From Methanobacteriota archaeon (GTDB lineage: Archaea; Thermoplasmatota; Poseidoniia; Poseidoniales; Poseidoniaceae), in NCBI GenBank assembly GCA_011524855.1, contig WTJK01000017.1, forward strand, positions 13,054 to 77,053: a stretch of 64,000 bases of DNA, written 5' to 3'. The notes under the pieces were generated by a model. The model saw only the letters and a program-made list of their open reading frames with translations, was not told where the DNA came from and did no database searches. A program made the translations under genes and the position numbers. Positions 1-64,000 of the stretch are shown here, one piece after another. Every line of letters begins with the position of its first letter. The first letter of the stretch is position 1.

Positions 1-1494
1 CATGAGTACGAAGGTGAGCGCTGGGTGTTTTCCAAAGGCAGCCTCGGTGGCTACGAGGGATTAGCAACCAGCAAGATCATTGGAAACGTCATCGTTCCGC
101 TCGAGGCCAATGATTGGGATGCTGTACTCGAACACAACAACACCATGGGCTCGCAAGCCATGCGCGTGATCGCCATTTTGGCCAAGAAGTTGGAACCCGA
201 AGCCGATGAGACCGATATTGCAACGGTTGAAAGCGACCTGACGTTCCTCGGATTGGTTGGCATCATGGACCCGCCGCGACCTGAGGTCAAGGCCGCCATC
301 GAAACTTGTCAGCGTGCGGGCATCAAAGTCAAGATGATCACGGGGGACCAAGCCATGACCGCCGCAGCCATCGGCGCCGAACTTGACATCAAATCAGGAG
401 CCGTACCTGCACTTGACGGCAAAACCCTGTCCAACATGGACAGCGATGCACTCGAAGAGGTGGCTCAGGATGTCTCGATTTATGCACGCGTCACGCCCGA
501 TCAAAAAATGAACATCGTTGCAGCACTCCAAGCGCGAGGTGAAATCGTTGCCATGACCGGTGATGGCGTGAACGATGCGCCAGCGCTCTCCAGGGCGAAC
601 ATCGGCATCGCCATGGGGGTCGCCGGAACCGACGTGGCCAAGGATGCTTCAGACATGGTGCTGCAGGATGACAATTTCGCCAACATCGTCCATGCTGTGG
701 AAGAAGGGCGTAAGATCTACCAAAACATACGCAACTTCGTTCGCTATCAGGTTTCAACCAACGTGGCTGCTGTGGCACTGATCATTGTGTCCACCTTCAT
801 TTTTGGGTGGTCCTTGCCGCTCACAGCCACCCAAATTTTGGTCATCAACATCCTGATGGACGGGCCGCCAGCCGTTGCCTTGGGTGTGGAAAAAGAGCAC
901 GGCAACGTGATGGAACAGCCCCCGAGACCGGTGGAAGAAAACCTCCCAAACGGAAAGGACATTTCCCTCATTTTCTACCTCGGTGCCGTCATGGTCACCG
1001 GGACGCTCGCTGTGTTCTTCCTTGCGGGCGGCGGATTGGCGCAATGCGAAATTCTTCCCACTGAGGCTTCCACCACGGCGTTTGACGTGGCAGCCTGCGA
1101 GGCGGGTGATGAAGCTGCCATACAAGCGTGGCAGGATTACGCTGACGGTCATTTCGAACACGCACAAACGATGGCCTTTGCCGTGTTCATCGTGTTCCAA
1201 TTGTTCAACGTGATCAACTGCCGATCCAATGACCAAAGCGTGTTTGAACTCGGGTTGTTCTCCAACAAAGCCATCAATTACGCGCTGATGATTTCGGGTG
1301 GATTGCTGCTCTTCTTTGTTCAACTGGCTGACGCATCCATTCCACTGACAAGCATCGAGATTGGCTCGTTGCTTTCCACAACCACCATCACCCTCAACGA
1401 TTGGGTCATCGTCGTGCTTGTCGCATCTGGCGTGTTCATCATTGAAGAATTCCGCAAATTGCTGGTGAAATCAAAGCTGTTCTCTGTTCGTTGA
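1..1494 (+). CDS. P-type cation-transporting ATPase (Ca2+/cation type), C-terminal portion. The 5' end is truncated by the window edge.
   Basis: Reading frame is open from nt 1. Contains the P-type hinge motifs 'MITGDQAMTAAAIGAELDI' and 'GDGVNDAPAL', followed by several C-terminal TM helices. Confidence 0.85.
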   Translation, partial: HEYEGERWVFSKGSLGGYEGLATSKIIGNVIVPLEANDWDAVLEHNNTMGSQAMRVIAILAKKLEPEADETDIATVESDLTFLGLVGIMDPPRPEVKAAIETCQRAGIKVKMITGDQAMTAAAIGAELDIKSGAVPALDGKTLSNMDSDALEEVAQDVSIYARVTPDQKMNIVAALQARGEIVAMTGDGVNDAPALSRANIGIAMGVAGTDVAKDASDMVLQDDNFANIVHAVEEGRKIYQNIRNFVRYQVSTNVAAVALIIVSTFIFGWSLPLTATQILVINILMDGPPAVALGVEKEHGNVMEQPPRPVEENLPNGKDISLIFYLGAVMVTGTLAVFFLAGGGLAQCEILPTEASTTAFDVAACEAGDEAAIQAWQDYADGHFEHAQTMAFAVFIVFQLFNVINCRSNDQSVFELGLFSNKAINYALMISGGLLLFFVQLADASIPLTSIEIGSLLSTTTITLNDWVIVVLVASGVFIIEEFRKLLVKSKLFSVR

Positions 1495-1542
1495 ACAAGG
1501 ACGGAAGCACACCTTCTTGAAGCGAAGGATGGACAGCGAGGT

Positions 1543-2739
1543 ATGGCAGTGGATGCGCTCGCTGGGGCCCACCCTGATTGGCCAGAGCGGCTGGCCGATT
1601 CACTCGGCTCGGTTCGATGGTCTTCGGTTCTGCAACCGATCGTTGAAAAATTGAAGCAGAACAGGCCGCTCACGGTCGATGATGGCCTGATGTTGTACCA
1701 CCACGCTGACCTCCATGAAGTGGGCCAACTCGCCCACCATGCACGGCTGGCTCGCTTCGGGCAGCGCACCTTCTTCAACGCCAATGTCCACGTCAACCAA
1801 ACCAATGTCTGCGTCCTCGCATGCAAGTTTTGCGCCTTTCGACGAGGCCCAAAAGCCAAGGACGCCTATGCCATGGAGGTTCAGGAATACATCGAGGATG
1901 TCGGCAAGTACGCCCCTCACGTCGATGAGGTTCACTCCGTTGGCGGTCTTCACCCAGAATGGGATGTCCACCACTACGTGGCGATGTTTGAGGGCGTGCG
2001 TGCTTTGCATCCACACGTGAGCCTCAAGGCGCTGACGGCGGTGGAAATCAAACATCTCGCCCAACAATCAGACATCTCAACCAAAGAGGTGCTTCAGCGA
2101 TTGAAGGATGCTGGCCTGACATCCTTGCCCGGCGGGGGTGCAGAGATCCTCGATGATGATGTCCGAGCCCACATTTGCAACGGGAAGGAAAGTTCCGAAG
2201 AGTACCTCCGTATCCACCAAGAGGCCCACGAAATTGGCCTCCCCTCGAATTGTACCATGCTGTTCGGCACCGTGGAATCGCTTGAGCAACGTTTGAGTCA
2301 CATGATTTCCCTTCGTCAGCTTCAATCCACGACCGGGGGATTCCAATGCTTCGTCCCCTATCCCTTCTTACCGGATGCGTCCCGATTGCCCGAAGCTCAA
2401 CTGGCAACGGCAGCAGAAGTTGTCCGCACCATCGCTGTTTCAAGGCTCATGCTCAACAACATTCCCCACATCAAGGCCTACCGCATGAACATCGGCGACC
2501 ACCTTGCCGAATTGGCGCTCCAATTTGGTGCGGATGACATTGACGGGACCGTTCAGAAAGAATCCATCATGCACCTTGCTGGTTCGACGGCACCGTTGGA
2601 CCACGACCGTAACAACCTGGCACGTTTGATCCGTGATGCTGGTGGCGAACCAATCCAACGCGACACGATTTACACCACGTTCACGCCCTATGTGCCGGTG
2701 GATGTGCCGTCCCGAATTTCGCTCCCCATGGCGTCCTGA
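1543..2739 (+). CDS. Radical SAM enzyme of the MqnE/MqnC family (aminofutalosine synthase or cyclic dehypoxanthinyl-futalosine synthase).
   Basis: Motif 'NANVHVNQTNVCVLACKFCAF' carries the Cx3Cx2C cluster typical of MqnC/MqnE/CofH. The gene sits immediately upstream of mqnA and mqnD. Confidence 0.7.
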   Translation: MAVDALAGAHPDWPERLADSLGSVRWSSVLQPIVEKLKQNRPLTVDDGLMLYHHADLHEVGQLAHHARLARFGQRTFFNANVHVNQTNVCVLACKFCAFRRGPKAKDAYAMEVQEYIEDVGKYAPHVDEVHSVGGLHPEWDVHHYVAMFEGVRALHPHVSLKALTAVEIKHLAQQSDISTKEVLQRLKDAGLTSLPGGGAEILDDDVRAHICNGKESSEEYLRIHQEAHEIGLPSNCTMLFGTVESLEQRLSHMISLRQLQSTTGGFQCFVPYPFLPDASRLPEAQLATAAEVVRTIAVSRLMLNNIPHIKAYRMNIGDHLAELALQFGADDIDGTVQKESIMHLAGSTAPLDHDRNNLARLIRDAGGEPIQRDTIYTTFTPYVPVDVPSRISLPMAS

Positions 2740-2750
2740 GGTGTTCACGG

Positions 2751-3542
2751 ATGTCGACGTGGTCAACGACCTTGGGCAGGGTAGCGTTCATCAATTGCGA
2801 CCCGTTGTTCCACGAATTGGACCCTTCCTGGAACGTGCTCGCTGCACCCCCTGCTTGGCTGACAGGTCACGTGCTCCGACGTGATTGCATCGTTGCTCCG
2901 GTACCAGCAGCGGACTATGCCAAGCACCACGATGAACTGGTGCTTCTCCCTGACATCGGTATCGGCTCCGAGGGCGAGGTGGGCAGCGTGCTCTTGTTCG
3001 GAGCACAGCCAATCGAGTCCATGAAAACCATTGCCCTTCCTTCGGATTCTGCGTCGTCCGTGGCGTTGCTCAAACACTTGCTGAAGACGCAGGGTCTTCC
3101 CATGAATTACATCACGACAGGGCCCGATTACGAACTCATGTTGGGCCGTGCGGATGGCGCTCTGCTCATCGGTGACCGCGCATTGGAAGTTGCCAAAGCC
3201 TTCCCCGACATGGTTCGCTTGGACTTGGGTCAAGCGTGGCTGGACCGCCATCAGTTGCCGATGATTTTCGGTGTCTTTGTGGCTCGAAAGGACACGCCCC
3301 TGCACCTTGTTCAAGCCGCTCATCAAGCGCTTCTCGCCAACCTCGAAGGCTTTGAAAACGATTCGGCCAAACGGCACGCCGTGATTGAGTGGTCGATGAC
3401 AAGGTCTGACCTCTCGTTTGAGCGTCTCGACCAGTACTACGGCGAGGTGTTCAACCGATTGAATTCACACCATGTGAAAGGTCTCAAAACCTTCCTCCGT
3501 GAAGCGTGCGAACTGGATGACGAACCCGAGTTTGCATGGTGA
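2751..3542 (+). CDS. mqnA: Chorismate dehydratase MqnA (futalosine pathway).
   Basis: N-terminal 'GRVAFINCDPLFHEL' matches the MqnA signature (I/V-x-x-L-N-C-x-P). Clustered with MqnD and a radical-SAM Mqn enzyme. Confidence 0.7.
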   Translation: MSTWSTTLGRVAFINCDPLFHELDPSWNVLAAPPAWLTGHVLRRDCIVAPVPAADYAKHHDELVLLPDIGIGSEGEVGSVLLFGAQPIESMKTIALPSDSASSVALLKHLLKTQGLPMNYITTGPDYELMLGRADGALLIGDRALEVAKAFPDMVRLDLGQAWLDRHQLPMIFGVFVARKDTPLHLVQAAHQALLANLEGFENDSAKRHAVIEWSMTRSDLSFERLDQYYGEVFNRLNSHHVKGLKTFLREACELDDEPEFAW

Positions 3543-3584
3543 TGAAAACGGTTGGTTCATGAAGGTCGGTTCGGTGGACAAAGC

Positions 3585-4463
3585 ATGGTCGTAGAATTGC
3601 CTTTGGACGAGGACGGAAATAAAATCGTGCGAATTGGCCATAGCCCGGACCCCGACGATGCGTTCATGTTCCACGCCATGACGACGGGCGCCTTTCCTAC
3701 CCCTGGATACACCTTCGTTCATGAACTCCAAGACATCGAGACCTTGAACCACCGTGCGATGAACCAAGACCTCGAAGTGTCAGCGGTCTCCATTCATGCC
3801 TATCCGGAAATCGCCGAGCACTATGCTTTGATGAATTGCGGCGCTTCCATGGGTGAGGGATACGGGCCCATGATCGTGTGCAAACAAGGCGTCACGGAGG
3901 AAGCGGCTCGAGCGGCCACCATCGCCGTGCCCGGCCTCAAAACCAGTGCCTACCTCGGATTGCGCTTGGCATGGGGGGATTGCACGGTTGAGGTTGTGCC
4001 CTTTGACGAGATCATCCCTCGCATTCTTGATGATACGTACCTCTCAGGTTTGATCATTCACGAAGGTCAGTTGACCTACGTCGACCACGATTTGGACGTT
4101 CTCATCGACCTTGGGAAGTGGTGGAACGCCTCGACCGACAACTGGCCCATGCCCCTCGGTGGTAACGTGGTTCGGCGAGACCTGGGCGAACAGGTGATGC
4201 AAGACATCACCCGGTACACCAAGATGAGCATCGAACACGCCATCAATTCACCCGATGATGCCTTGGAGTTTGCCAAAGCCTGGGGGCGAGGAATCGATGA
4301 TGACACCAACAAGGAGTTCGTCGGAATGTACGTGAACGACCGCACCATTGACTACCGGGATGAGGGGCGAGCATCGATCAGGAAATTCATCAACGATGGA
4401 CAAGCCATTGGTATGATTCGACCTGATTTTGACGTCCAGACCATTGACTTCATCGGCGCCTGA
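3585..4463 (+). CDS. mqnD: 1,4-dihydroxy-6-naphthoate synthase MqnD.
   Basis: Motif 'IGHSPDPDDAFMFHAMTTG' matches the MqnD 'GHSPCPNDTFMF' signature. Start is set at an internal ATG (MVVELPL...); an upstream alternative start at 3552 is possible. Confidence 0.75.
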   Translation: MVVELPLDEDGNKIVRIGHSPDPDDAFMFHAMTTGAFPTPGYTFVHELQDIETLNHRAMNQDLEVSAVSIHAYPEIAEHYALMNCGASMGEGYGPMIVCKQGVTEEAARAATIAVPGLKTSAYLGLRLAWGDCTVEVVPFDEIIPRILDDTYLSGLIIHEGQLTYVDHDLDVLIDLGKWWNASTDNWPMPLGGNVVRRDLGEQVMQDITRYTKMSIEHAINSPDDALEFAKAWGRGIDDDTNKEFVGMYVNDRTIDYRDEGRASIRKFINDGQAIGMIRPDFDVQTIDFIGA

Positions 4464-4514
4464 GGTGGGAGCATCGTCAACGCACCGGTACCTCAAGTAA
4501 GTCAATACGGCTCG

Positions 4515-4958
4515 GTGGACCCTGCTCCGCCCCAACCGAAGGGTGACGTTTTGGCATGGCGTACCACGCTCCTCGACGAGTCCTCCCCCATGTTCCAGCG
4601 CATGCGGGCGGTGTTTTCCCTGCGGAATCAGCGGTCTGACGAGGCATGCTTGGCCCTCTGTGACGGTTTCGTCGCGACCAGTGCATTGCTGCGTCATGAA
4701 ATTGCCTACGTACTCGGTCAGATGCAAAACAACGTCGCCCTGCCATCGCTGATCGAGCGACTTGAGGATGCCGACGAGCATGTCATGGTGCGTCACGAAG
4801 CAGCCGAAGCCATGGGGGCCATCGGCGATGTGTCCATCGTCCCTGTGCTGAGAAAGCACGCTCAAGATCCACTGCCAGAAGTATCAGAATCGTGCGATGT
4901 CGCTCTGGATTTACTGAAATGGGTGGCCAGCGCAGAATTTGAAAACGCCGAGTGGTGA
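4515..4958 (+). CDS. Half-length deoxyhypusine hydroxylase (DOHH)-like HEAT-repeat protein with two His-Glu motifs.
   Basis: 'ALLRHEIAYVLGQMQ' and 'MVRHEAAEAMGAIGD' match the DOHH HE-motif repeats. 'FQRMRAVFSLRN' and 'VSESCDVALDLLKW' match DOHH inter-repeat segments. The protein is only 147 aa, about half a eukaryotic DOHH. Confidence 0.55.
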   Translation: MDPAPPQPKGDVLAWRTTLLDESSPMFQRMRAVFSLRNQRSDEACLALCDGFVATSALLRHEIAYVLGQMQNNVALPSLIERLEDADEHVMVRHEAAEAMGAIGDVSIVPVLRKHAQDPLPEVSESCDVALDLLKWVASAEFENAEW

Positions 4959-5018
4959 GGAAGTTCTTCCCTCAAGTTCAAAGACTCAAACCAACACGAA
5001 ACATCAGGAAGGGTTTGC

Positions 5019-5228
5019 ATGCCACACGAACACGTCCAACTCGCCCAAGCGCCCAACGGTGAACTTGGCCCACGATGTCACACTTGCGGTATGCGTCTCA
5101 CGTTCGGTAACGCTATGGTGGTGGACAAGCACTACATGTGCTGGGAGCACTATGTTGAGGCCACTGGGGCCGATACGGTCACCAAGGTTGCTGCCGCAGA
5201 CGAGCGCTTCTGGATGAAGCAGGACTAA
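5019..5228 (+). CDS. Small hypothetical protein with a putative Cys/His metal site (CxxC...C..H).
   Basis: A 69-aa ORF in an otherwise uncovered gap between the DOHH-like gene and priS. 'RCHTCGMRLTFGNAMVVDKHYMCWEHY' looks like a zinc-ribbon-type motif. Confidence 0.3.
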   Translation: MPHEHVQLAQAPNGELGPRCHTCGMRLTFGNAMVVDKHYMCWEHYVEATGADTVTKVAAADERFWMKQD

Positions 5229-5278
5229 TCGGACGGTTCATGTAGCCTCGTCGGACCATTCCGAACGGGGCGACCACA

Positions 5279-6481
5279 TTGTCAGCAGGCTGGGCGAGGT
5301 TTGCACACCGGTTCAGCCAATACTACCGTCATGCCGATTTGTGGTCCCCACCGAGGGTGCGAACGCGAGAATGGATGTTCATCCCGTTCGGCGGCGCACC
5401 CCCCTTGCGTCACAAGGCGTTCTCGGCTGTCAACGACGTGCGCTCCTTTTTGAGCGAACGCGCCATGCATTCCTGTTTCTATTCTACCGCGTATTGGAAA
5501 CGACCGTATGAAATGAAGATGGCAGACAAAGGCTGGCATGGAGCAGACTTGATTTTCGACCTCGACGGCGACCACCTGCCAGGCGTCACGGATCGTGATT
5601 TTCCCGCCATGCTTGAGGTGATTCAAGAGCAGGCATGGACCCTTTGGAACGACTTTCTCCAGCCTGAATTTGGCTTTGAGGAACGTTACCTCCAAGTCAC
5701 GTTTTCAGGCCATCGGGGGTTCCATTTGCACTACCGAGACCCCAAATTCTTTCACCTCGATTCCGAAGCTCGCCGGGAACTTGTTGCTCACATCCGAGGA
5801 GAGGGTGTTGACGTTCAAGGAGGGCTTGCACGATTCAAAGATGCAGATGCGCAAGGGTGGACTCGCCGCTTGCGGTCTGGCATGGGTGACATGGTAGCGA
5901 CCCTCAGCAACATCAACCGTGGCGTTGAAGGTGCGTCAAGCGAATTGAAGCGGTTGGAAGCCTCGCTCAAAGAGCTCCAAGAGCGTGAAGGAAAGACCTC
6001 CCAAACAACCGCTGATTCCATTCGCAAATTGGCAGCACTGGTTGACCACCCCGACCGTTCCAAGCGATTAATGGAGGGTCGTTTCGACCTCCTGTCCAAT
6101 TACCAAGCACTGTTCTTGAATTTGCTCAAGTCGGACGCTTCGGTCGTCCTTGGCTCTGCGGGTGAAACAGATGAGGTGGTGACCATTGATGTGCGGCGTC
6201 AGATCCGTTGGCCATCATCCCTCCACGGCAAATCTGGAATGCGGGTCACGGAATTCCCGTTGGATCGGCTTGACCCCGACAAATCAACCTCATTCAATCC
6301 GTTGAAAGAAGCGTTCGTTCTGGGCCTTGATGAACAGGTGGAAGTGGAATTCACCGTGGATGATGCGGTGGCCCAATTCGGTGACCGCCGAATTGAGACC
6401 AAAGCCGGCCATCGTATCCGAACCCATGAATCGGGTGCCACGTTTTTGGTGATGAAAGGCTGGGCCAACATCGTGCCGTGA
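5279..6481 (+). CDS. priS: DNA primase small (catalytic) subunit PriS.
   Basis: Catalytic motifs 'ADLIFDLDGDH' (DxD) and 'FSGHRGFHLHY' (SGxRG.H), with a PriS-like N-terminus 'FAHRFSQYYRH...REWMFIPFGG...RHKAF'. Confidence 0.75.
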   Translation: MSAGWARFAHRFSQYYRHADLWSPPRVRTREWMFIPFGGAPPLRHKAFSAVNDVRSFLSERAMHSCFYSTAYWKRPYEMKMADKGWHGADLIFDLDGDHLPGVTDRDFPAMLEVIQEQAWTLWNDFLQPEFGFEERYLQVTFSGHRGFHLHYRDPKFFHLDSEARRELVAHIRGEGVDVQGGLARFKDADAQGWTRRLRSGMGDMVATLSNINRGVEGASSELKRLEASLKELQEREGKTSQTTADSIRKLAALVDHPDRSKRLMEGRFDLLSNYQALFLNLLKSDASVVLGSAGETDEVVTIDVRRQIRWPSSLHGKSGMRVTEFPLDRLDPDKSTSFNPLKEAFVLGLDEQVEVEFTVDDAVAQFGDRRIETKAGHRIRTHESGATFLVMKGWANIVP

Positions 6482-6558
6482 CAGAGGGCCGCGAAGCCCC
6501 CTGCCGTGACCTCGGATGAGGGAAGGTTCAAGGCTGGTTTGCCCTCCCTCCAAACGAG

Positions 6559-7542
6559 GTGCGTGAGATGGGGCTCCGTCGTGGCAAGAAATCCAAGAAC
6601 GCAACGAACAACGAATCGTTGCCTCCTGCCCCGCTCCCGATGCCCGGTGAACTGCCACCCATGCCCCTTCCGGGACAAATGCCAGCGCCCTTGCCCGATA
6701 TGCCGCTCCCCCCAGCGGCGAACGGCGCCCCTGAACCCCTTCCACTGCCCGATGCACCCCCCACCGAGGCTGCACCTGCGTCGCTGTCCGAGAAAGTCGA
6801 GTCCTCCGACTACGGAGCCCTCTGGGCCAAGCGCTCGGAAAAGCCCCTCCAACAAATCTACGGCCACATCGATCGAATCAGCAATCAAGAGGCGGGCTCC
6901 CTGCTTGACCGATACGCTGACCGGTTCGGCCATTCGTTGGACCGAGAAATCATCGTGATGCGAAAGGCATCCCTCGAGGAAAAACACGCCGAGGTTCGCG
7001 ACGCCCCAACGGTTGAATTGATCGGCGAAGAAGAACCAGTTGAGGATCTTTCGCCGGCCGAAGAGCTGAAAGCGGTCGAGGACGAACTGCGGCAACTCAA
7101 GCCGCTGTACCAGACGGCCAAGGCCAACGGTGATTCAGCCTCCCTTGCTGAACTCAAACCCGTGCTTCAGGAATTGATGAACCGTCGAAAGGAACTCAAG
7201 GGCGGTCAAACGAGCAGCGCACCGGTCGTGGCCGTGGCCGAGGCTGCAGGCGACAGCGAGATGGACGCTCTCTTCGAACAATTTGTGCATTTGGCAAACG
7301 ATTTGCTCGGCGACCATCTTCCGGAATCCATCGTGACCGAATTCATGAACAGTCCAGGATTTGACTTGCTCAAAACCGTCCACGCTGCACCCACCGAGAC
7401 CACGGACACGACACGTTCAGAATTTTATGCGATGGTGGACGACCTCCTGGGCAACATGTCCGAGGAATCCATCAATGCCTTCGTGGCATCCCCCGATTTC
7501 GACATTTACCGCCAAGTCGGTGAAGCGTACAAAGGAGCGTGA
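6559..7542 (+). CDS. Hypothetical protein with a proline-rich (PxLP/MPLP) N-terminal region and an internal duplicated ~25-aa segment.
   Basis: 'LPPAPLPMPGELPPMPLPGQMPAPLPDMPLPPAANGAPEPLPLPDAPP'. The segments 'LGDHLPESIVTEFMNSPGFDLLKTV' and 'LGNMSEESINAFVASPDFDIYRQV' are near-repeats. The stop overlaps the start of the next gene. Confidence 0.5.
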   Translation: MREMGLRRGKKSKNATNNESLPPAPLPMPGELPPMPLPGQMPAPLPDMPLPPAANGAPEPLPLPDAPPTEAAPASLSEKVESSDYGALWAKRSEKPLQQIYGHIDRISNQEAGSLLDRYADRFGHSLDREIIVMRKASLEEKHAEVRDAPTVELIGEEEPVEDLSPAEELKAVEDELRQLKPLYQTAKANGDSASLAELKPVLQELMNRRKELKGGQTSSAPVVAVAEAAGDSEMDALFEQFVHLANDLLGDHLPESIVTEFMNSPGFDLLKTVHAAPTETTDTTRSEFYAMVDDLLGNMSEESINAFVASPDFDIYRQVGEAYKGA

Positions 7543-8399
7543 AAAGAATGGGATTGCTCGATAAAGCAGCAGCAGCAGGTGGAAACGAAACGGCTGCTGC
7601 GAAGCCGAAAGCTGCCGCAGCGGCAAAGGCAGTCGCCAAGGCAAAACCTGCAGCCAAGGCCGCCAAAGCTGCCAAGGCAGCAAAAGCAGCAAAGGTCAAG
7701 GCACCGCGTGCCCGACCCGCGAGCCTTTCGGCAGATTTTGAACTCGCTTCCAGCATGAATCGCCGAATTTCCTGGTTGGTCAACTTCATCGTGAACTTTG
7801 GTGTGCTTTTCGCTGCGATCTTCATCGCTGCAGGGGACACCGGTGTGGTGACGACCATTCTGTTCGCTGTGAGCGGTGGCATCATCATCATCAACGTGAT
7901 TTTCATTCCCATGAAGTTCAGCCGGAACATCGGTCAATTTGTCTCTCGAACCAAATTTGTCCGTGGTGACGGTAAAAACCCGCTTTTCCTTCACGGAATC
8001 CTGGTGAACTCGACCGGTCTATCTGCTCTGATCGGTGTGATCATGATTGCGACGCAATTCCAAAAGTTGTCCGAGGAAGACAACACCACCGCGATCATCC
8101 TCTTTTCCCTTGGTGCGCTCTTCCTGATTCTTTGGTTCATCGACCGCTTCCTCCGCAACGGCAGCGAAATGACCCAAGGTCTCTACGACCTGCTGTTTGG
8201 GGCCTACTTGGTGAAATACGTGCCGTCCGAGGAGGAGCGCGCGACAGGTGTCTGGGCTCGACTTGAAAACATGGGGAATTTCGGCGACCAACTGCTTGAG
8301 CGTCAAGAAAAGCGTGCTGCCAAAGCGGCCCAAAAAGCCGCAAAGGCGGAAGAAAAGGCGGCGGAGAACGAAGGCTCAAGTGAAGAATCCACCGAGTGA
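7539..8399 (+). CDS. Membrane protein (RDD-like?) with Lys/Ala-repeat N- and C-terminal tails.
   Basis: N-terminus 'AAKPKAAAAAKAVAKAKPAAKAAKAAKAAKAAKVKAPR'. At least three predicted TM helices. C-terminus 'EKRAAKAAQKAAKAEEKAAENE'. GTG start overlaps the upstream stop (GTGA); an ATG alternative lies 9 nt downstream. Confidence 0.5.
   Translation: MKRMGLLDKAAAAGGNETAAAKPKAAAAAKAVAKAKPAAKAAKAAKAAKAAKVKAPRARPASLSADFELASSMNRRISWLVNFIVNFGVLFAAIFIAAGDTGVVTTILFAVSGGIIIINVIFIPMKFSRNIGQFVSRTKFVRGDGKNPLFLHGILVNSTGLSALIGVIMIATQFQKLSEEDNTTAIILFSLGALFLILWFIDRFLRNGSEMTQGLYDLLFGAYLVKYVPSEEERATGVWARLENMGNFGDQLLERQEKRAAKAAQKAAKAEEKAAENEGSSEESTE
7585..7725 (+). repeat. GCN/AAR trinucleotide-rich coding repeat encoding (K/A)n.
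   Basis: A run of gca/gcc/gcg/aag/aaa codons ('gcagccaaggccgccaaagctgccaaggcagcaaaagcagcaaag'). Its mirror gives spurious Ala-rich antisense ORFs. Confidence 0.6.
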
Positions 8400-8405
8400 C
8401 CCCGC

Positions 8406-9386
8406 ATGAGCGGTACCTTCTTTGGCCCGCACGGGAGAGAAATCGGTCTCTTCGCATTGTCGGGTGTTGTTCTTTCACTCACTGTCGGCCACCTTGCGTG
8501 GATAGCCGTCGCAGGCACCTATCTCGTCTGGCTTGCCTACATCGGTACCATGACCCGTTGGTCGTTTCGCGCTCCCTCAAGGCGGAAACCCCCCATTCAG
8601 GATTCGGCGTGGCGCCCCATGGACGTGGCCACGCGACGAGGGGACTTGCGGTTCTACCTCTCGGACACACAGCCTGGTGCTGATGTTGTGTTCGTGGTTC
8701 ACGGCTGGAGCTCAGCGTCCATGCGCATGACCGGTCGAGCTCGCGTCTTCCTTGAAGCGGGATTGAACGTCGTCCTGGTGGACTTGCCGAGCCATGGGGC
8801 CTCTGCCTCGCTCCCGTATTGGTCGGCGGAGGAGTCTGTGTCCATGTTGATCGATGGGCTGAACCACCTCCACCAGCAACGCCCCGACCATTTCGGACAT
8901 CGGATGTTCTTTTTCGGCCATAGCATGGGTGGTTTTGTTGGCCTTCGAATCAGCAAGCGACGAAATGAATTGTCTCTCAACGGCGCATGGTCGGGGTGGG
9001 TCCTGGAATCGCCGATGACAGGTTACAGTGAAATTTTTGATGAAACGTGTCGCCTTTTGAAACTGCCACGCGTGTTTCGCTGGTCCCTTGAAACACGCGT
9101 CTTGCGAAAATTTCGCGCCCTGAATCCAAGCAGCACAGTCAAGCATTTGCAAGACGCTGACATGCCTGCTTGGGGCATGCTTTCGGAACCCACGTTGCTC
9201 GTTCAAGCCTCCAACGACGAACGTCTTGGCAATGCACACCACGAGCGCTTGGTGCACGAAATGAAGCAGACCCCTTCTGTCCAACTGGATGTGCATTGTC
9301 TTGATTCACTCTCCCATTCGGGCGCTCATGAACACGCTGAGCGTGACCGATTGGTGGCTGCTTGGTTGGACGCTCAACCGTCCTGA
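8406..9386 (+). CDS. Membrane-anchored alpha/beta-fold hydrolase.
   Basis: Two N-terminal TM segments. 'VVFVVHGWSS' (HGW oxyanion-region motif) and 'FFGHSMGGFVG' (GxSxG nucleophile elbow). Confidence 0.6.
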   Translation: MSGTFFGPHGREIGLFALSGVVLSLTVGHLAWIAVAGTYLVWLAYIGTMTRWSFRAPSRRKPPIQDSAWRPMDVATRRGDLRFYLSDTQPGADVVFVVHGWSSASMRMTGRARVFLEAGLNVVLVDLPSHGASASLPYWSAEESVSMLIDGLNHLHQQRPDHFGHRMFFFGHSMGGFVGLRISKRRNELSLNGAWSGWVLESPMTGYSEIFDETCRLLKLPRVFRWSLETRVLRKFRALNPSSTVKHLQDADMPAWGMLSEPTLLVQASNDERLGNAHHERLVHEMKQTPSVQLDVHCLDSLSHSGAHEHAERDRLVAAWLDAQPS

Positions 9387-10465
9387 TGCTGACCAGATGC
9401 TTGCTGCTTGGCGAGTTCTCGCATGTCCTCAACTTCATCCAACTCGTCAACGATTTCCTTGCCCAGCAAGGTTTCCATGACGTCCTCCATGGTAAGAATG
9501 CCAGAGGTTCCCCCAAACTGGTCTTGGACGAGGGCGAATTGTTGCCGGTTCACCAACAGCACGTCCAACGCCTCTTCGATGGTGGTACCCAATTTGATGG
9601 ACAGGATGGGCTTCATCATGGATTTGAGCGTGGTGTCCCACTCGTCTCGACTGGCTGCCATGAGGATGTCGGATCGAATCACGAGTCCCATCACGTTGTC
9701 AATGTGCTCTTGATAGACAGGAATTCGAGAAAATCGAAGGATGGAGTGTTCATCGAGGACCTCTTTCACCGTGGCCTCCATGTCAAATGCACTGACGACC
9801 ACTCGAGGTGTCATTTCGTCATCCACGAGGATTTCACGAAGTTTCAACAGGTTGTGAATCACGGTTTCTTCGGATTCCTCCAGCGCCCCTTCAATCTCAC
9901 CGAGGTCTGCCATCAACGCCACGTCGTCCCGCGTCACCATGTTGACATCCCCCTTCGGCAGGACCGATTTGAGCACTTGAATGGGGCCGATCAGCCAGAA
10001 GAGGAATTTGGTCATGAAGGACAACACATAGGCAGCCGGTGTTGACAATCGCTTCCAATATGCCGTCCCAAGGGTCTTTGGAATGATCTCGGAGAGGAAG
10101 AGTACAGCGATCGTGAGTATGAAGGACGCGATGGTCAACCACTCGGAACCCCAGATGTTTTGCACTTCGCTGCCAACGCCCGCTGCGCCCATGGTATGCG
10201 CGATGGTGTTCAAGGTGAGGATGGCTGTCAGGGGCCGAACCGAGTCGTCGTCCTTGAGGTGGGACCACATGGAAGCGGTTTTCTTGCCGTCAGCCTCCAG
10301 CATGGCCACGTGTGTTTGTGGCATTGAAAGAACGATGGCCTCCAAGATGGAACACAAAAACGACACGCCGAGGGCCAATGAAAGATAAAAAATGAGGAGT
10401 GTTAAATCACCGCTCCCGGTGGGTTCTCCTGCGGGTAGCGTCGCTGCCATGGCGTTGTTGAGCAT
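9374..10465 (-). CDS. CNNM/CorC-HlyC family transporter (DUF21 TM domain, CBS pair, CorC_HlyC domain).
   Basis: TM N-terminus with 'LNTIAHTMGAAGVG', followed by CBS-type and C-terminal transporter-associated segments. Start is trimmed to an internal ATG (MLNNAM...) so that it does not overlap metG. Confidence 0.75.
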   Translation of the reverse strand: MLNNAMAATLPAGEPTGSGDLTLLIFYLSLALGVSFLCSILEAIVLSMPQTHVAMLEADGKKTASMWSHLKDDDSVRPLTAILTLNTIAHTMGAAGVGSEVQNIWGSEWLTIASFILTIAVLFLSEIIPKTLGTAYWKRLSTPAAYVLSFMTKFLFWLIGPIQVLKSVLPKGDVNMVTRDDVALMADLGEIEGALEESEETVIHNLLKLREILVDDEMTPRVVVSAFDMEATVKEVLDEHSILRFSRIPVYQEHIDNVMGLVIRSDILMAASRDEWDTTLKSMMKPILSIKLGTTIEEALDVLLVNRQQFALVQDQFGGTSGILTMEDVMETLLGKEIVDELDEVEDMRELAKQQASGQHQDG

Positions 10466-10613
10466 AGGTTGTGCAGAACCCCTGTCCAGATGGAACGGTT
10501 TAACCAAACGATTGGGGTTCTTGAAAATGACGCCACCTCGGCAATCATGAGGGGCGTTGTTTAAATCGGGGGTGAACCTCAAGAAGTGCCTGCATCTGGG
10601 CGGTTCGTTGAAC

Positions 10614-12866
10614 ATGCCCGACGAACACGTGCTGATTTGCGTGGCTTGGCCGTACGCCAACGGCCCGCTGCATTTGGGGCATGTTGCTGGGTGTTATTTG
10701 CCACCTGACATTCATTACCGCTTCGAGGTGGCTCGAGGCAATCGCGTGCTGATGGTCTCGGGTTCGGACGAACACGGAACACCCATCACCGTCACGGCAG
10801 AACAGAACGGGGAAACACCACAAGACGTCGTCGACCGCTTCCACGCCATCAACCAGCAGGCGTTGAACGACTTGGGGTGTGCATGGGCCAACAACATCGA
10901 CCATCGCGGCGTTGCGTACGGCGGGGCGTTGTTCAACCGAACGAGCGATGAGCGCCATCAAAGAAAGGTGCAAGATCACTTCAAACTCCTTCATGAAGCC
11001 GGCTTCTTTGAACAGCGCTCCATGGAACAATACTACGAACATCATCCGGATGGCGGTGGCCGTTTTTTGCCGGACCGGTACATCGAAGGCGTTTGTCCCG
11101 CTTGCCAAACCGATGGCGCCCGAGGCGACCAATGCGATGCTTGCGGTGCCACATACGAAGCGGTTGAGCTCAAGTCTCCCACCTCGAAGATGAACCCGTC
11201 CTATCGGGTGTCCATTGAAGAAACGGAACACCTGTTCTACCGTTTGGATCTGTTCCAAGATTTGTTGCAAAACCATGCGACCGGCCAACACAGCCGTTGG
11301 AAACCCAACGTTCGTGCGATGACGAAACAATGGCTCGACATGGGGCTCCGCCCAAGGGCGGTGACGCGCGATTTGGCATGGGGCATTGGGGTGCCGCTTG
11401 AGGGCGACGATTGGAACAGCAAATGCATCTATGTGTGGTTTGAAGCCGTGCAAGGGTACCTCACCTGTGCACAGATTTGGGCCGAAGAGCACGCAAGGTC
11501 GCACCCGGATGGCGCAGATGCTTGGCGCCGATGGTGGTGCGTTGGCGAGGACGGAGAATCGCCACGCCACCTCTACTTCCTCGGAAAGGACAACATCCCC
11601 TTTCACACCGTGATTTGGCCTTCGTTGATTCTTGGATTGAACGCCGCTTCTTCCGGGAAGACTGCCAAGGACGTCCTATCGCTGCCGAACGCGGGTGAGT
11701 TGGCGCTGGAACATAATGTCCCCGCAATGGAGTACCTGATGCTGTCCGGTGGCCAGTTTTCAAAATCAAGAAAACACGCTGTGTGGCTCCCTTCCTTCCT
11801 GGAGCGGTACGACCCCGATACGCTGCGATATTATCTCAGCATCAACATGCCCGAGCAGCACGACACGGATTTCAACTGGCCTGAATTTGTTGAGCGGGTG
11901 AACAGCGAACTGATCGCTGCATACGGAAATTTTGTGCATCGGGTCTTGACGCTCGGAGCCCGGCTACCGTTGGAGGGTGGCTCGCCCTTCACACCCTACG
12001 ACGGCCACCCCGACATGGAGGCGCATCAACGTCACGTCGAAGGCCTTTTTTCTCAAGCAACGGCTTCGCTGGAAGCCCACCGCTACAAGGAATCCTTGCG
12101 CCATCTCATGAGCATCGCTCAATACGGCAATCAAATTCTCCAAGCCGCTGCACCCTGGAAACACCTCAAAGAGCGTGGCGAGGGTCACGAAAGCAGTTTG
12201 GGCACCCTGGCCTTTTGCTGGCGCTTGGCTCGCACCCTCGCCATTGGTCTGCAACCGTTTTTGCCCACCAGCTCTCAGCGCCTTTGGTCCATGTTGGGCT
12301 TGTCAGGCCAGGTTGAACACCAGCGTTGGGATGAGGCAACCGATTGGTCCTCACCCATGACATGGTCGAGTGAACCCCCAAAGCCCTTGTTTGAACGGCT
12401 TGACTTGGAGGCCATTTTGACGGCTGAGACCGAGTTGATTGAGGTTGATGCACAGCACGATTCACCCGCCGTCCACGGCGTGAAAGGTGGAAAGAAATCA
12501 GGAGGAAAGCACGTGAAAGAAGTTGAGGAGGGTGTGGTCCACCTGAATTTTGAAGATTTTATGAAAGTTGAATTGAAGGTTGGTCGTATCGCCTCGGTCG
12601 AGGACCACCCCAATGCAGACAAACTCTATGTCGTTCGCTTGGACGATGGAACGGAAGATGGCCGGACCATCTGTGCAGGCTTGAAGGCACACTATTCCAT
12701 GGATGACCTGACCGGTAAAACCGTGGTTTTCGTTGCCAATCTTGCACCGAGAAAGCTTCGAGGTGTGATGTCGCAAGGGATGATGCTCGCCGCCGATGAC
12801 GGCGATGGTAACGTTCGATTGGTCACCGTCGACGGCGAGATCGCTTCGGGGTCCGAAGTTCGCTGA
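10614..12866 (+). CDS. metG: Methionyl-tRNA synthetase with a C-terminal tRNA-binding (EMAP/Trbp111-like) domain.
   Basis: 'PYANGPLHLGH' (HIGH motif), 'KMSKS'-like 'QFSKSRKH', and Zn knuckle 'CPACQTDGARGDQCDACG'. C-terminus has 'KVELKVGRIASVEDHPNADKLYV'. Confidence 0.9.
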   Translation: MPDEHVLICVAWPYANGPLHLGHVAGCYLPPDIHYRFEVARGNRVLMVSGSDEHGTPITVTAEQNGETPQDVVDRFHAINQQALNDLGCAWANNIDHRGVAYGGALFNRTSDERHQRKVQDHFKLLHEAGFFEQRSMEQYYEHHPDGGGRFLPDRYIEGVCPACQTDGARGDQCDACGATYEAVELKSPTSKMNPSYRVSIEETEHLFYRLDLFQDLLQNHATGQHSRWKPNVRAMTKQWLDMGLRPRAVTRDLAWGIGVPLEGDDWNSKCIYVWFEAVQGYLTCAQIWAEEHARSHPDGADAWRRWWCVGEDGESPRHLYFLGKDNIPFHTVIWPSLILGLNAASSGKTAKDVLSLPNAGELALEHNVPAMEYLMLSGGQFSKSRKHAVWLPSFLERYDPDTLRYYLSINMPEQHDTDFNWPEFVERVNSELIAAYGNFVHRVLTLGARLPLEGGSPFTPYDGHPDMEAHQRHVEGLFSQATASLEAHRYKESLRHLMSIAQYGNQILQAAAPWKHLKERGEGHESSLGTLAFCWRLARTLAIGLQPFLPTSSQRLWSMLGLSGQVEHQRWDEATDWSSPMTWSSEPPKPLFERLDLEAILTAETELIEVDAQHDSPAVHGVKGGKKSGGKHVKEVEEGVVHLNFEDFMKVELKVGRIASVEDHPNADKLYVVRLDDGTEDGRTICAGLKAHYSMDDLTGKTVVFVANLAPRKLRGVMSQGMMLAADDGDGNVRLVTVDGEIASGSEVR

Positions 12867-12869
12867 ACA

Positions 12870-13499
12870 TCAACCGTTCAGCCGATCACGCACAGCGTCC
12901 ATGACCAGTCGTCCATCGGTTCGAACTTGTTCTTTGACGCTGTCCAATTCACTGCGGATCGTTTCACCCATCTCGGCCGGCAAACCGTTGAGATTGATTT
13001 CAACGTTGAACAGCGCCCCCTTGGCTGCGGCACTGGCGAGTAATCCCGCTACACCGACATCCGAGACGGCGTTGGCGTTGCCCTTGGCTGCGAGTTCAGG
13101 GAGCATGGCGAGGAGTTCTGCGGCCTTGCATGCGGTCTCGTACGGTACTTCCGCTGCGTGCAAGGTGGCAGCGCGAATGGCCGTACGGCGTGCATTCACT
13201 TCCTCATCGTCGCCTTTCGGAAGTTTGAACGACGCCATCACCTCGTCAAAAGCATCGCTGTCTTGCTGAGCCAAGTCACCCGAGGCACCCATCATCGGGA
13301 TGGCTGAACGTTGAACACGCTCCGCCACGGGCCATCCGTCGGACCACTTCTCGTTGCTCAGGGTGAGGTCGGCCACCATGATGCTCAAGGAAGCGGCTTG
13401 CCCCAAAGCCACGGCAGCAGCGGTGCCTCCTCCCGGGGTGGGGGAGGATGATGCGAGGGCTGCCATGAACTCACGTTGTGTCATTTCCATCCAGTTCAT
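12870..13499 (-). CDS. Formimidoyltetrahydrofolate cyclodeaminase (stand-alone FTCD C-terminal domain).
   Basis: 'MTQREFMAALASSSPTPGGGTAAAVALGQAASL' is a typical cyclodeaminase N-terminus. Its ATG overlaps the stop of the upstream formiminotransferase gene (ATGA). Confidence 0.7.
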   Translation of the reverse strand: MNWMEMTQREFMAALASSSPTPGGGTAAAVALGQAASLSIMVADLTLSNEKWSDGWPVAERVQRSAIPMMGASGDLAQQDSDAFDEVMASFKLPKGDDEEVNARRTAIRAATLHAAEVPYETACKAAELLAMLPELAAKGNANAVSDVGVAGLLASAAAKGALFNVEINLNGLPAEMGETIRSELDSVKEQVRTDGRLVMDAVRDRLNG

Positions 13500-14539
13500 G
13501 CACTCAGCCCCCTGATCGCCCACTCAATGATGCTTTCGTCGGGCTCAAATCGGTGGTGTTCACGCAGTCCCAACCCGTTGATGGCAGCGTTGACCAATTC
13601 GTGCTCGTCCGATGCTTCCGGTAGGTAAAACCGACCGGCTTCCAGCATGGCGTTGAGCGGCACAAGTCCAACGATTTCACTGCCCGGGGTCACGGTGCCA
13701 TGGTCGCCAACGACGCTTTTCACCGTCTCATAGGCGAGGTGCAGTGGGCATGCATCCACATCCAAGAGGTTCATCGATACCTGGGAGATTCCCAATTCTT
13801 CCAACGTCACGCCCATGCCTTGCACGCTTGGGAGCAGACCTTGTGTTCGCATACGCTGGCCCGTGGGTGATTTGAGAAGACGTCCGCTCGAACGAACCAG
13901 CGAACCCACTTTTTTCGCCACGACGGCATCAGGTTCATCCACGTTCACGTTGTAGGCAACGAGAATGGAGCGGGCCCCCACCGTGATGCCTCCGGACCGT
14001 GCGACCGATTCGGACCACACCGAGGCCCCTTCGTCGGGCAACATCGTCGTTGCTTCGTGGCGACGGTTGCTTCCGTCCAATCGCGAGGCCAATTCCTCGT
14101 ATTCTCCTTTGCGAAGGTTCGACAACAACGTGCGTTCCGGGTGGCTCGCTGCGGCTCCGTAGAGAAACAAGGGCACCGCTGCAGCTGCTGCCACATCCTG
14201 CACCGTGCGGCGAGCAAGGTCGGCGCATGCCTCCATGGTGATTCCTTGAAGCGGCACGAAAGGGCAAACATCGACCGCACCCAACCGGGGATGCTCGCCT
14301 TGGTGCGTTCGCATGTCAATTTCATCGATCGCAGCAAGAATCAGTGCGACCGCGCCTTGCTGGACAGGCTGGGGCTCACCTGCGAGCGTGATGACGGTTC
14401 GATGGTAATCCCGATCGGGTTCGACTCCCAACACGTGGCAGCCTGCCACGGCACGTGCGGCTGCGACGATTCGCTCAATTTTGTCATCGTCCCTGCCTTC
14501 GGAAATGTTGGGGACGCACTCGACCAAGGCGTTGCTCAT
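13496..14539 (-). CDS. Glutamate formimidoyltransferase (stand-alone FTCD N-terminal domain).
   Basis: N-terminus 'MSNALVECVPNISEGRD' matches the formiminotransferase signature 'LVECVPNFSEGR'. Confidence 0.8.
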   Translation of the reverse strand: MSNALVECVPNISEGRDDDKIERIVAAARAVAGCHVLGVEPDRDYHRTVITLAGEPQPVQQGAVALILAAIDEIDMRTHQGEHPRLGAVDVCPFVPLQGITMEACADLARRTVQDVAAAAAVPLFLYGAAASHPERTLLSNLRKGEYEELASRLDGSNRRHEATTMLPDEGASVWSESVARSGGITVGARSILVAYNVNVDEPDAVVAKKVGSLVRSSGRLLKSPTGQRMRTQGLLPSVQGMGVTLEELGISQVSMNLLDVDACPLHLAYETVKSVVGDHGTVTPGSEIVGLVPLNAMLEAGRFYLPEASDEHELVNAAINGLGLREHHRFEPDESIIEWAIRGLSA

Positions 14540-14583
14540 GGGCTCGGTCGAGCATTTCCAGTCAATGAACGTTGTTCAACGGT

Positions 14584-15804
14584 TCACGAATACAGGCGCT
14601 CTGGGCTGGAGGTGGTGGATGACTGCGACCGCTTCTTCTCGAGGGTGGCCACAGCGGCCATCATGTCGTTTTGGGTGATGGAGGACCGACCGTCTCGAAT
14701 GGCGGTCATGCCGGCCTCGACACAGGTTGCCTTGAGTTCGGCACCGGAATATCCCTTGGTTTTCTCAACAACACGTTGAAGGTTCAATTTCTTGGTGTTC
14801 ATGGTTTTGAGGTGGACCTCGAGGATGGATTTCCGAGAACCGTCTTCAGGAATGGGGATCTCGATGACCCTGTCGAACCGTCCTGGGCGGAGCAAGGCAT
14901 CGTCCAAGATATCGGGTCGATTGGTGGCAGCGATAATTTTCACGTCCTTGAGTGCATCAAACCCGTCGAGCTCGGCGAGCAATTGCATCAACGTACGCTG
15001 AACTTCCCGGTCGCCGCTGGTTGAGCCGTCCAAGCGCTTGGCGCCAATGGCATCGATCTCGTCAAGGAAAATGATGCTCGGGGCCTTTTCCTTGGCGAGA
15101 GAAAAAAGCTCCCGTACCATGCGGCCACCCTCTCCAATGTATTTTTGAGCAAGCTCACTTCCTACCATGCGGATAAAGGTCGCTTCGGTTTGGTTTGCCA
15201 CGGCTTTGGCCAGCAACGTCTTCCCGCATCCCGGTGGGCCAACGAGCAACACCCCCTTGGGGGGTGTGATTCCCACCTTCTGGAACAGTTCAGGCTTCAC
15301 AAGTGGTAATTCAATGGCCTCGCGAACAAGCGAGACTTCGGTGTCGAGGCCGGCAATGTCGGCATAGGTGGTGGTGGGTTTGCCGACCATTTCAGCACCG
15401 CTGACCATCGGGTCCCATGCCTCGTGAAGAACTTCAATCACCGAGAGGCTGTCCTGATTGAGTGCGACACGCGTGCCAGGTTTGAGTTTGTCAGGGTCGA
15501 GTCGTTGGTTCAGGGACACTTGGAACACCGTTCCGTTCGACGATCGCACAATGGCACGTTCATGGTCGAGCACATCTTGGAGATGGCCAATGATGAGCGG
15601 TGGCATTTTCATGATGTTCACGTTTTCTTCGAGCCGGTCGACTTTCTTCCGAAGACCTCGAATTTCGGTTTCGAGCGCATTCCGTTCCGTGATCAGGTTT
15701 TGAGATTCTTCACGGAGATCGAGCAACGAGGCTTCAAGTTGCTTCAACTCGTCCTCAGGAAGCCGGTTGACTGCGTTGTCCGTCCGCTCAACCTCTGTGC
15801 CCAT
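14584..15804 (-). CDS. pan: Proteasome-activating nucleotidase PAN (AAA+ ATPase).
   Basis: N-terminal coiled coil, then Walker A 'GPPGCGKTLLAKAVA', then 'IIFLDEIDAIGAKR' and 'ATNRPDILDDALLRPGRFDR'. Start is set at the internal ATG (MGTEVERTD), giving 406 aa. Confidence 0.9.
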   Translation of the reverse strand: MGTEVERTDNAVNRLPEDELKQLEASLLDLREESQNLITERNALETEIRGLRKKVDRLEENVNIMKMPPLIIGHLQDVLDHERAIVRSSNGTVFQVSLNQRLDPDKLKPGTRVALNQDSLSVIEVLHEAWDPMVSGAEMVGKPTTTYADIAGLDTEVSLVREAIELPLVKPELFQKVGITPPKGVLLVGPPGCGKTLLAKAVANQTEATFIRMVGSELAQKYIGEGGRMVRELFSLAKEKAPSIIFLDEIDAIGAKRLDGSTSGDREVQRTLMQLLAELDGFDALKDVKIIAATNRPDILDDALLRPGRFDRVIEIPIPEDGSRKSILEVHLKTMNTKKLNLQRVVEKTKGYSGAELKATCVEAGMTAIRDGRSSITQNDMMAAVATLEKKRSQSSTTSSPERLYS

Positions 15805-15898
15805 GGGCGAACCTGCCGGCGAGCATCTAAAAGAATTGACATCGCCTTCGTGCAACGGTGTCAAAGAGTTCAAAGACGGTCGTGGAAAAAAAACCGAC

Positions 15899-16378
15899 AT
15901 GGGCGAATGTGAATTGTGCGGTGCCGTCAAGGTCGGTGTGCGACAGGTGCCAACGGGAAAAACCACCGTCACCGCATGCGCTCGTTGTGTGGAAAAAATG
16001 AATCTGGGACCGAAAAAGGAGGCGCCTGGCCTTGCCCGAGCGCGCACCATGCGTGCTGCGCCTCGGCGTTCGTCCTCTTCCACGTTCATGGCATCTGGAC
16101 CAAAGGAACTGGCCGATGATTTTCACAAACGAATCGCCAGCGCACGGTCGGCTCAAAACATGTCCCAGCAACAGCTTGCGAAAAAAATGGCAGAAACCGT
16201 GAACGTGATCAAGTCTGCAGAATCAGGGAAACGACCGACCGACACCGTTGTTCGCAAGTTCGAGCGTATTCTGTCTATCGAATTGATGGTGGCACGTTCT
16301 GCAGAGGAAACCAGGCATGTTTCAGCCGGACCACAGCGCGGCATGACCTTCGGTGATTACCTCAACAACTTGGAGTGA
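15899..16378 (+). CDS. Archaeal multiprotein-bridging factor 1 (aMBF1): zinc ribbon plus HTH (XRE).
   Basis: 'MGECELCGAVK...VTACARCVEKM' zinc ribbon, then 'SARSAQNMSQQQLAKKMAETVNVIKSAESGKRPTDTVVRKFERIL' HTH region. Confidence 0.75.
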   Translation: MGECELCGAVKVGVRQVPTGKTTVTACARCVEKMNLGPKKEAPGLARARTMRAAPRRSSSSTFMASGPKELADDFHKRIASARSAQNMSQQQLAKKMAETVNVIKSAESGKRPTDTVVRKFERILSIELMVARSAEETRHVSAGPQRGMTFGDYLNNLE

Positions 16379-16932
16379 CGAAATTGTCGGTTCGGGTCCA
16401 TGCGATTTGGCTGGCCCAGGACGATCCGAAAAAGAACACCGCTGTCCTTGCGGCAAAACGCGGAAACCTCACGCTTCACAAATCCATGCGGGACTTACCC
16501 CGCAAAGGCATCATCCTTGAGCCGTTGTGCGGGAAAGTCTTCGGCCCAGAGGACCATGCGCTCGTCCTCGAACAACGTGGTTCGTTGGTTGGCTTGGATT
16601 GCAGTTGGGCTCATATTGAAACCAGCGTGGACAAGGTGATGCGCCGGACACGACTGAAACCACGGATGCTTCCCATGCTCCTTGCAGCCAACCCAGTCAA
16701 CTGGGGAAAACCAGGACGGTTGACAACCGCTGAGGCTTTGGCGGCCTGTCTGTACATGATGGGCAAAGGTGAACAAGCCCGAGAGGTCTTGGGGGCCTTT
16801 CGTTGGGGGCACCGCTTCTTTGAACTAAACCAGGAACCGTTGGATGCCTACGCCGGTGCCCTGACCAGTCAGGAACTGGTCGATCTTCAATTCGAATTTT
16901 TTGATCTTGACCGAGAAGGTTTGGAGGGCTGA
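16375..16932 (+). CDS. tsr3: 16S rRNA aminocarboxypropyltransferase Tsr3 (DUF367).
   Basis: 'GLDCSWAH', 'ANPVNWGKP' and 'LTTAEALAACLYMMG' are typical of Tsr3. Confidence 0.7.
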   Translation: MTKLSVRVHAIWLAQDDPKKNTAVLAAKRGNLTLHKSMRDLPRKGIILEPLCGKVFGPEDHALVLEQRGSLVGLDCSWAHIETSVDKVMRRTRLKPRMLPMLLAANPVNWGKPGRLTTAEALAACLYMMGKGEQAREVLGAFRWGHRFFELNQEPLDAYAGALTSQELVDLQFEFFDLDREGLEG

Positions 16933-16934
16933 AC

Positions 16935-17723
16935 ATGCTGCACGAAAACCGGCCTGTTCAGCGCGTGTCGGAAGACAATCGTCGCTTGGAACACGATGCG
17001 ATGGCGGACGAATCGCTTGTTACCATCGTACACAGAGGTCGCACCTTGACGCGCCTGCTGGCCTCACGCGAGGACTTGAAGGCACTCACGGTCGGACACA
17101 TGGCACTGGAGCACGGGTGTTCCTTGGAGGAGGAATCCCTGTCGGCTGACCTCCGGTCGGACGGTTCGGTAAACATCGTCATCGATGATGCCATCGAGGT
17201 CCCAGCCTCTGCTGCACGCCCGGACATTGTGACATCGTCATGCGGTGCATGTCACCATCCTTCGCTCGCCGAAATGGTGACAACAGCCTCGACCGCATTG
17301 CAGGCCCCGTCCTACGCCTCCATTGATCACGTTTCACATGCCTTTGACATGATGGAGCACCAACAACCAGGATTCGTAGCCACCGGGGGCCTCCACGCAG
17401 CGATGCTTTGGGCTCCCGATGGGACCTACCTGGTGAAGGAGGACATTGGACGACACAACGCCGTTGACAAGGCGTGGGGTGCATGGAGGCAAAGCCACCC
17501 GCATCGTCAACCAACGATGTTGCTGTTGTCAGGTCGTTTGGGGTGGGACATCACCGCCAAAGCGATGCACATTGGTGTGTCAACCATCGCTTGTCGAGGG
17601 GCTGCATCCACGCTTGCCGTTGATACAGCACGCGCCAACGGTCTGCGGTTGGTGACCTTCTGGAAGTCAACTGGGTGCGTGGTGATTGGGCCGCTTGAGG
17701 GGTCGTTTGACGCAAAGGATTGA
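16935..17723 (+). CDS. fdhD: Formate dehydrogenase accessory sulfurtransferase FdhD.
   Basis: 'EDIGRHNAVDKAWG' and 'LLSGRLGWDITAKAMHIGVSTIACRGAAS' match FdhD motifs. Confidence 0.75.
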   Translation: MLHENRPVQRVSEDNRRLEHDAMADESLVTIVHRGRTLTRLLASREDLKALTVGHMALEHGCSLEEESLSADLRSDGSVNIVIDDAIEVPASAARPDIVTSSCGACHHPSLAEMVTTASTALQAPSYASIDHVSHAFDMMEHQQPGFVATGGLHAAMLWAPDGTYLVKEDIGRHNAVDKAWGAWRQSHPHRQPTMLLLSGRLGWDITAKAMHIGVSTIACRGAASTLAVDTARANGLRLVTFWKSTGCVVIGPLEGSFDAKD

Positions 17724-20053
17724 GAACGGATGCGTTGACCCCGCGCCGGGATGGAACCATGTCGCGCAACGTGAATCCTACAACGCCCCCCGACCCACAT
17801 CGCCTTCGCCTCGGAACGCCAAAAGCAAAGGCGGCGGGCGTTGCAGCCGCCGTATCGTCGTTGTATCACGGCATCACGAAGATGGGTGTGAGCAAGACGG
17901 TCAAAACCCTCCGGACGGTGAATCAACACGAAGGCTTTGATTGCCCTGGATGCGCATGGCCGGACCCTGAACACCGGACAGCGTTCGAATTTTGTGAAAA
18001 CGGTGCCAAGGCGGTGGCAGATGAATCCATGGCAGCCCGGGTGGACGCAGATTTCTTTGCGCGTCATTCGGTTCATGACCTCTCAACTTGGTCTGACCAT
18101 CGTCTGAATCGGGCTGGACGGCTCGCGCAGCCCATGTATCTCGCAGCTGGAGCCGACCGATACGCACCCATCGAATGGGATGCGGCGCTGGATATGATCA
18201 CTCAACATCTGAACGCCATGGCATCACCCGAACGCGGCGTGTTCTACACCTCCGGGCGCACGAGCAACGAGGCTGCGTTTCTGTACCAGGCCATGGTACG
18301 GGGCCTCGGTACCAACAATCTTCCAGATTGCTCAAACATGTGCCATGAGTCGAGCGGAAAAGGCCTCGGTCAAACCATCGGCATCGGCAAGGGAACGGTT
18401 AGCCTCGAGGATTTTAACCACGCGGACTTGATCATGGTCATCGGACAAAATCCCGGGACCAACCACCCCCGAATGTTGACCGCACTGCGTGATGCCAAAC
18501 ATCGTGGCACACGCATCATCCATGTCAATCCGCTCCCAGAAGCAGGATTGACGGCGTTCAAACATCCCCAAGATTACATGAAGGCAAACTTTGGTTCCAC
18601 AACCCTCGCAGACCTCCATCTCCCTGTTCGCATCGGCGGGGATGCAGCCCTGTTGAAGGGGCTCATGAAAATCATGCTCCGGGACGGAACGCTTGATTCG
18701 ACGTTCATCAACGAGAAGACCACCGGCTTTGATGCGCTGGTTGCCTCACTGGCTGATGAACAATGGTCAACACTGGAACATGAATCAGGACTTTCACGCG
18801 CTCAGATGGAGCAAGCCGGCCGTATGGTGGTGGCCTCCAAAGCGACCATCGCTTGTTGGGCCATGGGGCTGACCCAACACCGCAACGGGGTTGCGGTCAT
18901 TCAAGAAGTGGTCAACTTGTTGCTGATGGGGGGTCACATCGGCCGACCTGGCGCAGGACTGTGTCCCGTTCGCGGGCATTCCAACGTCCAAGGTGATCGA
19001 ACGGTTGGCATTTGGGAAGCGCCCACAGAAACCTTCCTGCAACGAATGGAGGAAGGGCTTGGATTTGCAATGCCTTCGAGCCATGGTTACGACGTCGTGC
19101 GTTCAATTGAAGCGATGCTCGAGGACAAAGTGGATGTGTTCTTCTGCATGGGAGGGAACTTCCTCTCGGCCACACCGGACACCAAACTGACGGCTTCAGC
19201 ACTCAACCGAGTTGGCCTCACGGTTCAGGTTTCGACAAAACTGAACCGTTCTCACTTGGTGACGGGTCATGAAGCACTCATTTTGCCCTGCTTGGGCCGA
19301 ACGGAAATTGACGTGCAGGCCAACAACGAACAGTTCGTGACCGTTGAAAATTCCATGGGCATGGTTCACACCTCCGTGGGGGGGTTGCGACCTGCCTCTC
19401 CTCATCTCAAGAGTGAACCTTGGATCGTCGGTCAACTCGCCCATCGCTGCCTGCCCGATTCTCCCTTGCCTTGGCTTGAACTGATCGAGGATTACGACCG
19501 AATTCGCGACTTGATGTCCGTCTGCTTGGCGGGTTTTGATGCGTACAACGAACGGGTGCGCCAGCCCAACGGCTTTGCGTTGCCCAACCCTCCACGGGAT
19601 GATCGGCGTTTCGAGACGCCCGATGGAAAAGCACACTTCACCGTGCATCCTCGACCCAACCTCGAGGTTGGCGCTGAACGGTTTGTACTGATGACCCTCC
19701 GAAGCCACGACCAGTACAACACCACCATTTACGGCTTGCACGATCGGTATCGAGGCATACACGGCAACCGTCGTGTGCTGATGATGAACGCTGAAGACAT
19801 GGTTGAAAGGGGTTGGAAGGCACGAACCAACGTGAACATCACAAGCCACTTTGAAGGCGAAGAACGTCATTCTTCATCTTGGCTCCTCGTTCCTTACGAG
19901 ATTCCGCGAGGAAACCTTGCAGCCTATTTCCCTGAAGCCAATGAATTGGTGCCGTTGCGGTCCACAGCAGCCTTGTCCAACACACCCACCTCGAAGTGGG
20001 TGGTCGTTTCGCTGAAGGCGGCAGGAGACGCTGCCAACGGGGAAGAAGAATGA
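17720..20053 (+). CDS. Molybdopterin-dependent oxidoreductase alpha subunit, FdhF/YdeP-like.
   Basis: 'FDCPGCAWPDP' is the YdeP-family Cys motif. The MopB fold has 'CSNMCHESSG'. It lies directly downstream of fdhD. Confidence 0.7.
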   Translation: MRTDALTPRRDGTMSRNVNPTTPPDPHRLRLGTPKAKAAGVAAAVSSLYHGITKMGVSKTVKTLRTVNQHEGFDCPGCAWPDPEHRTAFEFCENGAKAVADESMAARVDADFFARHSVHDLSTWSDHRLNRAGRLAQPMYLAAGADRYAPIEWDAALDMITQHLNAMASPERGVFYTSGRTSNEAAFLYQAMVRGLGTNNLPDCSNMCHESSGKGLGQTIGIGKGTVSLEDFNHADLIMVIGQNPGTNHPRMLTALRDAKHRGTRIIHVNPLPEAGLTAFKHPQDYMKANFGSTTLADLHLPVRIGGDAALLKGLMKIMLRDGTLDSTFINEKTTGFDALVASLADEQWSTLEHESGLSRAQMEQAGRMVVASKATIACWAMGLTQHRNGVAVIQEVVNLLLMGGHIGRPGAGLCPVRGHSNVQGDRTVGIWEAPTETFLQRMEEGLGFAMPSSHGYDVVRSIEAMLEDKVDVFFCMGGNFLSATPDTKLTASALNRVGLTVQVSTKLNRSHLVTGHEALILPCLGRTEIDVQANNEQFVTVENSMGMVHTSVGGLRPASPHLKSEPWIVGQLAHRCLPDSPLPWLELIEDYDRIRDLMSVCLAGFDAYNERVRQPNGFALPNPPRDDRRFETPDGKAHFTVHPRPNLEVGAERFVLMTLRSHDQYNTTIYGLHDRYRGIHGNRRVLMMNAEDMVERGWKARTNVNITSHFEGEERHSSSWLLVPYEIPRGNLAAYFPEANELVPLRSTAALSNTPTSKWVVVSLKAAGDAANGEEE

Positions 20054-21303
20054 CGCAAACGTCGTACATCTCACTCGTGAGAAACAACGCATCGTTTCGG
20101 CGATTGTGGCTCGCTGCCGTCGTGTCCATGCTCGGCGAGTGGTTCAACACCATCGCCTTGTTTCTCCTCATCTTGACCTACACGGAAAGCGAGTGGTTGC
20201 TCGGTGTTCTCTTCACCGTACGAATGGCTGGGTTTGCCCTCCTCCAACCGTTCATCGGGATGATGGCTGATCGGTTTTCTCGGAAGATGCTGATGATCGT
20301 GTCCAACCTTGCCCAAGCTGTGCTTGCGCTGTGTTTCCTGTTGGTTGACGGCCCGGAAGACATCGTGTGGATGATCGGTTTGTCCGGCGTGATGATGATT
20401 CTTCACGGCGTCTACATGACAGCAGAGCGTGCATCCATTCCAAACGTTGTGAGTGAAGAAGAATTGGCGACTGCCAATGCCTTGGATGCTGCATCGTGGT
20501 CCACTGCCCTTTGCATCGGTGCGATGTTGGGTGGCTTGGTGGTCTCTGCGTGGGGAACAGAGGCGGCCTTCATCATTGATTCCTTGACCTTCTTGTTTGG
20601 CACCGTGCTCCTCCTCAAACTGAACCTTCCACAAACCATAGAGGATGTTGCTGAAGCAGGTTGGGTTCGAACAGCGTTTGGCAACATCAAACGAGGATTT
20701 CAACGAATTCGCTCCGAACCGCGCCTGTACCGCATCGTCTTTGCCAAGGCATCATGGAACATTGCAGGGGGTGGCTTGGCCGGTGTCTATTTGGTCTTGC
20801 TTGGCAACGACGTCGATGGGTTTGGTGCCGCTTTTGGTTTCGGGTTGTTCTTCTTCGCTCGTGGCATTGGTACCGGCATCGGTCCGATCATTGCGAGAAA
20901 CCTGTTCACCGATCAAAGCCGGTGGCCGTCACTCATCGGCAAACTCATCGTGTGTTCCGGTTTGCTTTACTTCCTCGTGGGGTGGTCCGTTGGTGGCGCC
21001 CTTTGGGTCACGGTTGTGCTTGTTATCCTCGCTCACAGCGCAAGCGGTGCAAACTGGGTGTTGTCAACCATCATGGTCCAACAATGGGTGGAGGACGAGG
21101 TCCGCGGGCGTGTCTTCTCGGCAGACATGTTGGTCCTCTCGGTGGCCTTTTCGATTTCATCGAGTTTAGCAGGCTACCTGATGGAGTCCAACACGTTCAA
21201 CGTACAGCAAGGCATCATGGTGTATGCCGTCGTCATGGTCGCCTCGGGAGTCTTGTTTACGGTCTGGCGCCCGGATGTGCGCCATCAGGCCGTAGCGGCT
21301 TGA
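20050..21303 (+). CDS. MFS-family transporter.
   Basis: About 12 predicted TM helices. 'GMMADRFSRK' resembles the MFS loop 2-3 motif. The ATG overlaps the upstream stop. Confidence 0.6.
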   Translation: MTQTSYISLVRNNASFRRLWLAAVVSMLGEWFNTIALFLLILTYTESEWLLGVLFTVRMAGFALLQPFIGMMADRFSRKMLMIVSNLAQAVLALCFLLVDGPEDIVWMIGLSGVMMILHGVYMTAERASIPNVVSEEELATANALDAASWSTALCIGAMLGGLVVSAWGTEAAFIIDSLTFLFGTVLLLKLNLPQTIEDVAEAGWVRTAFGNIKRGFQRIRSEPRLYRIVFAKASWNIAGGGLAGVYLVLLGNDVDGFGAAFGFGLFFFARGIGTGIGPIIARNLFTDQSRWPSLIGKLIVCSGLLYFLVGWSVGGALWVTVVLVILAHSASGANWVLSTIMVQQWVEDEVRGRVFSADMLVLSVAFSISSSLAGYLMESNTFNVQQGIMVYAVVMVASGVLFTVWRPDVRHQAVAA

Positions 21304-23237
21304 AGACAGCGTTCATGCGTGCACACGGGTGGCGTGAAATATCGTCGCTCGTCCGGGTCAAAGGTGTCGAGTTGCAGCGTTGATGTCGACCCCTCTTGGA
21401 CCGACACGATGGCCGATGTACTGGCGGGAAGGTAGTCCTCACCGGTCGAGGCCAACGTCAAGCGGAGCGTGTGGCCTTCAGGGATTTCAGCGTCCAGTGG
21501 CAAGAATTCCATCTTGGCGTTGATGGTGTCCAGCAACGGCAGCCAGGTTTGGATGGTGTCACCTCCAGCATGGTATCGCAAGTCCATGATGGCGTGTCCA
21601 ACATGGATGCAATTGTCGCTGGGATTGCAGTCCTCGAGCAAGGCATACAGTTGGCCACCCACTGCGCTGGTTGACACATCCACGTGCAAACGTGGCACAC
21701 CGGCGAGGTACATGGTGGTGGAGAGGGGTTCAGACTGCCAAACGGGGCCGGAGGATGCGTCGGGGAGGACCGTCAGCGACCCACCGACAAGGGTCATGTC
21801 ATTGCCGAGTTCCATGGACACCACCGTAACATCGGAAGGTGGATAGCGTTCTTCAAGGCGCCAGCTGCCCTGATTGGATTGAATTTCAATCCATTGGCCG
21901 GGCTGTGGGCCGATGTTTTTCAGATAATAGTCGAACCATTCCAACAAATCCTGCATCCAATCAAAGCGTACCATCTCTGGGAAGGCCTCGCCGCCTCGTC
22001 CACCAAGGTCCGAACGATCGTCCAGTTGCACCGGACGGTCCGGGTAATCGTGGTCCCATTGACCAAACAACCCTTTGGCCTCAATGCCGGCGTCGATGAG
22101 CGCATTCATGGTTGGCACGGCCATGTGCGGATCAACGTTCCAGTCGTGCATGCCTTGAATCAAGTACACGCTTCCGGTGTAATGCTCCAACACCCTGTCG
22201 AGGAAGAATCGCTCCTCCCAGTAGGTTCCGGCAACTTCGGACCCAAAGACATAGGCCGACACACCGGTTCCTGGTCCGAGGATGTAATCCGGGCAGATGT
22301 TTTGGTAATCCTCCTCATCACCGTCCAAACCATAACTTCCGTACACCCCGTTGTGCATGATGGGTGCTCGGGCCTCGGCCGATCCGTTTCGCCACATCAA
22401 TTCCTTGACGCCGATGAGACCGGAAATCGGTACGATGGTTTTCAGATAATCGTGCTCGGCACCAAACATCGCCGCTTGCCACGGCGTGCTGCCGTCGTAG
22501 GATTTACCGATCAAGGCCACGGCCCCGTTGGACCACGGTTGTTCACCGAGCCAGCGCACGGCCGCGTCGTTTCCGAGTTGTTCGGCCGTTCCCATCAGGT
22601 CCATGCAGTGGTTTGAGCGACCGGTGCCGGCCACAGATACCTGTGCGAAAGCGTAGCCATGCGGGAGGATTTGGTCGATGATCATTTGACCCAACCAGCT
22701 GCCGGGGACCTCAATGGTCGGCGTCTGGACGCTAGGTTCCTGGAAATAGGGACCGATCTCAGCGATCACCGGGACGGTCACGCCCTCTGGAACGTTTGGC
22801 CGCCACACAGCGAGACTGATGAGTCCATTGGGAGCTGCACCGCCCTCCTCGATGGGCAGGACGTACTCAACAAACGTGTGGGTTGAATTCCATTCGTTGT
22901 CGGTCGGGAGGACGCTGTAAGGACCGACTTCAAGAGCAACGCCAAATTCACCCGACGTCTGGTAGGGTTGATCGGCTCGTTCCCAAACGGGAACACGGGC
23001 ACCACGGGAATCGTCGTCACCGTCGATGATGGACAGCACGGCGTTGTTAAGCACGGCTGAGGCAAACAAAAAGGCCAGTGCGACCGCCACGGTCGCCCCA
23101 AGAACGGCATTGAATTCCGTGGAGGCTTGACGAAGTGTTGAGCCTGATGAACCCTCTTCCACACGATGCACCCGTGTTGGCCTAGCGTTCCCGTTTTTTG
23201 AGGTTGTGGACCGACCGTTCGTAAGTCCATGCAACAA
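21285..23237 (-). CDS. Membrane-anchored secreted alpha/beta hydrolase, X-Pro dipeptidyl-peptidase (S15/CocE-NonD)-like.
   Basis: N-terminal signal-anchor, then 'VALIGKSYDGSTPW' (GxSYxG nucleophile motif). The size and layout fit the CocE/NonD family. Confidence 0.5.
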   Translation of the reverse strand: MLHGLTNGRSTTSKNGNARPTRVHRVEEGSSGSTLRQASTEFNAVLGATVAVALAFLFASAVLNNAVLSIIDGDDDSRGARVPVWERADQPYQTSGEFGVALEVGPYSVLPTDNEWNSTHTFVEYVLPIEEGGAAPNGLISLAVWRPNVPEGVTVPVIAEIGPYFQEPSVQTPTIEVPGSWLGQMIIDQILPHGYAFAQVSVAGTGRSNHCMDLMGTAEQLGNDAAVRWLGEQPWSNGAVALIGKSYDGSTPWQAAMFGAEHDYLKTIVPISGLIGVKELMWRNGSAEARAPIMHNGVYGSYGLDGDEEDYQNICPDYILGPGTGVSAYVFGSEVAGTYWEERFFLDRVLEHYTGSVYLIQGMHDWNVDPHMAVPTMNALIDAGIEAKGLFGQWDHDYPDRPVQLDDRSDLGGRGGEAFPEMVRFDWMQDLLEWFDYYLKNIGPQPGQWIEIQSNQGSWRLEERYPPSDVTVVSMELGNDMTLVGGSLTVLPDASSGPVWQSEPLSTTMYLAGVPRLHVDVSTSAVGGQLYALLEDCNPSDNCIHVGHAIMDLRYHAGGDTIQTWLPLLDTINAKMEFLPLDAEIPEGHTLRLTLASTGEDYLPASTSAIVSVQEGSTSTLQLDTFDPDERRYFTPPVCTHERCLQAATA

Positions 23238-23263
23238 CCCTCAAAGGCATCGGACGATGACAG

Positions 23264-25303
23264 ATGAGCATGGCACATGATTGGGGGCCGCTTCGACAAT
23301 CCATTCTCGAAGGCATCCCGGAACATCTTCCACCATCAACGCCCCTGGACTCGAGCGTTGACCATGCCCCCGCCCGAAAACAAGTCCTCTCGAACGAGGA
23401 GAAACACTTGGCCGTGTGCAATGCGCTGCGATACATTCCACCTGCTCACCACGAGGTTTTGTACCCCGAATTTATGGATGAATTGGAGACCTTCGGTCGG
23501 ATTTTGATGCGACGCTATCGCCCCACCGAACATCCGATGCGAGCCCACCCGATCAACGCATATCCAGCCAAGTCGCCCCAAGCCGCTGCCATCATGCTCA
23601 TGATTCAAAACAACCTTGACCCCGATGTTGCTCAATTTCCACATGAATTGATCACGTACGGCGGAAACGGTTCCGTGTTCCAAAACTGGGCCCAATATCG
23701 ATTGGCCATGAAGTACCTCAGCGAGATGGATGAGGACCAAACGTTGGTCATGTACTCGGGCCACCCCATGGGTTTGTTTCCTTCCTCGCCTGAAGCACCG
23801 AGGGTGGTGGTGACCAACGGGATGGTGATTCCCAACCACTCCTCGCCTACGGATTATGAGCGCATGAATGCCCTTGGCGTCACACAGTACGGCCAAATGA
23901 CGGCGGGGTCGTACATGTACATTGGCCCGCAGGGAATTGTGCACGGGACCACCATCACGCTGTTGAACGCAGCGCGAATGCACCTCGGCCTCGACGATGA
24001 CGCAACGTTGGCCGGCGTCACCTTCGTCACCAGCGGGTTGGGCGGCATGTCCGGTGCCCAAGCCAAAGCTGCGACCATCGCTGGGGCGGCGTGCATCATT
24101 GCCGAAGCCAACGCCCATGCGGCACACAAGCGACATGAACAGGGATGGTTGACCGATGTTACGGACGACGTGGACCAAGCCATCGATCTCATGACCGAGG
24201 CAGCGAGCACGGGTCAAACGATTTCAGTTGGCTACATCGGCAACATCGTTCGTCTTTGGGAACGGCTGGTTGAGCGGAACGTGAAGGTGGACCTGGGCAG
24301 CGACCAGACCAGTTTGCACAATCCTTTCCAGGGAGGCTATTTCCCGGTTGACCGCTCCTTTGAGGCCTCGACCGTGATGATGTCGTCCGACCCCGAAGCC
24401 TTTGAGGATGCTGTCCGCGCAACGCTCCGTCGGCACGCAGATGCCATCAACACCATGGTCAGCCGCGGGATGTACTTTTGGGATTACGGCAATGCCTTTC
24501 TCTTGGAGGCCTCTCGAGCGGGCGCCGATGTCCTTTCAGCCGATGGTTCGTTCCGATACCCGAGCTACGTGGAGGACATCATGGGGCCGTTGTGCTTTGA
24601 CTACGGTTTCGGGCCATACCGATGGATTTGTACCAGCGGGCTGGCATCGGATTTAGAAGAAACCGACCGCATTGCGGAATCGGTGTTGGTCGCCATGCTC
24701 GAGGAAGCGCCTCCCGACATTCGTCGCCAAATTCAAGACAACCTCATTTGGATCCGGCAAGCAGGGAGCAACTCCCTGGTCGTCGGGAGCCAAGCTCGGA
24801 TCCTCTACGCCGATGACGAGGGTCGTCGACGTATCGCACAAGCCATGAATCAAGCCGTTCGAGACGGCCGGTTGGACGGGCCGGTGGTCCTTGGTCGCGA
24901 CCACCATGACGTGTCCGGGACCGACAGCCCCTACCGTGAAACAGCGAACATTCGAGACGGGTCGATGTTTACGGCGGACATGGCCGTGCAGAACGTGATT
25001 GGCGACGCCTTCCGAGGTGCAACATGGGTCAGCATCCACAACGGCGGCGGTGTTGGTTGGGGTGAAGTGATGAACGGCGGGTTTGGATTGTTGCTGGACG
25101 GCTCTACCGAGGCCGATCGTAAACTCGACAGCATGCTTCATTGGGATGTGAACAACGGTGTTGCACGCCGAGCTTGGGCACGAAACCCCGGTGCGGAGTT
25201 TGCGATTCGCCGAGCCATGGAGGCCAACGACCGATTGACCGTCACCATGCCCCATCACGTCGAGGAACAGGTGTTTCGGCAACACGGAGGGCGTCTGTCT
25301 TGA
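23264..25303 (+). CDS. hutU: Urocanate hydratase (urocanase).
   Basis: Long archaeal/eukaryal-type urocanase with conserved 'GGMSGAQ' and 'HNGGGVGWGEV' regions. Adjacent to hutH. Confidence 0.9.
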   Translation: MSMAHDWGPLRQSILEGIPEHLPPSTPLDSSVDHAPARKQVLSNEEKHLAVCNALRYIPPAHHEVLYPEFMDELETFGRILMRRYRPTEHPMRAHPINAYPAKSPQAAAIMLMIQNNLDPDVAQFPHELITYGGNGSVFQNWAQYRLAMKYLSEMDEDQTLVMYSGHPMGLFPSSPEAPRVVVTNGMVIPNHSSPTDYERMNALGVTQYGQMTAGSYMYIGPQGIVHGTTITLLNAARMHLGLDDDATLAGVTFVTSGLGGMSGAQAKAATIAGAACIIAEANAHAAHKRHEQGWLTDVTDDVDQAIDLMTEAASTGQTISVGYIGNIVRLWERLVERNVKVDLGSDQTSLHNPFQGGYFPVDRSFEASTVMMSSDPEAFEDAVRATLRRHADAINTMVSRGMYFWDYGNAFLLEASRAGADVLSADGSFRYPSYVEDIMGPLCFDYGFGPYRWICTSGLASDLEETDRIAESVLVAMLEEAPPDIRRQIQDNLIWIRQAGSNSLVVGSQARILYADDEGRRRIAQAMNQAVRDGRLDGPVVLGRDHHDVSGTDSPYRETANIRDGSMFTADMAVQNVIGDAFRGATWVSIHNGGGVGWGEVMNGGFGLLLDGSTEADRKLDSMLHWDVNNGVARRAWARNPGAEFAIRRAMEANDRLTVTMPHHVEEQVFRQHGGRLS

Positions 25304-26853
25304 CCAAATCAACGGTTTACGTTGACGGCGTCACACTGACGGTGACAGATGTGATGATGGTGGCTCATCGTGGTATGCAGGTGGAGGTTTCTGAAGATGC
25401 TTGGCCCAAGATTCATGCTGCCCGCGCCGTGGTCGACCGGATCGTCGCGAACAACGAAACCGTTTACGGCATCAACACCGGCTTCGGTGCATTGGTGCAT
25501 CAGCGCATCTCTCCGGACGATCTCGCTCAACTCCAAGTCAACCTGATCCGTTCTCATGCCACTGCCATCGGTCCAACCATGTCGGTGCCTGAGGTTCGAG
25601 CCATGATGTTGATTCGCTTGAATTCTCTTTGCAAAGGCCACTCTGGCGTGCACCCCGATGCCATTCAGCAACTGGTCTTGTTTCTCAACGAGGGCCTCCA
25701 CCCCGAAGTTCCACGGATCGGCAGCCTGGGTGCGAGCGGCGACCTTGCACCGTTGTCTCACCTTGCACTTGCGTTAATCGGAGAGGGACGGCTGGTGACA
25801 GAGGGCGGTGAAATTCGACCCACCAAAGAGGTGCTGTATGAACGAGGTGTGCTTCCACTCCAGCTCACGGCAAAAGACGGGTTGTCGCTCATCAATGGAA
25901 CCTCCCAAATGTCCGCCTACATGGCGACATCCGTTGCTCGACTGTCCGAATTGCTCGTGCTTGCTGACGTGGTGCTGGCGATGTCCATGGAAGCCCGTCA
26001 GTGCAGTTTAACACCGTTTCGAGAAGAAGTCCACAACGTTCGCCCACATACCGGACAGCGGATCGTTGCGCAGCGCGTTCGCACGATGCTTGATGGCTCC
26101 CCCATCATGGCAGGCCATGCTGATTGCGATCGCGTCCAAGACCCTTACTCCTTCCGATGCGCGCCCCAGGTCCATGGTGCGGTTTACGAGTCGTTCCTTG
26201 ACGTGCAACGAACCATTGACGTTGAGTTGAACAGCACCACGGACAACCCGCTCATTTTCCCGACCCCCGACCAGCCGGGCTCTCACGAAGTCGTGAGTCA
26301 GGGCAACTTCCATGGTGAAGTGCTCGCCATCCGAGCGGACCAGATGGCCTTGGGATTGTTTGAATTGGCCTCGATCAGCGAACGTCGGATGGACCAAATG
26401 TTGGACCGGTCCCGCAGCGGTCTCCCCGCGTTTTTGGCAAAAAATTCTGGGCTCGAATCCGGATTGATGATTGTGCAATACGTCGCAGGAGCATCGCTTG
26501 CTGAACTGCGCGGTCACGCCTCGCCAAGGTCAGCGTTCTCGACGTCGACATCCGCCGGCCAAGAAGACCATGTCAGTTTGGGGGCAACGGCCAATCACAA
26601 CCTTCTGGTGGCCACGGAGCGTTTGGCGGAGGTTCTCGCATGCGAAGCCCTCATCGCCTCAGAAGCTCTGACACACCAGCCCGTCCAACCGGTGGGCCAT
26701 GTCGCAGGTATGGTTGACTTGGTGCGAGCGATTGCTCCGCCTCTCAATGGGGATCGGAGTACCTCAGACGAACTCATCTCCATCGCCCAAGCCATGACGG
26801 GCGGGGGCTGGCTGGCTCGCCTTGAAGCTGAACACGGTCGCCTACCTCGATGA
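25300..26853 (+). CDS. hutH: Histidine ammonia-lyase.
   Basis: 'GSLGASGDLAPLSHLA' is the Ala-Ser-Gly MIO-forming motif. A TTG start overlaps the hutU stop (TTGA). The ORF-track start at 25141 is probably too far upstream. Confidence 0.9.
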   Translation: MTKSTVYVDGVTLTVTDVMMVAHRGMQVEVSEDAWPKIHAARAVVDRIVANNETVYGINTGFGALVHQRISPDDLAQLQVNLIRSHATAIGPTMSVPEVRAMMLIRLNSLCKGHSGVHPDAIQQLVLFLNEGLHPEVPRIGSLGASGDLAPLSHLALALIGEGRLVTEGGEIRPTKEVLYERGVLPLQLTAKDGLSLINGTSQMSAYMATSVARLSELLVLADVVLAMSMEARQCSLTPFREEVHNVRPHTGQRIVAQRVRTMLDGSPIMAGHADCDRVQDPYSFRCAPQVHGAVYESFLDVQRTIDVELNSTTDNPLIFPTPDQPGSHEVVSQGNFHGEVLAIRADQMALGLFELASISERRMDQMLDRSRSGLPAFLAKNSGLESGLMIVQYVAGASLAELRGHASPRSAFSTSTSAGQEDHVSLGATANHNLLVATERLAEVLACEALIASEALTHQPVQPVGHVAGMVDLVRAIAPPLNGDRSTSDELISIAQAMTGGGWLARLEAEHGRLPR

Positions 26854-27729
26854 GGTCCTGCTCAAGATGCTGGCGGATGTTTCATCAACATCAACGAGGT
26901 TGAACAAGCGATACGACCAGCGTTCCAATTCCGCAACGGTGAACACGTCCGTTGAGGCGTGCAGGTGCAACAGGGCTTCGGTTGCTGTACGGATGCGCTC
27001 TTCCACCGCCTGGTAAGTGGCGTACGCTTCGTCGTTGTTGCTCATGCTCAGGGCCGGTTCAAGTTCGGTGAGATCGAACCCCATACGACGCCACTGAAGC
27101 ATACGTTTTGACAGCAGACCTCGGTGAAACCCCAATTTCGGTAAGGAAACGAGTTGGGCCAGCACAGGTTGGTGAACTTCATGCTCGCTGATCGACTGAG
27201 GTTGTCCTTCGACCGGTGCGATCTTGTTGCTCGTGGATGGTTTTGGTGAGCTGGGTTCGTTGACCGTTGAGGCGATGAGGGGGGACATACGCATCCAAAC
27301 ATTGGATGGAAAGGTCAGCGGGTCGAGCACGAGATGGATTGAAAGCCGGTGGAGTTGGCTTAATTCCGTGAGCCATGCCATCAATGCAAACACGGGAACC
27401 GGCCCTTCTTCATCAAACACCGCATCAAGGCCTTCGAGGATGACCACGCCTTCGTTGTGCTCTGGCGCCCATGAACCCAGGGAAGCCCGTATCGCATCCG
27501 TTGACGGGAAGACCGAATCGTTGGTTTCGAGGTGCGTCAGCCACCGAAACGTGGTCATGTGCGGGCTCAAATGGCGAAGCAGCCTTCGCGTGGGTGAACG
27601 GCTGAGAATGAGGCGGGGTCGACCTTCTTCCACGGACAATTCGTCGTAGATGACCATCAGTTTGTCAAAGCGAGTGATGTGAAGGGCGTTCACCGTGCCC
27701 GCCGTCACCACCATGGTTGACGATGGCAA
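26842..27729 (-). CDS. DUF835-like domain protein (N-terminal DUF835-like domain plus an uncharacterised C-terminal domain).
   Basis: 'FRWLTHLE...GVVILEGLDAVFDEEGPVPVFALMAWLTEL...LVLDP' resembles the DUF835 pattern. It is divergent from the EF-hand protein gene. Confidence 0.35.
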   Translation of the reverse strand: MPSSTMVVTAGTVNALHITRFDKLMVIYDELSVEEGRPRLILSRSPTRRLLRHLSPHMTTFRWLTHLETNDSVFPSTDAIRASLGSWAPEHNEGVVILEGLDAVFDEEGPVPVFALMAWLTELSQLHRLSIHLVLDPLTFPSNVWMRMSPLIASTVNEPSSPKPSTSNKIAPVEGQPQSISEHEVHQPVLAQLVSLPKLGFHRGLLSKRMLQWRRMGFDLTELEPALSMSNNDEAYATYQAVEERIRTATEALLHLHASTDVFTVAELERWSYRLFNLVDVDETSASILSRTSSR

Positions 27730-27814
27730 GTCCTGTCTAAAGAAATACCTCCGACAGTGCCACGCCCGTCAAGGATTATATCCGAAGTGGTCCTCCTCGC
27801 CTTTGGGTGCTCTG

Positions 27815-29611
27815 ATGGCAGACAAGGATGACAACAAAGTCGGGATGGCCGAATGCGGTTCATGCCGCGCCGTGATTCCCATCGATTCCAAAGCGTGCCC
27901 CGAATGCAACACCTCCTTCCAAGGCGTTTCTGACGAAGCCCTTGGCGAGTGCGGTGCGTGCCAGAGCCTGGTCCCCCTCGATTCCACCCGATGCCCAGAA
28001 TGCAGTGTTCTGTTTGTGGCGGACGATGTCGTGGACGTACTGCGCCAGTGGGTTTCCAACACGGGCATCGACTTGCGAAAACTCTTCGACAAGTTCGACG
28101 AAAACGGTGACGGGATGATCGACTCTTCGGAGTTGCGCGAAGGACTGCTCAGCCTCAACCTCGCCGACCTCCCGCCCAGTCAAGTGGAACGCTTGGTGAA
28201 GGAAATTGATGAAGACGACAACGGCGTGATCGACCTGGATGAGTTCATTGACATCCTCTCATCGGGCGAATCGGATGCGTCGGACGATGCAACCACAGAA
28301 GACGTGGGTGAAGAGGAAGAACCGTCCGCTGACGAAGAGCACGACAACGCTGATGCGGTCAGCGAGGATGCGGATGAACCATCCGATGCTGATGCCGAGG
28401 AGGACGAAGGCCAAGACGATGGTGAGGCGGATGACACTGGCGATGAGGTTGCTGAACCCGAGGACGAGCCAGCGGAGGAAGTTGAGGCTGTTGACGATGC
28501 CGTCGATGAAGGCGACATGTCCCACAAAGAGGTCGTTTCGCTCAAGAATCCACTCCTTGATTTGGCGAACATGATGGATGAGATGGGCGTCTCTGCTCAA
28601 CGCGTGTTCAATGACCTTGACCGCGATGGCAACGGCATTATTTCCAAAGACGAGCTGATGAAACTCATCGAGTCCGACTACGGTGAAGACATGGACATGG
28701 AAACCGTTGAGATGCTGATGGAGCAGCTCGATGACGACGGCGATGGCTCCGTTGACCTAGCAGAATTTTACGCCTCGCTCGAGGAGCTTGACGACCACGA
28801 GGACGCCGTTGAAGAGACCGTGGAGGAGGACTACTTCCCCACGCCCATGCAAAAGCGGATGATGTCCAAAGCTTGGAACGACGCAGTCTGGCCCATCCTC
28901 CACACGGGTTTTGCCTTGATGTTGATCCTCGTGTTGGTCAACGCGCTTGTTGGTCCGGTTGACGGAACAGGTGGGGCTGTTGTGTACGAGCCGATGGACA
29001 ACGGCCTCGTTCCGAGCGGTTTGAACCCCGGTGATGTCTTCCCTTGTGACGAAAAATACCAACAGGGAGGTTGTTCGAATTCCTTGACCCTGTTCAGTGG
29101 AGAAAACGGAGCTTCATCCATGCCAAAGGGGTTCTATCTCGATGGCATCATCTTCATGATTCTGAGTTTGATTGGTCTGGGTGGTTCGTTGTTCATGCAC
29201 CTGGTCCGCGTTCCTGCTTGGCGCGCACGTGCGAGGGCCATGCGTGAGTTCGAGGCGGACAAAGCAGATGCCGCAAAAGAAGCAACCGACGAGTCCGTCG
29301 ACAATGACGACACGGACGAGCACGAAGATTCAGACGATGAGGAGAGAGATGACCTTGTTGATGAAGAAGATGTTGGTGTCGAAGAAGAAGTTGATGCCGA
29401 CGAGGACATGGGAGAAGACGACGACGAGGGTGAGACGGACGCCGAAGACGATGAAATCGATGTGGGCTCCCACATCGGCCTGGTCTTTGATGACGAGGAA
29501 GTCTTCGGGACCATTGTTGAATTCGATGACGAAGAAGGAACCGTGACCATCGAAGAGGACGGCAGCGGGGATTTGGTCACCGGTTATCAGGACGATATGT
29601 TTCTTGAGTGA
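27815..29611 (+). CDS. Very acidic membrane protein with an N-terminal double zinc ribbon and four EF-hand loops.
   Basis: Zinc ribbons 'CGSCRAV..CPEC' and 'CGACQSL..CPEC'. EF loops 'DENGDGMIDSSEL', 'DEDDNGVIDLDEF', 'DRDGNGIISKDEL' and 'DDDGDGSVDLAEF'. Two TM helices and long D/E tracts. Confidence 0.6.
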   Translation: MADKDDNKVGMAECGSCRAVIPIDSKACPECNTSFQGVSDEALGECGACQSLVPLDSTRCPECSVLFVADDVVDVLRQWVSNTGIDLRKLFDKFDENGDGMIDSSELREGLLSLNLADLPPSQVERLVKEIDEDDNGVIDLDEFIDILSSGESDASDDATTEDVGEEEEPSADEEHDNADAVSEDADEPSDADAEEDEGQDDGEADDTGDEVAEPEDEPAEEVEAVDDAVDEGDMSHKEVVSLKNPLLDLANMMDEMGVSAQRVFNDLDRDGNGIISKDELMKLIESDYGEDMDMETVEMLMEQLDDDGDGSVDLAEFYASLEELDDHEDAVEETVEEDYFPTPMQKRMMSKAWNDAVWPILHTGFALMLILVLVNALVGPVDGTGGAVVYEPMDNGLVPSGLNPGDVFPCDEKYQQGGCSNSLTLFSGENGASSMPKGFYLDGIIFMILSLIGLGGSLFMHLVRVPAWRARARAMREFEADKADAAKEATDESVDNDDTDEHEDSDDEERDDLVDEEDVGVEEEVDADEDMGEDDDEGETDAEDDEIDVGSHIGLVFDDEEVFGTIVEFDDEEGTVTIEEDGSGDLVTGYQDDMFLE

Positions 29612-29991
29612 ACATGACCGAAGGTGAACGCGACCCCCTGGACGCTTTTCACGGCGTAGCATCGTGTACGGTGTGCGGTTGTTTTGCCAAAAAGGGAACA
29701 TTGCGTTGTCCGGAATGTGGGACCTTCCACTCCGGCGCAGTCATGGTTGAGCGACCTGCTCCTTCACCGGAAGAACGCGTGGCTGCGGAACCCTCGGCAC
29801 CCGATCCAAGCATGTATTCCCTCGGCCCGGCATCGACGATCGCCGAGGAGGCGTTTGAGGAATCCGAGGACGTGCGAGCGTGGACTGGCGGCAGCACGGA
29901 TTTCACGTTTGAGGACGATGATGAGCCCGTGGCAACATCGACACCCGCCTTGTCTGCAGCGCCCGAAGTTGTCGCAAGCAATGAAGATTAA
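29608..29991 (+). CDS. Small zinc-ribbon protein with an acidic C-terminal tail.
   Basis: 'CTVCGCFAKKGTLRCPECGTF' plus an acidic tail 'EEAFEESEDVRAWTGGSTDFTFEDDDEP'. Overlaps the upstream stop. A likely ATG start lies at 29614. Confidence 0.45.
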   Translation: MNMTEGERDPLDAFHGVASCTVCGCFAKKGTLRCPECGTFHSGAVMVERPAPSPEERVAAEPSAPDPSMYSLGPASTIAEEAFEESEDVRAWTGGSTDFTFEDDDEPVATSTPALSAAPEVVASNED

Positions 29992-30075
29992 TCAAAAGTC
30001 TTTCAGAGGCCAATTAATATTTATGTTCCCGGTTTGCCTTGTGGCCGACATTCATGCTAGCCTAAAGTTGACAAC

Positions 30076-30152
30076 TGGTGGGCTCGGAGAGAATCGAACT
30101 CTCGATCTTTGCCATGTCAAGGCAACGTCATAAACCCCTAGACCACGAGCCC
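30076..30152 (-). tRNA. tRNA-Val (anticodon GAC) with genomically encoded 3' CCA.
   Basis: Reverse complement is GGGCUCGUGGUCUAGGGGUUUAUGACGUUGCCUUGACAUGGCAAAGAUCGAGAGUUCGAUUCUCUCCGAGCCCACCA. It has a 7-bp acceptor stem, GG in the D-loop, anticodon loop UUGACAU and T-loop UUCGAUU. Confidence 0.85.
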
Positions 30153-30178
30153 TAGGTAGTTGCTCCACCTGCCTGCTC

Positions 30179-30186
30179 TCTTTAAC
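30179..30186 (-). promoter_or_regulatory. Candidate archaeal TATA box for tRNA-Val.
   Basis: The minus-strand sequence 'GTTAAAGAG' is centred about 30 nt upstream of the tRNA 5' end. Confidence 0.3.
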
Positions 30187-30210
30187 GAATTCGGTGGAGG
30201 ACTCCGCTGG

Positions 30211-30363
30211 TCAACGTATGATCTTTGATATCTTCCCTGTGCATGGGTTGTTGGAACACAAGCCGGCATAGCGCGTACGACCGTTGGCCATGGAAACTTC
30301 TTTGCCATCGCGAATAGGCCCGTAGGTTTTGCATTTCATACAGTACCCTTCGATGGCTGACAT
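30211..30363 (-). CDS. Small Cys-rich protein, DUF5679-like zinc-ribbon.
   Basis: 'YCMKCKTYGPIRDGKEVSMANGRTRYAGLCSNNPCTGKISKII' matches the CxKCK...G.C..C pattern of DUF5679. Confidence 0.45.
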   Translation of the reverse strand: MSAIEGYCMKCKTYGPIRDGKEVSMANGRTRYAGLCSNNPCTGKISKIIR

Positions 30364-30570
30364 GTTCCTCAACCCCTGTCGCTTCGGTGGACGATTTGAA
30401 TCCTTTGTCAAGACGCCGAAAAGTTTGGTGTTTTTGGCCTCTGAGGGTATACGTGGAGGAGAGATTTTTGGAATCTTGGGAGGTCGGGATTCGAAGCTTG
30501 TTGAAAAACAGCGTACTGCGCTTCATTCGCAGTTCAAAGCAAGAACCGAGCGGATGCCAAGTTCTCTGAA

Positions 30571-30598
30571 TTGTCGCATAACTCACATTATGCGACGA
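30571..30598. other. Near-perfect 11-bp inverted repeat (hairpin or palindromic site) inside a ~250-nt lower-GC non-coding region.
   Basis: 'ttgtcgcataa ctcaca ttatgcgacga' is a TCGCATAA-N6-TTATGCGA palindrome, lying 13 nt beyond the stop of the minus-strand gene 30611..30934. Confidence 0.5.
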
Positions 30599-30610
30599 AG
30601 AGGCCCCCTC

Positions 30611-30934
30611 CTAATCGGACGGTTTGGTCACGAACTCACCCTCATCGATTTCAAACACTCCAATCAAGGGTGGACCCAGCATTTGCGACTCCAAACCTCC
30701 GTCCTTCACGTCGATCGTCGACTGAATTTCTTCAGCAACACGCTGCCAGTCCTCGCGAGTCGCAAACACCGATTGGACCAGGTGCATGCTGGTCCCCCCT
30801 GGTGCGGACGCAATCCAAGCAGCGATGCATCCCTCCGACCGACGTTTGTACGCCTGGCGAGCTTTGAGCATGCGCAACATCCGTGCTTGGCACCCGTCTT
30901 TTGGCGAACACACCACCGTCTCAATCCAATACAT
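30611..30934 (-). CDS. Hypothetical protein, possibly with an ABM/Dabb-like (antibiotic biosynthesis monooxygenase) fold.
   Basis: Size (107 aa) and the pattern '...EGCIAAWIAS.PGG..MHLVQSVFATREDWQRVAEE' resemble ABM-domain proteins. Weak. Confidence 0.35.
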   Translation of the reverse strand: MYWIETVVCSPKDGCQARMLRMLKARQAYKRRSEGCIAAWIASAPGGTSMHLVQSVFATREDWQRVAEEIQSTIDVKDGGLESQMLGPPLIGVFEIDEGEFVTKPSD

Positions 30935-31006
30935 GAAATCTCCTCAAATACCATTTCAACGATGATTAATTCAATGATGCATCACGGCCCGAGTTTCGAG
31001 AATTCA

Positions 31007-32290
31007 TCAGCGCACGTGTTGAATCATTTCACCCTCCAACATGGTGGACCACACAGGACTGTGGCTGGGCTGGAGGGACCACGATTCCCAGTGCGGGCTT
31101 GCCAGCACATTGAGGTTCGCAACAGCACCTTCTCGAATCACACCGTGTTCCAATCCACTCGGGTGGGGCGAGGTCGCCGCTGCTCTGCACGTCACCGCCT
31201 TGAGCGCTTCCATCGGATGCACGCCTGCCCGCTGCACCATGAGCGACCCCATAAACGGTAAACTCAGGGTTTGGCAGTTTGGATTGAAATCGGTGGCCAG
31301 CGTGAAATGCAGTTCGTTGTCAACGACCTCGCTCATGTTTGGAAAAGCATCGCCCATGGCATAAGGCGTCCCAGGGAGGTAACCGGTGTTCACGCCCGCT
31401 TCGGTCATGGCCATGCGCGTTTCGAGGGGGGTGTGATATGCATGATCGGCGGTCTGAACCCTGTATTCTACCGCAAGGTCTCCGCCACCACCGTTCGTAA
31501 ATTCATCAACATGCAAACGCAAGTCGAGCCCTCCCTTCTTTCCTGCTGTGAGCAAGTCCGAGGTTTGTTCGACGGAGAACCATCCTGGTTCACAAAACAC
31601 ATCCATGGACCGTGCAATACCTTGGTCCAACACCGCAGGGAGTTGGTCGCTCAACAGTGCATCCGTGTATTCACTGATGGTAGCACCCGGGGGCGCATCA
31701 TGCGCCCCCATCCACGTGATGTCCAACGATGGCAGCCCTGACTCGCGATTGAGCCGATCCATGGTGTTGAGAAGATCGAGCTCGGAAGGCGTGGACAAGC
31801 CGTAACCACTCTTGGCTTCCATGTGCGTGGTGCCACTTCGAAGTGCCGTTTTCATCCGATCCACCCCTCGGAAAAACAAACTTTGGGGCGTTGACGCTCG
31901 TGTAGCAGCGACCGTCGAAGCGATACCGCCACCAAGTTGAGCGATGTCAACGTAAGATTTCCCTTCGTGGCGCCATCTGACCTCTTGCGAACGGTCTCCT
32001 GCCCAGAGCAAGTGGGTGTGGGTGTCAATGAAGCCAGGGACGACCGCACGTCCACCCGCATCGAACATGATGTGCTCCTCAACTGCTTCCATGCCGTATT
32101 CATCGACCACCTCGCTTGAAGGTGCGACTTGTTCAATAACGCCGCGATTTACAACAATTGCCATGTCTTCGGCAATTGCCTCTTCATCATTGGATGCATC
32201 GGCACCGTCCAAGTGCACCAAGACGCCGATGTTGTGCACGACGGTGGCCACGATGGTCAACGGGTGAAGAGGGTTGAAGAACAATGGCAT
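31007..32290 (-). CDS. hutI: Imidazolonepropionase.
   Basis: Amidohydrolase with 'VVPGFIDTHTHLLWAG' and a HutI-like metal-ligand distribution. HutU, HutH and FtcD are in the same window. Confidence 0.85.
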   Translation of the reverse strand: MPLFFNPLHPLTIVATVVHNIGVLVHLDGADASNDEEAIAEDMAIVVNRGVIEQVAPSSEVVDEYGMEAVEEHIMFDAGGRAVVPGFIDTHTHLLWAGDRSQEVRWRHEGKSYVDIAQLGGGIASTVAATRASTPQSLFFRGVDRMKTALRSGTTHMEAKSGYGLSTPSELDLLNTMDRLNRESGLPSLDITWMGAHDAPPGATISEYTDALLSDQLPAVLDQGIARSMDVFCEPGWFSVEQTSDLLTAGKKGGLDLRLHVDEFTNGGGGDLAVEYRVQTADHAYHTPLETRMAMTEAGVNTGYLPGTPYAMGDAFPNMSEVVDNELHFTLATDFNPNCQTLSLPFMGSLMVQRAGVHPMEALKAVTCRAAATSPHPSGLEHGVIREGAVANLNVLASPHWESWSLQPSHSPVWSTMLEGEMIQHVR

Positions 32291-32302
32291 GGTGGTTTGA
32301 AC

Positions 32303-33310
32303 ATGTCAGGCTGGACCCTTGGCATTGAAACCACCGCACACACCCTCTCCTTCGGGTTGGTCAACCCTGACGGGGAACCGTTCCCTGCTGCATCGGATAC
32401 ACTGCGGCCCGATGAAGGGGGTATTCACCCACGGGAAGCTGCCGATCACCACAAAGACGTTGCCGCAGGTCTCTACCAAAAGGTCCTCGACATGCACGGC
32501 CTCCAACCTACCGACCTTGGTGCGGTGGCCTATTCACAAGGACCAGGGCTCGGGCCGTGCCTCCGTGTGGGGGCTTCCATTGCCCGCGGCATAGCGACCC
32601 GCCTCAACGTCCCCCTCATCGGCGTGAATCATTGCGTGGCACACATCGAAATTGGTCGACAACAATGCGGATGCGATGACCCCGTCCTCCTCTACGTGTC
32701 GGGTGGAAACACACAGGTCATCGCTCGACTCAACGGCCGGTATCGGGTTCTGGGTGAAACCCTGGACATTGGCATCGGAAACATGCTAGATAAATTCGCA
32801 CGGCAGCAAGGCATACCGTTCCCCGGTGGGCCGAAGATCGAATCCCTTGCCAAGGCATACCTCGAGCGATGCCCTGAGCCCTCCATGGAGGGGTTGGAAC
32901 TCCCTTACGCCGTCCGCGGGATGGACCTGGCGTTCTCTGGGTTGCTGACCGCTGCTCAGCGTTTGGTGGACAACGGGCAACCTTTGGACGCTGTTTGTTG
33001 GTCGCTCCAAGAACATGCGTTCGCCTCATGCGTGGAAGTTGCAGAGCGTGCCATGGCCCACACGGGCAAGCGAGAATTACTCCTTGGCGGAGGTGTGGCC
33101 TGCAACGAACGCATGCGCTCAATGTCCACGATGATGGCAGAGGATCGAGACGGATCTTCGCACGCACCGCCGAAGATGTATTGCATTGACAACGGGACCA
33201 TGATTGCCCTCTTGGGTGCACTTGAATTGGCCAACCGAACCACTTCGCTTGAAGGCAGCGCCATTGATCAATACCTCCGGACCGATCAAACACCCATTCA
33301 ATGGGCGTGA
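32303..33310 (+). CDS. kae1: tRNA N6-adenosine threonylcarbamoyltransferase Kae1.
   Basis: 'WTLGIETTAHTLSFGLV', 'GIHPREAADHH' and 'LIGVNHCVAHIEIG' match Kae1/TsaD. At 336 aa it has no fused Bud32 kinase domain. Confidence 0.85.
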   Translation: MSGWTLGIETTAHTLSFGLVNPDGEPFPAASDTLRPDEGGIHPREAADHHKDVAAGLYQKVLDMHGLQPTDLGAVAYSQGPGLGPCLRVGASIARGIATRLNVPLIGVNHCVAHIEIGRQQCGCDDPVLLYVSGGNTQVIARLNGRYRVLGETLDIGIGNMLDKFARQQGIPFPGGPKIESLAKAYLERCPEPSMEGLELPYAVRGMDLAFSGLLTAAQRLVDNGQPLDAVCWSLQEHAFASCVEVAERAMAHTGKRELLLGGGVACNERMRSMSTMMAEDRDGSSHAPPKMYCIDNGTMIALLGALELANRTTSLEGSAIDQYLRTDQTPIQWA

Positions 33311-33347
33311 GTGAGACCCCATATCGTTTTAACAGGTCAACCTACCG

Positions 33348-34238
33348 TTGCGCTTGGGGGATTCATCCATCGACCGACGCAGGCCACCACGAAAGCAGGA
33401 GTTCAATCCGTTTGCTAAGGATGCCCAGCAACAGGCACGGCGACGGAGAGACGAACGCGATCGTCAAGCCGGCCGTCGGCCACCCGCCCAACCCGAAACG
33501 ACGGAGGCGCCGAAAAAAGACATCCAAGCTGACCTGTTGAGAAAGCAGGCCGAAGCTCGTCAAAAATTGGTCCAAAAGGGCGATGTCGCCGCTCCCGCAG
33601 TGCAGCCAGCAGCCGTTAAACACACCACGCGAGTTGAACACAAACCTTCGACCAACGACATTGTTCGGAAGCAATCTCGCGAAGACCGACTCGCAGAACT
33701 CCGTCGAAAATCCGAGGAACTCAAGAAGAATGCCGCAGAGACGGTTGAGGTCCACGCTGACGCTGAATCCACTTCGACAGGGAGTGAGGAGGAGTTGGTC
33801 GCATCAACATCCACCTCCACCACCGCACCTGTTGCTGTTGAAACGGCACCTGCGGCTCCATCAGCCCCAGATGTCGTCACCCCGGCTCCACAAAACGTGT
33901 TCAAGAAGATCGAAACCAAGGTGAAACCGAAGGATCACCGGGGTCGAAAGCGTCGGCGATTTGACAAAACCGGCGGTGGACGCCAAAAGGCAGAGAAATT
34001 GCTCAACCGTCAAAAATACCTTGAGTACAAATACGCTGCCAAAGACATCCTCAACAACCCCGATGTGGCTGAGGAACATCGCTCCAACGTGCTTGGGCAA
34101 ATCTGGGCGAAAGGAGAGCGTATGGGTGTTGATGAGTCCCATGCGTTCATCGATCAGAAAGTGGAGGAACTCATCCTCAGTGAAGCCGTCGCCAATGAAT
34201 TGCGACAACTTGTCAATCGCATGACAACCAGGAGATGA
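33348..34238 (+). CDS. Hypothetical highly charged protein (R/K/E/D-rich low-complexity N-terminus, ~90-aa C-terminal globular region).
   Basis: 'RRRRDERDRQAGRRP', 'ELRRKSEELKKN', then an Ala/Pro/Thr/Ser-rich linker, then 'KYLEYKYAAKDILNNPDVAEEHRSNVLGQIWAKGERMGVDESHAFIDQKVEEL'. Confidence 0.45.
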   Translation: MRLGDSSIDRRRPPRKQEFNPFAKDAQQQARRRRDERDRQAGRRPPAQPETTEAPKKDIQADLLRKQAEARQKLVQKGDVAAPAVQPAAVKHTTRVEHKPSTNDIVRKQSREDRLAELRRKSEELKKNAAETVEVHADAESTSTGSEEELVASTSTSTTAPVAVETAPAAPSAPDVVTPAPQNVFKKIETKVKPKDHRGRKRRRFDKTGGGRQKAEKLLNRQKYLEYKYAAKDILNNPDVAEEHRSNVLGQIWAKGERMGVDESHAFIDQKVEELILSEAVANELRQLVNRMTTRR

Positions 34239-34242
34239 AACC

Positions 34243-34749
34243 ATGAGCAACAACATGAAAATCGAAGCCAACACGGTCGCCAGCGTCCATTACACCGGAA
34301 CACTCCCTGAGTCAGGTGAAGTGTTTGATTCAAGCGAAGGCCGCGACCCGTTGTCCTTCCTCGTTGGTCACAACCAGATGATCCCCGGTTTTGAAGCCAA
34401 TCTCATGGGTTGTGGCATCGGAGAACGAAAAGAATTCACCCTCACGGCAGATGAAGCGTACGGCCAGCGTGACGACGAAGCCGTGATGCAAATTGAGCGG
34501 GCCAATTTCGCGCAACTCGAACAAGAAGCGGCGCTTGAAGTGGGCATGCAACTCGTGGCGCAGATGCCACACGGTCCTGCCCCGTTCACGATCACTGCCC
34601 TCACCGATGACACCGTCACCGCCGACTTCAACCACGCTCTGGCAGGTGAGTCGCTGACCTTTGCTGTTGAGGTCGTCGACGTGCGTGAAGCCAGTGCGGA
34701 AGAACTCGCTCACGGTCATGCTCACGGTCCGGGCGGCCACCATCACTGA
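34243..34749 (+). CDS. FKBP-type peptidyl-prolyl cis-trans isomerase (SlyD-like) with a His-rich C-terminus.
   Basis: 'VHYTGTLPESGEVFDSSEGRDPLSFLVGHNQMIPGFE' is an FKBP fold with an IF insertion. The C-terminus 'HGHAHGPGGHHH' is a metal-binding tail. Confidence 0.8.
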   Translation: MSNNMKIEANTVASVHYTGTLPESGEVFDSSEGRDPLSFLVGHNQMIPGFEANLMGCGIGERKEFTLTADEAYGQRDDEAVMQIERANFAQLEQEAALEVGMQLVAQMPHGPAPFTITALTDDTVTADFNHALAGESLTFAVEVVDVREASAEELAHGHAHGPGGHHH

Positions 34750-34760
34750 ACACCAACCGA

Positions 34761-36377
34761 GTGTTCATACACGGCCATGCGTTCAGTCGGAACATGGTCA
34801 AAGAACGGAAAGACCGGTGGGCGACCCTTAGCGGTATCGATCTCCCTTCTTCGGATGCACCAGAAGATGCTGATTGGCCTCGTTCACCAGCAGGGACCCC
34901 ACCGTACACGCGAGGGGTTCATCCAAACATGTACCGAAGCCGGTACTGGACCATGCGTCAATACGCTGGGTTTTCCAGTGCTCGGGAGACCAACGAACGG
35001 TTCAAACTCCTGCTTGAACGGGGTCAGATGGGGCTTTCCGTCGCCTTTGATTTGCCCACACAACTCGGCATGGACGCCGACGACGAACTCTCGTACGGCG
35101 AGGTCGGAAAAGTCGGCGTTTCCATTTGCAGTGTTGAAGACATGAAGGTGCTCTTTGACGGCATTCCACTCGACAAAGTCAGCACGTCCATGACCATCAA
35201 CGCACCTGCCATGGTGCTTTTGGCCATGTACATCGTTGCTGCCGAAGAGCAAGGGGCGTCGCCATCGAGCCTGCGAGGCACCATTCAAAACGATATTCTG
35301 AAGGAATACATCGCCCGCGGGACGTACGTGTTCCCGCCCGGCCCTTCCATGCGATTGATCACCGACATTTTCGCCCACTGCGCCAAGGAAGTCCCCCAGT
35401 GGAACACCATTTCCATTTCCGGATACCACATACGCGAGGCAGGCTCGACGGCGGTTCAAGAGTTGGGGTTCACCTTGGCCAACGCGTTGGCGTATGTCGA
35501 TGCTGCCATTCAATCGGGTCTGGAGATTGATGAATTCGCCCCGCGTCTGTCGTTTTTCTTTAACTGCCACAACGATTTTTTCGAAGAGATCTCAAAATTC
35601 AGAGCAGCACGCACCCTGTGGCACGACCTGTTGGTGGAGCGTTATCAACCGTCCAGCGAAAAAGCGCTCAAGCTCAGATTTCACACCCAGGTGGCTGGCG
35701 TCAGTTTGACAGCACAACAACCGTTGAACAATGTCTCTCGCGTCACGATCCAAGCCCTTGCTGCTGTGTTGGGGGGGACACAAAGCCTTCACACCAATGC
35801 ATACGACGAGGCCCTCGGTCTCCCAACGGAAGCATCGGCAACGGTGGCATTGCGAACCCAACAAATCATTGCCGAAGAATCGGGAGCCGCCGATGTTGTG
35901 GATCCCTTAGGTGGATCATGGTTCGTTGAGCGCCTGACCGATGAAATGTATGCGCAAGCTCGAGCATTGATTGAGGAAGTTGAACACAGAGGTGGGGCCT
36001 TGACCGCCATCGAGCAGGGTTGGCCTCAACAGCAAATTCATGCCTCTGCATACCGCTACCTCAACGAAATCGAGCAAAACGAACGGCGCATCGTGGGAGT
36101 CAACCACGGCGTGATGGATGAACCGCAGTCCATACCGGTGATGAAGTTGGACCCATCGTTGGGTGACCGGCAGACCGAGCGTTTGGTCGCGCTGCGCGCT
36201 TCTCGGGACGCTGATCGCGTAAAGCGGGCGTTGGATGCGGTACGGGATGCGGCTGGTTCGGACACAAACTTGTTCCCGCCCGTTCTTGAAGCGGTTCGGG
36301 CAAGGGCCACCCTCGGGGAGATCATCAACGTCATGAAAAATGAATTCGGCACCTACATGGCGCCCAGTGGATTTTGA
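34761..36377 (+). CDS. Methylmalonyl-CoA mutase large subunit (catalytic N-terminal domain, no B12-binding domain).
   Basis: 'RSRYWTMRQYAGFSSARETNERFKLLLERGQMGLSVAFDLPTQLGMD' matches the MCM alpha signature. GTG at 34761 or ATG at 34794 are both possible starts. Confidence 0.85.
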   Translation: MFIHGHAFSRNMVKERKDRWATLSGIDLPSSDAPEDADWPRSPAGTPPYTRGVHPNMYRSRYWTMRQYAGFSSARETNERFKLLLERGQMGLSVAFDLPTQLGMDADDELSYGEVGKVGVSICSVEDMKVLFDGIPLDKVSTSMTINAPAMVLLAMYIVAAEEQGASPSSLRGTIQNDILKEYIARGTYVFPPGPSMRLITDIFAHCAKEVPQWNTISISGYHIREAGSTAVQELGFTLANALAYVDAAIQSGLEIDEFAPRLSFFFNCHNDFFEEISKFRAARTLWHDLLVERYQPSSEKALKLRFHTQVAGVSLTAQQPLNNVSRVTIQALAAVLGGTQSLHTNAYDEALGLPTEASATVALRTQQIIAEESGAADVVDPLGGSWFVERLTDEMYAQARALIEEVEHRGGALTAIEQGWPQQQIHASAYRYLNEIEQNERRIVGVNHGVMDEPQSIPVMKLDPSLGDRQTERLVALRASRDADRVKRALDAVRDAAGSDTNLFPPVLEAVRARATLGEIINVMKNEFGTYMAPSGF

Positions 36378-36386
36378 GGTGAGAGG

Positions 36387-36812
36387 ATGACGTTTGGACC
36401 CATTTACATCGACCACATTGGCATTGCATGCACCAATCTCGATGATGCAAGCTCGTTTTGGAACCTCATCGGCCTCGCACAAGGTGCACACGATGAAACC
36501 GTCCAGGATCAAGGTGTCACCACCCGATTTTTCTCGACTTCACGTCCATTCACCGGACGTCCCTCCAAGGTGGAATTGTTGGAGCCCACGGGCCCTGACA
36601 CCCCGATCGGTCGATTTCTTGAGAAACGGGGTCCGGGTGTTCAACAGGTATGTTTCCGTGTCGGGGACCTTGTCGGGCTGCTTCAACATCTCAAGGCCAA
36701 CGGCGTACGTCTGATTGATGAGGTCCCACGCACAGGTGCTGGTGGCATGCAAATTGCCTTTGTTCACCCTTCATCGACCGGTGGCGTCCTGGTTGAGTTG
36801 GCTCAAGGTTGA
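36387..36812 (+). CDS. Methylmalonyl-CoA epimerase (VOC/glyoxalase family).
   Basis: 'IDHIGIACTNLDDA' and 'GPGVQQVCFRVGDL'. Positioned directly downstream of the MCM large subunit. Confidence 0.7.
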   Translation: MTFGPIYIDHIGIACTNLDDASSFWNLIGLAQGAHDETVQDQGVTTRFFSTSRPFTGRPSKVELLEPTGPDTPIGRFLEKRGPGVQQVCFRVGDLVGLLQHLKANGVRLIDEVPRTGAGGMQIAFVHPSSTGGVLVELAQG

Positions 36813-36851
36813 ATCGCAACCTACATAGGCGTTCAACCAAATTTCTCCCTG

Positions 36852-37157
36852 ATGAGGACCTGTGTCGATGAATTGCTTGCTTTGCCACACCTCAACGGTC
36901 CTCGATTGAAGCAAGAGGTGGATTTTCTCGCCAACCGTTTGGAAGAACTTCGTTTAAACCGTCGAATCAGCAACGATGCATACCTTGACGCTGGTGCAGT
37001 TCAAGGGGCCATTGCCTTGGCAGCCAACATGGCTGACATGGGCGTTTCCCAACATGAAGTGCAGCAAACCCTTCGTTCAACCTTGTCGCGAGCAAAGCGC
37101 CTTGAAACCAAGCACCCTGGGCTCAACTGGGCGGTTGAATCCGGCCGTGCGAGTTGA
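36852..37157 (+). CDS. Hypothetical protein.
   Basis: ORF in the gap between the epimerase and the ABC ATPase. No recognised motif. Confidence 0.3.
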   Translation: MRTCVDELLALPHLNGPRLKQEVDFLANRLEELRLNRRISNDAYLDAGAVQGAIALAANMADMGVSQHEVQQTLRSTLSRAKRLETKHPGLNWAVESGRAS

Positions 37158-37161
37158 ACCC

Positions 37162-37992
37162 ATGACCCAACCCATGCTGGTGGCAGAACGCGTTTCCAAA
37201 GCGTTTGGTGATGTGCGAGCTCTCGAGGATGTTTCACTCACCATTGGCGAGGGTGAGATCGTTGGCTTGGTGGGCTCCAATGGAGCAGGCAAAACCACCT
37301 TGCTGCGATTGCTTGCAGGCGTGTATCGCCCCACGGCGGGTTCCTTGTCCTTGGGTGACGGAACCGACGTGGCAGAGGGGCGTCGTCAACTCGGTGTTGT
37401 ACCCGAGGCAACAGGGTTGTACAGTCGATTAACGGCCTGGGAGAACATCCGTTACCACTCGCGCCTGCATGGCGTCCCTGACGACGTCGCATGGACGCGC
37501 ACCCAGCATTACGCACGTCTGCTTGACATGCTGCCTTACTTGGGACGTCATACCAAAGGGTTCTCCCGTGGCATGCGTCAAAAAACCGCCTTGCTGCGCG
37601 CACTGGCGCACCATCCGAGCATGTTGTTGCTGGATGAGCCAACCGCGGGCTTGGATGTAACGAGCGCTCGAACCGTGAAGCAATTGGTCCGCTCGCTTGG
37701 CGATGAAGGAAAGACCGTCATCTATTCCACCCACCAGCTTGCGGAGGCAGAACAAGTGTGCACCCGAATCATCATCATCCACAACGGTGAGGTCCGAGCA
37801 GACGGCACGCCAGAAGAATTGCTCGCTTTGACACAGACAGCCAGTCTCGAAGAGGCTTACGTGGCTCTGTCCAGCGATCGCGCTCGGAGTGTGGATGAAG
37901 CCGAGAAGCCCTTGTCGGCTTGGAGTCGACGCTGGCGGGGCTTGTTTACACCCCGCACGCCCACTTCAACGGAGGTGAGCGAGGATGAGTGA
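37162..37992 (+). CDS. ABC transporter ATP-binding protein.
   Basis: Walker A 'GSNGAGKTTLL', signature 'FSRGMRQKTALLRAL' and Walker B 'LLLDEPTAGLD'. Start is trimmed to the internal ATG (MTQPMLVAER). Confidence 0.8.
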   Translation: MTQPMLVAERVSKAFGDVRALEDVSLTIGEGEIVGLVGSNGAGKTTLLRLLAGVYRPTAGSLSLGDGTDVAEGRRQLGVVPEATGLYSRLTAWENIRYHSRLHGVPDDVAWTRTQHYARLLDMLPYLGRHTKGFSRGMRQKTALLRALAHHPSMLLLDEPTAGLDVTSARTVKQLVRSLGDEGKTVIYSTHQLAEAEQVCTRIIIIHNGEVRADGTPEELLALTQTASLEEAYVALSSDRARSVDEAEKPLSAWSRRWRGLFTPRTPTSTEVSEDE

Positions 37993-39202
37993 ACGTCGGC
38001 GCAGGGTGACGACCATCGCCAAGAAAGAATTGGTTGAATTCGTTCGGGATTGGCGAACCATTGTCGCCATTCTTGTGATTCCTGTCCTCATGTTCCCTGT
38101 TTTGTTCATCCTGTTCCCGTTGTTGCTTCAGGCAGAAGCAGAGGAGCTCGATTCGTTGGTTGTGCGCGTCGAATTGCAAGCGAACGATCCACCCAGCATG
38201 TTGTTGCATGCCCTCGAACAACCCGGAATTGACTTGGTCGTTGTTGAGTTACCTGCTCTGGAGAACCTGACCGATGCGACCAGCGATGTTGAGCGATTGC
38301 GAGCGGGTCAACTGGATGCGTTGCTTCGGGTCCGTGCCAACAACAGCACATGGGAGTACGCAACCTTGCACCTTTCCACCTCAGAGCAAAGCAACGAAGC
38401 CAGAGCAAGGGTGCTTTCCGCGGTCGCAGATTGGGAGCGAAACGAAACGACCACCCGGATAGAATCAGCGGGCTTGAACGCGAACAACACGCTCAATCCT
38501 GTTGTCTGGAACGGTTCCATCGCCGATGCCGATGCAGCAAGCAAAGGCGAACAAGCCGGATTGGCGTTGTCCTTGTTCATTCCTTTGGTGCTCGCAGTGT
38601 GGACCTTCTCATCCGCCATTCAACCTTCCATTGACATGACAGCGGGCGAACGGGAGCGTGGCACACTTGAAGCGTTGTTGGGGTTGCCTTGCACGCGCAT
38701 GGAATTGCTGCTGGGCAAGTGGTTGGCCGTGGCGACCATCACGGCCGCAGGCGTCTTGCTTCAAATCGCTGGCCTGATTTTCGCCATCGGCTACCTGGCT
38801 ACATCCGATATCATTGCCGTCCCGTCGTTGTCCATGGCCGTTGTTCTGTTGTTGTGCGTCGCTGTGCTGCTGTTCGCCATCACGGTGGTCGCGATTGAAT
38901 TGGCCTTGGCCATGCGCTCACACAGCGTCAAAGAAGCAGGCTCAGTGCTCGGTCCAGCTGTATTGCTCATTCTCTTCCCAGCGCTGTTCACCCAGGTCAT
39001 CAACCTCGACAACATCGAGATGTTTTGGTTTGCCATCCCTGTGGTGAACGTTTTGCTGGCCCTTCGCGAATTGTTGCTCAATCGGGTGGTGCTGAGCCAC
39101 GTCGCCGTGTGGTTCCTCAGTTCGGCGTTGTATGCCACGCTGGCTGCTGTGTATGCTGCACGCCAATTCAAGCGTGAGGACATCGTCACGACGTTGTCTT
39201 GA
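37985..39202 (+). CDS. ABC-2 type transporter permease.
   Basis: N-terminal TM, a large extracytoplasmic loop, then five C-terminal TM helices. Start overlaps the ATPase stop. Confidence 0.65.
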   Translation: MSERRRRVTTIAKKELVEFVRDWRTIVAILVIPVLMFPVLFILFPLLLQAEAEELDSLVVRVELQANDPPSMLLHALEQPGIDLVVVELPALENLTDATSDVERLRAGQLDALLRVRANNSTWEYATLHLSTSEQSNEARARVLSAVADWERNETTTRIESAGLNANNTLNPVVWNGSIADADAASKGEQAGLALSLFIPLVLAVWTFSSAIQPSIDMTAGERERGTLEALLGLPCTRMELLLGKWLAVATITAAGVLLQIAGLIFAIGYLATSDIIAVPSLSMAVVLLLCVAVLLFAITVVAIELALAMRSHSVKEAGSVLGPAVLLILFPALFTQVINLDNIEMFWFAIPVVNVLLALRELLLNRVVLSHVAVWFLSSALYATLAAVYAARQFKREDIVTTLS

Positions 39203-40721
39203 CCATGAACGCTTCGATCGCTTCTTTGACGATGCTGATCAGCAGGTCAATTTCATCAGACGTGATGTTGAAGTGAGGTGTGAATCGCAGTGCGTTTACA
39301 CCACCGTGGATGACGCCTAATCCTCGTCGACGGCACCACGGCTCAACGGCGTCCATGCCCACCACGGGGAAGCGGGTGGGTTCCAACTCGGCGCTGCACA
39401 ACAGCCCGGTGCCCTGCACTTTGGTGATCACCTCAGGGTATTCCGCCTGGAGGCCTTTCAATTTCTCAACGAACTCATCACCACGGGCCTTGATGTTGTG
39501 GCGCAACTCGGGCGTCATTCGGTCCAAGACGGCCACGGCCGTTTCCAATGCTCGAGGGTTGGTGGTCATCGTGTTCCCGTAGATACCTGTTACGTACAGC
39601 GATGCAGCACGCTCGTTCATCCCCAGGACGGAAAGTGGGTATTGGCCGGCATTGAGCGCTTTGGACCATGTTTCCAGATCGGGCACCTCACAGTCTGCAA
39701 AACCGTCGTAATCAATCACGGAAAGCGTGCCTTGCCCACGAATGCCTGCTTGGATGGAATCGACCAACAGCATTGAACCGTGTTCAAGGGTGATGGCGCG
39801 TGCTGCATCGTAAAATTCCCTCGTGACGCACTGTCCGGGATTGCCTTCTCCCTGAACGGGCTCGATGGCCAACAGTTCGATGAACACGTTGTCTTGATCG
39901 GCTTGTTTGTAGGCTGCGTGAAGGGCTGCGACGTCGTTGGCAGGAATCAGGATCAAGTTGTCGCGAGATTGGAAGCTTGCGAGATGTTGATCGTATTTGC
40001 TCTTGCAGGAATGCGACATTTGTGCGGGACGATCAGTTCGACCGTGGAAGCCTTGCTCAATGGCCATGATTTTGATGGATTTCCCTTCATGGCGGCCACC
40101 CGGCCCGGTCATGCGCTGTGCGTTGACATCAGCAATGCGCATGCTCACCGTCACGGATTCTGAGCCGCTGTTCATGCAAATGAATTGAGTGAAGGGACAA
40201 TGCCCACGCGTGTGGCCCAATTCGTTGCGCAAGCGCTCTTCCAACCGCTTTTGAGAAAACGATGGCGTCATCACGTTGGCCATCACCCAATTGTCCGACA
40301 TGGCGTTGATGATTTCGTGCGGCCCGTGGCCTGCGCCCAACATCCCGTAACCACCGTTGTCATGCACGACAGCACCATGGGAAGTCACCACCCAGGGGCC
40401 ACGTGCTGCGATGGCGACGTAGGGGTTGACGGTCGCAGGGTTGTAAAAATTCACATAGCCAGATTGCAACTCTGTGATAAGGTCCATTTCAGCATGCATC
40501 AACGTCTCGCCGTACTCGTGTTGGAGGCGATCGAACACATCGCTGGCCTCTCCGATGGCTTGCTCGAGCAGGGGGTCCAACGACAAAAACCGCTGAATTT
40601 CTTCATCGTTCAATCCGGGAGTTGTGGCAGGACCGGTGTTCTCTCGAATCCTGTGCAGTTGCCCGATGGACGGTGACAGCGTCATCATGGTGGACCGTCC
40701 GACGAGGCCTTCTTTGAACAT
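39186..40721 (-). CDS. Class-III (PLP-dependent) aminotransferase.
   Basis: 'DSIQAGIRGQGTL', 'YGNTMTTNP' and the Lys region 'FSQKRL'. Start is trimmed to an internal ATG so it does not overlap the divergent RHH gene. The ORF-track start is 40844. Confidence 0.7.
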   Translation of the reverse strand: MFKEGLVGRSTMMTLSPSIGQLHRIRENTGPATTPGLNDEEIQRFLSLDPLLEQAIGEASDVFDRLQHEYGETLMHAEMDLITELQSGYVNFYNPATVNPYVAIAARGPWVVTSHGAVVHDNGGYGMLGAGHGPHEIINAMSDNWVMANVMTPSFSQKRLEERLRNELGHTRGHCPFTQFICMNSGSESVTVSMRIADVNAQRMTGPGGRHEGKSIKIMAIEQGFHGRTDRPAQMSHSCKSKYDQHLASFQSRDNLILIPANDVAALHAAYKQADQDNVFIELLAIEPVQGEGNPGQCVTREFYDAARAITLEHGSMLLVDSIQAGIRGQGTLSVIDYDGFADCEVPDLETWSKALNAGQYPLSVLGMNERAASLYVTGIYGNTMTTNPRALETAVAVLDRMTPELRHNIKARGDEFVEKLKGLQAEYPEVITKVQGTGLLCSAELEPTRFPVVGMDAVEPWCRRRGLGVIHGGVNALRFTPHFNITSDEIDLLISIVKEAIEAFMVKTTS

Positions 40722-40786
40722 TGGGACGAAAAAGCACGCCTGCGGCCAGATTCCATGAATGGTGTATGCCTTGGATATTCGCACAG

Positions 40787-40795
40787 TATTATGTA
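40787..40795 (+). promoter_or_regulatory. Candidate archaeal TATA box for the RHH-folE-queE-queC-queD operon.
   Basis: 'TATTATGTA' is centred about 26 nt upstream of the RHH ATG (40817), which is leaderless-promoter geometry. Confidence 0.35.
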
Positions 40796-40816
40796 GGTGG
40801 TCCATGTGCATCAACC

Positions 40817-40990
40817 ATGCCAAAAGTATCGTTGGACATGCCAACCGAACTCATGGAGGACTTGCGTATGCACGTTGGTGACGACAAAAAATTCGTGAGT
40901 TTTGCCGACGCTGTGCGTACGGCATGTCGGAAAATGTTGGATCATCTCGACGAAGTGGATCGACGCCATGGGCGAGGTGAACTCTCATGA
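40817..40990 (+). CDS. Ribbon-helix-helix (CopG-like) small protein.
   Basis: 57 aa. 'MPKVSLDMPTELMEDLRMHV...FVSFADAVRTACRKMLD' has an RHH-like beta-alpha-alpha pattern. Its stop overlaps the folE ATG (ATGA). Confidence 0.45.
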   Translation: MPKVSLDMPTELMEDLRMHVGDDKKFVSFADAVRTACRKMLDHLDEVDRRHGRGELS

Positions 40991-41562
40991 CGACCAAAGA
41001 CGAGGCCATGACCGCCGTTCGAACACTTCTTGCCTACCTTGAGGGAGAAGGCAATGCAAACAGAGAGGGTTTGGAAGCCACACCTCAACGGGTGATTGAT
41101 TCCTGGGGTGAAGTGTTCTCAGGGTACGGGCAGTCTGCTGCTGAGCTGCTCAACGCCACCTTCAACGGTGAAGGTTACGATGGGATCGTGTTGTTGCGAA
41201 ACATTGAGTTCCATTCCACCTGTGAACACCACCTTCAACCGTTCCGTGGTCGTGCTCATGTGGCATACATTCCCGTTGAACGCATCGTTGGCATCAGCAA
41301 GCTTGCTCGACTCGTTGACCTGCACGCCCGCCGCTTGCAGAACCAAGAGCGTATCACCAAATCAGTCGCGGACGACCTTGAAACGCACTTGCACCCGTTG
41401 GGTGCTGCTGTGATTTTGGAAGCCTCTCATGGATGCATGCAATGTCGCGGGGTGGCCAAACAGGAAGCGATCATGACAACGTCCGCCATGCGTGGTGTGT
41501 TTTTCGATAAAAGTGAGGCCCGGTCTGAACTGATGCAATTGATTCAACAACCGGTTCTCTGA
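40987..41562 (+). CDS. folE: GTP cyclohydrolase I (FolE).
   Basis: 'FHSTCEHHLQPF' and 'ISKLARLVDLHARRLQNQERIT' match FolE active-site motifs. Confidence 0.85.
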   Translation: MTTKDEAMTAVRTLLAYLEGEGNANREGLEATPQRVIDSWGEVFSGYGQSAAELLNATFNGEGYDGIVLLRNIEFHSTCEHHLQPFRGRAHVAYIPVERIVGISKLARLVDLHARRLQNQERITKSVADDLETHLHPLGAAVILEASHGCMQCRGVAKQEAIMTTSAMRGVFFDKSEARSELMQLIQQPVL

Positions 41563-41563
41563 G

Positions 41564-42226
41564 GTGAAGGGTATGGAGGCGTGTTCCAGAGGTGGTGGCC
41601 CGTTGGGCGATGACCCCGCCGACCTTGCGGCAGAATACAACATCGTGGAAATATTCCACAGCGTGCAAGGGGAAGGCTACCATGCTGGGATTCCGCACGT
41701 GTTCATTCGCTTTGGCCGATGCAACCTTCGGTGCGAATGGTGCGACACCGATTTTGACACCTTTGATGTGATGTCTGCCTTGGATGTGCTCGGTGAGGTG
41801 TTGAAGTTCCCTTGCCGACGGGTGATCTTCACCGGAGGTGAGCCGATGCTGAACGACCTCTGGCCACTGCAGCGCTTGCTGAAAGCACGGGGATACAACC
41901 TCGCCGTGGAGACCAACGGCACGGTGGAAATTCCTGAGGGCCTGATGGATTGGGTGTGTGTGTCTCCAAAAGACCAGGTCTACCCCAATGTGACCATCCG
42001 CCAGCGGACGGGCGATGAACTCAAATGCGTGTATGTTGGTCAATCGCTTTCAATGTACGACGAATTGGTCGATGGTTTCAGCCATCGGTTTCTTCAACCG
42101 TTGTACGACGAATCGGCTACGGTTGAAGCGAACGGCGTGAGTTTTGCCTTAACAGAAGCCGTGGTGAAAAACAACCCCCCATGGCGGTTGTCGTTGCAGA
42201 CCCACAAATGGATGGGGGTGGACTGA
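41564..42226 (+). CDS. queE: 7-carboxy-7-deazaguanine synthase QueE (radical SAM).
   Basis: 'QGEGYHAGIPHVFIRFGRCNLRCEWCDT' is the QueE-type cluster motif. Confidence 0.8.
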   Translation: MKGMEACSRGGGPLGDDPADLAAEYNIVEIFHSVQGEGYHAGIPHVFIRFGRCNLRCEWCDTDFDTFDVMSALDVLGEVLKFPCRRVIFTGGEPMLNDLWPLQRLLKARGYNLAVETNGTVEIPEGLMDWVCVSPKDQVYPNVTIRQRTGDELKCVYVGQSLSMYDELVDGFSHRFLQPLYDESATVEANGVSFALTEAVVKNNPPWRLSLQTHKWMGVD

Positions 42227-42227
42227 G

Positions 42228-43385
42228 GTGAACCAAGCTGTCATGGCGCTCAGCGGTGGCATGGATTCCACCGCTTTGTTGCTGCATCTGCTTGCGAGCG
42301 ACCACCACGTCACGTGCCTCTCCTTCGATTACGGGCAACAACATCGGTTGGAACTCGATAAAGCCGAGGAACTCATTCTCCTCCTCCGTGAGAACGGCCA
42401 CGCCGTCACACACAGAACTGTGGACCTCTCATCGGCCATGGGCTTGTTCTCAAGCCATCTGTTGGCCACCGGAGATGACGTTCCGGAGGGGCACTACGAA
42501 GAAGAGGCCATGAAGGCGACGGTGGTGCCAAATCGGAACGCTATCTTTGCATCCCTGTTGTACGGCACGGCCCTGTCGATTGCCAATGAGACCGATGTCG
42601 ATGTCGCCGTGGCGCTTGGGGTGCATTCTGGCGATCACGCTATTTATCCAGATTGCCGACCGGAATTCTACGACGCACTGGGTGAAGCCTTCCGCATCGG
42701 AAACTGGGGCGCGGAACGCATCACGTTCGCACTCCCTTACCTTGAGATGGACAAAGCTGGCATCTTGTTTGATGCCGAGAGGACGACCGAAGCATTGGGC
42801 CTTGACTTTGACGACGTGTTCGCGAGGACGTTAACCACCTATGCCCCAACCAAAGACGGGAAAAGCCACGGAAGAACAGGCTCAGACATTGAGCGTATCC
42901 TCGCTTTCCATGCCGTCGGTCGGGAGGACCCGTTCTCCTACGTTGGAGGTTGGAAGGCAGTTCTCGAGCACGCACTGGAAGAGGATCGCCGTCATCGTGC
43001 AAAGGCACTGGCCGAGCGGCTTACTCCACTCCAGTGGCATGTGACGCAAGAAGCAGGAACGGAACGTGCGTTCACGGGAGAATTTTGGGACACCTCTTTG
43101 GAAGGATCCTACGCCTGTGTTTGCTGCGGCAAGCTGTTGTTTGACCACACACAAAAGTTCAGTTCAGGGTGCGGTTGGCCATCGTTTCACACCGAGCTCG
43201 ACCGCGCCCGTATTCACCGTTTGGTTGACCGAACGCACGGCATGGTTCGAACAGAGGTGCGCTGTTCGACGTGTGACGCCCACTTGGGTCACGTCTTCGA
43301 TGATGGCCCACGCCAACACGGCGGTGAACGTTATTGCATCAATTCAGCGTCATTGACATTCATTTCCAAGGAGGAACAAGCATGA
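42228..43385 (+). CDS. queC: 7-cyano-7-deazaguanine synthase QueC domain (Zn-site cysteines absent) fused to methionine-R-sulfoxide reductase MsrB.
   Basis: N-terminus 'AVMALSGGMDSTALLL...FDYGQQHRLEL' is the QueC PP-loop. C-terminus 'GTERAFTGEF...CVCCGKLLF...WPSFH...CSTCDAHLGHVF...RYCINSASL' is MsrB. The QueC C-terminal region reads 'TTYAPTKDGKSHGRTGSD' where the Cys ligands normally sit. Confidence 0.75.
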   Translation: MNQAVMALSGGMDSTALLLHLLASDHHVTCLSFDYGQQHRLELDKAEELILLLRENGHAVTHRTVDLSSAMGLFSSHLLATGDDVPEGHYEEEAMKATVVPNRNAIFASLLYGTALSIANETDVDVAVALGVHSGDHAIYPDCRPEFYDALGEAFRIGNWGAERITFALPYLEMDKAGILFDAERTTEALGLDFDDVFARTLTTYAPTKDGKSHGRTGSDIERILAFHAVGREDPFSYVGGWKAVLEHALEEDRRHRAKALAERLTPLQWHVTQEAGTERAFTGEFWDTSLEGSYACVCCGKLLFDHTQKFSSGCGWPSFHTELDRARIHRLVDRTHGMVRTEVRCSTCDAHLGHVFDDGPRQHGGERYCINSASLTFISKEEQA

Positions 43386-43831
43386 CCACCACCATTCGCC
43401 GTTTTGTTGAGACCGATACAGGCCATCGCGTCCCCAATCACAAGTCAAAATGCCGCCACATGCACGGCCATCGCTATCGGTTCGAAGCTGAGATTTCAGG
43501 TGACGTTGTGGCGGAAACTGGGGTCTCAGAAGAAGGCATGCTCATGGATTTTTCAGACGTGAGTTCCATTTTGATGGAACATGTTCACGACGTGGTCGAC
43601 CATGCCTTTGTTGTGTATTCGGGAGATACGGATGCTCGCTCCGCGCTTGAGCTCATGGGGACTGAACATCGAACCGTTGTGGTCGACTTTATCCCCACAG
43701 CAGAAAACCTTGCCAAGTGGGCGTTTGAGCAGGTCGCACCCCATGTGCAATCGGTGTACGGTAACCGGTTGCGTCTCGTTGCCATGCATTGCCGAGAAAC
43801 CCCCAAATCCGTGGCCACTTGGCGGCCTTGA
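43382..43831 (+). CDS. queD: 6-carboxy-5,6,7,8-tetrahydropterin synthase QueD.
   Basis: 'ETDTGHRVPNHKSKCRHMHGHRYRFE' is the QueD/PTPS Cys-His motif. The ATG overlaps the queC-msrB stop. Confidence 0.8.
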   Translation: MTTTIRRFVETDTGHRVPNHKSKCRHMHGHRYRFEAEISGDVVAETGVSEEGMLMDFSDVSSILMEHVHDVVDHAFVVYSGDTDARSALELMGTEHRTVVVDFIPTAENLAKWAFEQVAPHVQSVYGNRLRLVAMHCRETPKSVATWRP

Positions 43832-44656
43832 TCACTTGAGTTTCCGGCGACGATCGTTCACCCAATCCGGGTGTCCAGCAGCATGTTGGAGGGCGGTGGT
43901 CGCCTCAACAAACCCGCCCACCATACGGGTGGCTTCTTCATCGGTGGGCATGGCTTTCGCAAGGTTGCGAACAACGGTCTGGCGCCATGATTCCCGGCGT
44001 TCTTCGGGCCAGGTGAGGGCCGTTGAAAGTTGGTGGACAGCTCTGTTGAGCACTGTGCGAACCTCCGGTGAGAGGTGACGCTGGAGCGGAACAACTTCCG
44101 GCAAACCGGGTTCACCACCTTGATGGCTCAGCACACGTCGCCGGTGAAGTTCGTAAACCAAGGCCGTCACCGCATGGCTGAGGTTCGCAATGGGGTACCC
44201 CTCCCATGTGGGCAAGGTCACCAAGAAATCGCATGCATCCAAGTCGGGTGTGGAGAGGCCCTTCCCCTCTTCGCCAAACACCAAGGCGACCGTGGAGCCG
44301 GTACCTTCCAGACGATCGGCAAGTTCCCATGGCATCACGAAATGCCGGAACAGTGTTTTTTCGCCCAATTCCCGCTTTCCTGACGTGCCAACCACAACGC
44401 TGCACTCCGCCACGGCGTCTTCGAGCGTTGCGAAGGTGCGGCACTCGTCCAACAACCGCCCGGCGTGCTTTGCCCGGTTTCTTGTCTCTGTGTCGTTCGG
44501 GTCACATGTTGGGTTGACGAGGTGGAGGCGATCAAATCCATAATTCAACATGGTTCTGCAGATGGCGCCCAAGTTTCCTGGGTGACTGACACCAACCAAG
44601 ACGACAATCAGACGATAATCGCCAACTGGAAGCGGAATGTCCGATCGCTCACCCAT
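43832..44656 (-). CDS. SpoU/TrmH-family RNA 2'-O-methyltransferase.
   Basis: 'VVLVGVSHPGNLGAICRTMLNYGF' and a C-terminal SPOUT knot region. Start is trimmed to an internal ATG. Confidence 0.7.
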   Translation of the reverse strand: MGERSDIPLPVGDYRLIVVLVGVSHPGNLGAICRTMLNYGFDRLHLVNPTCDPNDTETRNRAKHAGRLLDECRTFATLEDAVAECSVVVGTSGKRELGEKTLFRHFVMPWELADRLEGTGSTVALVFGEEGKGLSTPDLDACDFLVTLPTWEGYPIANLSHAVTALVYELHRRRVLSHQGGEPGLPEVVPLQRHLSPEVRTVLNRAVHQLSTALTWPEERRESWRQTVVRNLAKAMPTDEEATRMVGGFVEATTALQHAAGHPDWVNDRRRKLK

Positions 44657-44873
44657 TCGACCGCTCTCCGTTGATGTAATCTGCAATCCACCGCGGGTCA
44701 CACACTTGGTAGATGAAGAACAAGAACCCGCCATCTTCCCTGTCGTCCATGATGATGGACCGTTTTCGAACGTTGTGTGTGTTCCGCAGGTGCATCATCA
44801 AGCCTTCGAGGATCTCGCGGTTCTCGCTGTGAACGCTGATCGGCGTCCGGTCCCATTTGACACGGACGGTCAA
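44649..44873 (-). CDS. Hypothetical small protein (74 aa) downstream of S17e.
   Basis: ORF that is co-directional and near-contiguous with the ribosomal cluster. No recognised motif. Confidence 0.3.
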   Translation of the reverse strand: MTVRVKWDRTPISVHSENREILEGLMMHLRNTHNVRKRSIIMDDREDGGFLFFIYQVCDPRWIADYINGERSNG

Positions 44874-44884
44874 GTCACCACCGT

Positions 44885-45085
44885 TCAGTCCGTGCGGCGC
44901 TGGCGGTATCGTGTCACGTACCCGGCGATCCAGTTTCGAAGTTTCTTCGATTCAACATCGGTCAGCTGGGTGACCATGTGTTTGTTGTGCTCAAAGTCGT
45001 TGGTGAATTTCTCACCGTGCTCTTCGCACAGACGGATGGCTCGGATTTTGATAAAACTCGGTCGAATGTTGCCCATGTTGCTCAC
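44885..45085 (-). CDS. rps17e: Ribosomal protein S17e.
   Basis: 'MGNIRPSFIKIRAIRL..E.GEKFTNDFEHNKHMVTQLTDVESKKLRNWIAGYVTR' matches archaeal S17e. Confidence 0.8.
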   Translation of the reverse strand: MSNMGNIRPSFIKIRAIRLCEEHGEKFTNDFEHNKHMVTQLTDVESKKLRNWIAGYVTRYRQRRTD

Positions 45086-45357
45086 TCCTTTACGAGCGTC
45101 ACTTCAACGGGAATTCCGGGCTCGTCGTGACGCGTGACAAGCAGACGGACCTTGCGAGGCGGGTTTTCAATCCCACGCTTCCAGATGTGTTCGTTGACCT
45201 CGGGGTCAATGTAGAGTTCTTCATCCTCTCGAACCTTCAGGTGCTGGATGACCTGTTCACGGATGATTTGCATGGCGCGTGGGGCGCGCTTGTAGCGGGT
45301 GATGTTCCAAGCATTGCGCAGTGGAACAATGAGTTCAGATTCGTTGGGTCGTGCCAT
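45082..45357 (-). CDS. rpl31e: Ribosomal protein L31e.
   Basis: 'ELIVPLRNAWNITRYKRAPRAMQIIREQV...IDPEVNEHIWKRGIENPPRKVRL' matches L31e. Start is trimmed to the internal ATG. Confidence 0.85.
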   Translation of the reverse strand: MARPNESELIVPLRNAWNITRYKRAPRAMQIIREQVIQHLKVREDEELYIDPEVNEHIWKRGIENPPRKVRLLVTRHDEPGIPVEVTLVKE

Positions 45358-45367
45358 GATCTTCACC

Positions 45368-45523
45368 TCAGCGCTGGAGTTTGCTGCGCCTCCATTGGTG
45401 TCGCTTGGGGTGGGACACGGTGTTTCGGTCGGTCTTGAGCATGACCCAAACAGGGACACGCCGGTTCTGTTTTCCTGCCTTCAAGAGGCGAATTTTCTTT
45501 GCTGCTGGTTTGTTTTTTGACAT
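45368..45523 (-). CDS. rpl39e: Ribosomal protein L39e.
   Basis: '[51 protein letters not shown]' is a canonical L39e of 51 aa. Confidence 0.85.
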
Positions 45524-45536
45524 ATCGAGCACCTTC

Positions 45537-45917
45537 TCAGATTCTCCGGATGGACGCATTGCTGCGGCTCTTGGATTGCGATGCCAGCAAGGCCTTCAGT
45601 TGCTGGTCGGTGACGGCCGAGGGGAGTTGGCCGGCGGCATGTTGCTGTGCCAGGTGAGCTTTGACCTGGTTGGCACGGTTGGGGTCGACGAGCGCAATGC
45701 GTGCGAGCCGTGAACGTGCTTCCGGTGTCAGAACGTGGCGCATTTGGCCGTCGAGGTTGGCCTGTTGTTCGGCTTCCTGTCGAGTTTGTTCCTCGTTGGC
45801 CAGCTGCTGCATGGCTTGCTCCTGCATTTGCTGTTGAAGTTCCTGAAGACGGCGTGCGCGCAGGGCTTCAACGCTAGCATCACGAGCGTTGTCCACCATG
45901 CTGGCCACCGTGTTCAC
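45537..45917 (-). CDS. PDCD5/TFAR19-like dsDNA-binding protein (archaeal 'DNA-binding protein' conserved next to rpl39e).
   Basis: '[16 protein letters not shown]...[36 protein letters not shown]...DQQLKALL' matches the family pattern. Confidence 0.7.
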
Positions 45918-45922
45918 TCCAA

Positions 45923-46414
45923 TCAGTACTTGCTCAGGCCGGGGTAGAGAGCTTCAGCCTCTTCCCGCACCGAGTGAGCAACGTTGTCGACCAACTTTTG
46001 GCCAGCGGCGGTGATGCGGCGACCGGCGTAGAGTTGAACCGGACCGTCTTCGCCTTCAACGACCTTGGTGGGGACCTTCTCCACCAAACCAGCATCCTCG
46101 AGTTGCTGGAGGGCCGTGCGGATGATGTGGCGGGATGCCACGCCGGGTGTGTTGGGCATAGCACCGTTGTCCTTCTTGCCGCCAAAGGCCTGTGCAAGAT
46201 GGGTCACGCCAATGGGTCCGCTGCGGGCGATTTTCCGGAGGATAGCACCGGTGCGTGCGTACCACCAGTCTGCTTGCACGGGGGGTCGCTCACGATCCAC
46301 GGCGGTCTTGACGTATCCCGCCCATTCGGGCATGGAGACGGCGTCTTGTTCTGCCATGGCTTTGGCGAGCGCTGGGTTAAACAGGTCAGCGGGGATGTCA
46401 AACACGGTCGTCAT
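45923..46414 (-). CDS. rps19e: Ribosomal protein S19e.
   Basis: 'MTTVFDIPADLFNPALAKAMAE...WWYARTGAILRKIA...GGKKDNGAMPNTPGVASRHIIRTALQQLE' matches S19e. The ORF-track upstream extension is not coding. Confidence 0.85.
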   Translation of the reverse strand: MTTVFDIPADLFNPALAKAMAEQDAVSMPEWAGYVKTAVDRERPPVQADWWYARTGAILRKIARSGPIGVTHLAQAFGGKKDNGAMPNTPGVASRHIIRTALQQLEDAGLVEKVPTKVVEGEDGPVQLYAGRRITAAGQKLVDNVAHSVREEAEALYPGLSKY

Positions 46415-46549
46415 AACGATACACCAAGCAACTTGCCGACCGTCCGCCCCTATATGAAAAGCACGGGTCGTCACGGCCTTCCTTGCGCAGAGGCCAGCGG
46501 TTCCCTGCGATACAAGCCTTCTTGAAACCGGCACGGTTGGTGCGTTTCG

Positions 46550-47410
46550 ATGAAGAAGGCGTTGGCACAGAATCCAAACCTTTTGCGAACCCTGATCGGG
46601 ATGTCGCTCACCCTCATTTTTCTGCTCAGCTACGCCGTCTACGGCGCCACGGTCTCGCCTTCGGTATACATGTACGAAACCGAGCCCACCATCACCGAAC
46701 ACGCAACCAGCGACGACGAAGACAGCATTGAGCGAACGTACGACGACGAAGCCAACACCACCACTTGGGCGTGGCCGGTGACCATGAACGGGAACAACCT
46801 CACGTGGGTTAACGTGACGGCGACGGACCTGTCCAGCGGTTCCGTCGTCCGCATCATCAACGTCGCAAAACTCTACAGTCACGAGTTGCTCGGCAACACC
46901 TACGACCTCGAAAACCCGCTTGAGGAGGAATTCTCATGCGCCGATTTGTGCGACCACATGGCCACGCACGTCCGAGAGCCAGACGACAACGGCGAAGTGC
47001 TGTTCCATGCGCTCACCTCAACGGACCCCGCACGACGGTCCAACGGTTCCGTGTTCGCACAAGACCTGGCAGAGGCCGAAGAAAAAGCTCGTGGACTCAT
47101 CGCGTACGAACACTTCCCGGCCTTGTTGCGTATCGAAATCGTTGAGCAAGGTAACCGGACCACCAATCCGAACATTGAGGTCGAGACCGTGAACGAGGCG
47201 TTCGCAAGTGTGGACGTGTTTTCGGTGGACACCGCCACTGAATTCCTTTGGGCTCTTGCCGCTGTTGTGGGCTGCTTTGCCATGGTGTTGGTTCCGTCCT
47301 TCACCGTTTACTTCGCTGCTCGAGCCAAGGAAAAGCGGGCCGAGGCGAAACTCGTTTCGGATGAACAATCCGTACAGGAGAGCCTCCAACCTTCAACCAC
47401 GGAGACATGA
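46550..47410 (+). CDS. Surface-anchored secreted protein (N-terminal signal/TM, C-terminal TM anchor) rich in N-glycosylation sequons.
   Basis: Signal-like 'LLRTLIGMSLTLIFLLSYAVYGA'. Sequons NTT, NLT, NVT, NRT and NGS. C-terminal TM 'LWALAAVVGCFAMVLVPSFTVYFAA' followed by a basic tail. Confidence 0.5.
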   Translation: MKKALAQNPNLLRTLIGMSLTLIFLLSYAVYGATVSPSVYMYETEPTITEHATSDDEDSIERTYDDEANTTTWAWPVTMNGNNLTWVNVTATDLSSGSVVRIINVAKLYSHELLGNTYDLENPLEEEFSCADLCDHMATHVREPDDNGEVLFHALTSTDPARRSNGSVFAQDLAEAEEKARGLIAYEHFPALLRIEIVEQGNRTTNPNIEVETVNEAFASVDVFSVDTATEFLWALAAVVGCFAMVLVPSFTVYFAARAKEKRAEAKLVSDEQSVQESLQPSTTET

Positions 47411-47448
47411 ACATCGCTCCTAAATAGATTGACGACCTTGCGTCACCC

Positions 47449-50400
47449 ATGGCTCACCGGAGATGGCCGGCCCTCGCTTTGATGGCCCTGTTGTGTTTCT
47501 CCATCCAACTCCAGCCGGTGTTGACAGCGTCGCAACCTGCGCGACATCATGCACCCTCCAACCCCACCGGCGTGGACATTGAGGTCACGGGTGTCTCGAT
47601 TGCGTACACCAACAACGCAGACGTCAATTCGTACCGTATGTTTTCCTCCAACCACCCCATCGCCGGGTTCAACCGGCCTGCGAATCTGTATGTGATCGAT
47701 GGCATGGTGGACACCGGTTCAACGTTAACCGTCACCGTGGAAAACATCGGAACGGCCAACAGCGGCGTGGTGGACGTGACCGTGACCCTTCTTCATGACG
47801 AATATGCCTTTTTTGAATTCGTCAACACCACCGTTCAGATGAACGGGCTCTCCCCTGCTGCCATTGATACGGTCGAAATCCCCATCACACCCGGCTATGC
47901 AGGGAACCATTCCATGCTCATCACGGCCACACCAACGGTGAACGACGATGACCCGAGCAACAACGTCTTCAATCGCCATTTCACCGTGGGTTACCGTTAC
48001 TACAACTGCGACACAACGGCCAATCACACGTTTGGCCCGGGTTGGTCCCTCAGCACCGACACCTCGATTTCCAAAGGGTCCAGCTGCCATGTTGGAAACG
48101 GCCAGACGGGGACCTACACGAACAACATGATGACGGCCCTGGTGACGCCGGTCATGGACATGTCGGATGCCGTGCAGTCGCCGTTACGAACAAACGGATT
48201 GTCCTTTTACTACACGGGGAGCAGCGCCGCCAACGATGTGTTGAAGATTTACGGTGCAGATACCATGGGCGCATGGGTGGAAATCGCATCACTGACGGGA
48301 ACAGTGGATCAAAATTTCTTTGACGGAGCCAACTGGCAAACGTTCAGTTTCAACAACAAAGGCGCCGCTTCCCCTTTGATTCCTATCCAAACAGCGCTGT
48401 TCCACAGCGCATCGCAATTCAAATTCGAGTTCACCTCAGACGCCAGTGGGACGGACATGGGCTTTTACATCGATGAAATCGTGATGGTGTACGACCAAAA
48501 GGTCCGCATTCATGAGTTTGATGTGAGCGCGCAAGGTGTCGGCACGACCGGCGCGTTGCCCGGTGAGTGGGGCAGCGTGACGGTCGAAATCGTCAACGAC
48601 GGCAACATCACCGAGACCTTTGTGCCCTCTGTCAGCGGCATACCGGAGGGCTGGGGTGTGTACTTTGCTCGGCCCTCTGGCACGAGTTTCAACCCTGCCT
48701 CCGGATTAACGGTGACACCCGGAACCCCCTCGGCATTCAAACTGATGCTCAATCCCGACGAGAACGCTTCAACCGGATTCCAACAGATGCAAATCGATGT
48801 TCGCTCGGTGCAATATTCGAGCGTAAACACCTCGCTTCCTGTTCAATTCCTGGTCAAGGCTGACAGGATCCCGGTGATGACAGCCCCTGTCCTCCGTCCC
48901 AGCTGTCCGCCCACACAGAGCTGTTCGTTCAGCATTGAAATCAACAACGCTGGTGAAGCGACCGACGTGTTCGACCTCTCCTTGAACACCTCAACCTTGC
49001 CATCGGATTGGTCCGTGAACCTTGACTGGATGCAACGAACATCGGTTCAAGTGCGACCGCAACAGCCCGAGCAGGTCGGTTTGGTGATGACGGTTCCTGC
49101 CAGTGCAGCACCGGACACCGTCGTTCAATTCTCAATGACCATGGCGGCTCAGAACGATTCACGCCGAACACTGACCACAGTGTTCGACGTGTCTGCAAGC
49201 ATGATCAGCAATGCAAGTCTCCTCATGACGAGCCACCAGACCACCGACACCGTGGAGGTTCTCCCCGGCGAAACAACCTTGCTGTCCTACACCGTCACCA
49301 ACCATGCCCCACGGCAGGATATTTTTGACGTGCGAATACAAGCCGAAAACCTTGGGCAGTGGACCGTCGAACAACCATCACGCCCCGCAATGGTGTTGAA
49401 CAGCGGGTCAACGTCCACTTTCAACGTCCGCATCACGGCCCCCGAGACAGCACAGGCTGGCGACCGTGGCCCCGTCATCACCCCCATCATCGAGTCGCAA
49501 CGGAGTTTCATGACCGTGGAGGGTGAGGGCTTCAGCGGTTTGCGAGCAGGGAGTGTTCACGACGTCGCCCTCGATGCCGTTGAACTCCCGCAGCGCATCC
49601 TACCGGGTGGGTCCAACCTGCTGATGTTCAACGTGAGCAATCAGGGTAACGGGCCGGCCAGCACGCATCTGGTGGCGGAAGATTTGCCCGCAGGCTGGAG
49701 TTACACCATGCTGCTCAACGACGAACCGGTGAACGGCAGCATCGACCTCTCTGCCATCTACGGCATGCAACCCTACACGGTGGTTCAGGTGCAAGTGCAT
49801 GTTCCGTCTTCCGAGGATGCAGGTGCCCGAACCACCATGCGATGGTCCTTGGATTTGGAATCCCAAACACAGGACGTTGACCTGTCAAACAACGTCATTG
49901 AATGGACGACAGTGACAGCCGCTGTGAAAATTGTTGAACTGGACGATGCGGTAGGGTCAACCCGTGCGGCGGTGGGCGGTACTGCCTTTGCAGAAGCGGT
50001 GATCAGGAACATCGGGAATGCACCTGAATCGACGTTGGCTGTCATCGCCACCGTGTCAGCATCACCACCCAACCCCGATTTGGTGGCCTTGTTCTCTGTG
50101 AACGGTGCCGACAAATCGCTGGCTGAGCAGGCGCCGATAAACGTGGCAGCAGGTGGGAACACGACCTTCCGCGTTGACCTCTTGATTCCTGAAGGGATGG
50201 AATTAAACACGCGTATTGTGGTCAGGTTTGAAGTGTTGAACGCCGTTGATGAAGAAGGGTTACCCGTCCCCATGATGGCGGAGCAACTTGTGGTTGTTGA
50301 TCAACGCCGTTCAATCTCCCTCACCGCAATGCCTGCCAACGCCGAAGCGACGACGTGGAATGGTGCGGCATTGGTGTGGGTGAACTTGACCAGCACCTCG

Positions 50401-51021
50401 ACGCAGACAGAAAACCTCACCCTCGCCGCTGTTGGCCCCAGCGCCTGGCAAATCAGTTGCCAACAGCGCATCCTCAACACCTCAGGCGAAGCCCTGGTCA
50501 TCGCACCCGGCCACCTTAACCCTCAAGCAGAACGTCGTTTGTGTGAAATCGTCAACCTGGACGCAACGTGGCAAGGGGAAGTTGCCTTTACCATCAGCGA
50601 TGACCAGCAGACGGTGATGGCTGATGCGTCGGTCGAATTGAGTTTCAGGGAACCTGAAGAATCCCAATCGTTCGCCTCGGGCGCCATGCTGGCGGGTGGA
50701 GGCGGTCTCGTCATCACCATCGCCGTTGGGCTCTTGTTCCTGCGTCGAAGAGCACCTGCAACATCGACGGTGTTGGCGAACGAACCGAAGGTTGCGCCTT
50801 CGTTAGCGTCGGCTGTTCTGGCAGGCCCCCCTGCGACTTCCGGAGGGACCGACACGATGAGCGGAGAGCCGGAGCAACACGGCCCTGAACCACGCGATGT
50901 TGAGGTGCAGAAGGCGATGAACGAGGAGGGCCCACCGCTCCCGGCCGAAGGCCTGCCCCCGGGCTGGACGATGGAGCAGTGGAGGTACTATGGCCAGCAA
51001 TACCTTGATGGGACCTTGTAA
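47449..51021 (+). CDS. Large (1190 aa) cell-surface glycoprotein (S-layer or adhesin-like) with tandem beta-rich Ig/CARDB-like domains, a C-terminal TM anchor and a cytoplasmic tail.
   Basis: Signal peptide 'ALALMALLCFSIQLQPVLTA'. More than 20 N-x-S/T sequons. Recurring 'VTV...N.G' domain periodicity. TM 'LVITIAVGLLFLRRR' near the C-terminus. Confidence 0.6.
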   Translation: MAHRRWPALALMALLCFSIQLQPVLTASQPARHHAPSNPTGVDIEVTGVSIAYTNNADVNSYRMFSSNHPIAGFNRPANLYVIDGMVDTGSTLTVTVENIGTANSGVVDVTVTLLHDEYAFFEFVNTTVQMNGLSPAAIDTVEIPITPGYAGNHSMLITATPTVNDDDPSNNVFNRHFTVGYRYYNCDTTANHTFGPGWSLSTDTSISKGSSCHVGNGQTGTYTNNMMTALVTPVMDMSDAVQSPLRTNGLSFYYTGSSAANDVLKIYGADTMGAWVEIASLTGTVDQNFFDGANWQTFSFNNKGAASPLIPIQTALFHSASQFKFEFTSDASGTDMGFYIDEIVMVYDQKVRIHEFDVSAQGVGTTGALPGEWGSVTVEIVNDGNITETFVPSVSGIPEGWGVYFARPSGTSFNPASGLTVTPGTPSAFKLMLNPDENASTGFQQMQIDVRSVQYSSVNTSLPVQFLVKADRIPVMTAPVLRPSCPPTQSCSFSIEINNAGEATDVFDLSLNTSTLPSDWSVNLDWMQRTSVQVRPQQPEQVGLVMTVPASAAPDTVVQFSMTMAAQNDSRRTLTTVFDVSASMISNASLLMTSHQTTDTVEVLPGETTLLSYTVTNHAPRQDIFDVRIQAENLGQWTVEQPSRPAMVLNSGSTSTFNVRITAPETAQAGDRGPVITPIIESQRSFMTVEGEGFSGLRAGSVHDVALDAVELPQRILPGGSNLLMFNVSNQGNGPASTHLVAEDLPAGWSYTMLLNDEPVNGSIDLSAIYGMQPYTVVQVQVHVPSSEDAGARTTMRWSLDLESQTQDVDLSNNVIEWTTVTAAVKIVELDDAVGSTRAAVGGTAFAEAVIRNIGNAPESTLAVIATVSASPPNPDLVALFSVNGADKSLAEQAPINVAAGGNTTFRVDLLIPEGMELNTRIVVRFEVLNAVDEEGLPVPMMAEQLVVVDQRRSISLTAMPANAEATTWNGAALVWVNLTSTSTQTENLTLAAVGPSAWQISCQQRILNTSGEALVIAPGHLNPQAERRLCEIVNLDATWQGEVAFTISDDQQTVMADASVELSFREPEESQSFASGAMLAGGGGLVITIAVGLLFLRRRAPATSTVLANEPKVAPSLASAVLAGPPATSGGTDTMSGEPEQHGPEPRDVEVQKAMNEEGPPLPAEGLPPGWTMEQWRYYGQQYLDGTL

Positions 51022-51027
51022 GCACCG

Positions 51028-51207
51028 ATGATTATGACCGAATACCCTGTCACGTGGTACGGTCTTTGGTTCGTCGTCTCCGCTTGCGGGGTCGCTGCGT
51101 GGTACCTTCGCCACTTCACACAACGCGTGCAGGCCCTGCGCCTCGTCGCACTCACAGGTGTGGCCAGCATGTTGACGTTGGTGTTGTGGACTTGGATGGA
51201 GTTTTGA
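51028..51207 (+). CDS. Small (59 aa) Trp-rich two-TM-helix peptide (below the ORF-track size cutoff).
   Basis: ATG 7 nt after the stop of the surface protein gene. Translation is MIMTEYPVTWYGLWFVVSACGVAAWYLRHFTQRVQALRLVALTGVASMLTLVLWTWMEF. It is in frame with, and 9 nt upstream of, the PqqD-like gene. Confidence 0.35.
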   Translation: MIMTEYPVTWYGLWFVVSACGVAAWYLRHFTQRVQALRLVALTGVASMLTLVLWTWMEF

Positions 51208-51216
51208 GGTGGTTCC

Positions 51217-51720
51217 ATGGACCTGGCCAATGCATCATCACACCCGCTGGCAGAACAATTCCCGTGCAGAACACCGGTGTGGTGGGCTCGGGTAGGTCCA
51301 GAGGAGCGCAACCCAGGCACGGTGGGCGTGAGCGGCAGGAACGTCGTCTTACGCATTGAAAAACGGTTTAATCGCCTCGAACGATGGTTGGCTCGTTGGT
51401 TTCGGGCCCCAAGGGAAGTTCGACGTCCCCTTGACCGAATGAACAGCATGGTATGGGAGTTGTGCGACGGTTCCCGCACGTTCTTGGAGGTGTGCGCGGT
51501 GCTCAACGATGTTTTTGCCGAAGAGGTCGCCCCGGTGGTTTCCCGGACGGCCATGGCACTGGCTCAACTTCAGCGCAACAACCTGCTGTTGATGCTGGAT
51601 GAACCGCTGAACGGTCGGTGGTGCATTGGTCCCGGCTTGACGCCTGATCACCAATCGCTTGACCCTCGAACCGACCTTGAGGGGTACGACGTCACTCGCC
51701 TTCCCGATGAAGCGGCGTGA
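51217..51720 (+). CDS. PqqD-family (RiPP recognition element-like) peptide-chaperone domain protein.
   Basis: 'RMNSMVWELCDGSRTFLEVCAVLNDVFAEEVAPVVSRTAMALAQLQRNNLLLM' matches the PqqD pattern (LN..a..iW.L.DG.rTv.Ei...L...y..........v..fl..L...gLl). Confidence 0.55.
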   Translation: MDLANASSHPLAEQFPCRTPVWWARVGPEERNPGTVGVSGRNVVLRIEKRFNRLERWLARWFRAPREVRRPLDRMNSMVWELCDGSRTFLEVCAVLNDVFAEEVAPVVSRTAMALAQLQRNNLLLMLDEPLNGRWCIGPGLTPDHQSLDPRTDLEGYDVTRLPDEAA

Positions 51721-51726
51721 CGGATG

Positions 51727-52485
51727 TCAGTTTGAGGATGGTTCTTCTGGCTCCCACACCAAACGCAACCCGAGTCCATCACTTCGCTTCTCGGGGGGGG
51801 CCGAGGACCGTGCAGTGCTACGAGTGGCATCGCTTTCCGTGAACCACGCCCCGCCGCGAATGACCCTTCGGTGCCCATCCAAGGCGATGAATGCTTCTTG
51901 CTTCCTTGGTTCATCGTAACGTTGTGTGTAGTGGTCTTCGCACCACTCGTAAATCAAGCCGTTCATATCATGGAGACCCCAGGGGTTGGATGACTTGGAG
52001 CCCACCTCTCTGGTGGTCCCCCCGGAGTTGCCGGCGTGCCAGCCGTTGTCATCGAGATCCCTGTCGCGATCACCGAACCACCAGCGCGATTCGGTGCCCG
52101 CCTTCGCGGCGTATTCCCATTCGGCCTCGCTGGGAAGGCGCCATCGTCCAATGAATCCCAACCTGACAACCTCCAAGTCACGTTCATTCAGGCGCTGCAG
52201 GAAGTGATTCACCTCGTCGAGAGTCATCGATTCCACCGGACGGAGGCCTGCACTCCAACCCTCTTGGAATTTCGAGGGATTGGACCCCATCACGTCAAAC
52301 CATTGAGCTTGTGTCACCGGACGCTCGCCCATAAAAAACGGGCGCTCGATCTCAACATCGTGGGCGGGTTGCTCGTTCCGCGCACCGTCTCCGCGCGTGT
52401 CACCCATCGTGAACCGACCGGGTTCGATCAACCGGTACGTGCCGCCCCAGTGGTCGGAAAAAACAGGCTGGTCCATGGCGATCAC
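51727..52485 (-). CDS. FGE-sulfatase (SUMF1/EgtB/PvdO-like) domain protein.
   Basis: 'RLPSEAEWEYAA', 'NPWGLHDMNGLIYEWC', 'RVIRGGAW' and 'GLGLRLV' are FGE-domain hallmarks. Confidence 0.7.
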   Translation of the reverse strand: MIAMDQPVFSDHWGGTYRLIEPGRFTMGDTRGDGARNEQPAHDVEIERPFFMGERPVTQAQWFDVMGSNPSKFQEGWSAGLRPVESMTLDEVNHFLQRLNERDLEVVRLGFIGRWRLPSEAEWEYAAKAGTESRWWFGDRDRDLDDNGWHAGNSGGTTREVGSKSSNPWGLHDMNGLIYEWCEDHYTQRYDEPRKQEAFIALDGHRRVIRGGAWFTESDATRSTARSSAPPEKRSDGLGLRLVWEPEEPSSN

Positions 52486-53036
52486 GTGCGGTCACGCAGC
52501 ATGGTAGCCGTGGCCAACACCGAACGCACGAGGTTCTCGAGCCGTTCAACAATGGACGGATCCACCAATCTTCCGTCCTCGTCAAACGCCTCTTTGACAT
52601 GACCAACGGCGAGTTGTTCGGGCACGGGCCAAGCGTGCAACCAGCGGCATGCGATTCTCATGTGATTCAGCGTGTTGGCATTGGTCACGCCCCCGAGGGT
52701 GGACATCAAGCCAACGGCTTTTCCACCGACGTGTTTGTCGTACATCCAGTCCAGCGTGTTCTTCATCACGCCCGACATGGTTCCGTGATATTCGGGTGAT
52801 GACAACAGGACGGCGTCGGCGTTAGTAACCGACTCTTGAAACGCCGCCACATGAGGGTGCGACCAACAACCGTCTTCGCCCACCAGCGGGAGCGGGTGTG
52901 TCGCGAGGTCCCAAAATTCGATGTCTGCTCCTGCTTCTTGTGCGATCTCAAGGGCCAGGTTGGCCAACATGCCTGATTTGGAGGAGGAACGGTACTCACC
53001 AGCAAGGGCAAGAACTCGGAGCGGTCGTTGACTCAT
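52482..53036 (-). CDS. NAD(P)H-dependent FMN reductase (flavodoxin-like fold).
   Basis: 'LRVLALAGEYRSSSKSGMLA' and 'AVLLSSPEYHGTMSGVMKNTLDW' match the family. Its stop overlaps the start of the FGE-like gene, which suggests they are translationally coupled. Confidence 0.7.
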   Translation of the reverse strand: MSQRPLRVLALAGEYRSSSKSGMLANLALEIAQEAGADIEFWDLATHPLPLVGEDGCWSHPHVAAFQESVTNADAVLLSSPEYHGTMSGVMKNTLDWMYDKHVGGKAVGLMSTLGGVTNANTLNHMRIACRWLHAWPVPEQLAVGHVKEAFDEDGRLVDPSIVERLENLVRSVLATATMLRDRT

Positions 53037-53153
53037 GGGTGAACGATGGGCCCGAGGCACATGAAGGTGTTCGTTGCACATCGTCCAAGCCTCTCGCAGG
53101 AAGAGACAACACTTATTGGCGAATGGACACTCGTTTCAAACAAGTGAGTCCAC

Positions 53154-55442
53154 ATGAACAGCGATGGTGATGGCGCCAACATGGCAGGGCTCGAAAACGC
53201 CGTTCTTCAAGGGATGGATGACGCTTTGGCTGCCGTAAAAAACGATGAGGTAGAATCCTCGGCAGCGGCCCAACCATCCCCGTCCGATTCATTCCCTGAA
53301 CTGGCGTCTGTTGAAGACACCACGGCCATGGTTGAAGGGCTGTTGCAGACCGGTGAAGAACGGAGCAAGAAGGGGGACGTCAAAGGCGCCCTTGCAGCGT
53401 TTAACAAAGCCATCGCGCTTGACCCTGCATCGGACATGGCATGGTTCAACCGAGGTGTGCTGCTTGAGGCGCAACAGGACGCCCGTGGAGCCCGCCAAGC
53501 GTTCCAAATTTGTCTTGATCTCAACGAAGACCATGCCCCTGCGACGGCCAACATGGCCATTCTGCTGGAGCGAATCGGTGATTTGGAAGGGGCCCACGCC
53601 ATGGCCACCAAAGCGCTGTCCTTCTACCCGGGCCACCCGATGTTGGTTGAGTTGCAAACCCGCACCAAGGACAGCGGCCTGGCGGTGCCGATGGAGGCCA
53701 TGAAGCCCTCGCTTGATGTGCAACAAACGGTCGACATGGAGGTCGTCCAACAGGTGGCCGAAAAAGCCGGCATTGAGGACGCCGAGGCACTCCTCCAGGA
53801 GGCCATGCATCACGATCACGACCATGATGATACAATTTCAACAGAGGAATTGGAAAGCGCCGCAGCCGTCGTCGTGGCCACCCAAAGCATCAGCCAAAAT
53901 TTGAACAGCACCAACGCTGAACCTCCTTCGCCGGTTACGGAAACACCAACGGTGGATGCACCGGTCGTTGACCTGGATGCCCTCAGTGAACAGGCCACGG
54001 ACCTGCTCAAATCGGGTCAAGCCAAAGAAGCCCTGCAACTGCTCAAACCTCACTTGAAAACCGTGGGTGCACAGCACGCCAACGCATGGCGTGTGGCAGG
54101 CGGTGCGATGGCCCGCATGAAACTTGACACCCACGCCATGGCCGCCATGTCTCACGCACAAAACTTGGATTCAACGCATGCGGCCGGCTGGTTCAATCTT
54201 GGCTCCATTCAACAACGAAACGACATGAACACCGAGGCGATTCAAGCGTACAAACGCGCCATGGCAGCCGATGCATCGTACGTCAAAGCCGGAGAAAAAA
54301 TGGCGCATTTGGCAGAGGAAAAGGGATGGATTGACCACTACCTCGACGCCTGTCGCAGCGTGACGGCTCACGACCCAACGCACCCACTCCGTCAAGCCCT
54401 GATCGACACGCTCCTTCAGTTGGCCAGCGGTGAACACGATGCGCTGGAGCACGCAGCTGGCCTTCCACCCACCGTTCCCGCCGGTCCGGAGCTGGCGAGT
54501 GAAGCCCTCACGCTTCTGGAGGACGTCTCCACACCTGAACGAGCACGTGCCTTGTCGTTGTCCCTTCAACACAGCGATGCGGTGCTGATGTGGAAAGGGC
54601 TGATTCAAAACGACCAACACGCAGCAGAACATTGGACAGGGCTCGCACGTGCGCTCGAACGAGCGGGTGACGAGGCGACGGCTGCGAAGTGCCACGCGAA
54701 AGCGGCTGCCCTTGGTTCGCATGCACCCGCAGCAACGCCTTCTCTTACCCCCAACGAGCCACCCGCCGTACCCGTGCTGACGGTGCCCAACCCCGAACCG
54801 TCCAACCCAGGGTTTCCCGATCTCGGTCAGCCATCAGCACCATCCACGCCATCACCCATCAACGCAGCTGCTGATCTCCTGATGCAGCCCCTTCAACCGG
54901 TCCAACCAGCAACGACCGTCGCCCCGGCTGCTCAGCCACAGGTCGACTTGGCCAAGGCAGCCTTGGACGCAGCCCAAACGGTCGCGAGGACGCAACCCCA
55001 GACGACGGCGTCGAGTTCCGTCGCGAATCAGGACATCGCCTGGTTCAATCAAGGGGTCCAGTTGATCGAGGATGGGAAATACCGCGAGGCCCTTTCTTCA
55101 TTTGACAAAGCCCTGCCCGCCTTTGCTGGTGACGATGACATGATCATCCGCATTTTGAACAACCGAGGCAACGCCTTCTATTTCCTCGAAGAATACCCCA
55201 AATGCGTTGAAGCGTACCACCAAGCCATGACAATTCGGCCCACCGAAGTTCGTGGAGAAACCCTCTACAACATGGGGACAGCCTACGCCGAAATGGAACG
55301 CTACGCCGACGCCATCAAGTGCTTTGAGCAAGCCATCCCCCGCGGTCTGGACAACGCTGCATCAAAACGAGCCAAGGATCAAATCCGACGATGCAGAATC
55401 CTCCAAAAAGCCCTTGAGAAGAAAATGAAACGCCGCCGTTGA
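53154..55442 (+). CDS. Large TPR-repeat protein.
   Basis: Multiple 34-aa TPR-like units (e.g. 'GALAAFNKAIALDPASDMAWFNRGVLLEAQQDARGARQAFQICLDLN', 'EAIQAYKRAMAADASYVKA', 'KCVEAYHQAMTIRP'). Confidence 0.7.
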   Translation: MNSDGDGANMAGLENAVLQGMDDALAAVKNDEVESSAAAQPSPSDSFPELASVEDTTAMVEGLLQTGEERSKKGDVKGALAAFNKAIALDPASDMAWFNRGVLLEAQQDARGARQAFQICLDLNEDHAPATANMAILLERIGDLEGAHAMATKALSFYPGHPMLVELQTRTKDSGLAVPMEAMKPSLDVQQTVDMEVVQQVAEKAGIEDAEALLQEAMHHDHDHDDTISTEELESAAAVVVATQSISQNLNSTNAEPPSPVTETPTVDAPVVDLDALSEQATDLLKSGQAKEALQLLKPHLKTVGAQHANAWRVAGGAMARMKLDTHAMAAMSHAQNLDSTHAAGWFNLGSIQQRNDMNTEAIQAYKRAMAADASYVKAGEKMAHLAEEKGWIDHYLDACRSVTAHDPTHPLRQALIDTLLQLASGEHDALEHAAGLPPTVPAGPELASEALTLLEDVSTPERARALSLSLQHSDAVLMWKGLIQNDQHAAEHWTGLARALERAGDEATAAKCHAKAAALGSHAPAATPSLTPNEPPAVPVLTVPNPEPSNPGFPDLGQPSAPSTPSPINAAADLLMQPLQPVQPATTVAPAAQPQVDLAKAALDAAQTVARTQPQTTASSSVANQDIAWFNQGVQLIEDGKYREALSSFDKALPAFAGDDDMIIRILNNRGNAFYFLEEYPKCVEAYHQAMTIRPTEVRGETLYNMGTAYAEMERYADAIKCFEQAIPRGLDNAASKRAKDQIRRCRILQKALEKKMKRRR

Positions 55443-55458
55443 ACACGGTTCAGCGTCT

Positions 55459-55881
55459 TTGTTTGGTCAAGTTCAAAAACCAGCCCCGCCTGCGTTCATC
55501 ATGGACTGTGGAACGTGCGAGTCAGCCTCACCCGTTGTGGTCAACGCCCCTAAGGAAGTGGACGTGTCGTTGACCATGACCACCAAAGCGGTGGAAATGC
55601 TCAGCGATGCCTTTGGAGACGATCGTTCCCATGCACTCCTCGTCGGTGTGCTCAGCGGGGGTTGCTCCGGCTACATGTACGACCTGCAAATCGTGGAATC
55701 CACCGAAACCCCGTGCCAAGAATTGGACATTGATGGGTTCAAGGTCTTGGTTCCCCGTGCTTCAAGCCACCTCCTCGATGGCATCGAAATCGACTACGTG
55801 GACCGTCTCATGGGCGGTGGCTTCAAAATCAACAATCCCAATGCTTCGGCTTCGTGCGGATGCGGTGAATCCTTCTCCTGA
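55459..55881 (+). CDS. Fe-S cluster assembly A-type carrier (IscA/SufA/ErpA family).
   Basis: 'LLVGVLSGGCSGYMY' and C-terminal 'CGCGESFS' are the three A-type carrier cysteines. The true start may be an internal ATG. Confidence 0.75.
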   Translation: MFGQVQKPAPPAFIMDCGTCESASPVVVNAPKEVDVSLTMTTKAVEMLSDAFGDDRSHALLVGVLSGGCSGYMYDLQIVESTETPCQELDIDGFKVLVPRASSHLLDGIEIDYVDRLMGGGFKINNPNASASCGCGESFS

Positions 55882-55889
55882 GGCATTGC

Positions 55890-56543
55890 ATGCTCGTTCG
55901 GGACCATTCAGCCTCGGTTCTCTGGTGCGAAGGAAACGATACCCTTGCGTTCATCAACGGTTTATCCACCAACCTTGTCGACGGTCCTTGTACCACCGTG
56001 GTGCTGACACCACAGGCAAAAATCGTGGACGTCGTGGACGTCATTTGTTTGCCTAACGGCGTGGCGTTGGTTGGTTCTGCTGCCAACCGTGCCAGCCTTC
56101 TCAGCCACCTCTCTCAACGGATGCTCGGTCGCGATGTCAGCCTTCGAGATGTATCTGCACTCAATCAAGTTCTCCTTTGCAATGTTCAGCCCGAGCCTGA
56201 ACCGGGTGTAACCGTGCACAAGAGTTTCTTCGGATGGATGCGGATCGCACCGCTTGCAAAATCGTTGGAGCCAAACTGGGAGGACGACGATTGGAACGAA
56301 CATCGTGTGATGGCCATGCTCCCCTACCACGGCCATGAGATCACCGGACGGCACCACCCCCTTGCGTGCGGCCTTGAATCGTTGGTCCACGAACAAAAGG
56401 GGTGCTACACAGGTCAAGAGTTGATGGCCCGCATGCGATCAAGAGGACGCCAGGGGCATCGACTTGTTCGCCTGGCCGGTCAACCCGAAGGCGCAACGAC
56501 AATCGGACGAACCCATTCGTTGGCTATCGAACGCGACAGTTGA
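55890..56543 (+). CDS. YgfZ/CAF17-family folate-binding Fe-S cluster repair/tRNA-modification protein.
   Basis: 'HEQKGCYTGQELMAR' carries the KGCY.GQE signature. It pairs with the adjacent IscA gene. Confidence 0.65.
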   Translation: MLVRDHSASVLWCEGNDTLAFINGLSTNLVDGPCTTVVLTPQAKIVDVVDVICLPNGVALVGSAANRASLLSHLSQRMLGRDVSLRDVSALNQVLLCNVQPEPEPGVTVHKSFFGWMRIAPLAKSLEPNWEDDDWNEHRVMAMLPYHGHEITGRHHPLACGLESLVHEQKGCYTGQELMARMRSRGRQGHRLVRLAGQPEGATTIGRTHSLAIERDS

Positions 56544-56584
56544 CAACTGGGCCCGTCTGCTCGACCCTGCTTCGCCAACGTCGC

Positions 56585-57529
56585 TCAATAACCAAGCAAA
56601 TCGCTCAGCTGTGATTTGTAAAATTCACCCGAACCTTGCAGCGACGACAGTTCTTCTTCGGTCAGCTCGAGTTCGAACATGCGTTCAACTCCGCGAGCAC
56701 CAATGATGCATGGAACGCCGATGTACACGTCGTCGAGACCGTACTGACCGGTTAGCAAACAAGAGGCGGGGAGAAGCCGCTTGCGGTCGTTGAGGACGGA
56801 TTCAGCCATGATCGCCGCTGCAGAACCCGGTGCGTAAAACGCGGAACCACGCTCAAGCAACTTTACGATCTCACCGCCGCCCCCGGCGGTCCGTGCGCTG
56901 ATGGCCGCGATGGTATCCTGGTCCATGAGTTGCGTGATGGGGATCCCGCCAACCGTGGTGTACCGTGGCAGCGGCACCATCGTGTCGCCGTGGCCACCCA
57001 ACACCATGGGCGACACGTCTTCTTCTGCACAGCCAATTTCAAGAGCAATGAAGTGAGCCATGCGTGCACTGTCAAGCACACCTGCTTGGCCAATAACCCG
57101 TTCTGCAGGGAAACCCGTGACTTTTTGCATGTGGTAGGTCATCAAATCCAGCGGATTGGTGACCACGATCACCACGCTCTCGGGAGCGTGTTCTTTGATG
57201 CCGGTGCCAACCTGCGTCACAATGTCGGCGTTCTTTCCGATCAGGTCTTCTCGAGTCATGCCCGGTTGTCGCGGGAAACCCGACGTCACGACCACCACAT
57301 CTGCACCTGCGATGTCCTCGTAGGAGCTGGTTCCCGTGATGGCGCCGTCGTAATTGAGCACGTTTGCATTTTGTGACATGTCGAGGGCTTTCCCTCGAGC
57401 AAAACCTTCGTGGATGTCAAGCAACACCACGTCGCCGAGGTTCTTCTGCGCCAACACAAAGGCGCACGTTGCACCCACATTTCCTGCTCCAATCACTGCG
57501 ATTTTTCGTCGACCGGCTGCCATTTTCAT
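56585..57529 (-). CDS. mdh: Malate dehydrogenase (LDH-like MDH).
   Basis: 'KIAVIGAGNVGATCAF' Rossmann motif, 'GFPRQPGMTR' (substrate-specificity Arg) and 'VIGQAGVLDSARM'. Confidence 0.85.
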   Translation of the reverse strand: MKMAAGRRKIAVIGAGNVGATCAFVLAQKNLGDVVLLDIHEGFARGKALDMSQNANVLNYDGAITGTSSYEDIAGADVVVVTSGFPRQPGMTREDLIGKNADIVTQVGTGIKEHAPESVVIVVTNPLDLMTYHMQKVTGFPAERVIGQAGVLDSARMAHFIALEIGCAEEDVSPMVLGGHGDTMVPLPRYTTVGGIPITQLMDQDTIAAISARTAGGGGEIVKLLERGSAFYAPGSAAAIMAESVLNDRKRLLPASCLLTGQYGLDDVYIGVPCIIGARGVERMFELELTEEELSSLQGSGEFYKSQLSDLLGY

Positions 57530-57677
57530 CACCTGCACCCCTACCACCGGTTGCAGGCACATAAGGACCGTGGTCTGCCGGTACGGTCGAACGAAAGCAA
57601 GACAGAAACAACCCGAGCGTGGTATCTAAAAACCCCCTTTTGGTGGCGGAAGTGTCCCACACCTCGTGGGCGGTGAG

Positions 57678-58856
57678 ATGAACGGCATGAAACTCGGTGT
57701 ACCAAAGGAACCAACCGGCGAACAGCGTGTTGGCATCGTCCCATCCAGCATGAAAAAACTCGCAAAAGCAGGGTTCGAAGTTTATGTCGAATCCGGTGCT
57801 GGCGTCGCTGCCAACTACCTCGACCAGGACTACATCGACGCAGGTGCTCACGTCGTCAGTCGAGCCGAAGCCATGGCATGCGAAAACATCGTTGCCGTTC
57901 GGTTCCCGGGTCTTGAAGGCGTGGCTGCTGGAACCAACCTGGCCTGCGTGGCTGACCCGTTCCGACACCCAGAACACGTGAAGGCCTGCATGGAAGCCAA
58001 CGTGACGTTGCTGTCCATGGACATGATTCCTCGCCGACTCTCCCGTGCTCAAAGCATGGACGTCAACTCCAGCCAGGACAACTTGGCCGGTTACAAAGCC
58101 GTCTTGCTCGGTGCATCACACGTCCCCAAGGGCATCCCAATGATGACCACCTCTGCAGGCACCGTTCGACCTGCCAAAGTGGTGATCATGGGCTCGGGCG
58201 TCGCCGGCCTCCAAGCCATCGCCACCGCCAAGCGTTTGGGCGCTGTCGTCTACGCCTCCGATGTGCGAAAGAGTGCAGCAGAACAAATCGAATCCGTTGG
58301 TGGTCGATTCATCGAGGTGGATGGCATGGACGATTTTGAGGACGAATCGGGGTACGCCAAGCCGTTGACACCCGAGTTCATCCAGAAAGTCAACGACACC
58401 GTTTGCGGGGTCGCTGCCGACGCTGACATCATCGTGACCACTGCTCGAATTTTCGGACGTCCCGCCCCCATCACCGTCCCTGCGAGTGCGGTTGCCTCGT
58501 TCAAACCGGGTGCCGTGGTCGTCGACATGAACGCCGACGTCGGTGGAAATTGTGAATCGACGATTCCCGGTGAAATCACGGTCACAGAAAACGGCGTTAT
58601 CGTGGTGGGCACCTCCAACCTTCCGGGCACGTTGGCCACCACATCGAGCATGCTCTATTCCAACAACCTGACCACCTTCTACACCTCCCTTGTGGACAAG
58701 GAATCGGGTGCGGTCACGATTGCCGACGACGACGATATTCTGGTCGGCGCTCCCGAGGGCTCCGACTTCTATGTGAGCGGCATGGGTGGCGTCCTCATTT
58801 GCAAAGACGGGACCATTCATCCCAAACAAACTCGCCTCGCAGGGGTGGTTGAATGA
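57678..58856 (+). CDS. pntA: NAD(P) transhydrogenase alpha subunit part 1 (PntAA).
   Basis: 'KLGVPKEPTGEQRVGIVP' and 'VVIMGSGVAGLQAIATAKRLGA' match the AlaDH/PNT family. Confidence 0.8.
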   Translation: MNGMKLGVPKEPTGEQRVGIVPSSMKKLAKAGFEVYVESGAGVAANYLDQDYIDAGAHVVSRAEAMACENIVAVRFPGLEGVAAGTNLACVADPFRHPEHVKACMEANVTLLSMDMIPRRLSRAQSMDVNSSQDNLAGYKAVLLGASHVPKGIPMMTTSAGTVRPAKVVIMGSGVAGLQAIATAKRLGAVVYASDVRKSAAEQIESVGGRFIEVDGMDDFEDESGYAKPLTPEFIQKVNDTVCGVAADADIIVTTARIFGRPAPITVPASAVASFKPGAVVVDMNADVGGNCESTIPGEITVTENGVIVVGTSNLPGTLATTSSMLYSNNLTTFYTSLVDKESGAVTIADDDDILVGAPEGSDFYVSGMGGVLICKDGTIHPKQTRLAGVVE

Positions 58857-59164
58857 TTACAGAAGCCTCTTTGATCGCTAACTTGACGCTCTTCATGCTT
58901 GCCATTTTCCTTGGATTTGAACTCATCACCAAGGTCCCCGCCACCCTCCACACACCGCTCATGAGCGGAGCCAACGCCATCTCAGGCATCAGCGTGGTCG
59001 GCGCATTGCTCGGAGCGAACGTTGCTTACAAAGGAGGCGCGACCGCCGTTTCGGGGTTGCTCGCTTTCGTTGCACTGGTGCTGGCCATGATCAACGTGGT
59101 CGGTGGTTTTGCTGTCACCAACCGAATGCTGAACATGATCGCCGGCAAGAACAGGAGGGCTTGA
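58853..59164 (+). CDS. NAD(P) transhydrogenase alpha subunit part 2 (PntAB, membrane).
   Basis: About 100 aa with three TM helices, 'HTPLMSGANAISGISVVGALL'. Sits between pntAA and pntB. Confidence 0.75.
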   Translation: MITEASLIANLTLFMLAIFLGFELITKVPATLHTPLMSGANAISGISVVGALLGANVAYKGGATAVSGLLAFVALVLAMINVVGGFAVTNRMLNMIAGKNRRA

Positions 59165-59165
59165 G

Positions 59166-60587
59166 ATGGAGGCATGGATTCCGCTTGGCTACCTGCTTTC
59201 TGCCGCCCTCTTCATCTTTGGTTTGAAGAAACTCGGCCACCCTCGTACCGCACCTCGAGGCAATCAGTACGGTGCCTTGGGCATGTTGGTGGCCGTCATC
59301 ACCACGGTCATTGACATGCAACTCGCCGACGGCGGGTTGAACCTCGAACTCATCGTGGCCGGGTTGGTCATCGGTTCCATCATCGGGATCATCATGGCCG
59401 TGAAGGTCGAGATGACCGGTATGCCGGAATTGGTGGCGTTGTTCAACGGATTCGGTGGGGCAGCTTCGGCTTTGGTGGCACTCTCTGAAACCTGGAAGTA
59501 CATCGAGGACTCATCCCTTGACCTCCCCACCGGTCTTTCCTTGCAAGTCGTGGTCGTCGCCGCAGGATTGTCGGCGCTGGTCGGTTGGATGACGCTCACC
59601 GGTTCGATCCTGGCCATGTTCAAGCTAAAGGGCGGTGTTGAACTCTTTGGCAAGTGGTTCAGCACACCAACGTGGGGTCCTGCTTGGCTCAACCCCGTCA
59701 AGGTGTTGCTTACCATCAGTGTGCTGGCTTTGATCGTGATGTCGATCAACGACCCAACCAACACGACCTACCTCTGGGCCATCATCATCATCTCGTGCTT
59801 GCTCGGCATCATTCTCGTGCTCCCCATCGGCGGTGCCGACATGCCTGTCGTTGTCTCTCTGCTCAACTCACTTTCAGGCATTGCCGCTGCGTTCACGGGT
59901 TTCATCATCAGCAATCCCGTGTTGATCGTGGCCGGTTCCCTCGTTGGTGCATCTGGGCTGATCCTGACATTCATCATGTGCAAAGCGATGAATCGGACCC
60001 TGCCAGATGTGCTCTTCAAGTCCTTTGGTGGCAGCACCAAAGAGAAGGTCACGCGAACCAAGGTTGGTTCGGACCCCGACGAAGTGGCCATGATGGTGGA
60101 CGGCGCTCAAAAGGTCATCATTGTCCCCGGATACGGCATGGCTGTGTCCCAATGCCAGCATCAGGTCAAAGAATTCGGCGATTTGCTCGAGGAAAAATTC
60201 GGAACCGAGGTCAAATACGCCATTCACCCGGTTGCTGGCCGCATGCCCGGTCACATGAACGTGCTCCTCGCTGAAGCGAACGTGCCGTACGAGCAACTCA
60301 TCGAAATGGACGAAATCAACCCGGAATTCCCTGAATGCGATGTCGCCGTGATCATCGGTGCCAACGACACCTGCAACCCCGCTGCTCGAACCGGCGAAGG
60401 CCCGCTCGCTGGAATGCCCATCATTGACGCGGACCAAGCCCGGACCGTTGTCATCATCAAGCGCTCCCTCTCTGTTGGCTACGCCGGTGTTGACAACGAC
60501 CTGTTTTACATGGACAAGACCATGATGCTGTTTGGTGACGGGAAGGCCATGATGACCGGTCTGAACAACGCCATCAAAGAGGTCTAA
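59166..60587 (+). CDS. pntB: NAD(P) transhydrogenase beta subunit PntB.
   Basis: N-terminal TM domain plus C-terminal dIII 'VIIVPGYGMAVSQCQHQV...HPVAGRMPGHMNVLLAEA...VIIGANDTCNP'. Confidence 0.85.
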   Translation: MEAWIPLGYLLSAALFIFGLKKLGHPRTAPRGNQYGALGMLVAVITTVIDMQLADGGLNLELIVAGLVIGSIIGIIMAVKVEMTGMPELVALFNGFGGAASALVALSETWKYIEDSSLDLPTGLSLQVVVVAAGLSALVGWMTLTGSILAMFKLKGGVELFGKWFSTPTWGPAWLNPVKVLLTISVLALIVMSINDPTNTTYLWAIIIISCLLGIILVLPIGGADMPVVVSLLNSLSGIAAAFTGFIISNPVLIVAGSLVGASGLILTFIMCKAMNRTLPDVLFKSFGGSTKEKVTRTKVGSDPDEVAMMVDGAQKVIIVPGYGMAVSQCQHQVKEFGDLLEEKFGTEVKYAIHPVAGRMPGHMNVLLAEANVPYEQLIEMDEINPEFPECDVAVIIGANDTCNPAARTGEGPLAGMPIIDADQARTVVIIKRSLSVGYAGVDNDLFYMDKTMMLFGDGKAMMTGLNNAIKEV

Positions 60588-60655
60588 TCGTTGCCCTCCT
60601 CGCAACCTTGAAGGAACATTCAAAGAGCCTTGGGGATTCCAAACAAACAGGTGAG

Positions 60656-61618
60656 CAGATGCAGCGACGCAACCGTAACATCTCGTTGATGATTCTTCTC
60701 ACCTTGATGCTCGCAGCGCCTGCGCTGGGCAACCCGAACGGTCCGCCTTGGGACGCTGGCGGTGGCAGTTTGGTCATCGATAACGGGTGCACCTGCCACG
60801 GTGGCGGTGCCCCATCAACCGAAGTTGTGGTCTCCGTTTCCAACGTGCCTCGCGCCTACAACCTGAGCGAAACCTACGAGTTCACCATCTCACTGCAACA
60901 CGCATCAAACGCAGACGGTGGGTTCCTGTTCTACGACTTTGGTGTTGGAACCCTCCTTGCCGGCGAAGGATCACAAACCGTGCCCGACGAACCTGGAGCG
61001 CTCTCGCAGAGCGAACCTGGCAACGATTGGGTCGTTCAGTGGGTGGCGCCCGCTACGGACGAAGGACCGGTGTACTTCCAACTCGTTGGCAACGCCGTCA
61101 ACGGCAACGGAGCCCCAGATGAAGGGGACAAGTGGAACATCCTTGGCTTCACGATTGGAGCACCCGGCGACGTTGAAATCAGCACCGATGAAGACATCAC
61201 GATGCGGACCATCAGCGTGGGTGATTACGATTCCCTCTTCGTCGCTGAAGAAGATCCAGAAGCCATCGAAGCTGCCCGCCAAGAGGGCATCGCCCACAAT
61301 TTCTTTGAGAACGGCAACTTGTACTACTGGACCACTCTTTCCCTCATCATTGTGGCTGCGGTCATTCAGGGCGAATTCTACGAACGTCGATTTGGAGGTG
61401 GCCCGCCCCACCTTGACCGTCGCCTCGCCATTCCCCAAGGCCTTCGCCGAGGCGCCTTGGCCGCTGGTCTTGCTCTCCTGTTTGCGTACATCGTGGACGA
61501 CGGCATGCCGTGGGGATACGCCCTGGTGACGGGTATGTTGACCCTCTGGGCGATCTACGGCGTCTATCGCACCATCGTCCAGGCACGTGCGCCCCAACAA
61601 TACACCGATTTGGTGTGA
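60656..61618 (+). CDS. Secreted/membrane-anchored protein with a single CxxCH motif (possible mono-heme c-type cytochrome) and a C-terminal TM region.
   Basis: Signal 'ISLMILLTLMLAAPALG', then 'NGCTCHGGGAP', a beta-rich domain, and C-terminal TM helices 'LYYWTTLSLIIVAAVI' and 'ALAAGLALLFAYIV'. Confidence 0.4.
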   Translation, partial: QMQRRNRNISLMILLTLMLAAPALGNPNGPPWDAGGGSLVIDNGCTCHGGGAPSTEVVVSVSNVPRAYNLSETYEFTISLQHASNADGGFLFYDFGVGTLLAGEGSQTVPDEPGALSQSEPGNDWVVQWVAPATDEGPVYFQLVGNAVNGNGAPDEGDKWNILGFTIGAPGDVEISTDEDITMRTISVGDYDSLFVAEEDPEAIEAARQEGIAHNFFENGNLYYWTTLSLIIVAAVIQGEFYERRFGGGPPHLDRRLAIPQGLRRGALAAGLALLFAYIVDDGMPWGYALVTGMLTLWAIYGVYRTIVQARAPQQYTDLV

Positions 61619-62866
61619 GTGGGTCGCATGGCCCTCCATGTGGACGGTGATGGTTCCACCTCCACACAAGTTCACTTGGATGAGTTAACGCAACGCACCA
61701 CGCGTGTGTTCTTGGTCGTGGGTCTTGCCTCGCTTGTCTGGTACCGTTCTGTCGACGTCGTGCTCGATGATCTGATGGCCCGCCTGTCGCCATGCGTCGA
61801 AGACTGTTTGAACATCTACGAACCTGCCCAATGGAGCGTCGTGCGCTGGATGACGGCCCTTTTGTTGGGTGCATTGAGTGGGTTGCCCTATGCGTTGCAC
61901 CAGGCGTTCCAATTTGCCAAACCCGGCTTGTTGCTGACGGAGCGCCGTGCGCTTCGTGCGTGGATGATGTTCACTCTCACCGTCGTCCTGACCGGTTCAT
62001 GGCTCTTGGTGGCGGTGGCTGTTCCAGAGGTGTACGCTCGCGGGTACGTCCATCACCGATCTATTGGACTGGACGCACAGTACAGTGCAATCCATCTGAT
62101 CTCGATGGCGGGGTTCGCTGTGTTGATGTGGTTGACCATGACCAGCGTTTGGTGCTCCACCGTGAGTTTGGGGTGGATGGGGTGGATCACACGTGCCACG
62201 GCACCCGTCTGGCGATGGCGTTTGTACGGCGCTGCCACGTTGATCATGGTGGCTGCCAGCCCTCCCACAGCGCGGTCAGCTATCCTTCCCATGGTGTTGG
62301 TAACCGTTGCCATCAACGAGCAATTGGGGCACCGCTGGTGGAGGTCTCTCCCGTTTCAGCACGGCACCCTCACCGAGATGTTCGATGACCTCGGGGCGAG
62401 AAGACGTCGCCTTTACGTGGATTGTTCGTGCGCAGGTGCGAACGCATTTGGCGGGGCCATGATGGAGCGAGACGAAGCGAGCGTACGAGCGACAGCCTTG
62501 TGTTTGCATCGTACGGAGCAAGAACGGCTTGTCCAACATGTGGTGGGTGCAAACATCACGGATGTGGTGATCACAGGATGCGACGGCAAGCCATGTCCAT
62601 CCCTTCTCAAGCGCAACTTGAACGGCCTGCAATGCACGTTATCAGGTCTGAATTTGATGGGCATGGCATCGCATCGTGGGGACCCCGCTTTCATTCATCC
62701 ACTCGATTTGGACCATGCCATCTTGGGACATTGTGTCCCCCTAGGCCTCATGCACGGAAGTGTCGAACGCACAACCGGTGATGCTGTGGGTCCCTTGGGT
62801 GAGATGACAACCGTCCAACATACAATGAATTGGGTCCCCGCCGAATCGCCGGTTGGGCGCCAGTGA
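61619..62866 (+). CDS. tatC: TatC-like Sec-independent translocase subunit with a ~150-aa Cys-containing C-terminal extension.
   Basis: 'VHLDELTQRTTRVF' (TatC N-terminal HL.ELR motif), 'QAFQFAKPGLLLTERRALRAW' (cf. E. coli 'QVWAFIAPALYKHERRL') and 'SPPTARSAILPMV' (cf. 'TPPDVFSQTLLAIP'). The extension has 'CSCAG...GCDGKPCPS...C'. Confidence 0.6.
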   Translation: MGRMALHVDGDGSTSTQVHLDELTQRTTRVFLVVGLASLVWYRSVDVVLDDLMARLSPCVEDCLNIYEPAQWSVVRWMTALLLGALSGLPYALHQAFQFAKPGLLLTERRALRAWMMFTLTVVLTGSWLLVAVAVPEVYARGYVHHRSIGLDAQYSAIHLISMAGFAVLMWLTMTSVWCSTVSLGWMGWITRATAPVWRWRLYGAATLIMVAASPPTARSAILPMVLVTVAINEQLGHRWWRSLPFQHGTLTEMFDDLGARRRRLYVDCSCAGANAFGGAMMERDEASVRATALCLHRTEQERLVQHVVGANITDVVITGCDGKPCPSLLKRNLNGLQCTLSGLNLMGMASHRGDPAFIHPLDLDHAILGHCVPLGLMHGSVERTTGDAVGPLGEMTTVQHTMNWVPAESPVGRQ

Positions 62867-62940
62867 ACCACAGCCATGATGGTTGTTTCTGCCACGCAAC
62901 GGCGACGAAAGTTCAAACACACGCACAAGGTGTCCGAACC

Positions 62941-64000
62941 ATGCGAACGGTCATTGCTTGGCTGTTTGCAGCGTTGTTCACGACAACGGGCGGATGGATG
63001 TGGGCGAACGATGCCACGGTCGCATCGTGGATTCAAAACCAAATCGTCGAGGATGGCGATGAACTCGCACCGTTGCTCGGCCTCCAAACCGAGGAGCGCT
63101 GGCTGGTGGTGATCACCGATTTTTCAGACTCGCCTTCCGGAGGAAATGACCTCCAGATGGCAGAACAACTCTTGGAACAAAGCGCCGTTGATTACGTGCA
63201 CCAAATGAGTGGTGGCACAAGTGAACTCGACATCGATGTTCACCCTCGTGTGGTTCGCGCTCCCTCACCCTTGTCCACCTACGGAGCCGACCGAAACGGA
63301 CGCGACACAGGAACCGATGGTGCCTTTCTCCCCCTTGCGTTGGCCGAACATGTCGTTCAATCCATCGCAGACGAAGTGAATTGGTCCGTTTACGACCTGA
63401 ACGACGATGGGAGCGTTGACCGTTTGTTGATCCTTCACACCACCATCGGACAAGAGGAATCGCCGTCCAACACCCAACGAATTTGGAGTCATTTCACCCA
63501 TTTTGAAACGACCATCTCGGTGGGTGTGGACACAGAACTGGCCCATTACACCATGGCAAGTTTGGAAACAGGCTCGAGCGGTGTTGGCACCATCGTCCAC
63601 GAAATGCTTCACCAAATGGGGGCGTTGGACCTCTACCCCGTCCACTCCGAAAGTTCCTACCAAGCGTGGAAGGGCGTGGGGGATTGGGACATCATGGCGA
63701 GCGGCAATTGGAACGGTGGCGGTCGATGGCCTGCCCTTCCGACCGGCGCAACGCTCGACATCATCAACGCAGACCGAACACTCAACCTTGACCTGACATG
63801 GCCCGAAGGGAGCGCTCACCCGTGCTTTGGTCCAACCGTCCCCCTCGACCCCCTCTCAGAAGGTGGCCAAGTTTTGGCGGTTCCCATCGGGTCAGATGAA
63901 ACCGTGTACATCGAGTGGCGCAACGACTCTGGTTACGATGCACGTCTCCCCGGTCACGGCGTGTTGGTGACGGTCTTGGACCGAAGTGTCGGCGATGTGG
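62941..64000 (+). CDS. Secreted zinc metalloprotease (HExxH; M6/immune-inhibitor-A-like), 3' truncated by the window edge.
   Basis: Signal 'MRTVIAWLFAALFTTTGGWMWA'. 'TIVHEMLHQMGALDLYP' resembles the M6 'HEYGHNLGLPD' zinc site. The ORF runs off the window end. Confidence 0.5.
   Translation, partial: MRTVIAWLFAALFTTTGGWMWANDATVASWIQNQIVEDGDELAPLLGLQTEERWLVVITDFSDSPSGGNDLQMAEQLLEQSAVDYVHQMSGGTSELDIDVHPRVVRAPSPLSTYGADRNGRDTGTDGAFLPLALAEHVVQSIADEVNWSVYDLNDDGSVDRLLILHTTIGQEESPSNTQRIWSHFTHFETTISVGVDTELAHYTMASLETGSSGVGTIVHEMLHQMGALDLYPVHSESSYQAWKGVGDWDIMASGNWNGGGRWPALPTGATLDIINADRTLNLDLTWPEGSAHPCFGPTVPLDPLSEGGQVLAVPIGSDETVYIEWRNDSGYDARLPGHGVLVTVLDRSVGDV

What the first reader, a model, noticed from the sequence alone, without database searches (positions are those of the whole stretch)
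51028..51720. A 59-aa Trp-rich two-TM peptide immediately upstream of a PqqD-like RRE protein: a possible cryptic peptide-maturation (RiPP-like) unit
An unannotated 59-aa ORF (MIMTEYPVTWYGLWFVVSACGVAAWYLRHFTQRVQALRLVALTGVASMLTLVLWTWMEF) sits 7 nt after the giant surface-protein gene. It ends 9 nt before, and in frame with, a 167-aa protein whose core matches the PqqD/RiPP-recognition-element fold pattern. RRE proteins normally bind precursor peptides for a partner modifying enzyme, such as a radical SAM, YcaO or lasso cyclase. None of those partners is present here. Either the small ORF is a precursor or membrane partner of a new type, or the PqqD-like protein has been recruited to another role.
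Basis: partly seen in the sequence, partly recalled or inferred. Interest (0 to 1): 0.65.

Follow-up and report, generated by a model that had tools for sequence, protein, structure and literature searches.

The report
Conserved archaeal microprotein plus PqqD-like partner
A tiny two-helix membrane protein and the PqqD-like (peptide-binding fold) protein after it form a gene pair kept together in all Marine Group II archaeal loci examined; it looks like a core membrane-associated module of unknown function, not a peptide natural-product cluster.

Summary
A 57/59-aa Trp-rich two-TM ORF (51028/51034..51207) ends 9 nt before a 167-aa gene (51217..51720). That gene's protein belongs to the PqqD/RRE superfamily. 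The window is from a Poseidoniales (Marine Group II) archaeon. The small ORF is a real gene: its 55-codon core has no indels in 81 distinct sequences, and dN/dS is 0.19 in frame against 1.2-1.8 out of frame. It sits 6-12 nt upstream of the PqqD-like gene in all 97 Poseidoniales loci examined. The pair stays together when the neighbouring giant surface-protein gene is inverted, distant or absent, and in one non-MGII archaeal contig. PqqD membership is indirect: the Pfam score is below threshold, distant relatives pass it, a confident AF2 model has RREs among its top PDB matches, and the fold carries extra elements. The RiPP reading is not supported. The peptide is uniformly conserved and membrane-embedded, the pair lies in a syntenic core region, and no modifying enzyme lies within 6-8 kb in any context. 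The in-frame spacing is not conserved, so there is no readthrough fusion. Best reading (inferred): a membrane-tethered RRE-like adaptor or chaperone complex. Function unknown.

The parts
51034..51207 (+). Small membrane protein gene, 57 aa from ATG 51034 (59 aa if ATG 51028 is used). It is a predicted two-TM hairpin with aromatic belts (YPxxWYxLW ... GVxTWYLRNF ... WTWxEF) and a conserved basic loop.
   Evidence: Searches give the sequence, hydropathy and charge. One search gives dN/dS 0.19, no indels, and invariant W6 Y7 L9 G17 W21 L23 F26 A37 G40 M44 W50 T51. One search finds an HMM hit directly upstream of the PqqD-like gene in all 97 Poseidoniales loci.
51205..51216 (+). Stop codon TGA plus a 9-nt spacer carrying a Shine-Dalgarno-like GGTG(G). 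This is a translational-coupling junction between the two genes.
   Evidence: One search shows the sequence. One search shows a spacer of 6-12 nt in 86 loci (9 nt in 54), usually T(G/A)(A/G)GGTGA, with stop codons TGA, TAG and TAA. The frame relation is not conserved.
51217..51720 (+). PqqD/RRE-superfamily protein, 167 aa, soluble (no TM segment).
   Evidence: Pfam PqqD below threshold, but matched by 30 of 32 family members; transitive link to homologues that pass the Pfam threshold. AF2 pLDDT 89, pTM 0.85; several of the top Foldseek PDB hits are RREs (ranks 1, 4, 5, 6, 10); maximum KD(19) is 1.28.
51259..51294 (+). Family-specific N-terminal beta-hairpin, residues 15-26, motif (Y/F)PxRxPVWW(A/G)R. 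P16, R18, P20, V21, W22 and W23 are invariant.
   Evidence: alignments; strands 15-18 and 22-26.
51340..51597 (+). RRE-like core, residues 42-127. The order is strand 42-48, inserted helix 53-62, strand 67-71 (RRPLD, equivalent to RRE beta3), helices 74-82, 89-100 and 107-120, then an extra strand 124-127.
   Evidence: One search gives the secondary structure. Searches show that Pfam PqqD positions 15-67 map here. One search shows the profile of distant relatives aligning this stretch to TbiB1 residues 32-84.
51598..51717 (+). C-terminal extension, residues 128-167, with conserved EPLNGRWxIGPGxTPxHQxL. It is present in MGII and intermediate relatives and replaced by charged low-complexity tails in the distant clade.
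   Evidence: alignments; pLDDT 82-93 although mostly coil.
47449..51021 (+). Upstream neighbour, context only and not an obligate part. It is a 1190-aa surface protein with a signal peptide, CARDB/Ig-like domains, a C-terminal TM helix and a cytosolic tail ending in GLPxGWTxEQWxYYGQQYLDGTL.
   Evidence: The pair is found without it or inverted relative to it in L093, L101, L102 and L087.

Best explanation
This is a conserved two-gene module of Poseidoniales (Marine Group II) archaea, not a biosynthetic cluster. Gene 1 encodes a 57-aa two-TM hairpin microprotein. Its predicted topology is N-out/C-out, exposing only a short, conserved, basic loop (about W21-R34 of the 55-residue core) to the cytoplasm. 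Gene 2 is translationally coupled to gene 1 through a 6-12 nt SD-containing spacer. It encodes a soluble protein built on the PqqD/RRE peptide-binding winged-helix fold, with a family-specific Trp-rich N-terminal hairpin, a helix inserted between beta2 and beta3, an extra strand after alpha3, and a C-terminal extension. Shown here: both genes are under purifying selection, they are always adjacent in MGII and move as a unit, they are independent of RiPP enzymes, and gene 2 belongs to the PqqD superfamily. Inferred: the two products form a stoichiometric membrane-associated complex. In that complex the RRE-like protein uses its peptide-binding surface on a segment of the microprotein, either the cytoplasmic loop or the N-terminal YPxxWY motif before membrane insertion. 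The microprotein would then act as membrane anchor or client, and the RRE-like protein as adaptor or chaperone. The cellular process served is unknown. A cell-envelope role is plausible from the frequent operonic link to the major surface-protein genes.
For: - Real coding gene: dN/dS is 0.19 in frame against 1.19 and 1.83 out of frame, with a 55-codon core free of indels.
- Adjacency: an HMM of the small protein hits directly upstream of the PqqD-like gene in all 97 Poseidoniales loci. The spacer is 6-12 nt and carries GGTG.
- The pair behaves as a unit. In L101 it is inverted relative to the giant gene. In L093 it lies elsewhere with no giant gene. In L102/L103 the giant gene is absent and FMN_red, the small ORF and the PqqD-like gene are on one strand. 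In the non-MGII contig L087 the order is alaS, a 56-aa two-TM ORF (HMM E 0.01), the PqqD-like gene, then a Zn-ribbon gene.
- Superfamily assignment: 30 of 32 members hit Pfam PqqD weakly. The family profile reaches 317 cluster representatives, and distant ones score 34-42 bits on PF05402, above the 23.4 cut-off. The AF2 model has pLDDT 89 and pTM 0.85. Foldseek ranks 1, 4, 5, 6 and 10 are TbiB1, PqqD and lasso B1, with TglI and PbtF lower; target-normalised TM is 0.62-0.66 for TbiB1. The top PDB sequence hit of the distant-clade profile is TbiB1, E 0.029.
- Not a RiPP cluster: no rSAM, YcaO, lasso B2/C, ATP-grasp or Lan enzymes lie within 6-8 kb in any context. The only CxxxCxxC ORFs in the window lie about 9 kb and about 48 kb away, and one is QueE-like.
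- Distribution: 206 GTDB species representatives encode a relative, and the 80 loci listed are almost all labelled Poseidoniales or MGII (one is labelled Verrucomicrobiales, probably mis-binned), in a ribosomal-protein-flanked syntenic region.
Against: No direct evidence of a physical interaction was obtained. The inter-protein covariation test was inconclusive (Neff about 31, no enrichment of loop positions). A complex could not be modelled. The window protein itself is below the Pfam and NCBIfam thresholds. Foldseek E-values are weak (0.3-3), and non-RRE proteins (a methyltransferase and a carbamoyltransferase) are interleaved among the top hits. [quoted passage not shown] The extra strand after alpha3 could occupy the canonical leader-binding edge in cis. 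Distant homologues (L090, L099, L100) lack the small ORF, so the soluble protein can work without it. A loop of about 12 residues between two TM helices is an unusual RRE ligand. Within MGII, adjacency could partly reflect shared ancestry.
Confidence: 0.55

Rival explanations
1. RiPP-like unit. The 57-aa peptide is a precursor recognised by the RRE and modified by an enzyme encoded elsewhere or of an unknown type, for example the convergent FGE-sulfatase-like protein with its FMN reductase.
For: The partner has an RRE-type fold. A small ORF immediately upstream is the classic RiPP layout. An FGE-family protein, belonging to a family of peptide and protein modifiers, and a flavin reductase are close by in most MGII loci.
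Against: The peptide is conserved over its full length, with no leader/core dichotomy and no indels. It is a two-TM hairpin. The pair is found in 206 species representatives in a core syntenic region, not patchy like biosynthetic clusters. The FGE gene is convergent and is missing from the neighbourhood in L097, L093 and L102. There is no CxPxR motif, and the Cys in the small protein (55 of 74) and in the partner's YPCR motif are not invariant. No protease or transporter is present.
Confidence: 0.07
2. The microprotein is only the membrane anchor. The true ligand of the RRE-like groove is another peptide, most attractively the near-invariant cytosolic C-terminal motif of the co-transcribed surface protein (GLPxGWTxEQWxYYGQQYLD). 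The module would then couple the surface layer to the cytoplasm or assist its biogenesis.
For: In Poseidoniaceae the four genes (about 270-aa membrane protein, about 1200-aa surface protein, microprotein, PqqD-like protein) are tightly packed on one strand. The surface protein's tail is variable except for a terminal linear motif conserved in 83 loci, which is the kind of ligand RREs bind.
Against: The pair persists where the giant gene is inverted (L101), not adjacent (L093), absent (L102) or in another lineage (L087). The L101 orthologue's tail lacks the motif and ends in a zinc ribbon instead. The PqqD-like protein's conserved residues stay the same across these lineages.
Confidence: 0.15
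3. There is no peptide binding at all. The winged-helix protein is a nucleic-acid-binding or regulatory factor, or has some other role, and the small ORF is merely co-expressed.
For: PqqD belongs to the winged-helix-type folds. Several distant homologues carry Lys/Arg-rich tails and are followed by a small zinc-ribbon protein. Distant homologues occur without the microprotein.
Against: Other homologues have strongly acidic tails. The best structural and sequence neighbours include peptide-binding RREs and no DNA-binding wHTH proteins. Strict adjacency and coupling with the microprotein hold across rearrangements.
Confidence: 0.1

Closest known systems
Discrete RRE proteins of lasso-peptide pathways (B1 proteins, e.g. 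TbiB1, PDB 5V1U/5V1V; 6JX3)
   Same: Best structural match of the AF2 model (Foldseek rank 1, 4 and 6, target-normalised TM 0.56-0.66). Also the best PDB sequence hit of the family's distant-clade profile (E 0.029, aligned over beta3-alpha1-alpha2-alpha3). Both are small stand-alone proteins encoded next to a small ORF.
   Different: No B2 protease or C cyclase is anywhere near. This protein is 167 aa against about 85-90 aa, with an extra N-terminal hairpin, an inserted helix, an extra C-terminal strand and an extension. The neighbouring small ORF is a conserved two-TM membrane protein rather than a leader/core precursor. The distribution is lineage-wide core rather than patchy.
PqqD (PF05402 / TIGR03859), peptide chaperone of PQQ biosynthesis
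   Same: The sequence signature LD..(N/G)(S/T)..W.L.DG..T..EI......F.E...P...R...F...L....L matches Pfam PqqD positions 15-67. PDB 5SXY is among the top structural hits.
   Different: Below the Pfam threshold (18.2 against 23.4 bits) and far below TIGR03859 (14 against 46 bits). No pqqA, B, C or E genes are present. MGII archaea are not known PQQ producers (own knowledge).
Other PqqD-family chaperones modelled by NCBIfam (ScmD, GeoRSP PqqD, lasso_PqqD_Bac)
   Same: Distant members of this family give weak matches to all of them, which places the family inside the PqqD chaperone superfamily.
   Different: All scores are 4-5-fold below each family's cut-off. None of the partner radical-SAM/SPASM enzymes that define those systems is present.

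Membership tests
PqqD / RRE superfamily (PF05402) | Sequence match to the Pfam PqqD model at or above the gathering threshold (23.4 bits) | tested here: inconclusive
   The window protein scores 18.2 bits, E 0.0031. 30 of 32 orthologues match weakly, best 5e-5. Homologues linked by the family profile at E 1e-15 to 1e-20 score 24.6-42 bits, above threshold. Membership therefore rests on transitivity.
PqqD / RRE superfamily (PF05402) | [quoted passage not shown] | tested here: inconclusive
   The AF2 model (pLDDT 89) has strands 15-18, 22-26 and 42-48, helix 53-62, strand 67-71, helices 74-82, 89-100 and 107-120, and strand 124-127. All canonical elements are present in the right order, but a helix is inserted between beta2 and beta3 and there are extra strands at both ends.
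PqqD / RRE superfamily (PF05402) | Structural similarity to solved RREs | tested here: inconclusive
PqqD / RRE superfamily (PF05402) | Binds a peptide by beta-strand addition to beta3 | not testable with these tools
   A complex could not be modelled: the fusion translation was rejected. Covariation was inconclusive.
RiPP biosynthetic gene cluster | A modifying enzyme (radical SAM/SPASM, YcaO, lasso B2/C, LanB/C/M, ATP-grasp and similar) encoded near the RRE | tested here: not met
   None lies within 6-8 kb in 12 distinct contexts with precomputed Pfam annotation. The only CxxxCxxC ORFs of the window are at 1495-2736 and at 41543-42223 (QueE-like).
RiPP biosynthetic gene cluster | A precursor peptide with a conserved leader and a variable or modifiable core, soluble and exportable | tested here: not met
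   Conservation is uniform over 55 residues, with no indels and 12 invariant positions spread over both TM helices and the loop. There are two hydrophobic TM segments.
RiPP biosynthetic gene cluster | Patchy, accessory-genome distribution | tested here: not met
   Relatives were found in 206 GTDB species representatives. The 80 loci listed are almost all labelled Poseidoniales or MGII and lie in a conserved region beside the S19e/L31e/L39e/S17e genes.
PQQ biosynthesis PqqD (TIGR03859) | Equivalog score of at least 46 bits and pqqABCE neighbours | tested here: not met
   14.1 bits, E 0.033. No pqq genes appear in any context.
Lasso peptide B1 (NF033536 and relatives) | Family score above cut-off, with B2 protease and C cyclase neighbours | tested here: not met
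   No hit for the window protein. Distant relatives score 17.8-19.8 bits against a cut-off of 80. No transglutaminase-like or Asn-synthase-like neighbours are present.

The most novel reading that the evidence does not exclude
The RRE/PqqD peptide-binding fold has been exapted outside natural-product biosynthesis. It would act as the cytoplasmic subunit of a core membrane complex, with a dedicated two-TM microprotein, in the most abundant planktonic archaea. The complex could, for example, dock or chaperone cytoplasmic tails of the major surface proteins, or act in envelope biogenesis. This would be a housekeeping, non-RiPP role for an RRE, with a membrane-embedded ligand.
Probability: 0.3. 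Interest if true: 0.65.

Novelty: new variant of a known kind. Interest (0 to 1): 0.42.

Why it matters
RRE/PqqD domains are used as class-independent markers for RiPP genome mining. This family is conserved across an abundant archaeal order, lies in a core genomic region and has no biosynthetic partner. It is therefore a systematic false positive for such mining in marine metagenomes, and it is evidence that the fold has non-RiPP uses. It also defines a previously undescribed, strongly constrained microprotein (57 aa, two TM helices) with an obligate soluble partner in uncultured Marine Group II archaea, whose cell envelope is essentially unknown. The pair is small and well defined, so it can be tested directly by co-expression, peptide binding and complex prediction.

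Tried and rejected
- Stop-codon readthrough or a fused membrane-anchored PqqD protein: rejected. The spacer is 6-12 nt, 28 of 86 loci are out of frame, and all three stop codons are used. Longer database 'fusions' (P0040, P0055, P0136, P0275) are mis-called N-terminal extensions in another frame.
- FGE-sulfatase-like neighbour as the modifying enzyme: no CxPxR motif, the Cys residues are not invariant, and the gene is convergent and missing from several contexts.
- Profile of the orthologue family against PDB sequences: only noise, ribosomal S5 at E 1.2.
- Single-sequence search with the 57-aa peptide: only 3 near-identical hits because of the word index.
- Metagenome locus scan with the distant-clade alignment: the first alignment was too divergent; the second returned only 3 loci.
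- AF2 of the two ORFs as one chain: rejected because of the stop codon.
- Inter-protein mutual-information covariation: Neff about 31 and no enrichment of loop positions, so inconclusive.
- Literature searches for Poseidoniales or MGII with PqqD or RRE: nothing found.
- Pfam and NCBIfam on the small protein: only noise.

Full report
**Observation.** The window around 44-58 kb carries a gene order typical of Marine Group II archaea (Poseidoniales). The rRNA/tRNA methylase and ribosomal protein genes S17e, L31e, L39e and S19e lie on the minus strand. On the plus strand follow a 286-aa membrane protein (46550..47410), a 1190-aa surface protein (47449..51021), the small ORF (51028..51207) and a 167-aa ORF (51217..51720). 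An FGE-sulfatase-like gene (51727..52485) and an FMN-reductase gene (52482..53081) converge on these from the minus strand.

A second ATG at 51034 gives a 57-aa product. That is the length of almost all homologues. The spacer TGA-GGTGGTTCC-ATG contains an archaeal Shine-Dalgarno-like GGTG.

**Is the small ORF a gene?** Yes. I collected 80 loci from GTDB species representatives. In that scan 206 stretches encoded a relative. The 80 loci kept are almost all labelled Poseidoniales or MGII; one is labelled Verrucomicrobiales and is probably mis-binned. I added further loci from metagenome assemblies.
- The peptide's 55-residue core is present without a single indel in 81 distinct DNA sequences.
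- Pairwise Nei-Gojobori dN/dS is 0.19 in the annotated frame, against 1.19 and 1.83 in the two shifted frames. The PqqD-like gene gives 0.04.
- Twelve positions are invariant (W6, Y7, L9, G17, W21, L23, F26, A37, G40, M44, W50, T51).
- Hydropathy and charge (loop +3, both termini -1) suggest an N-out/C-out two-TM hairpin. Its Trp and Tyr residues form interfacial aromatic belts, and only about 12 residues face the cytoplasm.

**Is the partner PqqD-like?** Yes, but by indirect evidence.
- The window protein scores below the Pfam threshold (18.2 against 23.4 bits) and far below every NCBIfam PqqD equivalog.
- 30 of 32 orthologues give the same weak PqqD hit.
- A profile of the family finds 317 cluster representatives among 1.8 billion proteins.
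- The more distant of these align over residues 43-130 at E 1e-15 to 1e-20. They pass the Pfam PqqD threshold themselves, at up to 42 bits.
- The profile of this distant clade has TbiB1, a lasso-peptide RRE, as its best PDB sequence hit (E 0.029).
- An AF2 model built on the orthologue alignment is confident (pLDDT 89, pTM 0.85).
- Its Foldseek PDB hits at ranks 1, 4, 5, 6 and 10 are RREs (TbiB1, PqqD, lasso B1), with TglI and PbtF lower in the list. E-values are modest (0.3-3) and unrelated enzymes sit at ranks 2 and 3.

The fold is a decorated RRE. The canonical three strands and three helices are present in the right order, with RRPLD (67-73) corresponding to beta3. Four elements are added: an N-terminal strand, a helix (53-62) inserted between beta2 and beta3, a strand (124-127) after alpha3, and a structured C-terminal extension. 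[quoted passage not shown] Family-specific invariant residues (P16, R18, PVWW 20-23, K49, F51, E55, R69, P71, D73, E102, P106, R110) go beyond the generic PqqD signature.

**Are the two genes linked?** Strongly, within MGII. An HMM of the small protein hits immediately upstream of the PqqD-like gene in all 97 Poseidoniales loci and nowhere else in them. The spacer is always 6-12 nt and nearly always carries GGTG right after the stop codon.

The pair also survives rearrangement as a unit:
- In L101 the pair is inverted relative to the giant surface-protein gene, which is then convergent.
- In L093/L094 it sits between a HEAT-repeat gene and a PGF-CTERM-like gene, with no giant gene nearby.
- In L102/L103 the giant gene is absent. 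FMN reductase, a 58-aa homologue and the PqqD-like gene follow each other on one strand.
- In a non-MGII archaeal contig (L087/L088) a 56-aa two-TM ORF lies between alaS and a PqqD-like homologue that passes the Pfam threshold. This ORF matches the MGII small-protein HMM at E 0.01.

Other distant homologues (L090, L099, L100) lack such an ORF. The soluble protein family is therefore older or broader than the partnership.

**What it is not.**
- Not a readthrough fusion. 28 of 86 loci are out of frame and TGA, TAG and TAA all occur. Apparent long forms in databases are mis-called starts.
- Not a recognisable RiPP cluster. No radical SAM, YcaO, lasso, lanthipeptide or ATP-grasp enzyme, protease or transporter lies within 6-8 kb in any of a dozen contexts.
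- The only CxxxCxxC-containing ORFs of the window are about 48 kb away (1495-2736) and a QueE-like ORF about 9 kb away (41543-42223).
- The peptide lacks a leader/core structure, is membrane-embedded, and lies in a ribosomal-protein-flanked core region.
- The convergent FGE-like gene is not a consistent neighbour. Neither protein has a CxPxR motif or an invariant Cys.

**Most likely mechanism.** This part is inferred. The RRE fold is a peptide-binding module. Its gene is translationally coupled to a microprotein whose most conserved soluble-facing features are a basic cytoplasmic loop and an N-terminal YPxxWY motif. The simplest model is a stoichiometric membrane-associated heterocomplex. The microprotein would be either the anchor or the client, and the PqqD-like protein an adaptor or chaperone.

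A sub-variant is that the groove binds another ligand. In Poseidoniaceae the co-transcribed surface protein ends in a near-invariant cytosolic motif, GLPxGWTxEQWxYYGQQYLD (83 loci). However, that motif is replaced by a zinc ribbon in the L101 lineage, and the gene is absent in others, while the pair is unchanged.

I could not obtain direct interaction evidence. The extra strand after alpha3 may occupy the canonical leader-binding edge. That needs inspection of the model's coordinates, which were not available to me.

**Comparison and novelty.** The closest known proteins are discrete RREs (lasso B1 such as TbiB1, and PqqD). The family fails the defining contextual features of every known PqqD system and scores far below all curated family cut-offs. 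Literature searches found nothing on PqqD or RRE proteins in Poseidoniales. I rate it a new variant of a known kind: an uncharacterised, decorated branch of the PqqD superfamily paired with a novel conserved microprotein in a housekeeping context.

Interest is moderate. It matters for RRE-based genome mining, where it is a lineage-wide false positive. It also matters for microprotein and envelope biology of an abundant uncultured archaeal group. The function remains unknown, and orphan PqqD-family proteins are not rare.

Noticed in passing
window 50950-51021 (C-terminus of the 1190-aa surface protein 47449..51021): The cytosolic tail is variable except for a near-invariant terminal motif, GPPLPxxGLPxGW(T/S)xEQWxYYGQQYLD(GTL), found in 83 loci. 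It resembles the first half of a WW domain (LPxGW...G..Y). This looks like a short linear docking motif.
   Followed up: partly
L101 6457..10401 (-): The orthologous giant surface protein of another MGII lineage lacks that motif. It instead ends with YSDEQLVASGWSAEQIAELRG and a C4 zinc ribbon (CPSCSG...HCPQCN) on the cytoplasmic side.
   Followed up: no
L087 7435..7686 (+); L090 1308..1529 (+): Distant PqqD-like homologues in two unrelated contexts are followed by a conserved 73-83-aa C4 zinc-ribbon protein, CPQCG..YYE..LITG..YHC.DCDY.GAF (56-58% identity), which overlaps the PqqD-like gene's end. It has only a weak DUF7838 or Lar-like Pfam match. It is absent from the MGII loci.
   Followed up: partly
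window 51727..53081 (-): A 252-aa cytosolic FGE-sulfatase-domain protein and an NADPH-dependent FMN reductase overlap by 4 nt and converge on the PqqD-like gene. With an ArsC-like gene in many loci, they travel with this region in MGII. In L102 the FMN reductase is directly upstream of the small ORF on the same strand, and in L090 a PyrK-like flavoprotein overlaps the start of the PqqD-like gene.
   Followed up: partly
window 46550..47410 (+): A 286-aa type-I membrane protein with no Pfam match is always encoded just upstream of the giant surface protein. It is retained (270 aa, L102 6392..7204) even where the giant gene is absent. The two may be the major envelope (S-layer-like) proteins of MGII.
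   Followed up: no
L001-L006, first gene of each locus (upstream of the window-equivalent region): A roughly 380-aa protein matches both QueC and SelR/MsrB Pfam families, which is an unusual fusion. It lies next to a PTPS (QueD-like) gene. The window has a QueE-like CxxxCxxC ORF at 41543..42223.
   Followed up: no
L039 (NZEQ01000052.1) and protein P0054: Contigs carrying this typical MGII locus are labelled 'Verrucomicrobiales bacterium' and 'Deltaproteobacteria bacterium' in public records. They are probably mis-binned MAG contigs.
   Followed up: no
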